This document shows, in pieces, positions 1-64,000 of a DNA stretch of 64,000 bases. The DNA is taken from NCBI GenBank assembly GCA_964632485.1, contig CAZWDO010000006.1, forward strand, positions 124,001 through 188,000, given 5' to 3'. Origin of the DNA: an uncultured bacterium. Its GTDB lineage: Bacteria; JAGOEH01. The notes beneath the pieces were generated by a model. It did no database searches. It was given only the letters and a program-made list of their open reading frames with translations, and was not told the DNA's origin. The position numbers and the translations under genes are program-made. The first letter of the stretch is position 1. Each line of letters starts with the position of its first letter.

Positions 1-2
1 AA

Positions 3-1370
3 TGGTATCGCATAAAAAATAAGTTTGATGAGGAATCAAAAAGTAAGCGAAATGATCTTCAGCAAATTGAGAAAAAATTGTCCCAGCGGGAAGCGAATCT
101 CGACCGCAAAGCTGATATCATGAGTAAAAAGGAAGATGAATTCGAAAACCGTAACCGACGCAATGAAGCCAAAGAAAAAGAATTAGAGGAACGCGGGAAA
201 AGCATTCAAAAAATTATCGATGAAGAAAATAAAAAGTTGGAGCAGTTGTCCGGGTTGACTTCCGAGGAAGCAAAAAAGCTGCTTTTGAAGAATCTGGAGA
301 ATTCGGTACGCCACGAAGCGGCCCAACTGGCCAAGGAAATACGTGATAATGTGTTACGGAATGCTGAAAAGGAAGCGCGCGAAATCATTACTTCTTCAAT
401 TCAACGCTGCGCCGCTGACTATACCGTTGAAACCACCGTTTCTGTTGTGTCGTTACCAAACGATGAGATGAAAGGGCGGATTATAGGGCGAGAGGGTCGT
501 AATATCCGTTCTTTTGAAAATGCTACCGGTGTCGATGTTATTGTCGATGATACTCCGGAAGCGATTATTCTTTCCGGGTTCAATCCCATGAACCGTGAAA
601 TTGCCCGTATCTCAATGGAACGTTTAGTCGTCGATGGTCGTATCCATCCCGGCCGGATCGAAGAGGTCGTTGAAAAAGTGCAAAAAGAAGTGGAACAGGG
701 AATGATCGAAGAAGCAGAAAAAGTTCTTTTCGACCTGGGAATCCACGATGTTCACCCAGAGTTGATCAAATTATTGGGTAAACTTAAGTTTCGTACTTCG
801 TATGGCCAAAATGTCTTGAAGCATTCATTCGAAGTTGCTTTATTGTGCGGTTTAATGGCAGCGGAGTTGAAACTGGACGGACATTTGGCGCGACGAGCCG
901 GATTGCTGCATGATCTTGGTAAAGCAGTCGACCAGACAATTGAAGGTACACATACCGAAATTGGTTATGAGATTGCTAAAAAATATAATGAAAATGAAAT
1001 TGTACTCAATGCCATTATGGGACATCATGAAGATGTTGAGGCCATAAGCCCGATTACCATACTGGTTCAGGCTGCCGATGCCATTTCCGGCGCGCGTCCC
1101 GGAGCGCGTCGGGAAAGTCTGGAACATTATGTCAAACGGTTGGAGACACTGGAACGTCTTGCAGATTCTTTTGCAGGTGTTGAAAAAACGTACGCGATTC
1201 AAGCCGGACGCGAAGTTCGTGTTATTGTTGAACCTACTGAGATTGATGATATCGGTTCACATCAGTTGGCATCTCAAATTGCCAACAAGATCAAGGAAGA
1301 AGTTGAATTCCCCGGACAAATCAAAGTAACGGTAATCCGTGAAACCCGGGCGGTGGAATATGCCAAATAA
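3..1370 (+). CDS. rny: Ribonuclease Y (5'-truncated by window edge)
   Basis: Frame is open from base 3. Coiled-coil N-terminus, KH domain ([13 protein letters not shown]), HD domain (GLLHDLGKA) and C-terminal [11 protein letters not shown]...[12 protein letters not shown]. Confidence 0.97.
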
Positions 1371-2151
1371 CATTACGATCCTTTTTATCGCCGATATTGT
1401 TGGCCGCGTCGGACGACGGCTGGTATCGGAAAAGGTTGAGTATCTGCGGAAAAAATTTGAAATTGATTTTATCATAGCTAATGGCGAAAATGCTGCAGGA
1501 GGCATCGGATTGACCAGTGACATTGCCTTTCAGCTTTTTCAAAATGGTGTGGATGTCATAACATCAGGAAATCATATTTGGGAGAAAAAAGAAATATATC
1601 CTTCTCTCGACCGTGAAAAGAGAATTTTACGTCCGCTGAATTACCCCGAACAGACGATTGGGCACGGATTTTGCGTTATGGAACGTGAAGGCGCCTCAAT
1701 TGCTGTCGTTAATTTGGAAGGCCGGCATTTCATGCGGCCCGTTGACTGTCCTTTCCAGGCGCTTAATCGGCTTATTTCATCATTAAAAAAGCAAACCAAC
1801 TGCGTAATTGTTGATTTTCATGCTGAATCAACCGCCGAAAAACAAGCCCTGGCGAATTATTTTGACGGCCGCGTTTCTGCTGTGCTGGGTACCCACACTC
1901 ATGTGCAAACCGCCGATGAACAGATACTTCCCGGAGGTACTGCATATATTACCGATGTCGGGATGACCGGCGCTTATCGTTCAATCATCGGATTCGATAT
2001 CCCTTCCAGTGTCTCCCGCTTTGTTTCAATGATGCCTGTAAAGCTAAATCCCGCTAAAGAAGACCCCCGTTTACAGGGCGTGATTCTTTCGATTGACCCT
2101 CAAACTGGGAAAGGTGTTCGAATCCAGCGTCTATCTTTGATTAAGGAATAA
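1360..2151 (+). CDS. ymdB: YmdB-like (TIGR00282) metallophosphoesterase
   Basis: [36 protein letters not shown] and TDVGMTG motifs; usual position after rny. ATG at 1360 overlaps the rny end. Confidence 0.93.
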
Positions 2152-2154
2152 CTG

Positions 2155-3090
2155 ATGTTATCTCATATAAATGATTTTAATCACTCGTTGAATGAACTGC
2201 GGGGTGAGTTGTCTCTGACTGATAAAATTATAGATGGACGGCGAATTGCGGATGAGATTAAAACACTCATTAAAAAAACGATTGCAGATTTAAATATTCA
2301 ACCGCGTTTGGCGGTAGTTAATACACAAATTGATCCGGCATCTAATTATTATGTTCAATCCCAAAAGAAACAATTTGCCGCTTTGGGAATGGCCGTTGAA
2401 GAAGTTATAATCGATCCACTGAGTCCGGTGGAAAATTTTATCGAAATGATTACTCAATTGAATCAACGGCGGGAAATTCATGGTATTCAAGCGCAATTGC
2501 CGCTACCGAAAAAGCTTCCAGCTCAAAAAATTCTTAATCATATTGCGCCGCAGAAGGATGTGGATTGTCAGGCTTCATTGTCTTTGGGACATGTCATGAT
2601 TGGCGGCGATGAGCCGGTCTTTTATCCGAATACGGCCTATGCGGTCCAATTCATAATTCAATATTACCGCTTGCAAATCCATCAGTGGCAGACGGTGATT
2701 TTGAATCGCAGTTTGGTGGTTGGTAAACCCTTAGCAATGATGTTGTTGGAAAAATCGCCGGAATTAAATGCGACATTAACGGTTTGTCATTCTCAGACAA
2801 AAGATTTGCCAACTTTATTGCAGCGGGCGGATTTAATTATCATTGCTATTGGCCGGGCGCGCTATTTGCCCGCCGAATGGGTCAAACCGGGGGGTTGCGT
2901 GATTGATGTTGGAATCAACAGCATTGTCGAAAATGGTAAAACCCGAATCGTAGGTGACGCTGATTTTGATGCTATACTGCCAAAGGCCGCTGCTATCACT
3001 CCTGTTCCTGGGGGTGTTGGCAGTGTGACGACTGCCTTACTGATGAGTCAAACTCTTAAAGCGGCGCTACTTCAGGAAGGTTCTCGTTAA
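2155..3090 (+). CDS. folD: Methylenetetrahydrofolate dehydrogenase/cyclohydrolase family (atypical)
   Basis: IIDG, QLPLP, KDVD, VGKPLA, TVCHS, VIDVGIN and ITPVPGGVG motifs. The true start may be TTG at 2209 after GGGGTGAG. Confidence 0.92.
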   Translation: MLSHINDFNHSLNELRGELSLTDKIIDGRRIADEIKTLIKKTIADLNIQPRLAVVNTQIDPASNYYVQSQKKQFAALGMAVEEVIIDPLSPVENFIEMITQLNQRREIHGIQAQLPLPKKLPAQKILNHIAPQKDVDCQASLSLGHVMIGGDEPVFYPNTAYAVQFIIQYYRLQIHQWQTVILNRSLVVGKPLAMMLLEKSPELNATLTVCHSQTKDLPTLLQRADLIIIAIGRARYLPAEWVKPGGCVIDVGINSIVENGKTRIVGDADFDAILPKAAAITPVPGGVGSVTTALLMSQTLKAALLQEGSR

Positions 3091-3091
3091 A

Positions 3092-4336
3092 ATGACGGTA
3101 CAAACTCCGGAAGTGATTACCGTTTCTGTTCTGACTAATCAGATAAAACGTTATCTGGAAGAGCAGTTTCCCTTTGTTTTTGTGATCGGTGAAGTCTCCA
3201 ATTTAAAGTTTCAACAATCAGGCCATATCTATTTTACATTAAAGGACGAACAAAGTCAGATCAATTGTGCGATCTGGCGTTCCAGGGTATCTGAACTGAC
3301 GGCTAATCCGGAGAATGGGAAAAAATATATTGTCAGTGGATCGCTGAGCGTCTATGAAAAAAGCGGTTCTTATATGATTTCTATAGTGAATTTGCAGCCA
3401 TTGGGTATAGGGGAATTGCAGCTTGCTTTTGAAAAAATGAAACAAAAGCTACAAGGTGAAGGATTATTTGATGCGGCATATAAGAAAAAATTGCCTGTTT
3501 ATCCGCAGCGAATTGGTGTAGTAACCTCGCCGACGGGAGCGGCATTGAGAGATATTATCCAGATATTGCGGCGGAGGGCGCCGTCTGTCGAAATTATTCT
3601 CCGTCCAGCCAAAGTCCAGGGTGAGGGTTCGGCTGAGGATATCGCCTGTGGCATCCGGGATTTAAATGATTGGGGACAGGTCGATTTACTAATAGTCGGG
3701 CGGGGAGGGGGGTCCCTTGAAGATCTTTGGGCTTTCAATGAAGAAGTGGTCGCGCGCGCTATCTTTTCTTCTCGGATTCCCGTTATTTCGGCCGTCGGTC
3801 ATGAGACTGATTTTACGATCGCTGATTTTGTTGCTGATCTTCGCGCTCCTACTCCGTCTGCAGCGGCTGAAATTGCTGTTAAGGATTTTTTGGAACTTCG
3901 AAAAAATCTGTTAAAGGACCGGGATCGGTTGATTCGGTCTTTAATCCAGCATTTTAAATTTCCCCGCGATCAGTTCCGGCATTTGAAACGGCGGATCAAT
4001 TTAAGGTCGCCTATGGATATGGTTCATCAACACAACCAAACGGTAGATGATTTGATCCACCGATTACGCGTTCAAATTAGGCGCTCCCTTGATCGGCAAA
4101 AGCAACAACTGGATATGCTAACCCGCCATTTTCAATCGCTGGACCCTTATGAAATTCTTAGAAGGGGTTATAGTATTACCCGATTGAAAGAAAATCAGCA
4201 TGTTATTACTTCGGCTGATGATGTAACGAATAAAAGTGTCATTGAAACGATTCTTTATAAGGGCAAGCTTGAAAGCCAGGTAACGGACATTACTTTTCCG
4301 GGTAATGAAGTCTCCGCTAAAAGCGAACATGATTAA
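3092..4336 (+). CDS. xseA: Exodeoxyribonuclease VII large subunit
   Basis: GEVSN, SGHIYFTLKD, IGVVTSPTGAA, RGGGSLEDLWAFNEE and SAVGHETD...RAPTPSAAAE motifs. Confidence 0.97.
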   Translation: MTVQTPEVITVSVLTNQIKRYLEEQFPFVFVIGEVSNLKFQQSGHIYFTLKDEQSQINCAIWRSRVSELTANPENGKKYIVSGSLSVYEKSGSYMISIVNLQPLGIGELQLAFEKMKQKLQGEGLFDAAYKKKLPVYPQRIGVVTSPTGAALRDIIQILRRRAPSVEIILRPAKVQGEGSAEDIACGIRDLNDWGQVDLLIVGRGGGSLEDLWAFNEEVVARAIFSSRIPVISAVGHETDFTIADFVADLRAPTPSAAAEIAVKDFLELRKNLLKDRDRLIRSLIQHFKFPRDQFRHLKRRINLRSPMDMVHQHNQTVDDLIHRLRVQIRRSLDRQKQQLDMLTRHFQSLDPYEILRRGYSITRLKENQHVITSADDVTNKSVIETILYKGKLESQVTDITFPGNEVSAKSEHD

Positions 4337-4736
4337 ACTACAAGCGGTGTTTATAGTTGCCTTAGGCGGCGCTTGTGGCGCGATATTACGCTATGGCTTG
4401 AGCTTGCTAACCCGATCCTGGTCAGATTGGTTGCCTTGGGGAACTCTTTTATCCAATGCCGGTGGTTGCTTGCTGCTTGGAATAGTCACAGCGCTTGCCT
4501 TGGAATGGTCGATCCTGCCGGGTCCGTGGTTTCTCTTTCTGGCGACGGGTTTGTGCGGAGGATTTACAACGATGTCCACCTTCATTTTCGAACTGGTTGG
4601 AGCCCTTAAAGAAGGACAATTCGGTTTTGTGTTTGTCTATGCAGTCGGGGGATTTGTTCTTAACCTCTTTTTTTTTATGGCAGGTCACAAATTTGTTCAA
4701 ATTTGGTTTTCTCGGGGGTTTGAATGCAGTCGGTAA
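4329..4736 (+). CDS. crcB: Fluoride efflux channel CrcB/FluC
   Basis: GGACGAILRY, PWGTLLSN and TGLCGGFTTMSTF signature; four hydrophobic segments. Confidence 0.93.
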   Translation: MIKLQAVFIVALGGACGAILRYGLSLLTRSWSDWLPWGTLLSNAGGCLLLGIVTALALEWSILPGPWFLFLATGLCGGFTTMSTFIFELVGALKEGQFGFVFVYAVGGFVLNLFFFMAGHKFVQIWFSRGFECSR

Positions 4737-5074
4737 AGAATGCTCTATCCTTGCGAATATTCATCAATGAACAGGATGCCTGGCGCCATCGGCCTTTGTA
4801 TCGGGTCATTGTCGAAAGCGCGCATGACGCCCAATTAGCCGGCGCTACTGCTTGGCAAGGGTTGTTATCTTTTGGTTCCGGCGCTCATCTCCATTCCGCC
4901 CGCTTACTTGATTTTGCGGCAGATCTCCCCATTATTATCGAAATTATCGATGAAGAGGATGAAATTAATCAATTTATACCGGTTCTTGACCGGCTTTTTG
5001 ACGAATCGGGGTGCGGCGGCACTATCATTTGTGAAGAAATTGCGATGCGCCACTTCCCGCATAAAAAACATTAA
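4724..5074 (+). CDS. DUF190 (PII-like) protein
   Basis: LRIFINE..PLY..IV...LAGAT...G..SFG...DLPIIIEIID pattern; typical partner of crcB. Confidence 0.88.
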   Translation: MQSVKNALSLRIFINEQDAWRHRPLYRVIVESAHDAQLAGATAWQGLLSFGSGAHLHSARLLDFAADLPIIIEIIDEEDEINQFIPVLDRLFDESGCGGTIICEEIAMRHFPHKKH

Positions 5075-5107
5075 GGCTTCCCTCAAGAGTAACTCTTTAG
5101 AAATCCC

Positions 5108-6220
5108 TTACAATTTAATGAAAATTTTTCGGTTGTACATCCAACGCAAAATAAAGAACCAAAAGGTGATAAACAAAATGGGGAAGAGGACTGAAGCGCC
5201 ATAATTACCTAATACGGGTACAAATAAATAATGATAGATATAGCTTTTTAAATCCAGGCTCAATCCATTGACGGAGATCAATTTCCATGCTGATAGATTT
5301 CGCGCTATAAAGGAAGAACCCCAAAAGGCAAATATGGCATTACTGCCAAAAATAATAAAAAACTCAGTAGTATGGCGATATCCCTTCATATCAATCAGCC
5401 AGAAGCAAATCGCCAGGAAATGTAATGCGATACCTACCGTATAGAGGACATAGCTGCTGGTCCAGAGTTGCTTATTGATAGGCATCCAGTAGGACCAGAA
5501 CATGCCTAATACTAAAAATGCGTTGGCAGCGACAAACATTCCAATCACTCGAGTGGTTTTTTCATAGTTCGAACGGAGCCAGCTACCTGTAAAAAATCCG
5601 AGCAATACCTGAGCGATAGCAGGTATAGTGCTGATCAGACCCTCAGGGTCAAAATTGGGTTTCCACATATGGTTTTTTAGTAACAAGCTATCAATATGTT
5701 GGGCAAAATTTGAACCCAGAGCCCAGTGATCACTTCCGGAACTCGGGAACGGTATAAGCGTCATGATTGCCCAATAACCGAAAAGCAAAATAAGGGCGCT
5801 GATGATTTGCCAGGTCCGATTAAAATGCAAAATGATTAGCGAGGCAAAAAAATAGCAGACACCGATACGAGGTAGGACCCCCGGGATGCGCATCGTGGAA
5901 AAATTAAATTTGGGATATAAACTTAAAAGCCAACCCAAAACGATAAGTAAAACGGTTCGCTTGATAATCTGTATATATACTGGTTTTAGAGCATGGACGC
6001 CTTCCAGACGCTTGGAGAATGAGTAGGCCATGGCTACCCCCATAATGAACAGGAAAAATGGAAAAACCAAGTCAGTTGGCGTGCAACCATGCCAACTTGC
6101 ATGCCCAAGGGGTGGAAGGACATAGCTCCAGCTTCCCGGATTATTAACCATTATCATCAGTACGATTGTAAAACCGCGAAAAGCATCCAATGATATTAGC
6201 CGTTCGGAAGGTTTAACCAT
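5108..6220 (-). CDS. Heparan-alpha-glucosaminide N-acetyltransferase-like membrane acyltransferase (NagX/DUF5009-like)
   Basis: RLISLDAFRG, MIMVNNPG, HASWHGCTPTDLVFPFFLF, DPEG and PINKQLWTSSYV motifs; multi-pass membrane protein. Confidence 0.88.
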   Translation of the reverse strand: MVKPSERLISLDAFRGFTIVLMIMVNNPGSWSYVLPPLGHASWHGCTPTDLVFPFFLFIMGVAMAYSFSKRLEGVHALKPVYIQIIKRTVLLIVLGWLLSLYPKFNFSTMRIPGVLPRIGVCYFFASLIILHFNRTWQIISALILLFGYWAIMTLIPFPSSGSDHWALGSNFAQHIDSLLLKNHMWKPNFDPEGLISTIPAIAQVLLGFFTGSWLRSNYEKTTRVIGMFVAANAFLVLGMFWSYWMPINKQLWTSSYVLYTVGIALHFLAICFWLIDMKGYRHTTEFFIIFGSNAIFAFWGSSFIARNLSAWKLISVNGLSLDLKSYIYHYLFVPVLGNYGASVLFPILFITFWFFILRWMYNRKIFIKL

Positions 6221-6286
6221 TTGTTACTCCTTTGCGTTTATTGGGTTACGTAAGATTGAAACTGTTTTTAATTGCTATATCCGCCT

Positions 6287-7145
6287 CTAAATAAACTGGT
6301 AAGAAAATCCAATGCCAATAACTTCTTTCAATTGGCGTTTAGTTGAAATGTCCCGGTCATAAACCAGACGGACGTTCAGATTGAAGTTGATAAAGCGNNN
6401 NNNNNNNAATGATCACCGTGCTTAGTACCGAATCCCAATTGACATCAATTGTTTTAAAGCTGCTGAGAGTGGAAAAAAGCGCCAGTTTGGATTTGAGCAT
6501 TGTTGTGGATGAAACTTTCCAATCCAATTCAGAAACTGATTCGGCTCCAACTTCCGAACGGAACTTTTCAATTTTTTCGGTTTGGGGATCGTCGGCATAC
6601 GGAACCGGGTAATCAGAGGTAATGGTTTGTTTAAAGGCCAGCCCCAGTCTGGTTTTTAGCATTGGATACGGGATAAACCCTACTCCTATACTTTCTTGAA
6701 TGTAAGCCGGATCAAAAAAATTGGATATTTGTGTTTTCCCCGTGGGTTCATAATTATATCCCGGTCTCACTTGCGATTCTGCCTTCGCGGCGATATAGGG
6801 ATTAATATAAAGTTGTAATTTGTAACTAAAGACCGATTCAAATTTGAGTTCATCCGAGGCTTTTTTTTCAGGCTGGGAACCGCTCTTGCTGATACCATAA
6901 CTGATTTTGCCGTCATTAATCCAGGAATAGTTCAATTGATCATAAGAGAGCTTGCCATTCAAATTGATTTGCCAGGTCAGATTGTCTTCGCCGCCCTGAG
7001 ACCAGTTTTTAAACGCGCTTTGGGATATGTTAAATGTGGAAATAAGTTCTTTTTTCCAATGTTGAACAGTATCCGGCGGAGTTTCTCCATGCAGGAAACT
7101 ACTAAAAAACAAGCAGATGCTGAGGATTGCCAATATCAGTTTCAC
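6287..7145 (-). CDS. DUF3078-like outer-membrane beta-barrel protein (spans assembly gap)
   Basis: GTG at 7145, then a signal peptide and SQSAFKNWSQGGE. Past the N gap another frame continues RFINFNLNVRLVYDRDIS...GIGFSYQFI to a stop at 6287, a typical barrel C-terminus. Confidence 0.8.
6398..6407. other. Assembly gap (10 N)
   Basis: Run of 10 Ns. The true gap length must be a multiple of 3 (possibly 0) for the DUF3078 frame to be intact. Confidence 0.99.
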
Positions 7146-7147
7146 TC

Positions 7148-7606
7148 TTAGGCTCCTTCTGCATTTGGAGTAGTTGAACCGCAATACGCGCATCGTTTGG
7201 CTTTTAATGGGATAGTTGAGAGACATTCCGGGCACTCCCGGGTGGTAATCGCTGCGACCGGCGCAGGTTTTTTCAGACGATTCATGCCACGGACAACTAG
7301 GAACAGCGCCCAGGCCGTGATAAGAAATACTACAATGGCATTGATGAAAAGGCCGAAATTAAGAGTGATTGCCCCGGATTGTTGGGCTATTTCCAAAGTC
7401 GCGTAAGGGGGTGGAGTCGTACCTGCTTTGATAATGAGAAAAATATTCGTGAAATCCACTTTGCCCAAAAGTAAACCCAATGGCGGCATTAAAACATCAG
7501 CCACCAATGATTTTACAATAGTTCCAAAAGCAGCCCCGATCATTATACCAACAGCCATATCCACTACATTGCCCTTCATTGCAAATTCCTTGAATTCCTT
7601 CAGCAT
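7148..7606 (-). CDS. mscL: Large-conductance mechanosensitive channel with C-terminal zinc ribbon
   Basis: MLKEFKEFAMKGNVVDMAVGIMIGAAF N-terminus; C-terminal CPEC-x10-CAYC; AGGAG RBS. Confidence 0.96.
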   Translation of the reverse strand: MLKEFKEFAMKGNVVDMAVGIMIGAAFGTIVKSLVADVLMPPLGLLLGKVDFTNIFLIIKAGTTPPPYATLEIAQQSGAITLNFGLFINAIVVFLITAWALFLVVRGMNRLKKPAPVAAITTRECPECLSTIPLKAKRCAYCGSTTPNAEGA

Positions 7607-7674
7607 ACGATACTCCTTTCTGAATTAAACTCAGTTGATCGGCCTAACTTAACCATGAATTCGTTTGATAAAAT

Positions 7675-7703
7675 ATAATACATAGAATTAATAGAAATGT
7701 CAA
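7675..7703 (-). promoter_or_regulatory. Putative sigma-70 promoter for mscL
   Basis: TTGACA-N17-TATTAT on the minus strand. Confidence 0.6.
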
Positions 7704-7844
7704 TAGTTCTTTTTTCAGGAACTTTTTTTTAAATAGGAGAGTAGAATTTTAGTCTAATATTATGAAAGATCGTGATCAGATCGTATGTTATTATTTGTTT
7801 AGTCCCAGGAGAAAGGATACAGCTTGTCAAGTAAATTTGAAAAA

Positions 7845-9404
7845 ATGCTTTATGGGCGCTGGTACCTACTTTTTTTTTTAATGAGTATTCCGCCCCTGTC
7901 TTATGCTCAGGATACCAGCGACGTGGCGCCAATCAATATATTGCCATCGCCGGTTTCATACCGGACTCTTTATTTGCCATCGGTTTACGATTATCGACTC
8001 AGTCGTCGGTATTTGATCCAGGAAGCGAATAAGGGGGATGCCCAGGCCCAGCATGAATTGGGATTGCGTTATCTATTCGGCTTCGGATTTGATGCGGATA
8101 CGGCGCAAGGAGTTGCCTGGCTTAAAAAAGCTGCCGATGCTCGCTTGCCGATTGCCTTATATAATTATGGAATCATGTTGAATACTGGGATTGGAGTTGA
8201 GTGGAATCCCTTTGAAGCTTTTCGTTATTTCCAATTTGCGGCAGATAGTTTGCTGTCGCAGGCCCAATATGCCTTGGGGATTATCTACCGGGCGAATTTG
8301 ATTGTCCCTCGTCAGGAGAAAATTGCTATTTACTATTTGACTCAGGCAGCGCGCCAGGATTTCGAACCTGCCCATGCTGCTTTGGATGAATGGCGCAGAA
8401 AAGAACCGGGTCTTTTTATAAATTTTTCGTTAGATGATTCACAATCCGCTACTTCAATGATTGACACAGTATTTAATTCGCAGCCAGAAATTGCGTTAAT
8501 CGATGGGGGATTTGAGTGGGATTTTATTGAATTTAATGCGGATTCGGGATTAGGTTATAATGAGCGCACGATTCTTGAACCCCTTTTTAATAAAAATGAA
8601 GATGAATTGGGACAAATTTTAGGCGCCAGGACCACTCTTGCCGCAAAAGACGAAGGAGATAGCGCTAAACTCGACATCATACTGCAAGTCGCCCGGGCAG
8701 GTAGCCCCGAAGCCTTGCTGATGATGGGTATGTTTCATCAGTATGGATATAAAGTTAAAAAGAATTTAATACATGCTGTTCATTACTACTTGCGGGCCTG
8801 GCGGTTGGGTTCCTTCAAGGCTTGGGAGTTTCTAAATCAGATGAGCCAGGATTCTAATCTTGTTCCTGCGCTGGATCAGGCCATTCGACGAAAAAATCCG
8901 GAGGCGATGTTCGACCGGGCAGGGATGACGGCTATTGGACTGGATATGAGTTTATCATCGGCGCAAGCTTGGAGTTTGCTGATTACCGCTGCCGATCAGA
9001 AATTTATCAGCGCTGTTTTGGAAGCCGGTATCTGTTTCTACTCGGGAATCCTGGTCGATAAAGATCGACAACGGGCGCTTGAATATTGGAATTTGGCCTC
9101 TGAATTAGGAGATAGCGAAGGCGATGTCCGCATCGACATGGCGACTTTAAGCGACACTCTTTTCCAGGGAAACAAGCAATCTTCCCTGAGTCGCTTAAAT
9201 CAAGCTGTCGAAAACGGATCTGTTTTAGCTCAATTAGCTTTAGGTGATTGTTATAAGCATGGCTGGGGCGTTAAACGTAATTGGGGCCAAGCCGCTGCTT
9301 GGTACCAACAAGCCGGGATGAGGGGAAATATGGCAGCTTTCCAGTCGTATAAAAATATGCTGGATTCACTCCGACCTCCTTATTCAGAATTTCAAATTCG
9401 TTAG
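7845..9404 (+). CDS. Secreted Sel1-repeat protein
   Basis: Signal-peptide-like N-terminus; repeats such as AQHELGLRYLFGFG, ALYNYGIMLNTGIGV, AQYALGIIY and AQLALGDCYKHGWGV. Start position uncertain (7824 or 7845). Confidence 0.85.
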   Translation: MLYGRWYLLFFLMSIPPLSYAQDTSDVAPINILPSPVSYRTLYLPSVYDYRLSRRYLIQEANKGDAQAQHELGLRYLFGFGFDADTAQGVAWLKKAADARLPIALYNYGIMLNTGIGVEWNPFEAFRYFQFAADSLLSQAQYALGIIYRANLIVPRQEKIAIYYLTQAARQDFEPAHAALDEWRRKEPGLFINFSLDDSQSATSMIDTVFNSQPEIALIDGGFEWDFIEFNADSGLGYNERTILEPLFNKNEDELGQILGARTTLAAKDEGDSAKLDIILQVARAGSPEALLMMGMFHQYGYKVKKNLIHAVHYYLRAWRLGSFKAWEFLNQMSQDSNLVPALDQAIRRKNPEAMFDRAGMTAIGLDMSLSSAQAWSLLITAADQKFISAVLEAGICFYSGILVDKDRQRALEYWNLASELGDSEGDVRIDMATLSDTLFQGNKQSSLSRLNQAVENGSVLAQLALGDCYKHGWGVKRNWGQAAAWYQQAGMRGNMAAFQSYKNMLDSLRPPYSEFQIR

Positions 9405-9537
9405 CATAGCAATTCCTGATACGCTTTGATTTCTGAAGCCAGTAATTGAAACTGCTTCATTCCTTTTCAAATTGCTATGTAAGATATTTTTACATGGCAT
9501 GTTTCTTTAAATAAATAAAACTATTTATTTTCAATAC

Positions 9538-9565
9538 TTGACAATTTGTTTTTTTCGCTTATATT
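9538..9565 (+). promoter_or_regulatory. Putative sigma-70 promoter
   Basis: TTGACA-N16-TATATT upstream of the TPR/cold-shock-domain gene. Confidence 0.55.
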
Positions 9566-9643
9566 GTTTTAAATGATTTGCCGATTTATTGAATGTATCC
9601 TTTTTTGGATGCGAACCTTTGATTTTAGAAAGGGAGTGGTTAT

Positions 9644-10939
9644 ATGGAAACATCAAAAGAGAAACTTGAACAGGGAGATGCTTTAGAGAAAAACAAGCAA
9701 TGGCAGGAAGCTTATGAGCTTTACCAGGAATTGCTCGCTGAAAATCCCAGGAGCTATGATTTATTGGCAAAATCAGCCTGGTGTTTGTCACGTCTGGGTA
9801 AATATGATCAGGCTCGGGAAGTGTATGAAAAATTAACCCAGTATCAACAACAGATTGCTCGTTGGCCATATATGACGGGCTACCAGTATTATTGCCAATC
9901 ACTATGGAAAGAAGCTTGTGAATGGTTTGAAAGGGCGCTGGATGTTTTTCCACGTTATTTAATTGTGAAATATCGACTCGCTTATGCTCTGACACAGCTT
10001 TCTGGACGGCAAAAGCAACGGCAATCCGAACATATTCCGCTGGCAATGGAACATTTACGGGATTGCATCCAACTTTATCAGGAATTGAATGAAATTGATC
10101 AGCAAAAACAGTCCGGACTGTTGGCTGATGTGTATTTTCAATTGGGAAAACTGGAAAGCCTCCAGGAAAATTGGAGTGAGGCTGAAAAATTATTCAATAA
10201 CGCCCTGGAGTTGCGTCCCGGAGATATCAATGTTCTTTATCAATTGTCCAAAGCTTTCGTGCAGGATCAACGCTATGAAGAAGCTTTGAAAATTTTACCT
10301 CAACGATTTGCCCGGGAATATTACGTCAATGAACTCAGAGCGGAAATTTATCATAAAATGGGCGATCTGGGTAAAGCCCACCGAGTTTATCGAGAATGCC
10401 TGAAACGACGGGCCCGGGATTACCTTTATCGGAATCTGGCCGAACTCGAGTTGGAGGAAAATCAGTTCGAAGAAGCATATATTGCTATTAAGCAAGCTCT
10501 TAAGCTTCAATCAGATAATCACAAAACACTCTATACGCAGGCGCTTTTATTTGAAAAATTAGGGTTTTTTGAAAAAGCTAAACATTCCCTGAATGAAGCG
10601 ATTGAAGCCAAAAAAAAGAATTTTCAATCTGGTTACCGCGAGGCGGAGATCAAACTCAAGGAGATTTCTCAACTCGAACCGGATCCTCAGGAAAATGACA
10701 AATGGCAGGAGTTTATTGACAAAATTGAGCCACCCGTTAAAATTGGTGTCGTGACATCCTATCATTACACCCGGGGTTTCGGCTTTATAGAATCCGACGG
10801 CATGCGTTATTTTTTTCATATATCCCAGTTACCCAAACGAGATCACATGCTTATCAAGGATAGTACCAAGGTTCGCTTTAAAGCCGTAAAAACTGAAAAA
10901 GGACCCAGCGCAATCGACGTTCATATTATCTTTGAGTAA
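9644..10939 (+). CDS. TPR protein with C-terminal cold-shock (OB-fold) domain
   Basis: Many TPR-like helical repeats; C-terminal GVVTSYHYTRGFGFIESDGMRYFFHISQL...VRF...TEKGPSAIDV (RNP1/RNP2-like); GGGAG RBS. Confidence 0.85.
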   Translation: METSKEKLEQGDALEKNKQWQEAYELYQELLAENPRSYDLLAKSAWCLSRLGKYDQAREVYEKLTQYQQQIARWPYMTGYQYYCQSLWKEACEWFERALDVFPRYLIVKYRLAYALTQLSGRQKQRQSEHIPLAMEHLRDCIQLYQELNEIDQQKQSGLLADVYFQLGKLESLQENWSEAEKLFNNALELRPGDINVLYQLSKAFVQDQRYEEALKILPQRFAREYYVNELRAEIYHKMGDLGKAHRVYRECLKRRARDYLYRNLAELELEENQFEEAYIAIKQALKLQSDNHKTLYTQALLFEKLGFFEKAKHSLNEAIEAKKKNFQSGYREAEIKLKEISQLEPDPQENDKWQEFIDKIEPPVKIGVVTSYHYTRGFGFIESDGMRYFFHISQLPKRDHMLIKDSTKVRFKAVKTEKGPSAIDVHIIFE

Positions 10940-10966
10940 CCAATGGTTTGGCATTGAGTTCAATTT

Positions 10967-12613
10967 TTAAATGACTTCGATATTTTTTTTATTTAATAAC
11001 TGCAATCCGTGTTCTTTGAGTTTATATTTTTGAATTTTACCACTGGCCGTCATTGGATACTCGTTTACGAAAAAGACATATTTCGGGACTTTATGGCGTG
11101 AAATTTTTCCCCGGCAGAAATCGATAATATCATCTTCGGCAAGGATAGAGCCTTCCTTTAGACGAATAAAAGCGCCGACTTGCTCCCCGTATTTGTGACT
11201 GGCGATGCCTGCCACTTGCACATCCTGGATTTCCGGAATACTCAGCAGAAATTCTTCGATTTCACGCGGATAGATGTTTTCTCCGCCCCGAATGATCATG
11301 TCCTTGATGCGGCCAGTGATGCGTAAATAGCCGTTGCTATTCATGGCGCCCAGATCTCCTGAATGGAGCCAGCCTTGATTGTCAATGACAGCGCGGGTCG
11401 CTTCGGGCATTTTATAATACCCCTTCATAATATTGTATCCCCGGCAACATACTTCACCCTGAATATCGGCAGGGCAGTTTTCACCCGTTTCAGGATTGAC
11501 TACACATACTTCGATTTCCGGCAATGCCTGTCCGACGGTGGAAACCCGCAGCTCTATCGGGTCATCGGTTCGCGTTTGTGTCATCACTGGCGAAGCCTCA
11601 GTCAATCCGTAGGCAATCGTGATTTCCCGACAATTCATTTTGTCAATGACCTGCCGCATAATTTCGATGGGACAGGGGGAACCTGCCATGATTCCAGTCC
11701 GCAAACTATTGAACGTGAACAACGGAAACATTGGATGATTTAGCATCGCGATAAACATCGTAGGGACTCCATATAGAGCGGTACATTGCTCCTTTTCTAC
11801 TGCTGCCAGCGCTAACAACGGGTCAAATCCTTCAAGAATAACCAGGGTCGATCGATGACTCAAAGCGGCCATCACCCCTAATACTAAACCAAAACAATGA
11901 AATAAAGGTACTGGAAGACAAATCCGATCTTCTGCTGTAAACTTTTGGCATTCGCCGATAAAAAAACCATTATTGACAATATTGTAATGAGTTAACATCA
12001 CCCCTTTGGGAAATCCCGTCGTTCCTGATGTATACTGCATATTTATGACTTCATGGCAATCCATATCCGTCTGAATAGCCGCTAGGTCATCTTCTGGCTG
12101 ATGAGCGCCTAATAAAAGCAGTTCGGCTGTGTTAAACATACCACGATGTTTTTCAGGTCCAATGAATATTACATTCTTTAAACAGGGAAACCGGTTCGTG
12201 TTGAGATGTCCCCGTTCACACGTGCGCAGTTCCGGGATCAATTCATAAATCATTCCTAAATAATCATTTTCACGAAAACTGTCAATTAGGCAAAGCGTGT
12301 TAATATCCGATTGTTGAATCAGATATTCAAGCTCATGGAGCCGATAAGCGGTATTAATTGTCACCAGCACTACGCCAATTTTAGCAGTTGCAAAAAGAAA
12401 GGTCAACCAATCCGGAACATTGCTCGCCCAGATTCCCAAATGATCTCCTTTTTTTAGACCCATGGCAAGCAAACCGTTTGCCATTAAATCAACACGTGAA
12501 TTGAATCCACGATATGTCATGCGAAGATCGCGGTCAGCATATATTATGAACTCATGATCAGGATTGAGTTGCGCGGCTTCTTCCAATAATCCGCCTATTG
12601 TTTTTTCTATCAT
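10967..12613 (-). CDS. AMP-dependent acyl-CoA synthetase
   Basis: [47 protein letters not shown] and TASGKIQK motifs. Confidence 0.93.
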
Positions 12614-12705
12614 CGGATTTCTCCCGAAGTGAATGTTAACTTATTTTTAAAAATAGTACTTGAATCTAATTTAGCATAGTGAACCATACACTTTTTGGTT
12701 AAAAA

Positions 12706-13281
12706 TCAATATGGCGCATAAACGACAGCCAGAATTTTAGCGGCTTTATCGCCGATCGAATGAACATTGTGGGGAACGATGGAATCATAATAAATGGAGT
12801 CTCCGACCTCCAAGATAAAATTTTCTTTCCCATAAGCGATTTCAATTTTTCCGCTCAATACATATATAAATTCTTCTCCTTCATGATTGGATAGATGAAT
12901 GCTATCAGCCGAGGATGGCATAATGTCAATCAAAAATGGTTCCATGTGACGTGATGATTTGTTGACAGCCAGAGCAAAAAAATCTAGATCACTATGCCCA
13001 GGATGTTTTTTGTCGGAAATATGCATCGTTTTTATTGATTGACCGTTACGGGTAATAACCGGGGAAAGACTTTCCTGGTCATCGAGAAAAGTGCCGACCC
13101 GAACACCCAAAACTCGCGCGATTCGAATCAACGGACCCAGCGATGGAATCATTTCTCCGTTCTCGATTTGGCTGATCATATCCTGAGCCAGGCCTGTACG
13201 TTCGGCGACTACCTCAATGGGCAATTGACGATTTTCGCGTATTTGCCTGACAGCTTGGCCGATTTTGTCTGATGCTGGCAT
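12706..13281 (-). CDS. XRE-family HTH plus cupin transcriptional regulator
   Basis: N-terminal HTH (ISQIENGEMIPSLGPL); cupin HEGEEFIYVLSG...GDSIYYDSIVPH. Common partner of the downstream acyl-CoA ligase. Confidence 0.92.
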   Translation of the reverse strand: MPASDKIGQAVRQIRENRQLPIEVVAERTGLAQDMISQIENGEMIPSLGPLIRIARVLGVRVGTFLDDQESLSPVITRNGQSIKTMHISDKKHPGHSDLDFFALAVNKSSRHMEPFLIDIMPSSADSIHLSNHEGEEFIYVLSGKIEIAYGKENFILEVGDSIYYDSIVPHNVHSIGDKAAKILAVVYAPY

Positions 13282-13521
13282 AAAAAACTCCTTTCCAGTA
13301 GTAATATAGGCTTTTAAATCTGACCGAAACTTTCTAAATGCGTTTTCCCGCTACAAATAGGCTACCGAAAAACGGTCCCGGAATTTATGGTTAGCGCCAA
13401 CAACGATTTTTATGAGCAACCAGCCATCCATGCAGTGCCCGCAGTTTATTGCTCTTTTGGATTTTTTCAAAACCGGACCCTCACTCTTCTCCGATAGCGA
13501 AATTTCACTTAACATCTAAGG

Positions 13522-14508
13522 CTACCTGGAGTTGAAAAGTAGCGAATCCAAATGCTTACTAAACTTTTCCGCGCCCGTAATATTTAGATGGTCAGAATCC
13601 CAAAAGCAATCGTCCGTCAGTTTCCAGTTGCTGAAATCATAGTATTCTATTTGTGGGAATTGTTTTTTAAGCTGAGTGATCAGAGTATAAAATTCATTGA
13701 GATAAGATGAATTAAAAGATGAACGATAAGCTTTTGAATAAGGAGGAGTTATGAGCACAATATTTTTTTTCCGAGCCAACAATAGTGTGATAATTTTTTG
13801 ATAGTAGGTCATATTTTCGTTGATCAAATCTCGATTGTATAAGGATTGATGATTTTCAGCTTTTAATTGTCCGTGCCTTAAAAGTTGGCTGGAAGGCATG
13901 TAGGTGTTATTGTAACGATATCCATTGGCAATGAGAACTTCATCCGGTAGATTTGAATTTTCAGAAACTGCCGAACATGTGTCAATGCGATGGAGGACGG
14001 GTCTTTTTTTTAAGATCAAGTCTTTGATCAAACCGTAATGATGCGTATAGAAGAGTGAACTATAAAGCCATGTCCGCAGTATATTTTGACTCCGCGGACT
14101 AATACCTAATTCATGATAATAGTCTTTCGCAAAGAAAGGTTCATAGGTCTCTTCGTCATAGCCAAAAGAAAACCATGAGAGAGTCAAAATTACGGTTTGG
14201 AGGGAGGGCAGACGATCAATATATTTTTCAATAATTTGATAATCATAATAAACATCCTGTGACGAGTACGACAGATTAAAAGTTTTTTCGCGGAAAAATT
14301 GGGGGTTCAGACTTTTTTCTCCATGAGAAGCCCCTAAAATTAGTACGTGAATTTGACTGAGTTGATTCACAATAGATGAATGTTTGAAATATAGATCGGT
14401 ACGGCTGGTGTACATTAAACGGGCTAAAAATTCAAGAAAACTGAGTTGAACGATAAGTAACAGGAAAAAATAGGCTAGCTTTTTTATAAAGTGACGTTCT
14501 AATATCAT
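13522..14508 (-). CDS. Membrane-anchored SGNH-like (DltD/PatB-type) acyltransferase
   Basis: N-terminal TM helix, ILGASH (Ser nucleophile block) and C-terminal FWDSDHLN (DxxH). Confidence 0.75.
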   Translation of the reverse strand: MILERHFIKKLAYFFLLLIVQLSFLEFLARLMYTSRTDLYFKHSSIVNQLSQIHVLILGASHGEKSLNPQFFREKTFNLSYSSQDVYYDYQIIEKYIDRLPSLQTVILTLSWFSFGYDEETYEPFFAKDYYHELGISPRSQNILRTWLYSSLFYTHHYGLIKDLILKKRPVLHRIDTCSAVSENSNLPDEVLIANGYRYNNTYMPSSQLLRHGQLKAENHQSLYNRDLINENMTYYQKIITLLLARKKNIVLITPPYSKAYRSSFNSSYLNEFYTLITQLKKQFPQIEYYDFSNWKLTDDCFWDSDHLNITGAEKFSKHLDSLLFNSR

Positions 14509-14522
14509 ACGGATTGTAATTC

Positions 14523-15995
14523 CTAAAATTGAAAATAGATGAACGATGATTCTCCGAAACGGCCAAACAAAAGAATGCTAAAAATCATCATGTAGTACAC
14601 CGACCATCGGAGCCAGATTGGTTTCATTTTAAGTCTATCCCAGACTGGTTTTTTTTGATGGAGGGTTTGAATAAATAGAATTGCAACTATTGAAAAGATA
14701 GCAATAATAAAATCATAGCGATTCAAGCCATAATTAAAGATTTCCATTCCGCTCTGGCTTAGAGCGAACCTGGATGGAATACGGATTAAACGCTTAAAGA
14801 TGGAAAAGGCATCCGAGACAGAATTGGCGCGAAACAGAATCCAGCTTAATGAAATGATAGTAAACGTCCAACCGATACGGATTGTTTTAAGAAGTTTGGG
14901 GAATTGAATTAAATGGCTAATCTGTAATGTTTTTTTACGTAATGGTTGGCTGATAATAGAGGCGGAAAAGAGTAGCCCATGAGTCAATCCCCACAAAATA
15001 AACCCCCAACTGGCGCCGTGCCAGAACCCGCAGACTAAAAATGTAATCAAGCATGCAATTATAGTTCCGCCCTGTCTGTAATTGCGATATTTCATCTGCA
15101 AGGGTGTAAAAAGGTAGTCTGTTAGAAATTTTGAGAATGTAATATGCCACCGCCGCCAAAAATCCGGTATCGAAATTGCTCCGTAGGGGAGATTGAAATT
15201 TGGGCTCAATTCAATTTGAAAACATCGCGCGGTTCCCAGAGCGATATCCGTATATCCTGAAAAATCAAAATAAATCTGAAATGAATAGAGCGCAACGGCG
15301 ATAAATATGATTAACGGTTCACTTTGCTCTATGTTGGAATAAACCCGATTGACAAGCAAGCCCAGTCGATCGGCGATCACAATTTTTTGGAAAAGACCGC
15401 TCAAGATAAGGATGCCTCCCCGGGTAAACTGATCATAGTCAATTTTTGAAGACCGGCTTAATTGTGGAACCAAATGGCTGGCGCGCTCAATCGGACCCTG
15501 GAGTAGTTTGGGGAAAAAACTCAGGTAGAGAGCGTGGACCTCCCAATCTGTAGTGGGCTGGGTTTTTTCCAAATAGACATCCGCCAGATATGATATCGCT
15601 TGAAATGAGTAGTAAGAAAGACCGATTGTAAGGATGGTTTGAGGAACCGGCACTAAAGACCGGGATAAAAAAAAGAGGCCTGCTGAATTGATGCTGTTAA
15701 ATATAAAAGGAATATATTTATATAAGATAAGAATGCAAAGGATCGCAGTGATATTGAGAATCAGCAACCGATTTTTAGCTGTGGCTGCGGAATGTGATTG
15801 AAGCCGCCGCGCCCCATAGTATGAAATGTAAATAATGGCCAGCAGTGCCAGCATTAGCGATGGATTGAGCAATACTGCGTAGAAAAACAAACTAGCCATT
15901 AACAATACGCGTTGTCTTTGTCGAAAATTTACACTGTAATAGATGATCCAGACAACTACCGCAAAAATAAAGAATTGAGGAGTATTCAGAGCCAT
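14523..15995 (-). CDS. MBOAT family O-acyltransferase (AlgI/DltB/PatA-like)
   Basis: GLSYYSFQAISY, FFPKLLQGPIER, IYFDFSGYTDIA, FWRRWHIT and GFWHGA motifs; C-terminal FIYFQF. Confidence 0.94.
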   Translation of the reverse strand: MALNTPQFFIFAVVVWIIYYSVNFRQRQRVLLMASLFFYAVLLNPSLMLALLAIIYISYYGARRLQSHSAATAKNRLLILNITAILCILILYKYIPFIFNSINSAGLFFLSRSLVPVPQTILTIGLSYYSFQAISYLADVYLEKTQPTTDWEVHALYLSFFPKLLQGPIERASHLVPQLSRSSKIDYDQFTRGGILILSGLFQKIVIADRLGLLVNRVYSNIEQSEPLIIFIAVALYSFQIYFDFSGYTDIALGTARCFQIELSPNFNLPYGAISIPDFWRRWHITFSKFLTDYLFTPLQMKYRNYRQGGTIIACLITFLVCGFWHGASWGFILWGLTHGLLFSASIISQPLRKKTLQISHLIQFPKLLKTIRIGWTFTIISLSWILFRANSVSDAFSIFKRLIRIPSRFALSQSGMEIFNYGLNRYDFIIAIFSIVAILFIQTLHQKKPVWDRLKMKPIWLRWSVYYMMIFSILLFGRFGESSFIYFQF

Positions 15996-16001
15996 ACGAG
16001 A

Positions 16002-16241
16002 TTAGACGGTTTTTTTTTCGATACAATTCAGTAGGTCGCCCACATTCTGAAAAGAAAGTAATTCACGCTGGGTAAAGCGGATGTTGAAACGAGTTTCGAC
16101 AGCCAGTATCAGATTGACATGAGAAAGGGAGTCCCAACCTTCAACTTCATCTGCGGTGGTCTCTACAGTCAGCAGAATGGAATCGTCATTAAACACTTCA
16201 CAAAAGAGATCGTTCAATTTTTTCATTAATTGAGTATTCAT
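16002..16241 (-). CDS. Acyl carrier protein
   Basis: 79 aa, acidic, GWDSLSH phosphopantetheine site. Confidence 0.92.
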   Translation of the reverse strand: MNTQLMKKLNDLFCEVFNDDSILLTVETTADEVEGWDSLSHVNLILAVETRFNIRFTQRELLSFQNVGDLLNCIEKKTV

Positions 16242-16246
16242 TGTAA

Positions 16247-17872
16247 TTAATCCTCCATGGTTGAAATATCGCCTGGATCCGCCCCGGTATAGAGCGCTTT
16301 TAGGTAGCGTCTCATGATTTTGCCGCTTTTGTTCTTAGGAATAGTGTCGACAAAGCGGATATCCTGGGGAGTAGCGATTGTGGATACTCGATTGGATACA
16401 AATAACCGGATTTTCAATTCCAGTTCACGGGAATATAATACTCCTTCATTGAGCTTAATGAATGCCACAACTTTTTCGAAGAGCATATCATCCGAAGCTC
16501 CGATTGCTGCTGATTCGGCAATTTCCGGGATTTCAAGCAAAGCGCTTTCAATTTCAAACGGGCTGATTAAATGACCGGCTGTGTTGATAATATCATCATT
16601 GCGGCCGACAAACCAGAAATAACCATCCATATCTTGATAAGCGCGGTCCCCCGTCAGGTAATAGGAGCCGATAAATTTTGATTTGTAAATTTCGTCATGG
16701 TTTAAATAAGTCGTAAACATCGAAGGCCAGGGGGCTTTTATCGCTAAGGCGCCACTCTGGTTGGGTTGTAGGGGATGCCCGGCATCATCAATTATTGCGG
16801 CTGCAATATCGGGAACCGGAACTCCCATTGAACCGGGTTTGATCGTCAGGGAGGGTCGGTTGCTAATCATAATTGCGCCAGTTTCAGTTTGAAAATAGGT
16901 ATCGTGGATATCTCGATGAAGTACTCGATGTCCCCAATGTACAATCTCTGGATTCAACGGTTCTCCCACACTGAAAATGTGTTTAAGTTTGGATTGGGGG
17001 ATTGCCTTGAATATTTCAGGGTCCTCATTCATTAACATGCGTAAAGCCGTTGGCGCCGTGTACCAAATCGTTATACACTGCTCATTGATAATACGCATCC
17101 AGGTTTCAGCATGGTATCCACCTTCAAAGTGGATCTGACTGACACCCAGCGCGCAAGGGCCTATGATACCGTAAGAAATCCCCGTTACCCAACCAGGGTC
17201 GGCGGTACACCAATAAACTTCCTGGGGGTTAAGCTGAAGTATTTTTTCACTGGTCAATGTCTGGGAAAGAAGAGATTCGTGGTGATGGAGCACCCCCTTT
17301 GGTTTTCCAGTTGATCCGGAAGTGTAATGCAGGACGGATGGCGCCGAGGGCGGAGTCACCGGTGTTGTAAAGCGGAGGGAGGCTTCGGACTTTAATTTAT
17401 TATAACTTAATATCTGCTCCGATTCGTGTTCATCAATGTCAATTAAAATAATGGCTCTAAGCGCCGGAAGTTCACCCAGAATCGAACTGAAACGTTTGAG
17501 AAGTTTCCGTTTGGTTACGATAACTTTTGCCTGAGCATCACTCAACCGATCCAGTAAGGCTTCTGTTCCGAAATTGGAAAAAAGAGTCCCGGCGATCAAA
17601 CCCGCTTTGAGAGTTCCTAAAAAAGAGATGAGCTGCTCCGGACATTTTGGTAAATAAGTGAATAACACATCCTCTGGTTTAAATCCCAGCTTTAGTAATA
17701 TATTTGCAAATTGATTCGTAGAATTGTCCAGTTCTTGAAAGGTCATATCCTTTATCGTTAGGATGGGGGAGAGAAAACGCACAGCTAATTTATTAGCCAA
17801 GCCCTGTTCGCATGGATATGTCGCGCAATAGTATCCGATATTGTACTGATTTGTAAATTTACTTGATAACAT
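16247..17872 (-). CDS. Acetyl-CoA synthetase-like adenylate-forming ligase
   Basis: HYTSGSTGKPKG, WCTADPGWVTG, SVGEPLNP, DTYFQTETG and PKNKSGKIMRR motifs. Start placed at ATG 17872 (GGAG RBS) rather than 17929. Confidence 0.88.
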   Translation of the reverse strand: MLSSKFTNQYNIGYYCATYPCEQGLANKLAVRFLSPILTIKDMTFQELDNSTNQFANILLKLGFKPEDVLFTYLPKCPEQLISFLGTLKAGLIAGTLFSNFGTEALLDRLSDAQAKVIVTKRKLLKRFSSILGELPALRAIILIDIDEHESEQILSYNKLKSEASLRFTTPVTPPSAPSVLHYTSGSTGKPKGVLHHHESLLSQTLTSEKILQLNPQEVYWCTADPGWVTGISYGIIGPCALGVSQIHFEGGYHAETWMRIINEQCITIWYTAPTALRMLMNEDPEIFKAIPQSKLKHIFSVGEPLNPEIVHWGHRVLHRDIHDTYFQTETGAIMISNRPSLTIKPGSMGVPVPDIAAAIIDDAGHPLQPNQSGALAIKAPWPSMFTTYLNHDEIYKSKFIGSYYLTGDRAYQDMDGYFWFVGRNDDIINTAGHLISPFEIESALLEIPEIAESAAIGASDDMLFEKVVAFIKLNEGVLYSRELELKIRLFVSNRVSTIATPQDIRFVDTIPKNKSGKIMRRYLKALYTGADPGDISTMED

Positions 17873-17937
17873 ATTGTTCTCCAGATAGTTAACGATCAAA
17901 TCGTTTTCTTTTGTTTTCGAATCATTCATTTTGTTTA

Positions 17938-17966
17938 AATATATCCCATTTTTATAATGATGTCAA
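17938..17966 (-). promoter_or_regulatory. Putative sigma-70 promoter for the ligase-ACP-MBOAT-SGNH operon
   Basis: TTGACA-N17-TATATT on the minus strand. Confidence 0.62.
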
Positions 17967-18011
17967 GCCTTTTTTAAGATACTGAGCAAACAAATAAGTT
18001 GAACCCGGCTT

Positions 18012-18431
18012 TTATTCACCGATAATTTTTACCAGCACCCGCTTTTTTCGACGTCCATCGAATTCCCCATAGAAAATTTGTTCCCATGGACCAAAATCGA
18101 GTTTGCCTTGTGTAACAGCTACTACTACTTCCCGTCCCATAATCTGGCGTTTCAGGTGCGCGTCACCATTATCTTCGCCGGTACGGTTATGACGATACTT
18201 CTCAATAGGCGCGTGAGGAGCTAATTCCTCCAGCCAGTCAGCGTAATCAGCATGAAGGCCTCGTTCATCATCGTTTATAAATATGGATGCTGTGATATGC
18301 ATGGCATTAACTAAGCATAAACCCTCTTGTATTTCTGACTCTCTCAAGGATTTTTCAATTTCCCGGGTGATGTTGATTAATTCTACTCGTTGGTTTGTAT
18401 TGAACCAAAGTTCTTTACGGTATGTTTTCAT
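18012..18431 (-). CDS. yjbQ: YjbQ/UPF0047 family (secondary thiamine-phosphate synthase)
   Basis: [25 protein letters not shown] and [13 protein letters not shown] motifs; GGAGG RBS. Confidence 0.93.
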
Positions 18432-18510
18432 AGTGTCCTCCTCAAGGGTTTAACAATAATATAAGATAAAACTTAATTTTTTCAATTTATTTTAGATATA
18501 ATTTTTTCTC

Positions 18511-18539
18511 TTGACAATTAGTATAAATTTCTATATTTT
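18511..18539 (+). promoter_or_regulatory. Putative sigma-70 promoter
   Basis: TTGACA followed by TATATT (15-nt spacer) or TATTTT (17-nt spacer) in an AT-rich divergent intergenic region. Confidence 0.45.
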
Positions 18540-18647
18540 AATATTATGTATATGAATTGGGAAGAGTGGATACTTCCTTTAGTAACGTTTATATAATTTT
18601 AGCTTGGATACGTAATTCTAAACGCCCGAAATTCGAGGAGGAAACTG

Positions 18648-19058
18648 ATGAAAATATTGATTGTTGAAGATGAATTTGTCGGACGCATGTTTTTGCAGGA
18701 AATCCTTTCTGCTTATGGCCGTTGTGATGTTGCGATAAATGGTATGGAAGCGATTGAATCGTTTAAAATGGCTTTGGCTAAAAAAGACCCTTATGATGTC
18801 ATCTGTCTGGATATTATGATGCCGGATGTTGATGGCCAAACTGTTCTTAAAGAAATTCGAAAACTGGAAGCGGAAAATGGTATATTTGGATTAGCGGGAC
18901 TCAAAATTATTATGACTACGGCTTTGGGTGATTTAACCAACATCAAAACCGCCTTTAAAGAACAGTGCGATGCCTATCTCATTAAACCGATTATGCGCGA
19001 TAAACTGATTCAAACCTTCAAAGATTTGGGACTTATTTCAAGTTCGATTGATCTTTAA
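18648..19058 (+). CDS. Single-domain response regulator (CheY-like)
   Basis: ILIVEDE, phosphoacceptor LDIMMP, IIMTTA and YLIKP; GGAGG RBS. Confidence 0.93.
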   Translation: MKILIVEDEFVGRMFLQEILSAYGRCDVAINGMEAIESFKMALAKKDPYDVICLDIMMPDVDGQTVLKEIRKLEAENGIFGLAGLKIIMTTALGDLTNIKTAFKEQCDAYLIKPIMRDKLIQTFKDLGLISSSIDL

Positions 19059-19289
19059 TTATAACATCAAATGATATTTAATTTTATCCGCTATTAACAA
19101 TTGTAGAAAATTAACGGTCTTCTATCAAAATTAACGGATATACTTTCAACATTGTTCAGTTCGAATGTCCGGCGCTAATTGACAAACCAAATAAGGGATT
19201 ATGTTTTAATGACTGGAAAAAAAATCCTGTTATTAAGCCTGATTGTACATTGTTTTTTTTGTAACATTATAAAATTAAGGGGAGATTTT

Positions 19290-20147
19290 ATGGAAATCAT
19301 TCAAGCCCCGGGAGTTGGGCGGTGGTACCCAAGCCAGACGGATAGTTTACGTTCATTGATCAAGGGTTATTATGACAGTGTTACGTTACCTGAGGAACTC
19401 AATGCAATTGAGCCGGTAGCCGGGATTGCGCCCCATGCTGGGTATATGTATTGCGGAGAAGGCAATGCGTATGCATATAAAGTATTATCCGGAAAAAAAA
19501 TCAGGCGAATCATCGTTATCGGTCCCAGCCATTATCGCTATTTACATGGCGCTTTCGTTCCTACGGCTTCCGGTTATCATTCCCCTTTAGGCGATTTGAA
19601 AATCGATATTCAGGCGTGTCTGGATTTGGCGCATCATCCGCTAATCAGCGCGGATAGCCGGCCTTTCACCCAGGAGCATTCCGTAGATAACCAAATTCCT
19701 TTTCTGCAGTTTATACAGCCGCAAGGCTTTTTGTTGCTGCCATTGATCGTTGGGGAGTTAAGTCTTTCCGATGCAAAGGTTTTGGCCGAATTACTCAAAC
19801 CCTATCTGGATTCATCGGATTTTATTGCAGTTAGTTCTGATTTTACGCATTATGGCGCAAATTTTCAATATCAACCTTTTCCCAATGACGGCCGTGTCCG
19901 TCAGAATCTCGAAAAACTCGACCGGGGCGTTATCGAACCGATTTTAGCAGTGGATGCCAAGCTTTTTGATGCGTATATCGTCAAAACAGGCGCGACGGTA
20001 TGCGGTCGTCATCCCATTAATTTAGTTTTGTCTTTGTTGGCTGATATGAGTGTAAAATCACAATTGCTGCATTATTATTGTTCAGGAGACCGGGAAAAAG
20101 ATTATTCTCTTTCCGTTTCATACGCCTCGGTATTGTTTTATAAATAA
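19290..20147 (+). CDS. MEMO1 family / AmmeMemoRadiSam system protein B
   Basis: GRWYP, APHAGYMYCG, IGPSH, EHSVDNQIPFL, SSDFTHYG, TVCG and VSYAS motifs; GGAG RBS before ATG 19290. Confidence 0.9.
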   Translation: MEIIQAPGVGRWYPSQTDSLRSLIKGYYDSVTLPEELNAIEPVAGIAPHAGYMYCGEGNAYAYKVLSGKKIRRIIVIGPSHYRYLHGAFVPTASGYHSPLGDLKIDIQACLDLAHHPLISADSRPFTQEHSVDNQIPFLQFIQPQGFLLLPLIVGELSLSDAKVLAELLKPYLDSSDFIAVSSDFTHYGANFQYQPFPNDGRVRQNLEKLDRGVIEPILAVDAKLFDAYIVKTGATVCGRHPINLVLSLLADMSVKSQLLHYYCSGDREKDYSLSVSYASVLFYK

Positions 20148-20317
20148 ATTTACCGCGTCAGAGGCATTTCCATTATATATTAACCGGTAATTGATTGATT
20201 TTACCCCGGATTATATTGACTCTTTTTAAATATTTGTCCTAAACGCTAAATTTGTCTTGACATTTTGCAATTTTTTTATAAATTAGAGTGTTTCATGCAT
20301 TATGGCGAAAAATGAGG

Positions 20318-20797
20318 ATGTTTTTGTTTAAGTTAATTTTTTTTTGTGTTGGCAAGCACAAGATGCCCTATGTAGAGCAAGGGATACTTGATTATGAAAA
20401 AAGGTTATACCCTTTTTGCAAGTGTGAGTGGCAGTTTGTAAGAGAAATGAGGGCATCTAGTTCGAATGAAAAAGAGAGTATTGCGAAAGAAAGTGAACTA
20501 TTGGTAGGTAAGCTAGCCGGATCAAAGGCGCATCATATTTTATTGGATATTAAGGGAAAAGCGATGGCTTCTGATCAATTTGCTCATTGGCTGCAGGGAT
20601 TTGTTCTGGAAAATCGGGTGCCGGCATTCATTATCGGTGGCGCCGCTGGAGTTGACTTAGCCAGGCTTCAGCCACACATTCATGATCGGTTGTCTCTATC
20701 CGGTATGACATTCAATCATGTTTTAGTACGTTTGATGTTGATGGAACAACTCTATCGCGCTTACACCATTATTGTCGGCAAACCATATCATAAATAG
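20318..20797 (+). CDS. rlmH: 23S rRNA (pseudouridine-1915-N3)-methyltransferase
   Basis: CVGK, FIIGGAAG and LSLSGMTFNH.LVRLMLMEQLYRA...GKPYHK SPOUT motifs. Confidence 0.92.
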   Translation: MFLFKLIFFCVGKHKMPYVEQGILDYEKRLYPFCKCEWQFVREMRASSSNEKESIAKESELLVGKLAGSKAHHILLDIKGKAMASDQFAHWLQGFVLENRVPAFIIGGAAGVDLARLQPHIHDRLSLSGMTFNHVLVRLMLMEQLYRAYTIIVGKPYHK

Positions 20798-20807
20798 GAA
20801 AGGTACT

Positions 20808-21995
20808 ATGGACCTCTTTGAAAAATGCTATTCTTGGAAAGATGCAGCGATTGCCAGGGAACAAGGGTATTATCCCTATTTCCATGCTATCCAATCAGGG
20901 CAGGATACTCGCATTGTCGTAGATGGTAAGGAAATGATCAACATTGGTTCCAATAATTATTTGGGATTGACGTTTCATCCTAAAGTCATTGAATCGGCTC
21001 AACGCGCCTTAGAGAAATATGGTTCGGGTTGCACGGGTTCGCGTTTTTTGAATGGAACCTTGGATTATCATATTGAGGTGGAAGAAAAGCTGGCTCGCTT
21101 TATGAATAAGGAAGCCGCTCTTATGTTTAGCACGGGTTACCAAACGAATTTGGGTACTATTTCCGCTTTGATGAATAAAGACGATATTGTTTATATTGAT
21201 CGGGACGATCATGCAAGTATTGTTGACGGGTGTCGAATGTCTTTTGGTAAAATTGTTAAGTTTTTGCATAACGATGCGACTGATTTTGAGCGGATACTCA
21301 ATATGAATATGAAAAACAATTCCGGCAAATTATTAATTTTGGATGGCGTCTATAGCATGGGCGGGGATATCGCTGACCTGAAACGCCTGGTTCCAATCTG
21401 TAAAAAACATAATATTCGCATTATGGTTGACGAAGCCCATTCTATGGGTATTTTTGGCGAGCATGGCTGCGGTGTTTGCGAATTGTTGGGGGTTGGAGAT
21501 GATGTCGATATAATTATGGGAACATTTAGTAAATCGTTCGCTTCTATTGGCGGATTTATTGCCGGCGATTTTAAAATTATTGATTATATTAAACACAAAG
21601 CCCGTTCCCTGATTTTTAGCGCCAGTTTGCCTCCGGCTGCGTTGGGGGTTGTCGATGCTTCGCTACAAGTAATTGAATCGGAACCTGAACGCCGTCAACG
21701 CTTATTGGAGATCGCTGGATTTATGTGTAAGGAATTTCGGCTTCTTGGTTTCAATATTGGCCTCACTGAGTCTGCCGTGATACCCGTTATTATTGGCGAT
21801 GATATGAATACTTTTCGATTTTGGGGGATGCTGAACCAGTTGGGTATCTATGCAAATCCCGTTGTCTCGCCAGCGGTGCCCCCCAATATGTCGCTGATCC
21901 GTACGAGTTATACTGCCTTGCATACCGATGATGAACTGCATCAAGTTCTGGAAGTCTTCAAAAAAGTCGGCAAAGAACTGGGAGTAATCGCTTAG
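20808..21995 (+). CDS. PLP-dependent alpha-oxoamine synthase, serine palmitoyltransferase-like
   Basis: GYYPYF, GSNNYLGLT, GSRFLNGT, DHASIVDG, DEAH, GTFSKSFASIGG and IFSAS motifs. Closer to Bacteroides-type SPT than to BioF or Kbl. Confidence 0.8.
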   Translation: MDLFEKCYSWKDAAIAREQGYYPYFHAIQSGQDTRIVVDGKEMINIGSNNYLGLTFHPKVIESAQRALEKYGSGCTGSRFLNGTLDYHIEVEEKLARFMNKEAALMFSTGYQTNLGTISALMNKDDIVYIDRDDHASIVDGCRMSFGKIVKFLHNDATDFERILNMNMKNNSGKLLILDGVYSMGGDIADLKRLVPICKKHNIRIMVDEAHSMGIFGEHGCGVCELLGVGDDVDIIMGTFSKSFASIGGFIAGDFKIIDYIKHKARSLIFSASLPPAALGVVDASLQVIESEPERRQRLLEIAGFMCKEFRLLGFNIGLTESAVIPVIIGDDMNTFRFWGMLNQLGIYANPVVSPAVPPNMSLIRTSYTALHTDDELHQVLEVFKKVGKELGVIA

Positions 21996-21998
21996 CCT

Positions 21999-22979
21999 AT
22001 GCGCATCCTGGTGACGGGTAGTTCCGGTTTCATCGGATCTCATCTATTAAATAAATTGAGTGAAGACCGACATGAGCTTTCAGTTTTTTTAAGAACGGCA
22101 AGTTCTGTTCAAAATTTTCAATCTGTACAATTTTTTCGGGGAGATTTTTTCGATGTCGATTCCCTGAAAAAAGCTGTTGAAAACCAAGATATCATTATTC
22201 ACTGCGGGGGAGTTACTAAAGTCAAAATTCCCGCTGATTTTTATCGGTTTAATACGGAGGTCACCTGCAACTTGACTCAGGCTGTTCGGCAGTGGAACCC
22301 GAATTTGAAATTGTTTATCTATTTTTCTTCATTAAGCGCAGCAGGCCCTTTATCTTTTAATGATTTGAGCCATCAAGAAATTGAGGATTCACCCGTCAGC
22401 CATTATGGTAAAAGTAAAAAAATGGCTGAGGATGCTGTGAAAGAAAGCGGCTTACCCTTTGCCATTGTACGTCCTCCCGCTGTTTATGGCCCGGGAGATC
22501 GGGATATTTTTATTTATTTTAAATTAGTTAATAGCGGGATTGCCCCTGTTATGGGCGATGGCAAGCAAATGCTGAGTTTGGTCTTTGTTCAGGACCTGGT
22601 CGAGGGTCTCGCATTGATTATCAATCATGTTGAAAAAGCAAAAGGCCAGGTGTTTTATTTTAACGATGGCCACCCGGTAAACTGGCGGGAGATACGTGAG
22701 ACGATGATTGATGTGATTAAACCCCAAAGGGTTCTTCGCTTCACAGTTCCTGTATGGCTGCTTTATCCGTTGGCGGTTCTTGTCGAAGGCTGGAACCGGT
22801 TGTTGGGCCGGACAAATGCTTTCAATCGTGAAAAAGTTTTTGAAATGAAACAAATTTCCTGGCTCTGTTCTTCCGGAGTTGCCCAAAGTGTGTTGGGGTA
22901 TACGCCCGCAGTTTCATTGGCGTCAGGATTCAAAAAAACATGGCAATGGTATCTTCAGAAAGCATGGATAAAATCTTAA
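21999..22979 (+). CDS. NAD(P)-dependent epimerase/dehydratase (extended SDR)
   Basis: TGSSGFIG, SSLSAAGP, YGKSK (YxxxK) and RPPAVYGPGD motifs. Confidence 0.9.
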   Translation: MRILVTGSSGFIGSHLLNKLSEDRHELSVFLRTASSVQNFQSVQFFRGDFFDVDSLKKAVENQDIIIHCGGVTKVKIPADFYRFNTEVTCNLTQAVRQWNPNLKLFIYFSSLSAAGPLSFNDLSHQEIEDSPVSHYGKSKKMAEDAVKESGLPFAIVRPPAVYGPGDRDIFIYFKLVNSGIAPVMGDGKQMLSLVFVQDLVEGLALIINHVEKAKGQVFYFNDGHPVNWREIRETMIDVIKPQRVLRFTVPVWLLYPLAVLVEGWNRLLGRTNAFNREKVFEMKQISWLCSSGVAQSVLGYTPAVSLASGFKKTWQWYLQKAWIKS

Positions 22980-23006
22980 ACGTAAAACAATTTACAAGGA
23001 GAAAAA

Positions 23007-23123
23007 ATGAGTAAACCCTTAAAGCCAATTTTGAAACGTCGTCGCGCGGTATCGCGTTTAAAACGGAAAAAAATTGTGCTAAAAAAGTTCTTGTCTGAAA
23101 AAAAGACAAAAAAGTCTACCTGA
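23007..23123 (+). CDS. Small, very basic 38-aa protein (absent from ORF track)
   Basis: AAGGAG RBS then ATG; MSKPLKPILKRRRAVSRLKRKKIVLKKFLSEKKTKKST. Confidence 0.65.
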   Translation: MSKPLKPILKRRRAVSRLKRKKIVLKKFLSEKKTKKST

Positions 23124-23141
23124 TTAAACAGATACTTTCAT

Positions 23142-23287
23142 CGGGGTCTGACTCAAAGCATATCTCAATTGCCTGGAGAAAAACTAACCAAGTCAATATT
23201 TGTCAGAATAGAACATATCTGAGTTGACTGGCTGATTCCTTTTCCACGTTAATTTGATAGGTGTTTAGAGTCAGGCCCTGTTTTTTT
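23142..23287 (+). other. About 140-nt imperfect rod-like hairpin followed by a T-tract (terminator-like, ncRNA or MITE)
   Basis: CGGGGTCTGACTC (23142-23154) pairs with GAGTCAGGCCCTG (23268-23280). Nested helices: TATC/GATA, TGGAGAA/TTTTCCA, AGTCAA/TTGACT, TCAGA/TCTGA. Confidence 0.6.
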
Positions 23288-23352
23288 AATTTAGTTATAT
23301 CCCGGATTTTTAAACAGAATACCGCTTAACCGATGGGTGAAGAACGCTTTTT

Positions 23353-24399
23353 CTATTCTACGCTATCGGATACGGGAGAGTTTTCGGAATGATAGGTTTT
23401 GAAAGTAGAAATAATAGCTTCAAATTGCTTTAAATAGATGTTTTTATCTAAGCCCGGCGCGAAGATCGCATAATCTATAATATAATACCGACGAGTCGCG
23501 CGATCGAATAACTGATAATTCATAAACGGACCTCCTACCAGTAGGCTGTCATTTTCCCACAAACCCCGTAATTCAATAGTTGGCATGCCATTTAGTTCGA
23601 CCAGCCGGGCATGAGTATGCTTTTTCACCACTAAATCATGGGGATAGAAGCGGGTTGTGAGTGAATCTCTTTTGTCAGCGGCTTCCCGGGCATTAACGGT
23701 AATGTTGGCGCCGGGAGGCATATCTTGCCAGGTAATCAATATCCAACGATCGGGAGCAGATGACGTAAACCATATATAGTTGCTGTCGGGAACGTCGCGC
23801 GCCAGTTGATAGAGTTGGGGTACCCGAATCGAAAATTGATAGTTTTTGATGAGTTTTTCCGAGATATTTGTCCGCTCATGTTTGTCATACAGCCAACCTT
23901 TTAATCTGTTTTTAATATCTCGGTCCATAATCTGGTACATTTCATTTCCGTAAACTTCCAGATTTTCAGCCATGATTGAATCATTTTTAGCGATAAGGAA
24001 CATCACTGTCTGGTTTTTTGCCCATAAATCGTGTTTTACGAAAATAAATGCCTGATTGATGCGAATTAGTTGGATCGCGTCCTGCTTTAAAGATTGCAGA
24101 ATTAGTCGCGAGGGGGGCGAGTTATCGTTCAGCATCCCAATCACCAGAATGTTACGCCAGCGGGAAAAGGTTTCAAAACTGTTCCAATTTCCCTCAATCA
24201 GAGAATATTCTTTTTCTATCTGAGGAGTCATGATCGGCTTTTGAAATATTTCTTCTAACTGATTTTTATATCGCAGAAAAACATCGGGTGTCGTCAAGGT
24301 CATTACAACATCAAATTGTCCGATTGGCTCTTTTTTTTGGCTTGAGCACGAAGATAGCGTTAAAAATAACAGCGGAACAAACAGATAATACATCTTCAT
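23353..24399 (-). CDS. Lipoprotein, DUF4837-like
   Basis: Lipobox LSSC; DLWAKNQTV, ELRGLWEN..VGGPF and APGLDK motifs. Confidence 0.7.
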   Translation of the reverse strand: MKMYYLFVPLLFLTLSSCSSQKKEPIGQFDVVMTLTTPDVFLRYKNQLEEIFQKPIMTPQIEKEYSLIEGNWNSFETFSRWRNILVIGMLNDNSPPSRLILQSLKQDAIQLIRINQAFIFVKHDLWAKNQTVMFLIAKNDSIMAENLEVYGNEMYQIMDRDIKNRLKGWLYDKHERTNISEKLIKNYQFSIRVPQLYQLARDVPDSNYIWFTSSAPDRWILITWQDMPPGANITVNAREAADKRDSLTTRFYPHDLVVKKHTHARLVELNGMPTIELRGLWENDSLLVGGPFMNYQLFDRATRRYYIIDYAIFAPGLDKNIYLKQFEAIISTFKTYHSENSPVSDSVE

Positions 24400-24416
24400 G
24401 TTACGTCCTTTATGGG

Positions 24417-25631
24417 TCAGGGAAGTTCCAGTTTAACTATTTCCATAGCTTGTAAAACGGAATCAATTAATTCTTGGGTCAATATTTCAGGTTCAAACTG
24501 GTTGATAGTCTGGATTTGGGCTTTGATCACCGGATGGCGGGGGACAAAAAGCGCGCAACAATCTTCGATCGGTTCAATTGAGATATTAAAACTACCGATT
24601 TGCCTGGCAAGAGCAACGGTGTGATATTTTTCATTAGCGATCAGTGGGCGGAATATCGGTATTTTTTGGACAATTTGGTCTTGTACGCAGAGATTTTCCA
24701 GTGTTTGTGAAGCGACCTGGCCCAAGTTATCCCCGCTGATCAAAGCCTGAAATCCGAATTTTTGCGCGATTTCCTGAGCCAGAAAAAGCATAGCTCTGCG
24801 TTGAAAAATGATTGTGTATTCCGGTGGCGCCACCTGACGAATTTTTTGCATGAGGGTTGTAATGTTGACAAAAAAGATTGTTATTTTTTTGTTTTGGTAA
24901 TCCGCCAACACTTCTCCCAACCGCTTAATTTTTTCAAGCAATTGAAGAGATGTAAACGGGGGCGTATGGAAGTGGACCGCTCCGATGGTTAACCCACGCT
25001 TGGCCATACACCAGCCGGCGACGGGCGAATCAATACCTCCGGAAAGCATTAGTAAGGCCTTCCCTGAGGTTCCGGTAGGCAATCCTCCGGGTCCCTCAAC
25101 CGTTTCCAGGGCGCATAAAAGAAATCCCTTGTGGATTTCACAGTTAACGATAAAATCCGGTGTATGTAAATCCACGATCAAATCTTGGATATGTTCGACA
25201 ATCCATCCTCCAAGTTCCGCTGAAAAAAAGGTGGAAAACATGGGGTAATTCTTGTTGATGCGTTTTGTAGAAACCCTGAAGGAATGAGCTTGGCGCGGAT
25301 GCGCCCGACGCCAGTTTTCAATACGTGGAATCGCGGCTTTCTTAAGCCTATCAAACGCCTCTAACGAATCTATTCCTTCCAACGGAAATATTTCAGCTTG
25401 CTGCAATCTGTGAATACCAAATATTTTGCTTAATATCCTTAAAGCCTCTGTCTCGTTTTCTTCCGTATATTCCAATAGAAATTTTTTATGCAAATTTTCA
25501 ATTTTTTTTAATCCTAAATGTTCAGTTCGTTGGCGAATATTTTGGATGAGCTTTTTTTCAAAATACCAGCGATTGTCTTTTTTTAAACCGATTTCGTTAT
25601 AACTGAGGAGTATCACAAAATATCCTTTCAA
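24417..25631 (-). CDS. thiI: tRNA 4-thiouridine synthase ThiI
   Basis: YNEIGLK, THUMP domain, GPGGLP, PP-loop SGGIDSPVA, GDNLGQVASQT and EDCC; no rhodanese domain. Confidence 0.94.
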   Translation of the reverse strand: MKGYFVILLSYNEIGLKKDNRWYFEKKLIQNIRQRTEHLGLKKIENLHKKFLLEYTEENETEALRILSKIFGIHRLQQAEIFPLEGIDSLEAFDRLKKAAIPRIENWRRAHPRQAHSFRVSTKRINKNYPMFSTFFSAELGGWIVEHIQDLIVDLHTPDFIVNCEIHKGFLLCALETVEGPGGLPTGTSGKALLMLSGGIDSPVAGWCMAKRGLTIGAVHFHTPPFTSLQLLEKIKRLGEVLADYQNKKITIFFVNITTLMQKIRQVAPPEYTIIFQRRAMLFLAQEIAQKFGFQALISGDNLGQVASQTLENLCVQDQIVQKIPIFRPLIANEKYHTVALARQIGSFNISIEPIEDCCALFVPRHPVIKAQIQTINQFEPEILTQELIDSVLQAMEIVKLELP

Positions 25632-26758
25632 ATGAGTTGGGAAATTTTCCCCAAAGCCTGGATCAACCGATCGACTTCCGTTTCAGTTGTTAAATGGCTG
25701 ATGGAGAGACGGATGGCGCACTCGGCTATTTCCTTTGGTTTTTGCAGTCGGGTTAAAATCATTTTTTTTTGGCTGTGCCCTGAACATGCGGAACCTGTGC
25801 CGATATAGATTTTTTCTGTTGCCAGATAGTTTTGAATGACTTCGCCTTTAATCCCGGGGAGTATGAGGGGAATGATATGTGGAACTCTAACTGGAGGTTG
25901 GTTGATGATTAAGGAAGCAGTGAATCGCTTTTTAATTTCATTTATCAAGTAATCGTGAACCTGATTCACTCGATTCAAGTTTTCCTGAAAATAGTTAGTT
26001 ACGTCCAGCATCGCTTGATGGAAGGTTCGAATCAGCGGATAATTGATAGTTCCTCCGCGTAAACCACTTTGTTGTCCGCCGCCGTGAATCTGAGCTTGAA
26101 GTGGAAATGCAGAGCGTTGGAATAATCCTCCAATTCCTTTGGGAGCAAAAAATTTATGACCTGAAAAGGATATCAGGTCCCCATAGGGAAGAAAATCGTT
26201 GAAAGGGATTTTTCCTACAGCCTGGGATGCATCAAGATGGACCAGAATATTCGGGTTGTATTTTTTAACGATTTGGTATAATTCTCTTACTGGATTGATA
26301 GTGCCGATCTCATTTTGGACAACAATCCAACTGCAAAATACGGTTTTTTCGGTTAGCGCATCACTTACTCGTTGGGGGTCGATCAGACCCTGGCTATTTG
26401 CCGGAATTGTGATAACTGGTATATGGTACGTCTGCTGTAAAAAATTCAGAGTGTTAGAAACCGCAGCATGTTCGATATTGCTGCTGAGTATGGTTTTTTC
26501 GGAAGTATGGGTTATGGAACCTTTGAGCGCCAGATTAATGGCTTCTGTAGCGCCGGAAGTCAGAATTAATCGCCCATTTTCCGGCAAACTCAATGTATGG
26601 ATCAGTTCCCGTTGCATTTGCCGCAGGTTCTGCTGAAGTTCAATCGCATAATGGGAGGAAGGATTAAACCAATCGTTGGTTTGACAAAAGTTGTAAAGTT
26701 CGATTAAATGTGCAGCCACCGGAGTGGTGGCTGCGTAATCAAAATAAGCATTATACAT
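25628..26758 (-). CDS. Cysteine desulfurase (IscS/NifZ-like) coupled to thiI
   Basis: YFDYAATTP, TSGATEA, NEIGTI, DASQ, SGHKF and GSACS motifs. Confidence 0.92.
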   Translation of the reverse strand: MYNAYFDYAATTPVAAHLIELYNFCQTNDWFNPSSHYAIELQQNLRQMQRELIHTLSLPENGRLILTSGATEAINLALKGSITHTSEKTILSSNIEHAAVSNTLNFLQQTYHIPVITIPANSQGLIDPQRVSDALTEKTVFCSWIVVQNEIGTINPVRELYQIVKKYNPNILVHLDASQAVGKIPFNDFLPYGDLISFSGHKFFAPKGIGGLFQRSAFPLQAQIHGGGQQSGLRGGTINYPLIRTFHQAMLDVTNYFQENLNRVNQVHDYLINEIKKRFTASLIINQPPVRVPHIIPLILPGIKGEVIQNYLATEKIYIGTGSACSGHSQKKMILTRLQKPKEIAECAIRLSISHLTTETEVDRLIQALGKISQLI

Positions 26759-28046
26759 AGTGCATGGTTAGAAATTGTTTTCTTAACTCATTAATTTTTT
26801 TCTTGACATTATGGCCTTTGATTGCATCTGCCATTAGCTCGCCGAGTGTTTCAAAATTACTTTCCTTCATTCCGAAACGGGTCATTTCCGAAGCTCCGAT
26901 TCGTAACCCTGAGGGATTCATTGGGTTAGTATCGCCTGGCAACATGTTGTAGTTGGTAATGATATCGTTTTGCTCCAAAGCCAGCGCGGCTTGAACTCCG
27001 CCCCCGTAAGCGGAAACATCCACGGCGATTTGATGCGACCGGGTGTAGCCAAATTCTTTGGCTTCTACTTTAATTCCATTCAATTCCAGTGATTTTGCCA
27101 ATGCAAGGATATTTGAACAAATCTGTTTGGCATAGGCTTGGCCGTGAATTTTCATTTCACGAATAGCTACCAGAAGCGCGGGTAGGGTATGAAGATGGTG
27201 GTTACTTGACGTACCGGGAAAAACGCCGCGATCGGCAGCCGCCCAATATTTTTTTTCATCTTCTTCATCTAAATTACCCACAATGATGCCCCGCTGTGGG
27301 CCGGGAAACGTTTTATGCGTGCTTCCTGACAACCAGGTCGCCCCTTCTCTGAGTGGATCCTGGAATTGGCCGCCGGCAATTAAACCCAGCACATGTGCGC
27401 CATCATATAAAATGGGAATTCCTTTTTCACGGCATAAAGGGGCGATTTCCGCGACCGGGTCCGGGAATAAATAAAGGCTTTTGCCCATAATGACTAAGTT
27501 GGGATTGAGCGTATCAATCAATTCCAACGTTTTATGGATATCGATGTGGTATCGGTCGTTAGTCAATGGGAAGAAATGGAGATTGACAGAGTTTTCTTTT
27601 CCGGGCTTGAGTATCTGACCCCGTACTTGAATCCGGCGTCCCATAATTCCAAAAAAGCTGTGGCTGATATGGCCGCCCCCATCGGTGGAATTGGCTAAAA
27701 CTGTATCGCCTCCCCGTAAATATCCCATGGCAATGGCCGTATTCGCATTATTCCCGCTACAAGGCCGAACATCAGCCTGCTTGCATTGGAAAAGTTCTTT
27801 TATTTCTTGAGTGGCCAGGGTTTCGATTTGATCGATATAACGAGTACCCTGGTAATAGCGATTGATATGATCTTCCGTGTTGGGATGGCCTTCGGCATAA
27901 CGGCCCATAAAATCACTGTTTTGAATCATGCGGACTGTGGGACTCGGAGTGTTTTCACTGGCAATCAGATTAATACATTCCTGACCTCGCCATTGATTTT
28001 GGCTCTCGACCATCGTTAGAATATCTTGAACGTGTACAGAAGACAT
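26751..28046 (-). CDS. glyA: Serine hydroxymethyltransferase (archaeal-type signature)
   Basis: LIASEN, RYAEG, GGHISH, YDGAHVLGL, GSTHKTFPGPQRG, FPGTSSNHHLH and SGLRIG motifs; AAGGAG RBS before ATG 28046. Confidence 0.93.
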   Translation of the reverse strand: MSSVHVQDILTMVESQNQWRGQECINLIASENTPSPTVRMIQNSDFMGRYAEGHPNTEDHINRYYQGTRYIDQIETLATQEIKELFQCKQADVRPCSGNNANTAIAMGYLRGGDTVLANSTDGGGHISHSFFGIMGRRIQVRGQILKPGKENSVNLHFFPLTNDRYHIDIHKTLELIDTLNPNLVIMGKSLYLFPDPVAEIAPLCREKGIPILYDGAHVLGLIAGGQFQDPLREGATWLSGSTHKTFPGPQRGIIVGNLDEEDEKKYWAAADRGVFPGTSSNHHLHTLPALLVAIREMKIHGQAYAKQICSNILALAKSLELNGIKVEAKEFGYTRSHQIAVDVSAYGGGVQAALALEQNDIITNYNMLPGDTNPMNPSGLRIGASEMTRFGMKESNFETLGELMADAIKGHNVKKKINELRKQFLTMHYV

Positions 28047-28336
28047 GAACAACTCCTTTCACTGCGGCAAAACATAAGGGTTCATCTTTCAATTTAAAAC
28101 AAATTTTAGTATCATTCTGCTAACCATAAGTTGTGTTAAATCTGAAACAACACGCAAGCGTTCAGTTTTTAATCACTGATCGTCGGTACGGCTTAATTTT
28201 CCAGGTATTCACATAGGGCATGTTTGCGCTTCGTGCGCTGAATAATTCACGGGATTCAGTGGCGCCCCTGCTCAATGGTGTTTGGGAATAATCAGCATAC
28301 GGTGTATGTGGCAAATTTTCCCGGATTGGTATTTGC

Positions 28337-28365
28337 AATATAGTTTAAAATAGAAAAAAAGTCAA
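28337..28365 (-). promoter_or_regulatory. Putative sigma-70 promoter for the glyA leader
   Basis: TTGACT-N17-TATATT on the minus strand. Confidence 0.55.
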
Positions 28366-28393
28366 GATCATATCAAAAAAAATGGAAATTACC

Positions 28394-28421
28394 TTGACAG
28401 AAGCGCTTTTTTTTTTATATT
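28394..28421 (+). promoter_or_regulatory. Putative sigma-70 promoter for the OPT transporter
   Basis: TTGACA-N16-TATATT, divergent from the glyA promoter. Confidence 0.55.
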
Positions 28422-28608
28422 ATCTGAAACTTGCATGTAACTTGAGGACAATACTCCTGAATTCCGCGGTAATTGTATTCTGAGAGGGGGATGCTGTTTC
28501 CGGTCAGAATGCACTTTCCGCTAGGGTATGCCGAATGTTACGATACATTTTTGTATTCTGCATGCAATTTTTGTCATTATCAAAAACGATTAACCGAAGG
28601 AGGCGCGC

Positions 28609-30651
28609 GTGGCTGATCCATCTAAATTTAAACCGTTTGTATCATCCAGTAATCTGGATATGAAAGAGTTTACTTTACGTGCATTGGTCATCGGTTTGAT
28701 TATGTCAGTAATATTAGGAGCGGCGAATGCGTATTTGGGATTGAAAGCGGGGATGACTATTGCGGCGACCTATCCCGCTGCAGTGATCGGCATGGCGCTG
28801 CTACGGATTCTCAAGGGTTCGATTTTGGAAGAAAATTTCGTTCGCACAGTGGGTTCAATCGGTGAATCTGTGGCTGCCGGCGCGATTTTTACTATCCCCG
28901 CATTCTTTATTGCCAGTGATATTCTAACGGATTGGGCAGAATTTGCGACCTGGGAACATTACGCCGCCGCTTCTGCGATCATGTTGATAGGCGGTGTCCT
29001 GGGTATTATGTTTGTCGCTTTATTGCGCCGCGTCATGGTCGATGATGTGGAACTTCCTTTTCCGGAATCGGTTGCCGCAGCGGAAATCCACAAATCCGGA
29101 CGCGCTGGAGGCACCGGCGCTCAGTTTCTATTCGGGGCAATGGGTGTTGGCGCAGCGATTCAGGCCTTAGTAAAATTGAATTTTTTCGCTGCTTCCTGGG
29201 AAAAATTTATTCCTTTTTCTCAAAAAATTATCGATTTAAAATTTGAATTACTCAATAAAACAACGGCGATGATCAAAACCGAGAGCGGATTGCTGCTCAG
29301 CTCTCCTGGCGTAAGCCCTGCTTATATGGGTGTTGGTTATATTATCGGTCCCAAACTGGCATCTTTGAACTTCAGCGGCGGGCTAATTGCCTGGGGATTT
29401 ATGGTTCCTATTATTACCTATTTTATGGGTCCTCAGCTTATTCCCGAGGGAATTAGCCATGGCACGGAAGCCACTTGGGTTACAATGTCGATTAATGCCT
29501 GGAAATATATAGTGCGACCTATTGCCATCGGTGGGATGTTGGTTGGGGCGGGTTATACCCTTTTCCGGATGCGTAACAGTTTATGGACGGGTCTGCGGCG
29601 CTCCATTGGCGATGTCAAACGCGCGGCTGTATCCAAGGAAACGACGATACGCACTGAGCAGGACCTTAAATTCACGACGATCATGATGGGTGTCCTCTTA
29701 TCCGCAGTGGGTACTTTTTTTATTTATTACTATTTTTCCGGGAATATGCTAGCCGCCTTGGTGGCTACTATTGTGATGATTATTGCCGGATTCTTTTTTG
29801 CTGCCGTATCCGGTTATCTGGTAGGGATGATCGGTTCGAGCAACAATCCCATCAGCGGGTTAACGCTTTCCACCCTGATAGTTGCGGCATTGTTAATGGT
29901 GGCCATGGGTATGAAAGGCACCGCCGGAATTGCCGCTGTTTTAGGCGTAGCCGCAGTGGTCTGTGTTTCCACCGCTGTAGCTGGGGAAATGTTACAGGAT
30001 TTAAAGGTTGGGCATATTCTGGGTGGAACTCCCTGGAAAATGCAGGCAGGTGATGTGATTGGTGTTTTATTCAACGCAGCCGTGATGTTCGGCCCACTTG
30101 TCATGTTGCATCAGGGCGATATCAATATAGGCGGAACCGGTTTTGGCGGTGAGAATCTTCCCGCGCCGCAAGCCAGTCTGATGGCCCTTCTTTCCAAGGG
30201 AATCGTTGGAGGGGATATGGCCTGGCCCTTGATCATCGTGGGTATGTTGATGGGATTCGGTTTCATTCTCATGCAGGTCCGCAGTCCCATGTTGGTCAGC
30301 GTGGGTATGTATTTACCTTTAGAAACTACATTTGCTATTTTTATCGGCGGTTTGATCAAAGGCATTGCCGATTGGTTGGTGACCCGCCGCGCTTTGAACG
30401 CCGCTCAGAAAATTCGTGTAGAAAATAATGGTGTTCTCCTGGCTTCGGGTTTGATTGCCGGGGAAGCGCTGATCGGTTTGTTTTTTGCCGCCCTGGCTCT
30501 GATGAATTTCATTTTGCCCAAAATTTTTGAGTCGCCGACTTTCCTCTTGAGTTTGCTGGTTTTCGTCATCATTGGTTTTATTCTGGTTGTGATCCCGGTT
30601 AAAAATGCCGGAAGGCCTGACGAACCTGCTCCACCTTCGGCTATGTTTTGA
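28609..30651 (+). CDS. OPT-family oligopeptide transporter
   Basis: EFTLRA, NAYLGLKAG, LEEN, LPFPES, GSSNNPISG, QDLKVGHILGGTP, LPAPQA and SGLIAGE motifs; AAGGAGG RBS. Confidence 0.94.
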   Translation: MADPSKFKPFVSSSNLDMKEFTLRALVIGLIMSVILGAANAYLGLKAGMTIAATYPAAVIGMALLRILKGSILEENFVRTVGSIGESVAAGAIFTIPAFFIASDILTDWAEFATWEHYAAASAIMLIGGVLGIMFVALLRRVMVDDVELPFPESVAAAEIHKSGRAGGTGAQFLFGAMGVGAAIQALVKLNFFAASWEKFIPFSQKIIDLKFELLNKTTAMIKTESGLLLSSPGVSPAYMGVGYIIGPKLASLNFSGGLIAWGFMVPIITYFMGPQLIPEGISHGTEATWVTMSINAWKYIVRPIAIGGMLVGAGYTLFRMRNSLWTGLRRSIGDVKRAAVSKETTIRTEQDLKFTTIMMGVLLSAVGTFFIYYYFSGNMLAALVATIVMIIAGFFFAAVSGYLVGMIGSSNNPISGLTLSTLIVAALLMVAMGMKGTAGIAAVLGVAAVVCVSTAVAGEMLQDLKVGHILGGTPWKMQAGDVIGVLFNAAVMFGPLVMLHQGDINIGGTGFGGENLPAPQASLMALLSKGIVGGDMAWPLIIVGMLMGFGFILMQVRSPMLVSVGMYLPLETTFAIFIGGLIKGIADWLVTRRALNAAQKIRVENNGVLLASGLIAGEALIGLFFAALALMNFILPKIFESPTFLLSLLVFVIIGFILVVIPVKNAGRPDEPAPPSAMF

Positions 30652-30684
30652 TTAATTGTCCGATAATCTAAAGTTATAAACACG

Positions 30685-30716
30685 AAAAGGACACAGCCCG
30701 CGCTGTGTCCTTTTTT
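30685..30716 (+). terminator. Rho-independent terminator
   Basis: AAAAGGACACAGC-CCGC-GCTGTGTCC-TTTTTT. Confidence 0.85.
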
Positions 30717-30928
30717 AATGGATATCGGTTTGGCGGGAAATTTTTTTTTGCTTTAAAAGCGGGGCAGAGTGATTACCTCCTGCGCAGTGTTCACGATTTG
30801 TATGATCGCCATTTTGATTCCAATAGAGCGATTTGGAAATAACGCTTTCAAGTTTTAGTTTGGAACTACCAATGAATCACACGCGGAAGGGTTACTTTTT
30901 TTGAATCATTTTCAAGCTTAATTATAGC

Positions 30929-30957
30929 TTGACAAAACCAATAAAAATAATTATATT
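30929..30957 (+). promoter_or_regulatory. Putative sigma-70 promoter
   Basis: TTGACA-N17-TATATT. Confidence 0.62.
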
Positions 30958-30985
30958 AGACTCTTAAAAAAATAGTAGGTGATTA

Positions 30986-31339
30986 ATGCGAATTGTCCTG
31001 GATGATCGGCCTGGAAAGCAAAAGCTGTCGGTTCTCTCTGAATCGATGAATCTTTACGGAGTTCTGAGTGGAGAAGAGCGCATGGTTCTGAATGGTCATT
31101 TTAGAGGGACAATTGATTTAAAGAGCGAGTTATTGATTGCCGCAACGGCATTTGTGGAGGCAAATATTTTTGCGGATACAGTTATTGTTTATGGACGGGT
31201 ACTCGGCGATATGGTGGGACTGGCTTCTATCTGTATTAAGAACGGAGGCGTGGTTGAAGGTAATATTTTGGCGCCGGAAATTGTTTTGGAGAACGGCGCC
31301 AGGGTTACCGGAACAGTTATGATTGGAGATCGGAATTGA
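30986..31339 (+). CDS. Bactofilin (polymer-forming cytoskeletal protein)
   Basis: Beta-helical repeats LNGHFRGTI, VEANIFADTVIVYGRVLGDM and VVEGNILAPEIVLENGARVTG. Confidence 0.85.
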   Translation: MRIVLDDRPGKQKLSVLSESMNLYGVLSGEERMVLNGHFRGTIDLKSELLIAATAFVEANIFADTVIVYGRVLGDMVGLASICIKNGGVVEGNILAPEIVLENGARVTGTVMIGDRN

Positions 31340-31953
31340 AAAAAATAGCGGTATTTATATCTGGCCGCGGTTCAAACCTGGCGGCTTTGATAGATGCCAT
31401 AAATACAGGCGCATTGCAAGCTGAAATCGCTCTGGTTGTCAGCCATACCGAAAAATCCGGGGGATTGCAATTAGCGAGAAGCGCTGGAATTCCGACTGTA
31501 ATAACCCAAGAAGGCCCAGCGTCGGCTTTGACCCAGAATGGCCAGATTTTGGTTGAACGACTTCAAGCCGCTGAAATTGATTGGATTGTACTGGCGGGAT
31601 TTATTAAAAAATTGCCGGAATCGATTATCGATTTTTATTATCCCCGTCTGGTGAATATCCATCCGGCCTTGCTACCTGCATTTGGTGGCAAGGGGTTTTA
31701 TGGAATGCGTATTCATCAGTCTGTTATCGAACGGGGAGTCTTTTATTCCGGGTTGACTATTCATCTGGTGAACAAGGATTATGATGCAGGTCCGATAGTT
31801 TTTCAGAAAATTGTCAACGTGGAGGAGGATGATAACGCTGAACGTTTGGCCGAACGGATACTCCGGGAGGAACATCGATATTATGCGTTAGTCATTCAGC
31901 GTTTATTGTATCAATCATTTATTATTCGTAACAAACGAATCTTTTTTCAGTAA
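31336..31953 (+). CDS. purN: Phosphoribosylglycinamide formyltransferase
   Basis: IAVFISGRGSNL, LAGF, NIHPALLP and YDAGPI motifs. Confidence 0.95.
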   Translation: MKKIAVFISGRGSNLAALIDAINTGALQAEIALVVSHTEKSGGLQLARSAGIPTVITQEGPASALTQNGQILVERLQAAEIDWIVLAGFIKKLPESIIDFYYPRLVNIHPALLPAFGGKGFYGMRIHQSVIERGVFYSGLTIHLVNKDYDAGPIVFQKIVNVEEDDNAERLAERILREEHRYYALVIQRLLYQSFIIRNKRIFFQ

Positions 31954-31965
31954 AGGAGGCCTCCC

Positions 31966-32163
31966 ATGGCGAAAAAAGAAGGCGGCACTGCGGCGCGTCT
32001 GGCCAAAGGTCAAAAAATGAAAACCGGAAAACCTTGCCCTATTTGTGGCGAAATCACTGAACCGATTCAGGTTATTGAACCGGCTGAAGTCAAAGGTTCC
32101 ACTAAATTCCGGAAATCTTTTGTAAAATTATGTAAATGTAATCGCGCCCAATTTGGCGTCTAA
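31966..32163 (+). CDS. Small basic Zn-binding protein (65 aa)
   Basis: AAGGAGG RBS, MAKK start, CPIC and CKC motifs, own downstream hairpin. Confidence 0.8.
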   Translation: MAKKEGGTAARLAKGQKMKTGKPCPICGEITEPIQVIEPAEVKGSTKFRKSFVKLCKCNRAQFGV

Positions 32164-32169
32164 CCTTTT

Positions 32170-32196
32170 GTCCCCTTTATTCCATATAAAGGGGAC
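32170..32196 (+). terminator. Hairpin, probable terminator
   Basis: GTCCCCTTTAT-TCCAT-ATAAAGGGGAC (11-bp stem) followed by TATTATTTT. Confidence 0.65.
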
Positions 32197-32207
32197 TATT
32201 ATTTTCA

Positions 32208-33524
32208 ATGGTTCATGATCTATTAAATAAAATCGAATCCAATTTTCGTTATTTTATCGACCATTTTTTTTTGCTGAGTGAAGAAAATTCTGATTTTTAT
32301 TCCCATTATTACCGTTCTGCTCAGTTAGCGTCGATTATCGGTGAACATACCGATGAATTTCATTCAGCGCATCGTAATAAAATCCTTTTCGATGCCACTC
32401 TGTATTGCGATATTGGACTGGATAAAGATTTGAAGCTGGGGCGATCCCTTTTACCGGAAGATCGAGATACCGCTTTAAAAAAACATATCGATGTTTCAAT
32501 GGAAATTTTGCGTGGAGGCGAACATTTTTTTAAACACGCTATTTTATTAATCGCCTGGCATCATTGGCAACCGGACAGTAATGGCTATACTCCACGAGAA
32601 TTGCCGGCTTTGGAACTTTATAAAAACGGTGGCGCTATTATTTCACTGACAACCGCCTTCGATGCGATTTTCTCCCGGAATTTTAAAAAATATCATGATC
32701 TCTCTTACAGTCTAATTGTCGCCACTGCCATCGTGTTGAAAAATAAAAACACGCAATTCATCGAAAATAATTGCAATATTCTGCTTGATTGTCTCAAACA
32801 TGGATTTCCCGTATATTATAATTCCAGCCAGATCATCGTGAAGATTGATGAAACCATGTTTGAAACCGTGCAGCTTTTTTTAAGGGATGGTGTCTATCGT
32901 TATGAAGATTATCTCAATTCCAAAGAAAACCGTCCAAAAAAGACAAGTTCTTCTTTAACCACTTCAGCCGATGATATTACACGATTTGAGCAACATTTCA
33001 AACGGGGGATTAACGGGGATCTGTATAATATCAACGAGATTACGGAATATCTGCATGTCTTACTGGTGATTCTTGATAAATTTCCAGAGAAATTCGAACT
33101 GCTTTTCATTAAAATTCTCGAATTTATTGCTCAATTCCATTATCCCGATGGCGAAATCAAGAGTTTTGTAAAAATCCATGTGTATAAAAATATCGAAGAA
33201 ATTTTCAATGTGAAACCTGGAAATATCGAATCTTTTTTTATCGCGATTATTAATGTATGGGTTAGCTATATCCAAAATGGTTTGGACGTGACGCTCCTGA
33301 ACTATTTTGAAAAGAATATACTGAATTATTTAGATATCCTTCGGAATATAAAAGCGACTTATTCATTTTCCAATCGATACATGACGCCGGAAATTGAGAA
33401 AGCGACCCGCGATAAGGAGGCATTGTATTTACAGCATGTTAAACAGGTATACAACGCCCGGGAAATCGACCAGTTGAATCAACGAATTTCCTGGTTAAAA
33501 CTGTTTAGAAAAATTTGGACGTGA
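32208..33524 (+). CDS. Degenerate HD-GYP-like domain protein
   Basis: ATLYCDIG (cf. AALLHDIG), KHIDVSMEIL, WHHWQPDSNGY (cf. HHERxDGxGYP) and AIISLTTAFDAI (cf. RIxAVADxFDAM); unknown C-terminal half. Confidence 0.6.
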   Translation: MVHDLLNKIESNFRYFIDHFFLLSEENSDFYSHYYRSAQLASIIGEHTDEFHSAHRNKILFDATLYCDIGLDKDLKLGRSLLPEDRDTALKKHIDVSMEILRGGEHFFKHAILLIAWHHWQPDSNGYTPRELPALELYKNGGAIISLTTAFDAIFSRNFKKYHDLSYSLIVATAIVLKNKNTQFIENNCNILLDCLKHGFPVYYNSSQIIVKIDETMFETVQLFLRDGVYRYEDYLNSKENRPKKTSSSLTTSADDITRFEQHFKRGINGDLYNINEITEYLHVLLVILDKFPEKFELLFIKILEFIAQFHYPDGEIKSFVKIHVYKNIEEIFNVKPGNIESFFIAIINVWVSYIQNGLDVTLLNYFEKNILNYLDILRNIKATYSFSNRYMTPEIEKATRDKEALYLQHVKQVYNAREIDQLNQRISWLKLFRKIWT

Positions 33525-33637
33525 GTATATTATTAAAAAATGTCTTGACATTGTCAATGATATGTGTTAAATATAATCGTTGCTTGATTTATGAAAAAGT
33601 AACAATAAATTAACTAAATTTGAAGATGGAGGCCTGT

Positions 33638-34993
33638 GTGAATGTACAAGTCGAACAGTTGTCCAGTTGTAAAAGAAAATTGACAATTGATATCGAATCG
33701 TCAGCCGTGAATGAAAAACGGCAAAATCTGGTTAAGGAAATTCAACGCCTGGCAACCGTACCGGGATTCCGGCGTGGTAAAGCCCCGCTACCGATTTTTC
33801 TGCGCCAATATCAATCAGTCATTGATCGTGAATTGAAAAACGAGCTATTGAAGGATACCCTGAAAGAAGCCCTTGACCAGCAAGCGATCATCCCTTTAAA
33901 CCAAGAAAAAGTGAGTGAAGTGGTTTTTGATGCAGCGGGGAATGCCCAATATTATTTCGTATTTGAACATGATCCACAATTTGAACTGGCATCATATCAA
34001 GGGCATACGATAGAAATGTTACGTGTAAACCGCGACGTGGAACAGATTATGGAACAGGAAATTGAAAATCTACGGAAAAAAGCGGGAAAATTCGCGGAAA
34101 CCGAAATTGTATCAAATCAATCTATCATTTTCTACCAGGTCGTTTTTTTTAGTGATTCAGGTGAGGAATTAACTACCCATAAAGATCAGTTTCTGAATAT
34201 GATTTATCTGAAAGATGATCAAAAAGAACTGGCCGCTCTCTTGCTGGGTAAAAAAACAAACGATTGTATCGAGACTCAACTGGTAGAAATCGGCAGGGAA
34301 AATGATGATCAACCACCTAAAATTCCCGCTAAAATTACTATCCAATCAATTCGTGAGCTTACACTACCCGAATTGAGTGATGAGTGGGTTCAAGAGATTA
34401 CGCATAAACAGGTTAATACTGTCGAAGAATATAAACTGAAACTGAAGGAAGCTGTAGAAAGCCATATTGAAAATGATATTAAACAATCGCGTCGATTGGC
34501 AATTGATCGCTATCTGGTGACGGCAAATTTGTTTGATGTTCCAGAATCGTTGTTAAAACACTATTACTCTGTTCAAGTGAACAAAGTGCGGGATGAATAC
34601 GCCCAGAATACGAAACAACTGGATCAGGCTTTATCCGATGAACAGTTGCAAAGCATTTTGTTTAAGACGTTTTTCGACCTGAAATCCTACTATGTTTTTA
34701 AAAAAATTGCTGAAACCGAGAAAATTGACGTTACAACGGATGAAGTTACTGAAAAAATTCGACAGATTGCCGAAGAGCATGGGTTGGATGCTAAGGAATT
34801 CAAACGCGATTTAATAAAATCCGAAGGTCTGAATGATTTCAAATGGGACATGGTAAAGGATAAGCTCTATGAGAAACTCATGAAAGAGAATGAACTGGTT
34901 GAAGTGGAAACTTATTCGAAGCCCAGTGAAGAACAGACTTCAATGGTCGAGCTGCCGCCTGTTGAATCTGAGTTGGATAGAGGAGGAGAATAA
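33638..34993 (+). CDS. tig: Trigger factor
   Basis: VPGFRRGKAP ribosome-binding loop; position before clpP; GGAGG RBS before GTG 33638. Confidence 0.92.
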   Translation: MNVQVEQLSSCKRKLTIDIESSAVNEKRQNLVKEIQRLATVPGFRRGKAPLPIFLRQYQSVIDRELKNELLKDTLKEALDQQAIIPLNQEKVSEVVFDAAGNAQYYFVFEHDPQFELASYQGHTIEMLRVNRDVEQIMEQEIENLRKKAGKFAETEIVSNQSIIFYQVVFFSDSGEELTTHKDQFLNMIYLKDDQKELAALLLGKKTNDCIETQLVEIGRENDDQPPKIPAKITIQSIRELTLPELSDEWVQEITHKQVNTVEEYKLKLKEAVESHIENDIKQSRRLAIDRYLVTANLFDVPESLLKHYYSVQVNKVRDEYAQNTKQLDQALSDEQLQSILFKTFFDLKSYYVFKKIAETEKIDVTTDEVTEKIRQIAEEHGLDAKEFKRDLIKSEGLNDFKWDMVKDKLYEKLMKENELVEVETYSKPSEEQTSMVELPPVESELDRGGE

Positions 34994-34996
34994 ACC

Positions 34997-35575
34997 ATGC
35001 TGGTTCCAATTGTTATCGAACAAACCGGTCGGGGCGAACGCGCCTATGATATTTATTCAAGACTTTTACGGGATCGTATTGTCTTTATAGGCACTCCCGT
35101 TGATGATACCATTGCCAATTTAGTGATTGCCCAGTTGCTTTTTCTGGAAGCTGAAGATCCTGAAAAAGATATCAATCTGTATATCAATTCGCCGGGCGGC
35201 TATCTGTCTTCCGGCTTGGCAATCCTGGATACTTTGCGTTTTATTAAACCTGATGTCTCTACAATTTGTATGGGCCAGGCCCTGAGTATGTCGGCCATCC
35301 TGCTGGCGGCGGGGACCCCGGGAAAACGCTCCGCTTTGCGCCATTCCAGAATCATGATTCATCAACCCTGGGGGGGAGCGCAAGGGCAAGCCAGTGATAT
35401 CGAAATTCAAGCTAAGGAAATTCTAAGCATGCGAGACCAAATTAATCAAATTTTGGCTGAACTCACCGGGCAGCCCGTTTCCAAGATCGAAAAGGATACG
35501 GACCGAAATTTTTTTATGTCGCCGGAAGATGCTAAAACCTATGGATTAATTGACGAAATCCTGGAAAAAAGGTAG
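34997..35575 (+). CDS. clpP: ATP-dependent Clp protease proteolytic subunit
   Basis: [31 protein letters not shown] and DTDRNFFMS motifs. Confidence 0.98.
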
Positions 35576-35580
35576 TAAGT

Positions 35581-36828
35581 ATGGCAAAAAAAACAGATTT
35601 CTTTTTTGGTAAACAACGGTGTGATTTTTGTGGGACGGTTTTTGCGGATGAAATGGAGTTGGTTTTTGGACCGAATGTCTCAATTTGCCGTGGTTGTGTG
35701 GAAAGTTGTGTGGCCATTTTTAATGAGCGGGAACATCTCGGAACTAGTTCCGATGAATTTAAAATCCCTACTCCCAAACAAATTATGGAACGGCTTTCTG
35801 AATATGTAATCGGTCAGGACCCGGCCAAACGCATTTTGTCCGTAGCGGTCTATAACCACTATAAGCGGTTGAACCAAAAGAAAAACGATGAAGTTGAGAT
35901 CGAAAAAAGTAATATATTATTGTTGGGCCCTACGGGAACGGGTAAAACCCTGCTGGCGCAAACTTTGGCCCGCTACCTTCAGGTCCCTTTTACTATTGTG
36001 GATGCTACGGTGTTTACTGAAGCCGGTTATGTGGGTGAGGATGTGGAAAATATGCTGGTCAGATTACTTCAAGCGGCTGATTACAATTTAAAGCAAGCGG
36101 AAAGAGGGATCATTTATATTGACGAACTGGATAAAATCGCCAGAAAAACCGCCAATCCCTCGATTACCCGCGATGTGTCCGGCGAAGGTGTTCAGCAGGC
36201 CATGCTGAAAATACTGGAAGGATCCGTCGCCGCAGTTCCCCCAAAAGGAGGGCGTAAGCACCCGGAGCAGGACTTGATTCAGATTAACACTAAAAATATT
36301 CTGTTTATAGCCGGAGGCGTTTTTGAGGGGATTGAAAAAATTATTATGCGTCGGCGCGGCGGAAATGCAGTCGGTTTCAGTTCAGAATTGCACCTGCGCA
36401 GTAAACAGGGAATTGGCGAATTGCTCGCAATGGTTGAGCCTGAGGACCTGCATCAATTCGGTTTAATTCCCGAGTTGATCGGCCGTTTTCATTCAGTGGG
36501 CTCTTTGAACGAACTGGATGAAAACATGCTCGTGAATATTCTGACTCAACCGAAAAACGCTTTAGTGAAACAATATACAAAACTGTTTGAAATGGATAAT
36601 GTTAAATTGAAATTTGAAGAAGAGGCATTGCTCGAAATCGCGCGAATTACGGTGGGCCGCAAAACAGGAGCGCGCGGGTTGCGGGCAATTATGGAAAAAA
36701 TAATGACTGATATTATGTTTTCCATTCCCGAGGATGATGTCAAGTATTGCATCATTACTCCCGCTGCGGTGACTGGGAAAGAACCTCCTAAAATTGTCCG
36801 GAATTCATCCAGAAAAAAGACTGCTTGA
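35581..36828 (+). CDS. clpX: ATP-dependent Clp protease ATP-binding subunit
   Basis: C4 zinc finger CDFC...[30 protein letters not shown] and GGRKHP motifs. Confidence 0.98.
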
Positions 36829-36829
36829 A

Positions 36830-37415
36830 ATGGTAAATTTCAGCCAAACTGAGTATGTGAAAAGCGTTTTTTTTAAACGTGATCTGATTGATGATGACTT
36901 GCCTCAATTCGCTTTTATTGGTCGGTCAAATGTCGGAAAATCTTCGTTAATCAATGCATTGACCGAACGGAAAAAATTAGCGTTAACGAGCAAACAGCCG
37001 GGTAAAACGCGTACAATTAATTTTTTTTTTTACCGATCATCAGTTCTATCTGGTCGATTTGCCCGGTTATGGATTTGCCAAATCCAGAGAAACCTATCAA
37101 CTTCAATGGAATTCACTGATTGAGTTTTATTTGCTGGAAATCCGTTCCCTGAAAGTCACTTTTTTACTCTGGGACGCCGAAGTTTCACCCAAGGAAAATG
37201 ATTTGCAGGTTTTAAAATGGTACCGAAACCATCGGCTGCCATATCAAATCATTCTGACTAAAGCGGATCGTTTAAGTCAAAGCCATTGTCTGCAACGGGT
37301 AGATGAAATCCTCTCTCGTTGGAATGAGGCTCCCATACTTTTTTCCAGCTCTAAAAAAAGAGGCATTGAGGATCTGCGTTCTCTTATTGTTCAGTGTGTC
37401 CCCCAAGAGGTATAA
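36830..37415 (+). CDS. engB: Ribosome-biogenesis GTPase EngB/YsxC, split by a frameshift in a T11 tract
   Basis: GRSNVGKSS and PGKT in one frame, DLPGYG and TKAD in the next. Removing one T from 37021-37031 gives [18 protein letters not shown]. Confidence 0.9.
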
Positions 37416-38341
37416 TGGATATATTTGTATTAGGTACCAGTGGAGCCATACCCACTCTTAAACGGAATCTGCCTTCGGTTGTGTTAAGACGGGATGGTCG
37501 TTTATTTATGTTTGATTGTGGCGAAGGCGCCCAAATGCAAGTCATTCGTTCCGGCTTGTCCCTGGCCAAATTTGAAAAAATTTTCATCACACACATGCAT
37601 GGCGATCATGTAACCGGTTTGCCGGGTTTGTTGATGTTGCTGACCCAGGCAGGACGGCAGGCGCCGCTGACAATATTCGGCCCAGTAGGGATCGAGGATT
37701 TTATTGTTTCAATTCGTCGGAGTTTGAATTTTTATACCGAATATGAAATTGTAATCAAGGAAATCGAACGCGAGGGGATCATTTATGAGGAGAAGGAATT
37801 TTGGATTGAAACGGCTAAAGTGGATCATAAGATGTTCACCTTGGCTTTTGCCTTGATAGAAAAACCCCGGGTTGGCAAATTTTTTATTGAAAAAGCGCTG
37901 GAATTGGGGCTAAAGCCGGGTGTTATATTCAAAAAGTTACAAGAAGGCGAATCGGTATTGCTGGAGGATGGCCGTTGTATTGATCCTGAACAGGTTGTTG
38001 GCCCCCCGCGTCGGGGCCGTAAATTTGTGTATGCCACTGATACCCGGCCTTCACGCCATGTCGTCAAACTCGCCCAGGATGCTGATTTATTAATTCATGA
38101 TGGCATGTTTGCCGATAGCGAAGTCGAAGATGCCATTGCCAAAGGCCATTCCACTGCCCGTCAAGCCGCCGAAGTCGCCAAACTCGCCAATGTCCGGCAA
38201 TTACTTCTCACTCATATCAGTTCCAGGTATGCTCATACTCTGGAATTAAAACAGCAGGCCCGAAAAGTTTTTTCTAATACACATGTTGCCAGGGATTTGC
38301 TGACTATCAATTTACCGAATTCAGAGGAAGAACTTGGCTAA
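37415..38341 (+). CDS. rnz: Ribonuclease Z
   Basis: LGTSGAIP, FDCGEG, THMHGDH, GP exosite, TDTRP, GHST and THISSRY motifs. Confidence 0.95.
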   Translation: MDIFVLGTSGAIPTLKRNLPSVVLRRDGRLFMFDCGEGAQMQVIRSGLSLAKFEKIFITHMHGDHVTGLPGLLMLLTQAGRQAPLTIFGPVGIEDFIVSIRRSLNFYTEYEIVIKEIEREGIIYEEKEFWIETAKVDHKMFTLAFALIEKPRVGKFFIEKALELGLKPGVIFKKLQEGESVLLEDGRCIDPEQVVGPPRRGRKFVYATDTRPSRHVVKLAQDADLLIHDGMFADSEVEDAIAKGHSTARQAAEVAKLANVRQLLLTHISSRYAHTLELKQQARKVFSNTHVARDLLTINLPNSEEELG

Positions 38342-39077
38342 ACTCTATGTTGTAGCGACACCCATCGGCAACCTCGGTGATATAACTCTCAGGGCAATCG
38401 AAACACTTAAAAATGTTGATCTTATTGCCGCGGAAGATACCCGGAAAGCGATGATCCTCTTATCTCATTTCCAAATCAGAAAAAAATTGATGGCGTATCA
38501 TAATGCCAATGAAACCCGAGCCGCTGGTAAATTTTTGGATTTGTTGCATCAGGGACACTCCATCGCTTTAATCTCAGAAGCCGGAACTCCGACGATTTCT
38601 GACCCGGGATATCGTCTCATCCGGGCTGCAACCCAGGCCGGAATTGAAGTGGTTTCTATCCCGGGACCCTGCGCTGCTATCACTGCGCTCTCTATCTCTG
38701 GTTTTCCCACTGATCGTTTCCTCTTTTTGGGTTTTCTGCCGCCAAAACCCGGTAAAAAAAAACAACGCCTGCTTTCTTACGCCGATTGCGATTGCCAGAT
38801 AGTCCTATATGAATCACCCTATCGGATTCGGGCTACTCTTGAATTGTTATTGGAACTTTACGGTGAACGGGAAGTTTTTATTGGTAGAGAACTCACAAAA
38901 CTTCATGAAACCCATCTTCGAGGAAATCTCTCAGAAATATTGAGTGGTTTTGATCGACAGACCGTAAAAGGTGAATTTGTAATTATTATTAACCTCAAGC
39001 AAGGGTGGTCTGATAATGAATCGGACAAATTTTCAGGAAAAGAGACCGGTGTTTACGACATTAGCGGAATTGGTTAA
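38334..39077 (+). CDS. rsmI: 16S rRNA (cytidine-1402-2'-O)-methyltransferase
   Basis: LYVVATPIGNLGDIT, AAEDTR, SEAGTPTISDPG, YESPYR and RELTKLHE motifs. Confidence 0.96.
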   Translation: MAKLYVVATPIGNLGDITLRAIETLKNVDLIAAEDTRKAMILLSHFQIRKKLMAYHNANETRAAGKFLDLLHQGHSIALISEAGTPTISDPGYRLIRAATQAGIEVVSIPGPCAAITALSISGFPTDRFLFLGFLPPKPGKKKQRLLSYADCDCQIVLYESPYRIRATLELLLELYGEREVFIGRELTKLHETHLRGNLSEILSGFDRQTVKGEFVIIINLKQGWSDNESDKFSGKETGVYDISGIG

Positions 39078-40737
39078 CCATGCGTTTACGGAATTCGCGG
39101 ATTTGCCCTTTTTATGCGAGATCAATGGCGATTCGATAACCTATCGACAAGGCCATCAAAAAATCAGGGAAATTCAACAAATTTTCAGAAAAAATAATTT
39201 ACGTCCGGGCGATAAAGTTGCCTTGTTGGGAAAAAACTCCATTCAATGGGGCCTGATCTATATTGCAGCGATTACCCATGGTATCGTCATTGTTCCTATT
39301 TTGCATGAATTTAATGCCTTGAACGTCCATAATATTATCAATATGTCGGACAGCAAACTGATCTTTATTTCAACTCAATATCTCGATAAAATTGAAAATA
39401 CTCAGTTTAAATATCTGGAAAAAGCGGTTTTAATCGAGGATTTCGAAGAGGTCGCCCTGCAGAGTATCCCTCTGATTATCCAGGAAATCAAACAACGGTT
39501 ATATCATTTTAGAGATTGGATTCATCAGTATATCCGGGAATATATCCACGCGGGCGAATCCCTGGACTATGAACCCAAACCGAATGAAATCGCCGCCATT
39601 GTTTATACTTCCGGGACAACTGGCAGTTCAAAAGGGGTTATCCTCACGCAAAACAATCTGGCAAGTGATGTGCAAGTTGCCGTGAAGTTCATCGACATCT
39701 GTGAAAAAGACCGGTTTTTATCGCTTTTGCCTTTAGCGCATACCTATGAGTGTTCGTTGGTCCTCTTCGGAGCCATGACAGGCGGCGCGGCGATTTATTA
39801 TCTTAAACAAAAACCCAGCCCCAAAGTGCTGATGGACGCTTTTTCGATTGTAAAACCGACTCTGGTGGCCTCGGTCCCTTTAATTATCGAAAAGATTTAT
39901 CGTAAACGTATTCAACCCCACATTGAAGGTAATTTCTGGTTGCGGCAAACGACCCATATCAATTTACTGCGGCGCGCGATCTATAAAAAAGCCGTGAAGG
40001 AACTTCTTAAGGCGTTGGGGGGAAATCTGCGATGGTTTGGCATCGGCGGCGCTCCACTTAATCCTGAAGTTGAACGCTTCCTTTTTGAGGGAGGTTTTCC
40101 TTATTCCATCGGATATGGTATGACTGAGTGTTCTCCCTTAATTACCGGTTCCTCAGTGAGTGACAAAAAAAAAGGCAGTTGCGGCTTTCCAGTCGAAGGA
40201 ATTGAAATCAGAATTGCTGATCCCGATCCAAAAAATGGGGTTGGAGAAGTCCAGGTACGGGGTCCAATTGTCACCCAGGGTTATTATCGCAACGCCGAGG
40301 AGACCGCTCGTCTTTTCACGGCTGATGGCTTTCTTAAAACCGGAGATTTGGGGTATATCAAAAAAAATTATCTCTACTTAAAAGGGCGGAGTAAAAATAT
40401 GATTCTGGGTCCCAGTGGTGAAAATATTTATCCGGAAGAAATTGAGCAACTATTGAATCAAAATCCCGCTATTCTCGAATCATTAATTTTGTATAAAAAC
40501 AACCGCTTACGCGCCCTGCTTTTTCCCGATTACGATTTTCTCAGGCAGGAGCTGGATATGTTCGATCAGGATGATCAGAAAATCAAGGAGAAAATGGATA
40601 ATTATTTTCAGTCAATTTTTAGCGCCTTTAATCATCATTTGCCTGAATTCTCCCGAATAAGTGAATGGCGACTGATGGATGAGGAGTTTGAAAAAACTCC
40701 GACCCAAAAAATTAAGCGTTTTATTTATAACGATTAA
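39016..40737 (+). CDS. Long-chain-fatty-acid--CoA ligase
   Basis: YTSGTTGSSKG, LPLAHTYE, GYGMTECSP, TGDLG and GRSKNMILGPSGENIYPEEIE motifs. Confidence 0.92.
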   Translation: MNRTNFQEKRPVFTTLAELVNHAFTEFADLPFLCEINGDSITYRQGHQKIREIQQIFRKNNLRPGDKVALLGKNSIQWGLIYIAAITHGIVIVPILHEFNALNVHNIINMSDSKLIFISTQYLDKIENTQFKYLEKAVLIEDFEEVALQSIPLIIQEIKQRLYHFRDWIHQYIREYIHAGESLDYEPKPNEIAAIVYTSGTTGSSKGVILTQNNLASDVQVAVKFIDICEKDRFLSLLPLAHTYECSLVLFGAMTGGAAIYYLKQKPSPKVLMDAFSIVKPTLVASVPLIIEKIYRKRIQPHIEGNFWLRQTTHINLLRRAIYKKAVKELLKALGGNLRWFGIGGAPLNPEVERFLFEGGFPYSIGYGMTECSPLITGSSVSDKKKGSCGFPVEGIEIRIADPDPKNGVGEVQVRGPIVTQGYYRNAEETARLFTADGFLKTGDLGYIKKNYLYLKGRSKNMILGPSGENIYPEEIEQLLNQNPAILESLILYKNNRLRALLFPDYDFLRQELDMFDQDDQKIKEKMDNYFQSIFSAFNHHLPEFSRISEWRLMDEEFEKTPTQKIKRFIYND

Positions 40738-40754
40738 ATGTAAAGGAGTAACCA

Positions 40755-42665
40755 TTGGCCGTGTTGGAGAATTTGGATTCCATCGAACAATTGAGGAAAC
40801 TGGGTTTAGATGAGTTAAAAATTATCGCCCAGGAAATTCGAGATTATATCGTCCAGGTAGTTTCTGTGAATGGCGGGCATCTGGCATCCAGCTTAGGAGT
40901 TGTTGAGTTGACGCTGGCTTTACATTATGTGTTTAATACGCCGATGGACCGGATTGTCTGGGATGTTGGACATCAGGCGTATGCCCATAAGATATTGACG
41001 GGCCGGCGCGATCAATTCTCCACAATCCGGCTATATGGCGGCTTAAGCGGGTTCCCTAAACGCGAGGAGAGTCCCTTCGACGCCTTTGATGTAGGGCATA
41101 GCAGCACATCTATCTCTGCTGGTTATGGGATGGTGGTGGCGCGCGATTTGCTGCATCAAAATCATAAGATTATCTCCGTTATTGGGGATGGATCGCTGAC
41201 CGCCGGGTTGGCATTCGAAGGTCTGAATAATGCCGGAGGGAGTAATCGTGATTATATTGTAATTTTAAATGATAATCGGATCAGTATCTCAAAAAATGTG
41301 GGCGCTCTTTCCAAGTATTTGACTGAAATATTGGCGAATCCTTCCTATAATCGCATTAAAAAAGATATCTGGCTGGCCATGGAACGTTTCGAATTCGCTA
41401 AGGAAATTGTTCGGCCGTTGATTAGCCATATTGATAAAATTTTAAAGAGCTTATTGGTTCCGGGAATGATGTTCGAGCACTTCGGGTTTCGTTATTTTGG
41501 ACCCATTGACGGACATGACATCCCTTTATTGATTGATACGTTTAAGAAGATCAACCAGTTGTCGGGTTCAATTTTTGTTCATATTATTACGACTAAAGGG
41601 AAAGGTTTTGAATTTGCCGAAGCTGATGCTGAAAAATATCATGGCATCGGAGGCACCCGTAACAAAAAAAATACTTCTACTCCGACCTTTACTGAAATAT
41701 TTGGAAAGACTATAGTCCGACTTGCCGAAGACGATACGCGTGTTTTGGCGATAACGGCGGCAATGGGTCATCATGGCGGGTTGACTGAGTTTTCCCGGCG
41801 TTTTCCAGAACGATTTTTTGATGTGGGAATTGCAGAACCCCATGCGCTGACCTTTGCCGCTGGTTTGGCGATTGAGCGTCGGTTGAAACCTGTCGTCATG
41901 ATGTATAATACATTTTTACAGCGAGCGTACGATGCTCTGATCCATGATATCGCGCTGCAAAAAGCGCCAGTCGTTCTGGCCATTGACCGTACCGGACTCG
42001 TCGGCGCCGATGGCCCCACTCATCACGGTCAATTGGGATTTTCTTTTTTACGGGCTGTTCCCAACCTGATCATCGCGGTTCCCAGTAATGAAAACCAACT
42101 TCAAAATCTGCTTTATACCGCAGTTTATTATCCGCATGGTCCATTTGCTATCCTTTATCCACGTTCACCGATTATGGGCGTCGAGCTATCGCATCAATTT
42201 GAGGAAATGCCTGTTGGAAAGGGAATTTGTTACCGTCAGGGTGAAGACATCACAATCATAGCAATTGGCACAATGGTCGCTACTGCTGTTGCTGTTGCCT
42301 CTATGCTGGAAAATTATTTCGATATCTCTGTTAGTGTTATCGATTTGGTCTATATTAAACCATTAGATGAAGATTTACTGGAAAAAGTATTTGAGCAAAA
42401 AGCGGCCCGACGCCTGGTTTTTTTGGAAGAAAACACAATTATGGGTGGATTTAGCTCCGCTGTTCTTGAATTCCTGGTTGATCGGCAACATCCAATTCCG
42501 GCTATTTTGCGCATTGGCCTGCCCGATCGATTTATCACGCATGGCACTGTACAGGACCTTTACCGGGAATTAAAACTGATGCCTGAACAAGTATTAAAAA
42601 GTATTTTAGAGCGGTTTTACCCTCGGAAGCTTCAGACTTTTTATGAAAATTTTAATTTGGCCTAA
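40755..42665 (+). CDS. dxs: 1-deoxy-D-xylulose-5-phosphate synthase
   Basis: GGHLASSLG, WDVGHQ, GHSSTSIS, IGDG, LNDN, DVGIAE and DGPTHHG motifs. Confidence 0.97.
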   Translation: MAVLENLDSIEQLRKLGLDELKIIAQEIRDYIVQVVSVNGGHLASSLGVVELTLALHYVFNTPMDRIVWDVGHQAYAHKILTGRRDQFSTIRLYGGLSGFPKREESPFDAFDVGHSSTSISAGYGMVVARDLLHQNHKIISVIGDGSLTAGLAFEGLNNAGGSNRDYIVILNDNRISISKNVGALSKYLTEILANPSYNRIKKDIWLAMERFEFAKEIVRPLISHIDKILKSLLVPGMMFEHFGFRYFGPIDGHDIPLLIDTFKKINQLSGSIFVHIITTKGKGFEFAEADAEKYHGIGGTRNKKNTSTPTFTEIFGKTIVRLAEDDTRVLAITAAMGHHGGLTEFSRRFPERFFDVGIAEPHALTFAAGLAIERRLKPVVMMYNTFLQRAYDALIHDIALQKAPVVLAIDRTGLVGADGPTHHGQLGFSFLRAVPNLIIAVPSNENQLQNLLYTAVYYPHGPFAILYPRSPIMGVELSHQFEEMPVGKGICYRQGEDITIIAIGTMVATAVAVASMLENYFDISVSVIDLVYIKPLDEDLLEKVFEQKAARRLVFLEENTIMGGFSSAVLEFLVDRQHPIPAILRIGLPDRFITHGTVQDLYRELKLMPEQVLKSILERFYPRKLQTFYENFNLA

Positions 42666-43524
42666 TTACCAAAAAAAAGAGGTCTATCCTTTTCTTTCAC
42701 GACTTGAAACGTTTTTACATAACCATTCCGTTTCATTTATTAAAGCCGGGGAAGAACATTTCAACCAGTCGCACTCTTTTATAGCCCAATCCAACCCTGA
42801 ATGGCAGGACTCGGATATGATTTTAACGATCGGGGGCGATGGAACGTTTCTTACAGCCGCGCATTGGTCGGTTGAATTTGATATTCCATTGTGGGGTATT
42901 AATTTGGGGCGAATGGGCTTTTTAACAGATATCAATGAAGAGGATACGTTTACCTATCTTCAACAAGTTTTGCTTGGGCACTATTATCTGGAATCCCGTT
43001 TTCTTATTTCGTTTCATACTCAGTTGGATGATCATCCGGAAAGACTGCTGGCAGTCAATGATATTGTCATCGAAAAGGGTAATTTTAGCCGGCCGGTTGA
43101 AATGTCATTGTTCGCTAATAAGCGGTTTATTGTTACTTTTGATGCTGACGGAGTGATTTTTGCAACTCCTACCGGTTCTACCGCCTATTCGCTTTCTGCC
43201 GGCGGACCGATTTTACCGCCCGAAAGTGAGGGGATATTAGTAACTCCCATCTGCGCCCATACCCTGGCATTACGTCCTATGTTTTTTAACCGGGCCACTA
43301 TTTTGGAAACCCAAGTCGAATTTTCCCATAGCCACATCGTCTTGAATGTCGATGGGCAATATCGGTTTCAATTGCCCAACCGAAGTCGAATTACAATTCA
43401 TTCTTCCAATAAAAAACTCAAGCTAATCCGCGTAAAAGAATTTGATTTTTATCAGGTCTTACGCGACAAATTAAATTGGGGATGCGTTGGACGAAGAAAA
43501 ACGGAGAAAAAATATTTTTCATGA
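42643..43524 (+). CDS. nadK: NAD kinase
   Basis: GGDGTFL, GINLGRMGFL, ND and DGVIFATPTGSTAYSLSAGGP motifs. Confidence 0.96.
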   Translation: MKILIWPNYQKKEVYPFLSRLETFLHNHSVSFIKAGEEHFNQSHSFIAQSNPEWQDSDMILTIGGDGTFLTAAHWSVEFDIPLWGINLGRMGFLTDINEEDTFTYLQQVLLGHYYLESRFLISFHTQLDDHPERLLAVNDIVIEKGNFSRPVEMSLFANKRFIVTFDADGVIFATPTGSTAYSLSAGGPILPPESEGILVTPICAHTLALRPMFFNRATILETQVEFSHSHIVLNVDGQYRFQLPNRSRITIHSSNKKLKLIRVKEFDFYQVLRDKLNWGCVGRRKTEKKYFS

Positions 43525-43575
43525 TGGTTTAGTTAAAACCCGTTATCCGAGTATTTCTTTTAGAAAGAGGACAAA

Positions 43576-44901
43576 ATGAAAAAACCAGCTCGTTTGATCC
43601 TGGTTTTATCCCTGCTGCCGTTGAGTTGGTTGATAGTAATTCTGGTTATTTTTTTATTTAAAATTAACACCTATGATCATCAGCGGCAAGTTTTTTCTTT
43701 TAGGCAAATAATTTTGCCTGAAGAGTTTTACCAGGATCACCGGATCGGATTCGCAACAGTCGAAATAACTCCTCTTTTTTTTGATAGTTTGTCTGGAGAT
43801 GGATTACCGAATCATTTCTCAACTCTTTCTGCAAATGAATTTTACGATCGCAATGGCAATGGCGTTTTCGATGGTCTTTTTCGCAGTTCGTCTCATAGGA
43901 CCATTCCGATTCGGTGTATAGATGAAACTCTCTGGGCGACTTTGTGTTTTCTTGAAACGGATAATATTAAAATCGCAATTTTAAGTTTTGACGGGAATGG
44001 TATTTCACCCTTTCTCTATGATCTATTGGGAAAAAAACTACGAGCCGGATTTCAAATCGATTTTTTAATCGTGATGCCCAGTCGGGAATATCATGTCCCC
44101 GACTTAACCCGGCAACGAATTCCTCCCTGGAGTTCAGATCTGGCCCATCAGCTCTATCAGGATTATTTTATCGGGCAGATTCGTGAAGCAGCATTGGCCG
44201 CGGAGAAAAAAATGACCCCTTTTTCCCTTAAAGTTTATCGACAATCGACTAATTTAATGGTGTATCGATTTTTTTCTTCGAATGAGCCTGTTTTAGGAGA
44301 TTGGATCGTTACACGTCAAATTGGATCTGTCGATGATGACGGGGAGTGTGTCGATGGTGGTATGTTCCATGCCATCCGGGAACGTTCCCGTCTCCAGGGT
44401 AATTCTAATCTTTGTTTTTTTATCGGCTATGACCCTAAACAGCGATATACCTCCTGGGTCAATAGTCTATATTCCCTGATACCGGATTCAACAAATTGGC
44501 ATCGCCAGGATAGCATCGATTTTGCCATAGATGCCAGCAATCTTGTATTACCCCTGGAATGGAACCAGTTATTCGCTCTTTATGACAACGGCAATATCCA
44601 ACGTTCGCTTTATCGGTTTAATAGTCTTACTACCCAGATCTCATTATTAAAATTCGGGGATATTTTTTATTTGAATTCCCCCTTTGATTATACTCCCGAT
44701 TTTTATAAGCAAATTGAGAGTTTTTTATCTAATGTCCCCGGAGAGTATTATTTGATCTCCCGCGTGAATGATTTTCCACCTTTTGTCATTGATAGAAATT
44801 CTGAGCACTCATTTAAAATTATGAGAGGTTTTCAAAATATGATCCAGAATTATCAGATTGAAAATATCATTGAAGAAGAAGAAAAGGAGATTGATCCATG
44901 A
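43576..44901 (+). CDS. Membrane-anchored hypothetical protein, possibly a degenerate neutral-ceramidase-like fold
   Basis: N-terminal TM helix; IGFATVEITP, DRNGNGVFDG, LWATLCFL...IAILSFD and HVPDL segments. Family call is weak. Confidence 0.5.
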   Translation: MKKPARLILVLSLLPLSWLIVILVIFLFKINTYDHQRQVFSFRQIILPEEFYQDHRIGFATVEITPLFFDSLSGDGLPNHFSTLSANEFYDRNGNGVFDGLFRSSSHRTIPIRCIDETLWATLCFLETDNIKIAILSFDGNGISPFLYDLLGKKLRAGFQIDFLIVMPSREYHVPDLTRQRIPPWSSDLAHQLYQDYFIGQIREAALAAEKKMTPFSLKVYRQSTNLMVYRFFSSNEPVLGDWIVTRQIGSVDDDGECVDGGMFHAIRERSRLQGNSNLCFFIGYDPKQRYTSWVNSLYSLIPDSTNWHRQDSIDFAIDASNLVLPLEWNQLFALYDNGNIQRSLYRFNSLTTQISLLKFGDIFYLNSPFDYTPDFYKQIESFLSNVPGEYYLISRVNDFPPFVIDRNSEHSFKIMRGFQNMIQNYQIENIIEEEEKEIDP

Positions 44902-45380
44902 ATATTGAGTTAATTCAAATCGAAAATCCGATGAGTTATAATTTAATTCTCGGACAGAGTCATTTTATCAAAACGGTCGAAGACCTTTATGAAATAGTGG
45001 CAACCAATGTCCCCGGAGCAAAATTCGGAGTGGCATTCAATGAAGCTTCAGGTCCTTGTCTGACGCGTTTCAGCGGCACTGATCCTGAATTGATCGACTT
45101 GGCGGTAGATAATATTCAGCGCATCGGCGCTGGACATCTTTTTCTGATTTTTATGAAAGACTTTTTCCCGATTCATGTTTTAAACGCTATAAAATTTTGT
45201 CCGGAAGTAGTATCAATTTTTTGCGCCACAGCTAATCCGCTTAAAGTCGTTGCGCTCCGTGATGAAGACGGCGCTGGAGTTTTAGGAGTTATCGACGGTT
45301 TTTCTCCGAAAGGAATCGAAGATACCGAAGCGATCCAACTTCGTAAGGATTTTTTGCGCAAAATCGGGTATAAGCAATGA
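44898..45380 (+). CDS. Adenosine-specific kinase family (DUF355)
   Basis: ILGQSHFIKTVEDL, AFNEASGPCL, CATANP, GVIDG and LRKIGYK motifs. Confidence 0.9.
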   Translation: MNIELIQIENPMSYNLILGQSHFIKTVEDLYEIVATNVPGAKFGVAFNEASGPCLTRFSGTDPELIDLAVDNIQRIGAGHLFLIFMKDFFPIHVLNAIKFCPEVVSIFCATANPLKVVALRDEDGAGVLGVIDGFSPKGIEDTEAIQLRKDFLRKIGYKQ

Positions 45381-45877
45381 TGCCGGCGTCTGATATAAAT
45401 GTGTCTAAACACGCGGCTATTCTTCTTAAAATATTAAATAAAATTACTCTTTTTAATGGATTGAATAATGGATCGAAACTCAGTCTTATTTCAATCTGCA
45501 AGGAACATCGATTTGAAGAAGGAGAAATTATTTTTTGCCTGAATGATGAATCAGATCGAATGTATATTGTCATTACGGGATATATTGATGTGATTCTGGC
45601 GAATAATCAAGTTGTGGCGACGATTAAACCCAACAGTATGTTTGGCGAAATGGGGGTTTTCTCCGGAGAAAAAAGAAGCGCTACTGTTATTGCCCGTACA
45701 CGAACGGTTTGCTTTTCTATCGAACGAAAAGGACTTGATTCCCTATTGCTGAAAAATGCGGTTCTGGGACGAGATCTGCTGCGGAATGTCGTCACGATGC
45801 TGGCAGCTAAAATTAATGAGAATAACATCATGATCGAAGAACTAACCAAAGAACTGGAGACGAAAAATCGTGTTTAA
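45377..45877 (+). CDS. Cyclic-nucleotide-binding domain protein
   Basis: GEIIF, MYIVITG, FGEMG and RSATV motifs; no HTH domain. Confidence 0.88.
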   Translation: MMPASDINVSKHAAILLKILNKITLFNGLNNGSKLSLISICKEHRFEEGEIIFCLNDESDRMYIVITGYIDVILANNQVVATIKPNSMFGEMGVFSGEKRSATVIARTRTVCFSIERKGLDSLLLKNAVLGRDLLRNVVTMLAAKINENNIMIEELTKELETKNRV

Positions 45878-46556
45878 AAAATTTATTTTTTTATTTATGT
45901 TCATTGTCATTATTTTTAGTATTAATTGTAAAAAAACTGATATAGCGAATGCAAAGATGCAATATAATCCCGATAGTCTGTTGAATCCCGGGTATCTCTA
46001 TGCCAAATTCGCTCAAAATCCCCAGGATTCCGTGCTGGTTTTTGCTTTAGCAGAGAATTATTATCTGGCCCAACAGTATGATTCATCAGTTAAATACTAT
46101 CATTTGCTTACCCAAATAGCGCAGCGTAGCGCTAAATTGTATAATTCCATCGGCAATTGTTATACGGGGCTTGCTAATTATCGTGACGCAAAAACTTATT
46201 ATCAGATGTCTATAAGGACAGACCCCAACTATATTCCTCCCGCTGTCAATTTGGCTAATACGTTTCGATCGATAGGAATGATCGAAGAAGCCAAGACCCA
46301 ATATCTCCAGGTGATCGAAAAAGATCCTGGCTATTGGATTGCGTATATCAATCTTGGCCATATTTATTTCCAGGGCAAAACTCCGGATGATTTGAAAAAA
46401 GCCCGGGAGAATTATCAAAATGCCTATGAGAAGATCAACCAGACTCAATTGTCTGATTCAACGAAAGCAAGTTATCAAATTATGTTGACGAATTCGATAA
46501 CAATTTGTGATTCACTTTTGGATGTATTAAATCCCAAACGACCATACGAAAAATAA
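45870..46556 (+). CDS. TPR-containing lipoprotein
   Basis: Signal peptide ending SINC; TPR repeats (LYNSIGNCY, AVNLANTF, AYINLGHIY). Confidence 0.8.
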   Translation: MFKKFIFLFMFIVIIFSINCKKTDIANAKMQYNPDSLLNPGYLYAKFAQNPQDSVLVFALAENYYLAQQYDSSVKYYHLLTQIAQRSAKLYNSIGNCYTGLANYRDAKTYYQMSIRTDPNYIPPAVNLANTFRSIGMIEEAKTQYLQVIEKDPGYWIAYINLGHIYFQGKTPDDLKKARENYQNAYEKINQTQLSDSTKASYQIMLTNSITICDSLLDVLNPKRPYEK

Positions 46557-46577
46557 CCGGAATAAAAGGAGCGAGGC

Positions 46578-48257
46578 ATGCGACTGGTTGAATGTGTACC
46601 CAATTTCAGTGAAGGGCGGGATGCCCGCATTATTGATGCGATTACATCGGCGGCTCTAAGTGTCGATGGGGTTCGGGTGTTGGATGTGGATATGGGCCAT
46701 GATACCAATCGTACAGTGGTAACGATGGTAGGTTCTCCGGAAACGATCGGTGACGGAGTATTTGCCGCCATGCGGGAGGCGGCGCGTTTGATCGATATGA
46801 GCAAACATAAGGGGACCCACCCTCGTATCGGCGCTATAGATGTTTGTCCGTTTATTCCCGTAAGTGAAATTTCAATGGAAGAATGTATTACAATTGCGGA
46901 ATCCCTGGGCGAACGAGTCACCCAAGAATTAGGAATTCCCGTTTATCTTTATGAATATGCTGCCCGAAATGAACGTCGGTGTAATCTCGCCACGATTCGG
47001 GAAGGGGAATATGAAGGACTGGCAGAGAAACTGAAACAGCCGGAATGGGCCCCTGATTTCGGCCATGCGGAAATGAATGCGCGTTCGGGGGCGGCTGTGA
47101 TTGGCGCTCGCGAATTCCTGATCGCTTACAATATCAACCTATCCACCCGCAATAAAAAAATTGCGGATGATATTGCCTTCGATATACGGGAGATAGGACG
47201 CGCTCGACGGGATATTAACGGAAAATTGCTATTTGATGAGAACGGTGAAAAAATATTCGATCCTGGTAAATTCAAAGCCGTTAAAGCGATCGGTTGGTAC
47301 ATTGAGAGCTTTGGTTGCGCCCAGATATCGATCAATTTTACCAATTATAAAATCAGTTCCTTGCACCAGGTCTTTGATGAGGTCTGCCGTCTCGCTGAAG
47401 CCCGCGGAGTTCGGGTGACCGGTAGTGAGCTGGTTGGTTTGATTCCTTTACAGGCGATAAAGGACGCTGGTATCCACTATCTGAAAAAACAAAACCAATC
47501 CATCGCTGTTCCGGAAAAAGAGATTATTGATATTGCTATTCGTTCTCTGGGATTGAATGACCTTTATCCATTTGATACTACTAAAAAAATTATTGAATAT
47601 ATAATCCGTAAGCCTCAGTCAGAACTTCTCTCCGAAAAAAAACTGAATGATTTTATTGATGAGCTTTCCTCCGATTCGCCTGCGCCGGGAGGTGGTTCAA
47701 TTGCCGCTCTCAATGGCGCTATTGCCAGCGCCTTGGGCGCTATGGTCGCCAATTTGACACATGGCAAAAAAGGATATGAACCGAATTGGAGTTCAATCGC
47801 TGAAACTGGATTTTGGCTTCAAACCCAAAAAAAAATGTTCCTGGATGATATTGATCGGGATACCGATAGTTTTAATGATGTAATGGCCGCTATTCGGTTG
47901 CCAAAGAAAACAGAAAATGAACGGCAATCGCGCCATAAGGCGATGCAACAGGCCTATCTTCATGCCACGCTCATCCCTTTTGAAGTGATGAATCGCGCCT
48001 TTTCTATGATTGATTCGCTGGCATTGATTATTGAACAAGGAAATCAGAATTCACTGAGCGATGCGGGTGTTGCAGCGCTGAATCTGCAAACCGCTTTGGA
48101 AAGCGCTTTTATGAATATACTGATTAATCTGCCTTCACTGGAAAACAGTAACTTGGTTAATGACTTAAAAACTGAGGCTACCACCTTGAAAGAAGAAGCG
48201 ATTCATCGAATTGAAGCGTTGAAGCGCAAAATCTATTCGCGGCTAATGCCTTCATGA
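46578..48257 (+). CDS. ftcD: Glutamate formimidoyltransferase / formiminotetrahydrofolate cyclodeaminase
   Basis: LVECVPNFSEGR, HPRIGAIDVCPF, IGAREFLIAYN and GSELVGLIP; C-terminal cyclodeaminase SPAPGGGS and NSLSDAGV. Confidence 0.94.
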   Translation: MRLVECVPNFSEGRDARIIDAITSAALSVDGVRVLDVDMGHDTNRTVVTMVGSPETIGDGVFAAMREAARLIDMSKHKGTHPRIGAIDVCPFIPVSEISMEECITIAESLGERVTQELGIPVYLYEYAARNERRCNLATIREGEYEGLAEKLKQPEWAPDFGHAEMNARSGAAVIGAREFLIAYNINLSTRNKKIADDIAFDIREIGRARRDINGKLLFDENGEKIFDPGKFKAVKAIGWYIESFGCAQISINFTNYKISSLHQVFDEVCRLAEARGVRVTGSELVGLIPLQAIKDAGIHYLKKQNQSIAVPEKEIIDIAIRSLGLNDLYPFDTTKKIIEYIIRKPQSELLSEKKLNDFIDELSSDSPAPGGGSIAALNGAIASALGAMVANLTHGKKGYEPNWSSIAETGFWLQTQKKMFLDDIDRDTDSFNDVMAAIRLPKKTENERQSRHKAMQQAYLHATLIPFEVMNRAFSMIDSLALIIEQGNQNSLSDAGVAALNLQTALESAFMNILINLPSLENSNLVNDLKTEATTLKEEAIHRIEALKRKIYSRLMPS

Positions 48258-49498
48258 AGGTTCTCTATCTTTCCTATGATGGTCTCACCGACCCCCTGGG
48301 CCAATCCCAAGTATTGCCGTATCTTATCGAAAACAGCCACTTCGAAATTCAGTATCTATTAATGACCTTTGATAAAAAAGATAAAATCTCATTGAATGAA
48401 CTGGTCCGCTCTCTTGAGGATAGGGTTCGCAAGGCCGGGATTGTTTGGAAATCATTACGCTACCATAAACGATTCAGCCTGCTCGCTACGGCCTGGGATC
48501 TGTTTCGGGCATGGGTTTGGCTTTTTCCCCGCTATCGGTCCTTTGATGTGATCCACTGCCGGGGCTACGTGACCAGCATGATCGCTTTAGCTTTGATTGG
48601 CAAACAGGATGCCCCCCGTTTTATTTTTGACATGCGTGGATTCTGGCCGGAAGAAAAAACCGATGGTGGCAGTTGGGCCCCCCGTGGAATTGTGTTTCGG
48701 ATTGCGAAATATTTTGAAAATAAATATTTAGCCCACGCCCATGCTATTATTATTTTGACCCATGTTGGAAAGCAGTATATGCTCGATCATTCCTCCCAAT
48801 ACCCTACGCGCGCTCAGATCCATGTAATTCCGACCGCTGCCGATATGGATCATTTCGCGCTCGATATTGAAAAAAAACGTCTTCGTTACCAAAAATTACG
48901 TAATATGTCCCCCGATGATTGGGATCTTCGCCTAATCTATAGCGGATCACTAGGCACCTGGTACAAACCGGGGGAAATGCTGCTTTTTTTTACGCTTTTT
49001 AAAAAACGGTTTCCTCAATCGGTTTTTTGGGTTTTTACCAATCAACCCGAAATGGAATCCGATCTGCGTTATCAATTGCAGGAATTAGGCCGACGCTGTG
49101 GTTTAAAGGATGTGAATGACTCACTAATTTTAAAAAGTGTTTCCTATCACGACTTACCTAATTGTCTCAGCGAAGGAGATTTAGCGATTTCTTTTATTGA
49201 ACCCTGTTTCTCAAAACTCAGTTCTTTTCCAACCAAATTTGGTGAAACTTTAGCGTGTGGTTTACCTCAAATTATTAACGCGGGGATTGGAGATACCGGT
49301 GATATCGTCACGAGAGAACAACTCGGGATTGTTTTAACTCAGTTTAAAGAAACCGAGTATCAACTTGCCATTGACACGATTCCAAACTTGTTCGATCAGA
49401 ATATATATGAGAAATGTCGATTGGCAGCAGAAAAATATTTGGATCTGAAAAAACTATCCAGCCATATTCGAGAGGTATATCATGGCGTCACAAGATAA
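48254..49498 (+). CDS. Glycosyltransferase (GT4-like)
   Basis: LYLSYDGLTDPLGQSQVLPYL, IHCRGY, FDMRGFW.EE, YSGSLG and PTKFGETLACGLP motifs. Confidence 0.88.
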   Translation: MKVLYLSYDGLTDPLGQSQVLPYLIENSHFEIQYLLMTFDKKDKISLNELVRSLEDRVRKAGIVWKSLRYHKRFSLLATAWDLFRAWVWLFPRYRSFDVIHCRGYVTSMIALALIGKQDAPRFIFDMRGFWPEEKTDGGSWAPRGIVFRIAKYFENKYLAHAHAIIILTHVGKQYMLDHSSQYPTRAQIHVIPTAADMDHFALDIEKKRLRYQKLRNMSPDDWDLRLIYSGSLGTWYKPGEMLLFFTLFKKRFPQSVFWVFTNQPEMESDLRYQLQELGRRCGLKDVNDSLILKSVSYHDLPNCLSEGDLAISFIEPCFSKLSSFPTKFGETLACGLPQIINAGIGDTGDIVTREQLGIVLTQFKETEYQLAIDTIPNLFDQNIYEKCRLAAEKYLDLKKLSSHIREVYHGVTR

Positions 49499-50090
49499 AG
49501 TGTTGACCGTTTGGCGGAATTCCTGGTTGGGAATCCGGTTGAATGCGATTTTTATTTCTATGGTATTGACTCGGGAAACCAGTTGGGTTATCCGACACTA
49601 TCGCAACTGGCTTGTTTTATGGGATATGTTCTGGATCCATCAATGGCAATCCAGCCGCTGCTCAAGATTTCCCTATCGTTTCCTAAGGGTCCTGGCCCGT
49701 ATCAGAGCCCATAACCTGGAAGGTTTTTTTGTCCGTAACCTTTTAAGAGTGGTCCGATGGTTCTATCATCTTATCATTCTTCCCGGGTTTTCTGAACAAT
49801 CCTATGCGAATTCCCGGGTAATCCAATTTTTCCATGAGCTGAAAAGAGAATTGCCGGAAACGACATTGCGACAATTAGGCATGATTCTCGAATTTTTGGT
49901 GTTGAGCAATATTTTTTTATTTATCATTTTCCATCGGGAAATGGATTGGGTCGGTCAATATTTTCGATTGATCTGGGTTTTAATCGGAGGAATTATGATG
50001 TTGTCGCCTTTACCGCTGAAATGCGTTCTTGAATCCAGTCGCTGGTGGCTGCGGTGGGGTCATCGTTGGTTTTCGGAGAGGGATCACTAA
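49482..50090 (+). CDS. Hypothetical membrane protein
   Basis: ORF coupled between the glycosyltransferase and asnB; GAGG RBS; two C-terminal hydrophobic segments; Trp/Arg-rich. Confidence 0.55.
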   Translation: MASQDKVLTVWRNSWLGIRLNAIFISMVLTRETSWVIRHYRNWLVLWDMFWIHQWQSSRCSRFPYRFLRVLARIRAHNLEGFFVRNLLRVVRWFYHLIILPGFSEQSYANSRVIQFFHELKRELPETTLRQLGMILEFLVLSNIFLFIIFHREMDWVGQYFRLIWVLIGGIMMLSPLPLKCVLESSRWWLRWGHRWFSERDH

Positions 50091-50091
50091 T

Positions 50092-51966
50092 ATGTGTGGA
50101 ATTTGTGGAATTGTCGCTTACCAGGAGAATGTCTTGCAGCTTCAACCCTGGGTTGAACGTATGAATCAGAAATTGATCCATCGCGGTCCGGACGACGAAG
50201 GGTATTTTTTCGATCAAAATGATGATACCGCTATTGCTCTGGGACATAGGCGATTGAGTATTATCGATTTGACCGGTGGGCATCAACCGGTCTATAATGA
50301 AGATCATACGATAGCGCTGGTTTTCAATGGTGAAATATATAACTTTGAGGAATTGCGCAATGATCTCATACGTAAGGGTCATCAATTTGAAACCCGTTCC
50401 GATTCTGAGGTAATGGTCCACTTATACGAAGAAGAAGGGGTGGATATGGTAACTCAGTTGCGGGGAATGTTTGCGTTTGCCTTATGGGATCAACCCCGTC
50501 GCCGTATATTCCTGGCGCGCGATCGAGTCGGGAAAAAACCTCTTTTTTATTACCATAATCAAGGGTATCTAGCTTTTGCCTCCGAACTGCAAGCTCTCAC
50601 TATTCTTCCACCAATTCGTAAAGAGATAAACCCGGACGGGTTATTCCAATTCTTTCATCTGGGATATATCCGCGCTCCCCAAACAGGATTTCGCGACATT
50701 TGCAAATTGGAACCCGGGCATTATTTGATTAAAACTGATACGGAATTGGAGATCAAACCCTATTGGCGTTTGAAATTCGAGCCGAAACTGAACATGAATT
50801 TGGAAGAAACTATTAAAGAACTGGAGCGATTACTGACGGAATCAGTAAAACTGCGTATGATTTCCGATGTTCCCTTAGGGGTTTTCCTCAGCGGAGGTGT
50901 AGATTCATCACTGGTTGCCCTCTATATGGCGCGTTTGTCGGCCGTACCCGTGAAGACTTTTTCTATCGGTTTTGCTCATGAAGATTATAATGAGTTGCCT
51001 TTTGCCCGGCAAGTCGCATCCTACATCGGTTCAGATCATCAGGAAATGGTTGTGGAACCTCACACGGCGGAAATATTGCCGCTGCTGGTCAGGCACTATG
51101 GCGAGCCCTATGCGGATTCATCGGCAATTCCTACTTATTATGTCTCCCAAATCACCCGGGAAAAAGTGACTGTCGCTTTAAATGGCGATGGAGGCGATGA
51201 ATCGTTTATCGGATATGATCGCTATCGGGCGATCGCTCTTTCTGAGCAACTCGGGTGTATTCCTTCTTTTCTTTGGCGGCTGGGCGCAGCAATGATCCCC
51301 GATTCACTGGATTTTAAAAATCGTTGGCGTCGTATGAAACGATTTTGCCAGGTTGCATCGAGGCCTATCAGCCAACGATATTTGCGCTGGATGGCTTTGG
51401 CCGAGCCAGCCTGGATGGAGTCTTTCCGGGGCCCTGGTTTGGATTTAACGTCCCCTGATGTGGATTATTTTTCCTCATTTTTTGATCATCATCCGAACAT
51501 GCATGTAGTTGAAAAAGCCCAGTGTTGTGATATCCATTCATATTTACCTTTTGATCTATTAGTAAAAGTTGATATTGCCACTATGTGCCATGCGCTTGAG
51601 GGCCGTTCTCCCTTATTGGACCATCATATTTTGGAATTTGCCGCTCAGCTTCCAATGAAGATCAAGTTTCCTCATCACCAACAAAAATTTCTTTTAAAAC
51701 AATTGATTCGCCAAATAATGCCGACCTATAATACCGAACGTCGAAAATATGGGTTTGGGATTCCCCTTGCTCAATGGCTGCGTAAGGATTTAAAGTCCCT
51801 TTTGCAGGAGCATCTCCTATCTCCCAGATTTCAGCGTCGAAAACTGTTTGCCGATGGTTTCATTCCACGTATAATCCGGGAGCATATTGAGGGGAAACAA
51901 GACCATGCTTTTTTTCTTTATGCCCTGCTGGTAATGGAAATCTGGTATCAGAGTTATATCGATTGA
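50092..51966 (+). CDS. asnB: Asparagine synthase (glutamine-hydrolyzing) family amidotransferase
   Basis: N-terminal MCGICG, HRGPD, RRLSIID, NGEIYN, LSGGVDSS, GDGGDE and EGRSPLLD motifs. Confidence 0.94.
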   Translation: MCGICGIVAYQENVLQLQPWVERMNQKLIHRGPDDEGYFFDQNDDTAIALGHRRLSIIDLTGGHQPVYNEDHTIALVFNGEIYNFEELRNDLIRKGHQFETRSDSEVMVHLYEEEGVDMVTQLRGMFAFALWDQPRRRIFLARDRVGKKPLFYYHNQGYLAFASELQALTILPPIRKEINPDGLFQFFHLGYIRAPQTGFRDICKLEPGHYLIKTDTELEIKPYWRLKFEPKLNMNLEETIKELERLLTESVKLRMISDVPLGVFLSGGVDSSLVALYMARLSAVPVKTFSIGFAHEDYNELPFARQVASYIGSDHQEMVVEPHTAEILPLLVRHYGEPYADSSAIPTYYVSQITREKVTVALNGDGGDESFIGYDRYRAIALSEQLGCIPSFLWRLGAAMIPDSLDFKNRWRRMKRFCQVASRPISQRYLRWMALAEPAWMESFRGPGLDLTSPDVDYFSSFFDHHPNMHVVEKAQCCDIHSYLPFDLLVKVDIATMCHALEGRSPLLDHHILEFAAQLPMKIKFPHHQQKFLLKQLIRQIMPTYNTERRKYGFGIPLAQWLRKDLKSLLQEHLLSPRFQRRKLFADGFIPRIIREHIEGKQDHAFFLYALLVMEIWYQSYID

Positions 51967-53096
51967 CCCCCTTGTTATCTAATTCGGAATTTTTCATCGA
52001 CAATCATTACGCGCGCGAAAAAGAGTTTCGTACTTTTATCCATATTTTCCAAGCCCCGAATTTTTACCCACAGAAAATAGCTCATCAATATTTCGATTCG
52101 ATATTTAATCAGATTTTTTGGCAGAAATTTATACGGGATGGAGGGATTTGGCCCCATCTAGCCTATCATTGTTATCATTATCACCACTATAGCCATTCCT
52201 ATTTAACACCGGCAATGTCCGCTTTTTTTAATCATACAGCTACCAATTTTAAGGCAAATCAAATTCTTCGAAAAATTGATATGTTGTTGAAACCGGCGAA
52301 GATATCCTTTGCGATTCTGAAAGGAAAGATTTTGGCGGAACTTTATTACTGCCACGCGGGTTGCCGACCGTATGGCGATATCGATCTTTTCATCGATGAA
52401 TCGGATCGGTTTCGGATTCAGGAGCTATTACTGGGTCAAGAATGGAAGATGATGTTCCATAGCAATTACCATCAAGCGGATCATGACACGTATATTAATC
52501 CTAACGGGTATATAGTCGAGTTTCATTGGCAATTGCACGTTATGGCCGGTTCAGTTCCATTTCTGTCGATCCCTGCGGAGGCATTGAAGAAGAATTGGTC
52601 GCCGGTTTTTATTGAAAAACACCTCTATTATACCCTGCAACCTGAGCTGCATTTTATCAGTAATATGCTCAATTGGATGAAACGCCCGAAATTCGGCTGG
52701 CCTCCCTTAAAGTATTTTGATCTTTATTATATCCTTCAACGCACGTCCAGGGATCGTATTCTGGAATTAGCCCAAAATTTCAATATGGTTGAACCGGCGC
52801 TCTATTTTATAAATGAGATTCATTATTATTTCTGCGCAGGCCGTATCCATACCAAAAAACCGGTTGTTTTCTCGTTGATTAAAGAGTATCGGAGCGAAAA
52901 CTTTTTCTATTTTATCCGAATCCGCTGGTATTGGAGGCAAAATGCCCTGAAGTTTATCAGAGATATCGTCAGGCTTCTTTTCCCGGACCAGATATATTTG
53001 AAAAAATTTTATCATGGCGTTGATGGCCGATTGCTCTGTCGATGGTGGAAGGAAAAAGCTACACAATTCTTCCGTAGATTGCGGCTAATCGACTAA
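51963..53096 (+). CDS. Nucleotidyltransferase family protein (NTP_transf_5-like)
   Basis: ILKG..LA..YY....RPYGDIDLFI and VEFHWQL motifs. Confidence 0.8.
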   Translation: MTPLLSNSEFFIDNHYAREKEFRTFIHIFQAPNFYPQKIAHQYFDSIFNQIFWQKFIRDGGIWPHLAYHCYHYHHYSHSYLTPAMSAFFNHTATNFKANQILRKIDMLLKPAKISFAILKGKILAELYYCHAGCRPYGDIDLFIDESDRFRIQELLLGQEWKMMFHSNYHQADHDTYINPNGYIVEFHWQLHVMAGSVPFLSIPAEALKKNWSPVFIEKHLYYTLQPELHFISNMLNWMKRPKFGWPPLKYFDLYYILQRTSRDRILELAQNFNMVEPALYFINEIHYYFCAGRIHTKKPVVFSLIKEYRSENFFYFIRIRWYWRQNALKFIRDIVRLLFPDQIYLKKFYHGVDGRLLCRWWKEKATQFFRRLRLID

Positions 53097-54552
53097 GCTC
53101 TCGCGCAATCGATGGTTTAATTTGTTTTTTAAGATAACGCCACGACCAATTTCCGCCCAACCGTCCCGGAAAGTTCATGCGTCCTGTCGTATCCAGTTGC
53201 AGGAGGTCCTGCAGCGGAACAATTGCGAAATGGGCAGTAGAGGAAAACGCGGCCCGTATCATGTCCCAACAGATATTTTCTCCCGAACTGTTAAAATAGG
53301 CCAGTACGTTTTTGCGTTCCGGTTTTGCCAAAGAACGATACCAGCCCAATGTTGTATCATTGTCATGGGTCCCTGTAAAGACAACACAATTTTGCGTGAA
53401 ATTGTGAGGTAAAAAAGGGTTGTTCGGACCTGAGTCAAAGGCGAATTGCAAAATTTTCATTCCGGGAAAACCGAATTGGCGCCGTAAGGCATGAACCTCC
53501 GGAGTGATAAATCCCAAGTCTTCGGCAATGATGGGAGCTTTGCCCAATTCATTGAGAAGCGCGCGGAAAAGAGCTTCTCCCGGCGCTTTAACCCAGCGCC
53601 CATGTTCTGCGGTTGCAGCATTTCCCGGAACTTCCCAATACGCTTCAAATCCGCGAAAATGATCGACACGGACTATGTCCACATTTTCAAAAAGCTGTCG
53701 AAAACGACTGATCCACCAGCGAAACCCATTGTTTTGCATCGTATCCCAACGATAATGCGGGTTCCCCCATAATTGCCCGGTTCGTGAAAAATAATCGGGC
53801 GGTACACCCGCTACGACCTCTGGCTGCCCATGGCTATCTAAGTAGAATAGTTCGCGATGACTCCACGTATCTGAACTGTCATGCGAAACAAAGATGGGAA
53901 GATCACCAATAATTTTTATGTTCCTTTGATTGGCATACTGTTTGAGTTTCCGCCATTGACTTTCAAATAAATATTGCAGAAATGCATGGAATTCGATTTC
54001 ATCCCGGAATTCCTCGCTAAAATTTTCCAGGGCATCCAGATTATGGTTGCGGAAAGGCGCTTCCCATTCGGTCCATACCTTTCCCTGATTGTGATGTTTA
54101 AGTGTCATGAATAATGCAAAATCGTCCAACCAGTAACTCTCCTTGGACCGAAATTGGTCAAAACTCGCTCTTTGCTCGCTATGGTTGGATTTTTTAAAGT
54201 TTTGCCACGCTTTTTTGAGCGCTTCATATTTTAACGGAATCAGTGAACCAAAATCAACATGATCGGCTGGCAGATTCTTTAATGAACGTAAATCTTTCAC
54301 ACTGATATACCCGTTGTTTTTTAACTCATCAATACTAATCAGCAGCGGATTGCCTGCAAAAGCCGAAAAACTCTGGTAGGGCGAATCGCCATAGCCTGTT
54401 GGACCCAATGGGAAAATCTGCCATAGACTCTGCTTGGATTCAACAAGGAAATCAACAAATTCATAAGCTTCTGCTCCGATCTCACCAATCCCATAAGAGG
54501 TAGGCAATGATGTTGGATGAAGTAAAATTCCACTGGCACGATACATATTCAT
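53059..54552 (-). CDS. malQ: 4-alpha-glucanotransferase (amylomaltase, GH77)
   Basis: GILLHPTSLP, SPYQSFSAFAGN, GVPPDYFS.TGQLWGNP, RVDHFRGF, AEDLG and TGTHDNDT motifs. Confidence 0.97.
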   Translation of the reverse strand: MNMYRASGILLHPTSLPTSYGIGEIGAEAYEFVDFLVESKQSLWQIFPLGPTGYGDSPYQSFSAFAGNPLLISIDELKNNGYISVKDLRSLKNLPADHVDFGSLIPLKYEALKKAWQNFKKSNHSEQRASFDQFRSKESYWLDDFALFMTLKHHNQGKVWTEWEAPFRNHNLDALENFSEEFRDEIEFHAFLQYLFESQWRKLKQYANQRNIKIIGDLPIFVSHDSSDTWSHRELFYLDSHGQPEVVAGVPPDYFSRTGQLWGNPHYRWDTMQNNGFRWWISRFRQLFENVDIVRVDHFRGFEAYWEVPGNAATAEHGRWVKAPGEALFRALLNELGKAPIIAEDLGFITPEVHALRRQFGFPGMKILQFAFDSGPNNPFLPHNFTQNCVVFTGTHDNDTTLGWYRSLAKPERKNVLAYFNSSGENICWDMIRAAFSSTAHFAIVPLQDLLQLDTTGRMNFPGRLGGNWSWRYLKKQIKPSIARELSRLAAIYGRIV

Positions 54553-54608
54553 AGTTTGCTCTCCTCGATAAAGCGTGTGTTTTTCTTTATAAAACCGATT
54601 ACATTTTA

Positions 54609-54637
54609 AATTTAAACTGAATTGCGTGGATTGTCAA
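54609..54637 (-). promoter_or_regulatory. Putative sigma-70 promoter for malQ
   Basis: TTGACA-N17-TAAATT on the minus strand. Confidence 0.5.
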
Positions 54638-54676
54638 GCCTTTTTTTATTGTCAAAAATGAGAATTAAAAAAAATA

Positions 54677-54704
54677 TTGACAACTTAAATTTTCTGGTTA
54701 TATT
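54677..54704 (+). promoter_or_regulatory. Putative sigma-70 promoter for the GWxTD-sigma operon
   Basis: TTGACA-N16-TATATT. Confidence 0.55.
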
Positions 54705-54738
54705 TTAAACAATGAATGATTCGATGAGGAGTTAAAAA

Positions 54739-56031
54739 ATGAGACTTATGCTTGGTCTATTCCTTTTTACTCTGGGCGTCAGTTTGTTCCCGCAAGCAAG
54801 CGTGTCGCAACCTATGCCGGAAAAGGAACTATTCTCGATGCGGAACCGCATTTTCTTTGATTATTTTTTTATGTATAACCGGGAATTGAACGATTCTCTT
54901 TATCAAATGGAAATTGACTATCAGATACCTATAAGTTTTTTGAAATTTTTTCTGGATGATTCCCTTTACCAAAGCCGCTACGAAATACGTTTGGTTTTGT
55001 ATAAAGACGAACGTTTTATCTGGGACCGGGTATGGGAAAAACAAATTATGGAAAAACAATATGAGAACACGATGCAATCAAATTTCTATTGCCTTGACAA
55101 AGTTGATTTTGAAGTGGATTCGGGAAAATATCAATGTCAAATCCAATTGTATGATACACATTCAAAGAATCAGTTCGAACATACCATTCGTTTTGAATTG
55201 CCACCAATTAAAGGCAACGGAGAATTAGTATCTTCCTTTAAATTTGGGTATCAAACAATTTTGGATTCGGACTCTGTTCGAAAGATGCTGCCAAATATTT
55301 CTCGTATTTATGAAGAGAAGGAACCCCTTCTTTATATTGATTATATTTTAAGCGGGAAAATGGAAATTGATTCTATCTATTATTTGATTGAAGTGATGAA
55401 AGATGATAATGTCAAAGAGGAAATCCTGAATCGTTCTTTTTTGCTCTTGAAGGATCGCCCTTTAACCAGCCATATTGTTGACAGTATCCGCCTGGTTAAA
55501 TTTCCTCAAGCTAAATATAATTTTCAACTGATAGTGGGTTCCAGAGCAGGATCAATTCGCCGGGAAAAAGTGTTTATCATAGGCGGACAATCGATTTTGC
55601 CTTCAATCAGTTTTAAAGACCATCTTCGGTTGTTGAGTTTGATTGCTAAAGGCGATGAAATGAGCCGTTTGAAAAAAGCAAAGGAAGAGGGATTGACGGA
55701 CCAGGAAGCGCTGGATAAATTTTGGAAGGAGCGCGATCCGAATCCCCAGACAGAAGAAAATGAAGAGCGGGATGAATTCTACAAGCGGGTTTTTTTTGCG
55801 ATTCAAAATTTTTCGGTGGGACGGTTTAAACCCGGTTGGGATACGGATCGGGGACGGGTGTATATTTCGTTAGGCACTCCGGATAATGTTGAACGATATG
55901 ACTATAACATGCAGGGAAAACCTTACCAGATCTGGTACTATTATCGCCAAAACCGCCAATATGTTTTTGTTGATTATAGTGGTTTTGGAGATTACGAATT
56001 GATTCCGGGTAGCGGTTTGGACTATTATTAA
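54739..56031 (+). CDS. GWxTD domain-containing exported protein
   Basis: Signal peptide; FWKERDPNP.TEENE, GWDTDRGRVYISLGTPD and YQIWYY...FVD motifs. Confidence 0.9.
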   Translation: MRLMLGLFLFTLGVSLFPQASVSQPMPEKELFSMRNRIFFDYFFMYNRELNDSLYQMEIDYQIPISFLKFFLDDSLYQSRYEIRLVLYKDERFIWDRVWEKQIMEKQYENTMQSNFYCLDKVDFEVDSGKYQCQIQLYDTHSKNQFEHTIRFELPPIKGNGELVSSFKFGYQTILDSDSVRKMLPNISRIYEEKEPLLYIDYILSGKMEIDSIYYLIEVMKDDNVKEEILNRSFLLLKDRPLTSHIVDSIRLVKFPQAKYNFQLIVGSRAGSIRREKVFIIGGQSILPSISFKDHLRLLSLIAKGDEMSRLKKAKEEGLTDQEALDKFWKERDPNPQTEENEERDEFYKRVFFAIQNFSVGRFKPGWDTDRGRVYISLGTPDNVERYDYNMQGKPYQIWYYYRQNRQYVFVDYSGFGDYELIPGSGLDYY

Positions 56032-56043
56032 AAGCAGAGGATA

Positions 56044-57564
56044 GTGATGAATCTTGATCAATTTTTAAATGAATCAAAACATGAAAGTTTTTTAAAACAA
56101 GCTTGTAAACAACGCGTTTTAACCTGGGATGAATTGAATCTGGTTTTAGATCGGAATATCGTTGATGAAGAAAGAATTGAAACTGTTATCGATTTTTTCG
56201 AACAACAGGGTATCGAATTGGTCAGTGAACGAGAAAAAAAATGGATTCTGAAAACCGGAAGAAGAAAAAAGAAACATAAGCGGCTAACACCTTTGAATCC
56301 GTTTAATAAAAATGATCAATTGGGCAATTTTATGAAGATTTATGATCATCTTTTAGAATTAACGGAAGATGAAAAACAGCGGCAAATTATGGTAATACGG
56401 CGGGAAGAAAAAATTCTCGAAGACCTGTTGTTTCGATCTTTATACCTGCTATACTTTCTTTACGGCTACCGAAACGAAGAGATGACTCCGCAGGCGCTGG
56501 AAAATCTGTTGAATTGTTTTCAACCTAATTTTTTAAAGGCTGTTATGATCTATGATCGTCAAATCGCTTATTTCAGACAATGGTTTGATGACCAGTGGCA
56601 AATCTGGACTGCTTATGCGCAAGCCTCTCAAAAACAACAGGATAATGAAGCAGAATCGTTGATGAAAGAACTTCTTGACCAATTGGTGTCGCTGAATTGG
56701 AAATCAAAAAAATTGCGTTCATTATTAAATGATTTCATTCGGGAGGACGGCTTTTTTACACTTGCCAATCGTAAAGAAGAGGAATATGGATTCCTGGTGG
56801 CTTATTTGAAAGACTACCAGAAAGAGACACGGAAACACTATGACCGCCTGCAAGAGAAACGCAACTCATTGATTGAATCAGAAATGAAACTGGTTATTTC
56901 TATCGCAAAGTTGTATAGTGGGAGAGGCATCGATTTTGTTGATCTCATCCAGGAAGGTAACCGAGGATTGGTGGAAGCGTTAGACAACTATACTACTGAA
57001 TCTCAAGCCCCCTTTCAACAGTATGTCACCCGCTATATTCGACGAGCGATTACGCACTATATGGCTTGTAATAGCAATTCGTTTGTTATTTCGCGTCAGC
57101 AATTAAGAGCCATTCATCGCATTAAACGCGTGCGAAACCAATTAACTCAGGAATTGCATCGAGATCCTACCCCTGAGGAAATTGTACAACATTGCGGTAT
57201 CCCCCTGCATACGGTGAATAATCTTCTCAATGCCAGTAAACGCGAAACCTCCTGGGAAAATCAACTTAATTTATCACGCACCGAATTTCACTTGACGGAT
57301 GATCAGAATAAAACGGTTGAAATTTCTGAAACCTGGATTAAACGACTGGAAAACATTCGCTTGAGCCAAACTCTGAGTGATCGTGAAGAGAAGGTGATGA
57401 AATTAAAGTATGGCTATTATGGAGTGGCTTATCCTGAAGAAGAGATTTCCGAGATTTTGGGTTTAACAATTCAACGGATTCGCCAGATTGAAAAAATTGC
57501 CCGTCATAAGATGAAATCGCGGATGAAATTGTTGAAAATTGATGGATATGTTGTTTTACCATGA
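56044..57564 (+). CDS. RpoD-like sigma-70 family factor with degenerate DNA-contact regions
   Basis: Region 1.1-like N-terminus, region 2 LVISIAKLYSGRGIDFVDLIQEGNRGL, region 3 QELHRDPTPEEI and region 4 LSDREEKVMKLKYG...RIRQIE. Confidence 0.85.
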   Translation: MMNLDQFLNESKHESFLKQACKQRVLTWDELNLVLDRNIVDEERIETVIDFFEQQGIELVSEREKKWILKTGRRKKKHKRLTPLNPFNKNDQLGNFMKIYDHLLELTEDEKQRQIMVIRREEKILEDLLFRSLYLLYFLYGYRNEEMTPQALENLLNCFQPNFLKAVMIYDRQIAYFRQWFDDQWQIWTAYAQASQKQQDNEAESLMKELLDQLVSLNWKSKKLRSLLNDFIREDGFFTLANRKEEEYGFLVAYLKDYQKETRKHYDRLQEKRNSLIESEMKLVISIAKLYSGRGIDFVDLIQEGNRGLVEALDNYTTESQAPFQQYVTRYIRRAITHYMACNSNSFVISRQQLRAIHRIKRVRNQLTQELHRDPTPEEIVQHCGIPLHTVNNLLNASKRETSWENQLNLSRTEFHLTDDQNKTVEISETWIKRLENIRLSQTLSDREEKVMKLKYGYYGVAYPEEEISEILGLTIQRIRQIEKIARHKMKSRMKLLKIDGYVVLP

Positions 57565-57624
57565 AAAATCTTAAAAAACTACTTGATTTTTTAATTAAAT
57601 TGTGTTAATTTAACTTAACATTGG

Positions 57625-57698
57625 GGGCCCATAGCTCAGTTGGTTAGAGCTACCGGCTCATAACCGGTCGGTCCTAGGTTCAAGTCCTAGTGGGCCCA
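57625..57698 (+). tRNA. tRNA with CAU anticodon, most likely tRNA-Ile2 (lysidine-modified)
   Basis: Cloverleaf GGGCCCA/TGGGCCC, D-arm AGCTCAGTTGGTTAGAGC, anticodon loop CTCATAA, T-loop GTTCAAGT. G1-C72 pair argues against the initiator. CCA is not encoded. Confidence 0.95.
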
Positions 57699-57708
57699 CT
57701 AAAAAGGA

Positions 57709-58443
57709 GTGGTATCATTGAAAGACGAACCCCAAATTCTTAGAAAACTGATTGAATTGCAGGTCTTTGATAGTGAAATTCAAGATTTGGAACAGCAGTT
57801 CTATAGTATTCCTGAATCCCTGAATAGTATTAAAATCCGAATTCAAAATCTGGATGACCAGTTTAGCAAAATGAATGCCGTGGTCAGCGCCCAGGAAACT
57901 GAATTGAAACAATTGGCTCAGGAACAGGCAGATACAAGCGCCCGTTTCGATAAATACCAGGGACAGCTCATGCAAGTTAAAACCAATAAGGAATACGATG
58001 CTGTTTTAGCGGAAATTGAAAACTGTCAAAAAGTTTTACGGGATAATGAAGAAAAACAGATGGAGGGCCAGGAAAAATTAGAAAAACTTCAACTTGAAAA
58101 AGGAAAAATCGAGGCTGAATGTTTAAAGTTTAAGGCAGAATATGTGCCTTTGTTGCAAGAATTAGAAACCAAATACGCCATTGTAAAAAATGAGTTTGAT
58201 CTTAAAACTGCTGATCGGCAGGAAAAGATTGCATCGATTCCCAAAACTATTTTTTCGCGGTACGAAAAAATTCGCAAAGGAACTGATGGCCGGGCAGTAG
58301 TCGCTATCATACGTGGAAGTGCCTGTGGCGGATGTTATCAGGCTTTACCGAAACATACAATCAATGAAATTCTCCGCAATAATCGCGTCATTAATTGTGA
58401 GCATTGCGGACGAATTCTCTATGCTGATGAAACACTCGGTTAA
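57709..58443 (+). CDS. Coiled-coil protein with C-terminal C4 zinc ribbon (DUF164/CT398-like)
   Basis: LIELQVFD, long coiled coil, KTNKEYDA and CGGC...CEHCGRIL. Start may be TTG at 57718. Confidence 0.92.
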   Translation: MVSLKDEPQILRKLIELQVFDSEIQDLEQQFYSIPESLNSIKIRIQNLDDQFSKMNAVVSAQETELKQLAQEQADTSARFDKYQGQLMQVKTNKEYDAVLAEIENCQKVLRDNEEKQMEGQEKLEKLQLEKGKIEAECLKFKAEYVPLLQELETKYAIVKNEFDLKTADRQEKIASIPKTIFSRYEKIRKGTDGRAVVAIIRGSACGGCYQALPKHTINEILRNNRVINCEHCGRILYADETLG

Positions 58444-58749
58444 AGGTAAATGAGACGGTTGCTCCGGCTTATGCTGGAGAGGAAAGTCCGGACTCCTTAA
58501 GGCAGGATGATTCTTAACGAGAATCGGGAGTAATCCCGGGAAAGCGCCACAGAAACGAGACCGATTCAGCTTCGGCTGAATACGGGTGAAAAGGGCATGC
58601 CCCATCTGGAGCAAGACCAAATATGAAAATCCGCCCCGCCTTAGGCGTATGGTTTTCGGGTGGGTCGCTTGATGACAGGAGCGATTCTGTTACCAGATAG
58701 ATAACCGTCACCCTTTGGGGAACAGAATCCGGCTTACAGTTTACCTTTA
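58441..58749 (+). ncRNA. rnpB: RNase P RNA
   Basis: GAGGAAAGTCCGGACT and AACAGAATCCGGCTTA (P4), ACAGAAA, GGGTGAAA and GAGCAAG conserved regions; P1 is TAAAGGTAAA/TTTACCTTTA. Confidence 0.96.
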
Positions 58750-58773
58750 ACCGCTTTTAACAAGGGAGCTAAG

Positions 58774-59394
58774 ATGGATTTTATCGTACGTTTGTTTATT
58801 GATGGCGGAGCGACCATGATAGTGATTGGTTTTTTTAATTTGATCGCTTTGTTTATCGTACTGGAACGGATCTTTTTTTTATATTTTCGCGCAAATATCA
58901 ATGCGCATCGTTTTATGGACCGGATTTACGCAATGTTTAAAGAGAAACAGATCAATGAAGCGATTACGCTTTGCAATCAACGGAACAAACCCTTTACGAA
59001 ACTGATTGGCGCGGCATTGCAGAATTATGAGAATACCGACCGCGGCATTCAGGATTCCATGGATGAAGTGTTTTTGACGGAATCGCCGCGGATCAAACGT
59101 TACACTCCGTTTTTAACGGTGATCGGCCAGATTGCAACCCTGTTGGGATTGTTGGGAACGATTGTCGGATTGATCGAAGCGTTTGATGCGTTGGCCGGTA
59201 CGGGGGCTGCGGATCGGACGGAACAGTTGGCGCTGGGCATCTCGAAAGCCATGGCAACTACGGCCTATGGGTTGATTGTGGCTGTGTTTTGTATTTTTAC
59301 TTTTGCGTTTCTGAATCTGAAGATTGATCGAATCATTGACGACATTGATGAATATTCGGTCAAAATTGTTAATTTCATCCATAAATACCGTTAA
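58774..59394 (+). CDS. MotA/TolQ/ExbB proton channel protein (copy 1)
   Basis: Three TM segments; ATLLGLLGTIVGLIEAF and GISKAMATTAYGLIVA. Confidence 0.93.
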   Translation: MDFIVRLFIDGGATMIVIGFFNLIALFIVLERIFFLYFRANINAHRFMDRIYAMFKEKQINEAITLCNQRNKPFTKLIGAALQNYENTDRGIQDSMDEVFLTESPRIKRYTPFLTVIGQIATLLGLLGTIVGLIEAFDALAGTGAADRTEQLALGISKAMATTAYGLIVAVFCIFTFAFLNLKIDRIIDDIDEYSVKIVNFIHKYR

Positions 59395-59409
59395 ACAAGG
59401 AGAGAGCCC

Positions 59410-59871
59410 ATGCCATTTGCTGTCTCCAAACGAGCAAAAAAACATTTTGTCTTTCGTGAGTTGGATATTGTTGCAATTTTAAATATTTTTCTGTTGCTGA
59501 TCCCTTTTCTTTTATACTCCGTCGTTTTTTCGCGTATGGTCGCGCTTAATCTGCGGTTGCCTGAACGCGATAAAACCGAACAGAGCAAGCCATCCTCACT
59601 GAAAAAGCCTGCTCTCAAACCTTTGAGATTATTTATTGGTACGGATTCGCTACGTTTTTTCGCCGATACCACCCGACTGAGTGGTTTGCCTTTTTCTATC
59701 CTGGAAGATTCCCGAACCATCAAAAACATTTTAACAGAAATTGCGCAGGAAAATCCTGATTACAAAACTCTGGTAATGATACCCAATGACTCTATCCAGT
59801 ATCAATCAATTATCGCTATTATGGATATTTCCCGTCAAGCTGGTTTTAAAAAAATATCGATGTCCTACTAA
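59410..59871 (+). CDS. ExbD/TolR family protein (Asn at the conserved TM Asp position)
   Basis: ELDIVAILNIFLLLIPFLL TM segment; C-terminal YQSIIAIMDISRQAGFKKIS. Confidence 0.88.
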   Translation: MPFAVSKRAKKHFVFRELDIVAILNIFLLLIPFLLYSVVFSRMVALNLRLPERDKTEQSKPSSLKKPALKPLRLFIGTDSLRFFADTTRLSGLPFSILEDSRTIKNILTEIAQENPDYKTLVMIPNDSIQYQSIIAIMDISRQAGFKKISMSY

Positions 59872-59885
59872 AGGGAGTGTAATTT

Positions 59886-60434
59886 ATGCCGTTTCCAGTA
59901 TCAAAACGATTCGAAAACCGCTTCCATATAAAAGTACGTGATCGGGAATACTCCCATTTAAATATCACTTCTTTGCTGGATATGTTTATTATTGTACTTT
60001 TTTTTCTGTTAAAAACGTATACCGTGGAAGGAAAAATTCCACCCGTATCCGAAAAACTTATTCTTCCTAAAACCGTTTCTAAAGATGTCGTAAAAAATTA
60101 CGGGATTGTCGTTTATATTACAAAAGAACGTCTTTATTGCCAGGCAAAAGAACTCTATTCTGTGGAAGATTTAAAAAAACAGAAATCTTTAAAAATCGAT
60201 TCGCTTTTCATGATGTTGCGTGAGAACTATGAGATAACCGAACAGTTTATAGCCACGCATCAAATTGATGAACAGAACGCGCGCAATATTAGAGGAATTC
60301 TAACGATTGTCGGTGATGGAGAAGTTCCCTACCAAATCATGAAACGAATTATCTATACCTGTTATCTCACCGGATATAATAATATCTTCCTGGCAAGTCA
60401 GGAAGCCGGTTCTGATAAGATAACTTATTTTTAA
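59886..60434 (+). CDS. ExbD/TolR family protein
   Basis: LNITSLLDMFIIVLFFLL TM segment with conserved Asp; GDGEVPYQIMKRII. Confidence 0.9.
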   Translation: MPFPVSKRFENRFHIKVRDREYSHLNITSLLDMFIIVLFFLLKTYTVEGKIPPVSEKLILPKTVSKDVVKNYGIVVYITKERLYCQAKELYSVEDLKKQKSLKIDSLFMMLRENYEITEQFIATHQIDEQNARNIRGILTIVGDGEVPYQIMKRIIYTCYLTGYNNIFLASQEAGSDKITYF

Positions 60435-60474
60435 TGTTAGCTAAACCTTTATTCCATACTAAAAGGGTGGACCG

Positions 60475-61485
60475 ATGAAAGAAAAAAAACGCTTAGGTGA
60501 TATCCTCAGGGAGCAGGGGAAGATAACCGAGGACCAAATTCAACAAACACTACTCGTTCAAAAGGAAAGTGGCGGCCGTCTGGGTGGTAATCTGGTGCGA
60601 CTCGGTATCTGCTCTGCGGACGAAGTTACCGATGCGGTCATCGTACAATTCACTTTATCCGAGATTGATTCTCTCAGCGGATATTTAATTGATATTTCCA
60701 CTATTATGATAGTCCCTTATCATTTGGCTAAAAAAAATTCAATCATCCCTATTGAGCTGGATGGTCAGATTCTGCTGATGGCCAGCAGTAAACCCATCTC
60801 CTCCGAACTCTCTGGTGAGATATCCAGGACTACCGGATTCACTCCAAAATCATTTATCTTACCGGAAAAAATTATCCAGGACTCCATTTCTGAGTACTAT
60901 GCTCCTGTACTGGCGTTGAAGAGATCATGGCTGGATGATGATCGTCTCAGAAGCGGCATATTGATTTCTTTATTGATTCTTCTTCTTTTGCTTTTAGTAT
61001 GTAATTTTAAAAAGCATTTTAATTCATACGTGGACCCTCGTACCGCTAAAAAAAGTACCAGTATCATATCCGAAATGGCTCCTATCGATTTTCTCACAGA
61101 AGATGAAATGGATGTCATTCAGTTAACCCAGATGGTGGAAGATGCTCATACCAGTCTGGAAGGTGAAATTTTCCTGAAAGAGGGACGGGATGTACGTAAA
61201 CAGGAAGATGTGATTAGAATTTTACGGATGAATTACGATGATCTGATCCGGCTTTATAATCGCTATTTGCGACGCTATCCCAATATCAAGGGTAAAGTCA
61301 TCTTTGATGTAACGATTAATGCTGCTGGGAAAGTGGTTAAAGTTATAATTATATCATCTGAAATCAGCGATAACGTATTTGTTCAAAGCGCGATTGATGT
61401 CATTAAAGAATGGCGTTTTCAAGCGATTGAAGTTGATGTGGATGCGGTTTTGCGTTTCCCCTTCGATTTTAAAATCGCTCAATAA
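60475..61485 (+). CDS. MshEN/GspE-N domain + TM + TonB-C (AgmX/PglI-type) fusion protein
   Basis: Tandem RLG motifs at the N-terminus, one TM helix (GILISLLILLLLLLV), C-terminal LYNRYLRRYPNIKGKVIFDVTINAAGKV...WRF...FPFDF. Confidence 0.82.
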   Translation: MKEKKRLGDILREQGKITEDQIQQTLLVQKESGGRLGGNLVRLGICSADEVTDAVIVQFTLSEIDSLSGYLIDISTIMIVPYHLAKKNSIIPIELDGQILLMASSKPISSELSGEISRTTGFTPKSFILPEKIIQDSISEYYAPVLALKRSWLDDDRLRSGILISLLILLLLLLVCNFKKHFNSYVDPRTAKKSTSIISEMAPIDFLTEDEMDVIQLTQMVEDAHTSLEGEIFLKEGRDVRKQEDVIRILRMNYDDLIRLYNRYLRRYPNIKGKVIFDVTINAAGKVVKVIIISSEISDNVFVQSAIDVIKEWRFQAIEVDVDAVLRFPFDFKIAQ

Positions 61486-61517
61486 ATTAAACCAAAATTC
61501 AAACGGGGAGATATACG

Positions 61518-62138
61518 ATGGACTTTATTGTACGTTTGTTTGTTGATGGCGGCGCAACCATGATAGTGATTGGTTTTTTTAATTTGATCGCCTTGTTTAT
61601 CGTACTGGAACGGATCTTTTTTTTATATTTTCGAGCGAATATTAACGCGCATCGCTTCATGGATCGGATTTATGCGATGTTTAAAGAAAAAAAGATCAAT
61701 GAAGCGATTACGCTTTGCAATCAACGGAACAAACCGTTTACGAAACTGATCGGCGCAGCATTGCAGAATTATGAGAATACCGACCGCAGCATTCAGGATT
61801 CCATGGATGAAGTGTTTTTGACGGAATCGCCGCGGATCAAACGTTATACTCCGTTTTTAACGGTAATCGGCCAGATTGCGACGTTGTTGGGATTGTTAGG
61901 AACGATTGTCGGATTGATTGAAGCGTTTGATGCGTTGGCCGGGACGGGGGCTGCGGACCGGACGGAACAGTTGGCGCTGGGCATCTCGAAAGCCATGGCA
62001 ACCACGGCCTACGGGTTGATAGTGGCTGTGTTTTGTATTTTTACTTTCGCCTTTCTGAATCTGAAAATCGATCAGCTCGTTGATGACATTGATGAATATT
62101 CAGTTAAAATTGTCAATTTTATTCACAAATTCCGCTAA
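61518..62138 (+). CDS. MotA/TolQ/ExbB proton channel protein (copy 2)
   Basis: 199 of 206 aa identical to 58774-59394. Confidence 0.93.
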   Translation: MDFIVRLFVDGGATMIVIGFFNLIALFIVLERIFFLYFRANINAHRFMDRIYAMFKEKKINEAITLCNQRNKPFTKLIGAALQNYENTDRSIQDSMDEVFLTESPRIKRYTPFLTVIGQIATLLGLLGTIVGLIEAFDALAGTGAADRTEQLALGISKAMATTAYGLIVAVFCIFTFAFLNLKIDQLVDDIDEYSVKIVNFIHKFR

Positions 62139-62143
62139 GTTTA

Positions 62144-62851
62144 ATGGGAGATAGCTCTTTACCGGCGCATGTCGCGATCATTATGGACGGGAATGGTCGA
62201 TGGGCCAAACAACGTTTTCTACCTCGCTTGATGGGACACCGCGCCGGAATCAAAACAGTAAAAAAAATTGTGCGGCATGCCGGTCAAATCGGTATCCGCT
62301 TTTTGACCTTGTATACCTTTTCTACTGAAAATTGGAAACGCCCTCCCGAAGAAATCTCCGGTTTGATGAAACTGCTCTATGATAATTTGTTCAGTGAAAC
62401 TGACGAACTTAATCAAAATCAGGTGCGGTTGCGTACAATCGGCGATACGGGTCAACTTCCTGATTCGGTACAATTCGCTTTAAAAAAGGCGATTGAAAAA
62501 CTGAATGATAATACTGGTCTGACGCTGATTCTGGCGCTTAATTATGGGAGTCGGAATGAAATCGGCCGCGCGATCGCCCGCTTGGCCCGCGACGTGGAAA
62601 CTCAACAGTTAAAAGTATCAGATATCAATGAGTTAACCCTCGCATCCTACTTAGATACCGCCGATTTTCCCGACCCGGAGCTTATTATCCGGACTTCCGG
62701 AGAATTCAGATTATCAAATTTTTTAATGTACCAGTCTGCATACAGTGAATACTATATCACTGAAAAATTTTGGCCAGATTTTGACGAACAGGAATTTGAC
62801 CGGGCTCTATCTTCGTTTGCTATTCGTAACCGTCGATACGGGGGTATCTGA
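62144..62851 (+). CDS. uppS: Undecaprenyl/polyprenyl diphosphate synthase
   Basis: HVAIIMDGNGRWA, FSTENWKRP, ALNYGSR, IRTSGEFRLSNF and RRYGG motifs. Confidence 0.97.
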   Translation: MGDSSLPAHVAIIMDGNGRWAKQRFLPRLMGHRAGIKTVKKIVRHAGQIGIRFLTLYTFSTENWKRPPEEISGLMKLLYDNLFSETDELNQNQVRLRTIGDTGQLPDSVQFALKKAIEKLNDNTGLTLILALNYGSRNEIGRAIARLARDVETQQLKVSDINELTLASYLDTADFPDPELIIRTSGEFRLSNFLMYQSAYSEYYITEKFWPDFDEQEFDRALSSFAIRNRRYGGI

Positions 62852-63652
62852 TTGCTTCTCCGTATTCTTTCCGCCGCAGCATTGATCCCTGTCGTACTTG
62901 CCATTTCATGGTTCGGTGATTGGCCGCTTGTACTTTTTATTTTTGTGGTCCAATTGCTGGCGTTATGGGAATTAAATTCCTTAAATTGCCTTAAGGGTAA
63001 CCAGGATTTAAGAGAATGGATATTGTTACCTCTCTTAGGTACCCTCCTGTTTGCTTATCTGAAACTGAAAATACCTGTATGGATTTTCCCCGCTGGTTCT
63101 TTTACTCTTTGGATGGTTTTTCAAATTATTCGTAAGCGATTACCAGATGGTGGGTTAATTGAGGCTGCTGTTTTTGTGTTTTCTATGGCTTATTTAGTAT
63201 TGCCCGGTTGGTGCTGGTTCCAGCTCAGAGAACTTGAAAATGGTTTTTTTCTGTTGATACTTTGTTATTTGGGCACTTGGTTACCCGATACGGGGGGGTA
63301 TTTTTTTGGCAGCGTTTGGGGCAAACACAAAATTACTCCCTTGTTGAGCCCCAAAAAAAGCTGGGAAGGATTGATCGGCGGTTTATTTATAACGCTGCTG
63401 GGCTTGATCCTTTGGTTCAAAAATTCCTGGTTTCCGGCTCCGGCATTCTGGAATTATACTGTAATCGTTTTTTATGCTATTTTGATCTGTATTGTTGGGT
63501 TTGTGGGTGATATTTTTGAGAGTATGTTGAAACGGGATTGTGGCGTAAAAGATTCTTCGAGTATTATCCCCGGACATGGCGGGGTTTTAGATCGTATGGA
63601 CAGTTTTTATTTTAATATTGTTTTTACTTATCTATTTACATTTTTGTTATGA
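62852..63652 (+). CDS. cdsA: Phosphatidate cytidylyltransferase
   Basis: DTGGYFFG, SPKKSWEG and GDIFESMLKR..GVKDS..IIPGHGGVLDRMDS motifs. Confidence 0.96.
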   Translation: MLLRILSAAALIPVVLAISWFGDWPLVLFIFVVQLLALWELNSLNCLKGNQDLREWILLPLLGTLLFAYLKLKIPVWIFPAGSFTLWMVFQIIRKRLPDGGLIEAAVFVFSMAYLVLPGWCWFQLRELENGFFLLILCYLGTWLPDTGGYFFGSVWGKHKITPLLSPKKSWEGLIGGLFITLLGLILWFKNSWFPAPAFWNYTVIVFYAILICIVGFVGDIFESMLKRDCGVKDSSSIIPGHGGVLDRMDSFYFNIVFTYLFTFLL

Positions 63653-64000
63653 AAAAACGAATCATCCTTTTAGGTAGTACTGGTTCGATTGGTGAGAACA
63701 CCCTGGAAATCGTTCGCCGTTTCCCTGACCAATTTGAAATTATTAGCTTAGTTGCGCATTTGCAGTGGGAAAAATTAGCTAATCAGATTCAGGAATTCAA
63801 ACCCCAAAAAGTAGCGCTTTTCGATCCGGATGCGGCGATATCGCTCCGGAAGGTCAATCCGGCTTGTAGCGTTTTGACAGGTACTGAGGGGATTTTAGAG
63901 ATATTGGACACGGTGGATTGCGATATTTTGGTTAACGCAATTGTTGGGATGAATGGTTTGATTCCAACCTGGCATGCCGTGGGGCGGATTCCGCGAATTG
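63649..64000 (+). CDS. dxr: 1-deoxy-D-xylulose-5-phosphate reductoisomerase (3'-truncated by window edge)
   Basis: MKKRIILLGSTGSIGENTLEIV...VNAIVG; follows uppS-cdsA. Confidence 0.95.
   Translation, partial: MKKRIILLGSTGSIGENTLEIVRRFPDQFEIISLVAHLQWEKLANQIQEFKPQKVALFDPDAAISLRKVNPACSVLTGTEGILEILDTVDCDILVNAIVGMNGLIPTWHAVGRIPRI

Follow-up and report, generated by a model that had tools for sequence, protein, structure and literature searches.

The question raised by this locus is whether a second messenger could act directly on the subunit that carries force from a Ton/Tol-class motor to the outer envelope. The window (the whole 64-kb stretch of DNA that was analysed) contains, at 60475..61485 on the forward strand, as for all features below, an open reading frame whose 336-residue product is a putative force transducer, an MshEN domain fused through one transmembrane helix to a TonB C-terminal domain. 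An earlier note, made from the sequence alone, had described this architecture and proposed that it belongs to a c-di-GMP-gated motor. The open reading frame, profile HMMs, alignments, an AF2 model and Foldseek confirm the architecture: the MshEN and TonB_C/AgmX-PglI models all score above their curated cut-offs, and the AF2 model has a mean pLDDT of 87.8, with values above 90 in both folded domains.

The fusion protein and its relatives

The first half of the MshEN domain (MshEN_N, residues 6-58, 60490..60648) consists of two tandem 24-residue motifs (residues 6-29 and 35-58) separated by the five-residue spacer KESGG, which map exactly where the earlier note had placed them. The NCBIfam model NF053729 ('c-di-GMP_motif') matches residues 6-55 with 54.9 bits (cut-off 38), and the GspE-N-like half that follows (MshEN_C, residues 66-144, 60670..60906) is recognised both by Pfam MshEN (PF05157, 32.8 bits, cut-off 23.1) and by its match to the MshE fold. 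Residues 2-142 align to the N-domain of Vibrio cholerae MshE (5htl, E 1.4e-13), with R6, Q29, R35 and Q58 opposite R9, Q32, R38 and Q61 of MshE; in all, R6, L7, G8, Q29, R35, L36, G37 and Q58 occupy ligand-contacting MshE positions in this alignment. Of the 26 constrained positions in the relaxed motif (Wang et al. 2016), the tandem misses 3; in 2000 shuffles of the protein no value below 4 was seen, and 4 was reached twice. The top Foldseek match of the MshEN model is again 5htl ('MshE with cdg', E 6e-9), and the top PDB matches for the N-domain are c-di-GMP-bound MshE and the GSPII-B domains of PilF, and there are other matches to XpsE-N (2d28) and to the PilZ-bound PilB N-domain (7lkm). Q29, R35 and L36 are invariant in all eight aligned family members, and such invariance over divergent proteins is hard to explain without a ligand. 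G8, G37 and Q58 do not vary among the six close members, but two of these (P0002 and P0003) have Lys for the motif-1 Arg (R6) and three have a substituted turn Gly in one motif, changes that weigh against binding. On balance we think that the MshEN domain probably binds c-di-GMP.

The only strongly hydrophobic segment of the protein (residues 158-176, 60946..61002, mean Kyte-Doolittle 2.72) falls within an AF2 helix spanning 156-186, so that hydropathy and model agree on a single transmembrane helix; it begins 6 residues past the last MshEN helix. Because there is this one helix and no hydrophobic segment at the N-terminus, the sole sensible topology predicted from the sequence is N-in/C-out, with the N-terminal domain in the cytoplasm, as previously proposed. 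The predicted periplasmic linker (residues 179-242, 61009..61200) is acidic (13 Asp+Glu) and mostly low-confidence or disordered in the AF2 model; with 2 Pro in 64 residues it is indeed short and not Pro-rich. The C-terminal domain (residues 242-333, 61198..61473) belongs to the AgmX/PglI subtype of TonB domains, since NF033768 matches residues 242-333 with 57.9 bits (cut-off 40), TonB_C (PF03544) matches residues 270-334 with 33.6 bits (cut-off 24.6), and Foldseek retrieves TonB C-domains (7zc8, 5lw8, 6sly, 6fip and 2gsk, E 3e-3 to 1.6e-2), that of TonB bound to BtuB being among the top matches; TIGR01352 (TonB_Cterm) gives 33 bits, and TolA is matched more weakly (E 0.14-0.6) than TonB overall (E 3e-3 to 4e-2). 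A Tyr-Pro pair lies at 268-269. The Ser-x3-His motif of TonB and TolA helices, described as essential for Ton/Tol in PMC12215075, is absent from the transmembrane helix in all six close family members.

This fusion is a rare architecture, with about six relatives sharing it among the best 150 matches from a library of 1.84 billion proteins. All eight aligned members match both NF053729 and NF033768, and seven of them also match the GltG C-terminus. A strongly hydrophobic segment was present in 14 of 156 MshEN-matching proteins examined; seven of the 14 belong to the MshEN-TonB family, and the others include the glycosyltransferases P0020 and P0045. Two MshEN-TonB fusions, P0110 and P0031, do have Ser-x3-His in the helix, so MshEN also occurs on canonical-looking TonB helices. 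P0110 ('MAG: TonB family protein [Gemmatimonadetes bacterium]', 512 aa) resembles the window protein in its MshEN domain (49.5 bits), single helix and TonB_C domain (31.7 bits), and in matching both NF053729 and NF033768, but its linker is of the classical Pro-rich kind (201 residues, 22 Pro) and its helix starts about 45 residues after MshEN, against 6 here; it is a separate fusion. Our literature searches found no published description of an MshEN-TonB architecture, in agreement with the earlier statement that no characterised example is known.

The stator genes and their operon

The fusion gene directly follows one exbB and two exbD genes, as Pfam matches and gene order both indicate. The first gene, exbB1 (58774..59394, 206 aa, MotA_ExbB 96.6 bits), encodes a TolQ/ExbB-type proton-channel subunit, presumably the pentameric stator shell. 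Its best NCBIfam match is tolQ (TIGR02796, 73.4 bits, below cut-off), the exbB models scoring 42-46 bits, and its best PDB match is TolQ (8odt, E 2.2e-11, compared with E 3e-5 for ExbB). The pore threonines T129 and T163 align; the protein contains no Trp and has Phe172 at the TolQ TM3 Pro position, and thus lacks both the Trp and the Pro partners of Ser-x3-His. The product of exbD1 (59410..59871, 153 aa, Pfam ExbD 49.8 bits), whose best NCBIfam match is tolR, has Asn25 opposite the proton-carrying Asp25 of E. coli ExbD (6tyi) in a weak alignment (E 0.018), and Asn stands at this position in all three ExbD1 orthologues. ExbD2 (59886..60434, 182 aa, Pfam ExbD 50.8 bits) retains the transmembrane Asp in the same alignment column, again in 3/3 orthologues, and has about 19 extra residues inserted into its periplasmic domain. 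At the N-terminus, M1, P2, V5, S6 and K7 are invariant and common to the two paralogues. Judged on these motifs, the system differs from textbook Ton/Tol in its helix without Ser-x3-His, its ExbB without Trp/Pro and its ExbD1 with Asn.

The earlier title, ExbB-ExbD-ExbD plus fusion, was right about the three genes that precede the fusion and passed over a second exbB within the same span. This exbB2 (61518..62138, 206 residues), recognised from its open reading frame and comparison with exbB1, differs from the latter at 7 of 206 residues (96.6% protein and 92% DNA identity, dN/dS 0.037); the two copies evolve in concert. The operon is tightly packed in the order exbB-exbD-exbD-X-exbB-uppS-cdsA-dxr, where X is the fusion, with gaps of 15, 14, 40, 32 and 5 bp. 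Its upstream boundary is the RNase P RNA gene rnpB (58442..58752, Rfam RF00010, 225.6 bits, gathering score 100), which lies outside the system. Downstream, the operon probably continues into the envelope-lipid genes uppS, cdsA and dxr (62144..63999, Pfam Prenyltransf, CTP_transf_1 and DXP_reductoisom, dxr running off the window end), because the gaps that follow exbB2 are 5, 0 and -4 bp.

The neighbourhood search, suggested at the outset as a check, found the operon again in two divergent uncultured genomes, one of them titled Candidatus Delongbacteria. The order exbB-exbD-exbD-X is kept in all three genomes, although the sigma-70-like proteins they encode share only 29-41% identity and GC content spans 27-47%; uppS-cdsA-dxr follows in identical order in both of the others, one of which (L001) has an exbB2 counterpart in the same place while the other (L002) lacks it. 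The 64-kb window yielded no gene for a TonB-dependent transporter and no tolB, pal or glt, and tolB, pal, cpoB, gltD/E/C and other glt genes are linked in none of the three loci. Pfam scans of the 60 window ORFs revealed no GGDEF, EAL or HD-GYP gene, and a six-frame search of the window and the three loci no GG[DE]EF pattern.

Known systems and rival readings

The earlier note had likened the layout to the myxobacterial AglRQS-GltG motor. This comparison proved not to be specific: exbB-exbD-exbD-X is also the order of ordinary Bacteroidota Ton operons, such as the exbB-exbD-exbD-tonB2 operon reported to serve hemin uptake in Riemerella anatipestifer (PMC4446302), and gltD/E/C, described as defining the Agl-Glt core complex (PMC3169522), are unlinked, so that the label "Agl-type" is not specifically supported. 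Ton operons of the FCB group, for example that of R. anatipestifer (PMC4446302), likewise have one ExbB, two different ExbD and then a TonB_C protein, and their transducer spans the membrane with one N-in helix and places its TonB C-domain in the periplasm. Here, in contrast, a cytoplasmic MshEN domain of 150 residues replaces the short tail, the linker is short and acidic, Ser-x3-His is missing, the ExbB is short, TolQ-like and duplicated, and ExbD1 has lost the transmembrane Asp. With Myxococcus xanthus AglRQS the system shares a TolQ-like subunit and a heteromeric TolR-like pair (PMC3169522, PMC11761067). GltG and GltJ are described as having an AgmX/PglI-type TonB-like C-domain and folded cytoplasmic signalling domains ahead of the helix, FHA in GltG, ZnR and GYF in GltJ (PMC11761067), and GltJ as having a cytoplasmic regulator, MglA-GTP (PMC11135422). 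Unlike them, the window protein carries a small-molecule receptor, is half the size, has a linker of 64 residues (about 124 in GltG), and matches the GltG and GltJ models in the C-domain only (22 and 19 bits, cut-offs 650 and 450). The MshE/PilB/PilF ATPases and the NfrB glycosyltransferase have the same two-motif site and fold, N-terminal to an output module (PMC5013675; 5htl, 8pdk), but their output is a cytoplasmic enzyme, not a membrane helix with a periplasmic TonB domain. Finally, YcgR on MotA is reported as a case in which c-di-GMP controls, from the cytoplasm, an ion-driven 5:2 motor of the MotA/ExbB class; there a separate soluble PilZ protein acts on flagellar stator and rotor (PMC12713396, PMC10140304), whereas here the predicted receptor has another fold, MshEN, and forms part of the putative force transducer of a Ton/Tol-class motor.

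Three other readings have to be considered. The MshEN domain could have ceased to sense c-di-GMP and become a protein-protein docking module, as in the pairing of GspE/XpsE N-domains with GspL or of PilB with PilZ; it could then tether the protein to ExbB on its cytoplasmic side, to the N-terminal tails of the ExbD proteins, which are invariant in both paralogues and so a possible docking site, or to another cytoplasmic partner. XpsE, a homologue without c-di-GMP binding, is changed at eight positions (PMC5013675), one of which is altered here too (Lys16, aligned with the hydrophobic Ile19 of MshE); the 7lkm and 2d28 matches and the lack of c-di-GMP enzymes nearby point the same way. Against this, the other seven positions are kept or conservatively altered (L54 and L58 to Val), and the NF053729 score, the match of all eight members to that model and the invariance of Q29, R35 and L36 make the loss of sensing, in our opinion, rather improbable. 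It is also conceivable, if still unlikely, that the motor is not a nutrient-uptake Ton system and that this lineage uses it as its envelope machine of Tol or Agl/Glt type; it would then act in tethering the outer membrane, in lipid homeostasis or division, or in movement over surfaces, with c-di-GMP tying it to lifestyle or cell cycle. The stator is nearer TolQ/TolR than ExbB/ExbD by NCBIfam and PDB scores, the C-domain scores higher on AgmX/PglI than on TonB_Cterm and matches the GltG C-terminus in seven of eight members, the operon leads straight to uppS-cdsA-dxr in 3/3 genomes, the window has no TonB-dependent transporter, and the signalling domains of GltG and GltJ offer a parallel (PMC11761067). 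However, the companion genes tolB, pal, cpoB and gltD/E/C are unlinked, the TolQ, TolR, GltG and GltJ family scores fall far below curated cut-offs, the C-domain has stronger structural matches to TonB than to TolA, and in Riemerella this gene order belongs to a hemin-uptake system (PMC4446302). We favour TonB-dependent transport as the output over a Tol-like role, while giving it somewhat less than an even chance.

That the fusion merely neighbours the exbB/exbD genes and acts independently of the motor, perhaps holding the inner membrane and an envelope partner together as a static anchor that responds to c-di-GMP, we regard as very improbable. The Ser-x3-His and Ser-Trp-Pro contacts of the E. 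coli Ton and Tol structures are indeed missing on both sides, but the gene is flanked by exbD2 and exbB2 at distances of only 40 and 32 bp, in an order that three very divergent genomes retain, and the operon encodes no other TonB_C protein to use the motor. We consider it highly likely that the transducer associates with ExbB/ExbD. Since Ser-x3-His and its ExbB Trp/Pro partners are missing, the coupling itself, if it takes place at all, must rest on other contacts, and on these sequence features appears less secure than the earlier note assumed.

A possible mechanism

The reading that we prefer, and hold to have about an even chance of being right, is a proton-driven TolQR/ExbBD-class motor in which force delivery by the MshEN-TonB transducer depends on c-di-GMP. 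Weighing against it are Lys16 and the motif substitutions in close relatives, the lack of GGDEF, EAL and HD-GYP genes among the scanned ORFs, the absent Ser-x3-His contacts, the short linker poor in Pro, and the lack of transporter, tolB, pal and glt genes in the window. ExbB, supplied by two near-identical genes, would form the shell, and the axle would probably be an ExbD1-ExbD2 heterodimer with a protonatable Asp in ExbD2 only. In the dedicated TonB-like transducer, the cytoplasmic MshEN domain would be attached directly under the transmembrane helix and, being 6 residues from it, would lie beside the cytoplasmic face of ExbB; a cytoplasmic domain near a transducer helix touches the stator in the AlphaFold model of the GltG FHA domain with AglR (PMC11761067). 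A change in the MshEN domain would then affect the engagement of helix and stator, so that force delivery by the periplasmic C-domain would depend on the c-di-GMP level. This domain would work on a partner in the outer envelope, where it would most likely pair a beta-strand with a Ton-box-like segment. We infer the regulation of force transduction by c-di-GMP, and likewise its sign; that c-di-GMP can act on a stator of the MotA/ExbB class is reported for YcgR::c-di-GMP on MotA (PMC12713396, PMC10140304). If this is true, it suggests that a second messenger directly tunes the delivery of force to the outer envelope.

The motor operon and its conservation

The fusion protein, in which an MshEN domain, a membrane helix and a TonB_C domain are joined in 336 residues (window 60475-61485, forward strand; Pfam matches to MshEN and TonB_C), is encoded by one of five co-oriented motor genes that occupy the interval from an RNase P RNA gene (58442-58752; 225.6 bits on the Rfam model) to uppS. 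It is preceded by exbB1 (58774-59394; MotA_ExbB, PF01618, 96.6 bits) and by the genes of two ExbD/TolR paralogues, exbD1 (59410-59871; Pfam ExbD, 49.8 bits) and exbD2 (59886-60434; Pfam ExbD, 50.8 bits), and it is followed by a second exbB copy, exbB2 (61518-62138; PF01618, 97.0 bits), the successive gaps being 15, 14, 40 and 32 bp. The genes uppS, cdsA and dxr come next after exbB2, with gaps of 5, 0 and -4 bp. From this gene order alone, we consider it probable that the transducer associates with the stator encoded beside it. Promoter-like sites (9, against a shuffle mean of 13.3) and terminator-like sites (9, against 6.1) were no better than in shuffled sequences. The stop codon of a CT398/CdsZ-like zinc-ribbon gene (57709-58443) marks the start of the RNase P RNA gene, whose end lies 21 bp upstream of exbB1, and a tRNA gene (57625-57698) lies between this zinc-ribbon gene and the gene of a sigma factor.

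A contig search with the family alignment returned three loci, while the single protein used as query gave no match. Two of these carry the same operon: L001, on JAGOEH010000033.1, titled Candidatus Delongbacteria bacterium, and L002, on CAYLKS010000002.1, from an uncultured bacterium. The third, L003, is only a Pirellulaceae PilB pilus locus. L001 and L002 share the order GWxTD protein, sigma-70-like protein, CT398-type zinc-ribbon protein, exbB, exbD, exbD, fusion, uppS, cdsA, dxr, with a second exbB in L001 and none in L002; the fusion is thus encoded in the same operon as ExbB/TolQ and ExbD/TolR proteins in all three genomes. Identity to the window's proteins is 75% (L001) and 59% (L002) for ExbB, 50% and 40% for the transducer, and 41% and 29% for the sigma-70-like protein, and GC content is 42% in the window, 47.5% in L001 and 27% in L002. 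Judged by these sequences, the three genomes that carry the operon are far apart. The block upstream of the motor genes is itself syntenic in the three genomes (window 54739-58443; L001 4239-7949; L002 4385-8046), and consists of a GWxTD-domain protein, a sigma-70-like factor of 500-508 residues with region 1.1 (29-41% identity among the three) and a coiled-coil zinc-ribbon protein of the CT398 type. A reading of the locus as an anti-phage system of Zorya type was rejected because PADLOC was nearly blank (no match for four of the five proteins, and a 14-bit ZorA match for exbB2) and because the locus lies in conserved housekeeping synteny.

The two exbB copies of the window differ at 50 of 621 nucleotides (92% DNA identity), with 42 synonymous and 7 non-synonymous codon differences (dS 0.40, dN/dS 0.037). 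Those of L001 (8297-8917 and 11071-11691) differ at 2 of 621 (99.7% identity), and between the window and L001, where the proteins are 75% identical, dS is saturated. We considered that the repeat might have arisen in assembly, and rejected this because the differences in the window fall mostly at third codon positions, because in both genomes the copies cease to resemble each other at the ends of the CDS, and because the same arrangement recurs in L001. Since the copies occupy the same position in two genomes and resemble each other more within a genome than between genomes, concerted evolution (gene conversion) under strong purifying selection is the reading that we retain. We infer that the duplication is plausibly a matter of dosage, in a complex with ExbB, ExbD1 and ExbD2 in the proportions 5:1:1.

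The MshEN domain and the rarity of the fusion

The earlier note had reported two 24-residue motifs separated by a 5-residue spacer, and these lie exactly where it placed them, at residues 6-29 and 35-58, with the spacer KESGG. Compared with the relaxed motif of Wang et al., as given in the available part of PMC5013675, the tandem has 3 mismatches over 26 constrained positions (6 against the strict motif). When the fusion protein was shuffled, none of 2000 sequences reached 3 mismatches and two reached 4. The HMM scan bears out the note's assignment, with matches to NF053729 (54.9 bits, cut-off 38, residues 6-55) and PF05157 (32.8 bits, cut-off 23.1, residues 66-144), and NF053729 (c-di-GMP_motif) is matched by all eight aligned family members.

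Residues 2-142 align with the crystallised N-domain of Vibrio cholerae MshE (E 1.4e-13), such that R6, L7, G8, Q29, R35, G37 and Q58 stand opposite R9, L10, G11, Q32, R38, G40 and Q61 of MshE, all of which are ligand contacts according to the accessible text of PMC5013675; MshE L54 and L58 are replaced by valine. The same text describes XpsE, a homologue that does not bind the ligand, as deviating at eight positions, I19R among them. The fusion protein has a lysine (Lys16) at this position of MshE Ile19, where XpsE has arginine, and the other seven XpsE-type positions are kept or conservatively changed. In an AlphaFold2 model built from a 59-sequence alignment (mean pLDDT 87.8), both folded domains, including residues 1-150, exceed 90, and the four-helix MshEN_N and alpha/beta MshEN_C folds are predicted to be present. 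The best Foldseek match of this part is 5htl, "MshE with cdg" (E 6e-9), followed by c-di-GMP-bound GSPII-B domains of PilF; since the halves differ in their relative orientation, TM-scores to the targets are about 0.5. We consider it likely that this domain binds c-di-GMP. The second motif carries at its position 12 a cysteine (Cys46, window 60610-60612) that is invariant among the six close members of the family, where the motif as published has Leu, Val or Ile.

The combination of domains is rare. Twelve matches came from a word-index search of 5.8 billion clusters, three with both domains (the query and the close relatives P0002 and P0003) and nine to pilus or secretion ATPases. HMMER over 1.84 billion representatives gave 6324 matches at E<=1e-3 and five at E<=1e-30, namely four full-length proteins of 333-336 residues (P0002, P0013, P0014 and P0015) and one 1042-residue ATPase with four MshEN domains. 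Among 161 proteins compared, seven match both halves of the query, 149 the N-terminal half only and 5 the C-terminal half only; from HMMER this comparison takes the best 150 of 6324 matches, so that there may be more fusions. P0110, the seventh of the double matches, is a protein of 512 residues from a MAG, and its source name is "TonB family protein [Gemmatimonadetes bacterium]", and another member, P0031 (334 residues), is without a Pfam TonB_C match, yet is matched by the AgmX/PglI model. The word-index search with the C-terminal half (residues 150-336) matched the query alone, while 37 of the 39 matches of a word search with the family alignment are without TonB_C, pilus ATPases predominating. 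No cluster of at least 50 members combining MshEN and TonB_C was seen among eight structural rows of the ESM Atlas, and matching by features there yielded nothing usable.

No paper that links MshEN to TonB, ExbB, TolQ or TonB_C came up in the literature search, although the supplementary architecture lists of PMC5013675 might include this combination. In the accessible text of PMC12204202, which surveyed periplasmic force transducers in 2025, c-di-GMP figures only in the references, and T2SSE, GspE, PilZ and "cytoplasmic domain" are absent. In our own rating, the parts are known (a Ton/Tol-class motor and an MshEN receptor), the combination is rare and was not found described, and the stator is also unusual.

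Transducer helix, stator and likeness to known motors

The C-terminal domain was assigned by the earlier note to the TonB_C and AgmX/PglI types, and both assignments hold: PF03544 scores 33.6 bits (cut-off 24.6, residues 270-334), TIGR01352 33 bits (cut-off 27.1) and NF033768, the AgmX/PglI model, 57.9 bits (cut-off 40, residues 242-333), the last being matched by all eight aligned members as well. Foldseek places the modelled domain beside the TonB C-domains of FusB, Helicobacter pylori, Pseudomonas aeruginosa and Escherichia coli (BtuB-bound), with E from 3e-3 to 1.6e-2 and TM-scores of 0.49-0.65; matches to TolA C-domains are weaker (E 0.14-0.6). These predicted structural neighbours are compatible with Ton-box binding. 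An outer-membrane partner (TonB-dependent transporter, TolB/Pal) was seen neither among the 60 window ORFs scanned nor in the two syntenic loci, and the unassigned window ORFs gave no transporter, Tol or Glt match in NCBIfam. On the reverse strand, a 328-residue ORF (13522-14508) without Pfam match adjoins an MBOAT acyltransferase gene; it shows a weak match, at 47.5 bits where the cut-off is 544, to the C-terminal part of lipoprotein family TIGR02171.

The last MshEN helix (131-149) is followed, six residues on, by the only hydrophobic segment (158-176; helix 156-186 in the AlphaFold2 model). There is one membrane helix and no signal-like N-terminal segment. The three Lys and Arg residues on each side of the helix do not by themselves decide its orientation; going by the usual compartments of the two domains, N-in/C-out would be the only arrangement that places MshEN on the cytoplasmic and TonB_C on the periplasmic side. 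The gap of six residues implies that the receptor is held directly under the membrane, beside the site of the helix. Beyond the helix lies an acidic linker of 64 residues with two prolines, mostly of low confidence in the model, the C-domain starting at about residue 243. No long Pro-rich or helical periplasmic spacer is found in the seven short members (P0001-P0003, P0013-P0015 and P0031), whose linkers measure 60-65 residues, with 0-2 Pro and 12-19 Asp plus Glu in the six close members and 5 Pro and 8 Asp plus Glu in P0031.

In the E. coli Ton and Tol structures, as described in the available portion of PMC12215075, the serine and histidine of the transducer (SHLS motif) touch a serine and a tryptophan of ExbB/TolQ TM1, and thence the TM3 proline, the histidine being described as essential. 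In all six close members of the family the helix lacks Ser-x3-His, and its hydrophobic 19-mer lacks histidine altogether; His181 of the window's protein is just beyond the helix. The more distant fusions P0031 and P0110 do carry Ser-x3-His, the latter joining the same N-terminal MshEN to such a helix and to a linker that counts 22 Pro in about 200 residues. The stator departs likewise. T129 and T163 of ExbB align with the pore threonines of TolQ (numbering from the same partial source, PMC12215075), no tryptophan occurs in any of the four ExbB sequences, and Phe172 stands opposite the TM3 proline of TolQ; the alignment of TM1 is unreliable. Asn25 of ExbD1 stands opposite Asp25 of E. coli ExbD, in an alignment that is weak overall (E 0.018) but clear in the TM segment, and this column has Asn in ExbD1 and Asp in ExbD2 in all three genomes. 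Our reading of these residues is that the axle would be a heterodimer with one protonatable Asp and that the helix-stator interface would be non-canonical. The ExbD paralogues, only about 25% identical overall, keep M1, P2, V5, S6 and K7 invariant in all six sequences (window 59410-59433 and 59886-59909), and this cytoplasmic N-terminus may serve to dock ExbB or the MshEN domain.

The earlier note took one ExbB, two ExbD and an AgmX/PglI-type transducer as the layout of the myxobacterial Agl motor. The order exbB-exbD-exbD-tonB is also an ordinary Ton layout in Bacteroidota, as in Riemerella, where hemin uptake requires the tonB2 gene of an operon so arranged (PMC4446302, accessible part), so that the layout by itself is no pointer to a gliding motor. 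There are likenesses to Agl-Glt: a transducer with an AgmX/PglI C-domain accompanies one TolQ-like and two TolR-like subunits, and GltG and GltJ have folded cytoplasmic signalling domains ahead of the helix, as the fusion has its MshEN, the FHA domain of GltG having been modelled against AglR (PMC11761067, in the text available). The stator, too, has TolQ and TolR as its best matches, all below the family cut-offs, and leans to the TolQR/Agl side. Against this, the equivalog scores for GltG and GltJ are far below cut-off and concern the C-domain only (NF033760, 22.2 bits against 650; NF033761, 19 against 450). The Agl-Glt core complex, according to the portion of PMC3169522 at hand, comprises aglRQS with gltD, gltE, gltG and gltC, and it is defined by the TPR genes gltD, gltE and gltC; none of these three is linked in the window, L001 or L002, there is no TPR gene in or adjoining the operon, and the TPR and Sel1 genes of the window are 12-50 kb from it. 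A related 5:2 stator is under c-di-GMP control through YcgR acting on MotA (PMC12713396 and PMC10140304, both in part); YcgR, however, is a separate PilZ protein, whereas here the MshEN domain is built into the transducer.

Proposed mechanism and its meaning

We propose that c-di-GMP would bind the MshEN_N bundle, and that the MshEN domain, tethered six residues from the helix, would then touch the ExbD tails, or the ExbB ring on its cytoplasmic side, in a different way. In turn, the helix would be engaged differently, such that proton flow is or is not converted into a pull by the periplasmic TonB-type domain, which would act on a partner in the outer envelope. For this whole chain, from the binding of c-di-GMP to the delivery of force, we see an even chance. 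For MshE, PilB and NfrB, c-di-GMP is reported to activate the output module joined to the receptor, and by this analogy our guess for the sign is activation at high c-di-GMP. Candidate outputs would be TonB-dependent uptake, Tol-like envelope maintenance and surface movement; the run-on of the operon into uppS, cdsA and dxr is compatible with a constitutive role in the envelope. No c-di-GMP-metabolising genes were seen in the window or the loci. The missing helix-stator relay and the short linker count against the proposal.

Control of the Ton, Tol and Agl motors is believed to come from the periplasm, through ligand-loaded transporters or divisome cues, with an exception in Myxococcus, where control is by a small GTPase. 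To our knowledge, c-di-GMP acts on the flagellar stator only via a separate PilZ protein. The operon may represent the first 5:2 motor of the Ton/Tol class with a second-messenger receptor inside the transducer, in which the Ser/His-Trp/Pro relay is replaced and one axle Asp lost, cytoplasmic c-di-GMP directly switches the energising of the envelope, and control has shifted from periplasmic load to a cytoplasmic signal; we hold this full reading to be tentative, and rather less probable than its opposite.

If it is true, a transducer with its own high-affinity receptor would link the second messenger of sessile and motile life directly to the energisation of the outer membrane, and would constitute a new output class for MshEN domains. 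The TonB protein from Gemmatimonadetes, with the same fusion, a classical helix and a Pro-rich linker, would then indicate that more than one phylum has evolved or acquired this design. The operon would also offer a compact four-protein system for asking how a transducer helix talks to its stator, and its natural variants (no Ser-His, no Trp/Pro, a heterodimeric axle with one Asp), whose functions we infer and whose host is uncultured, would be ready probes of the 5:2 rotary model.
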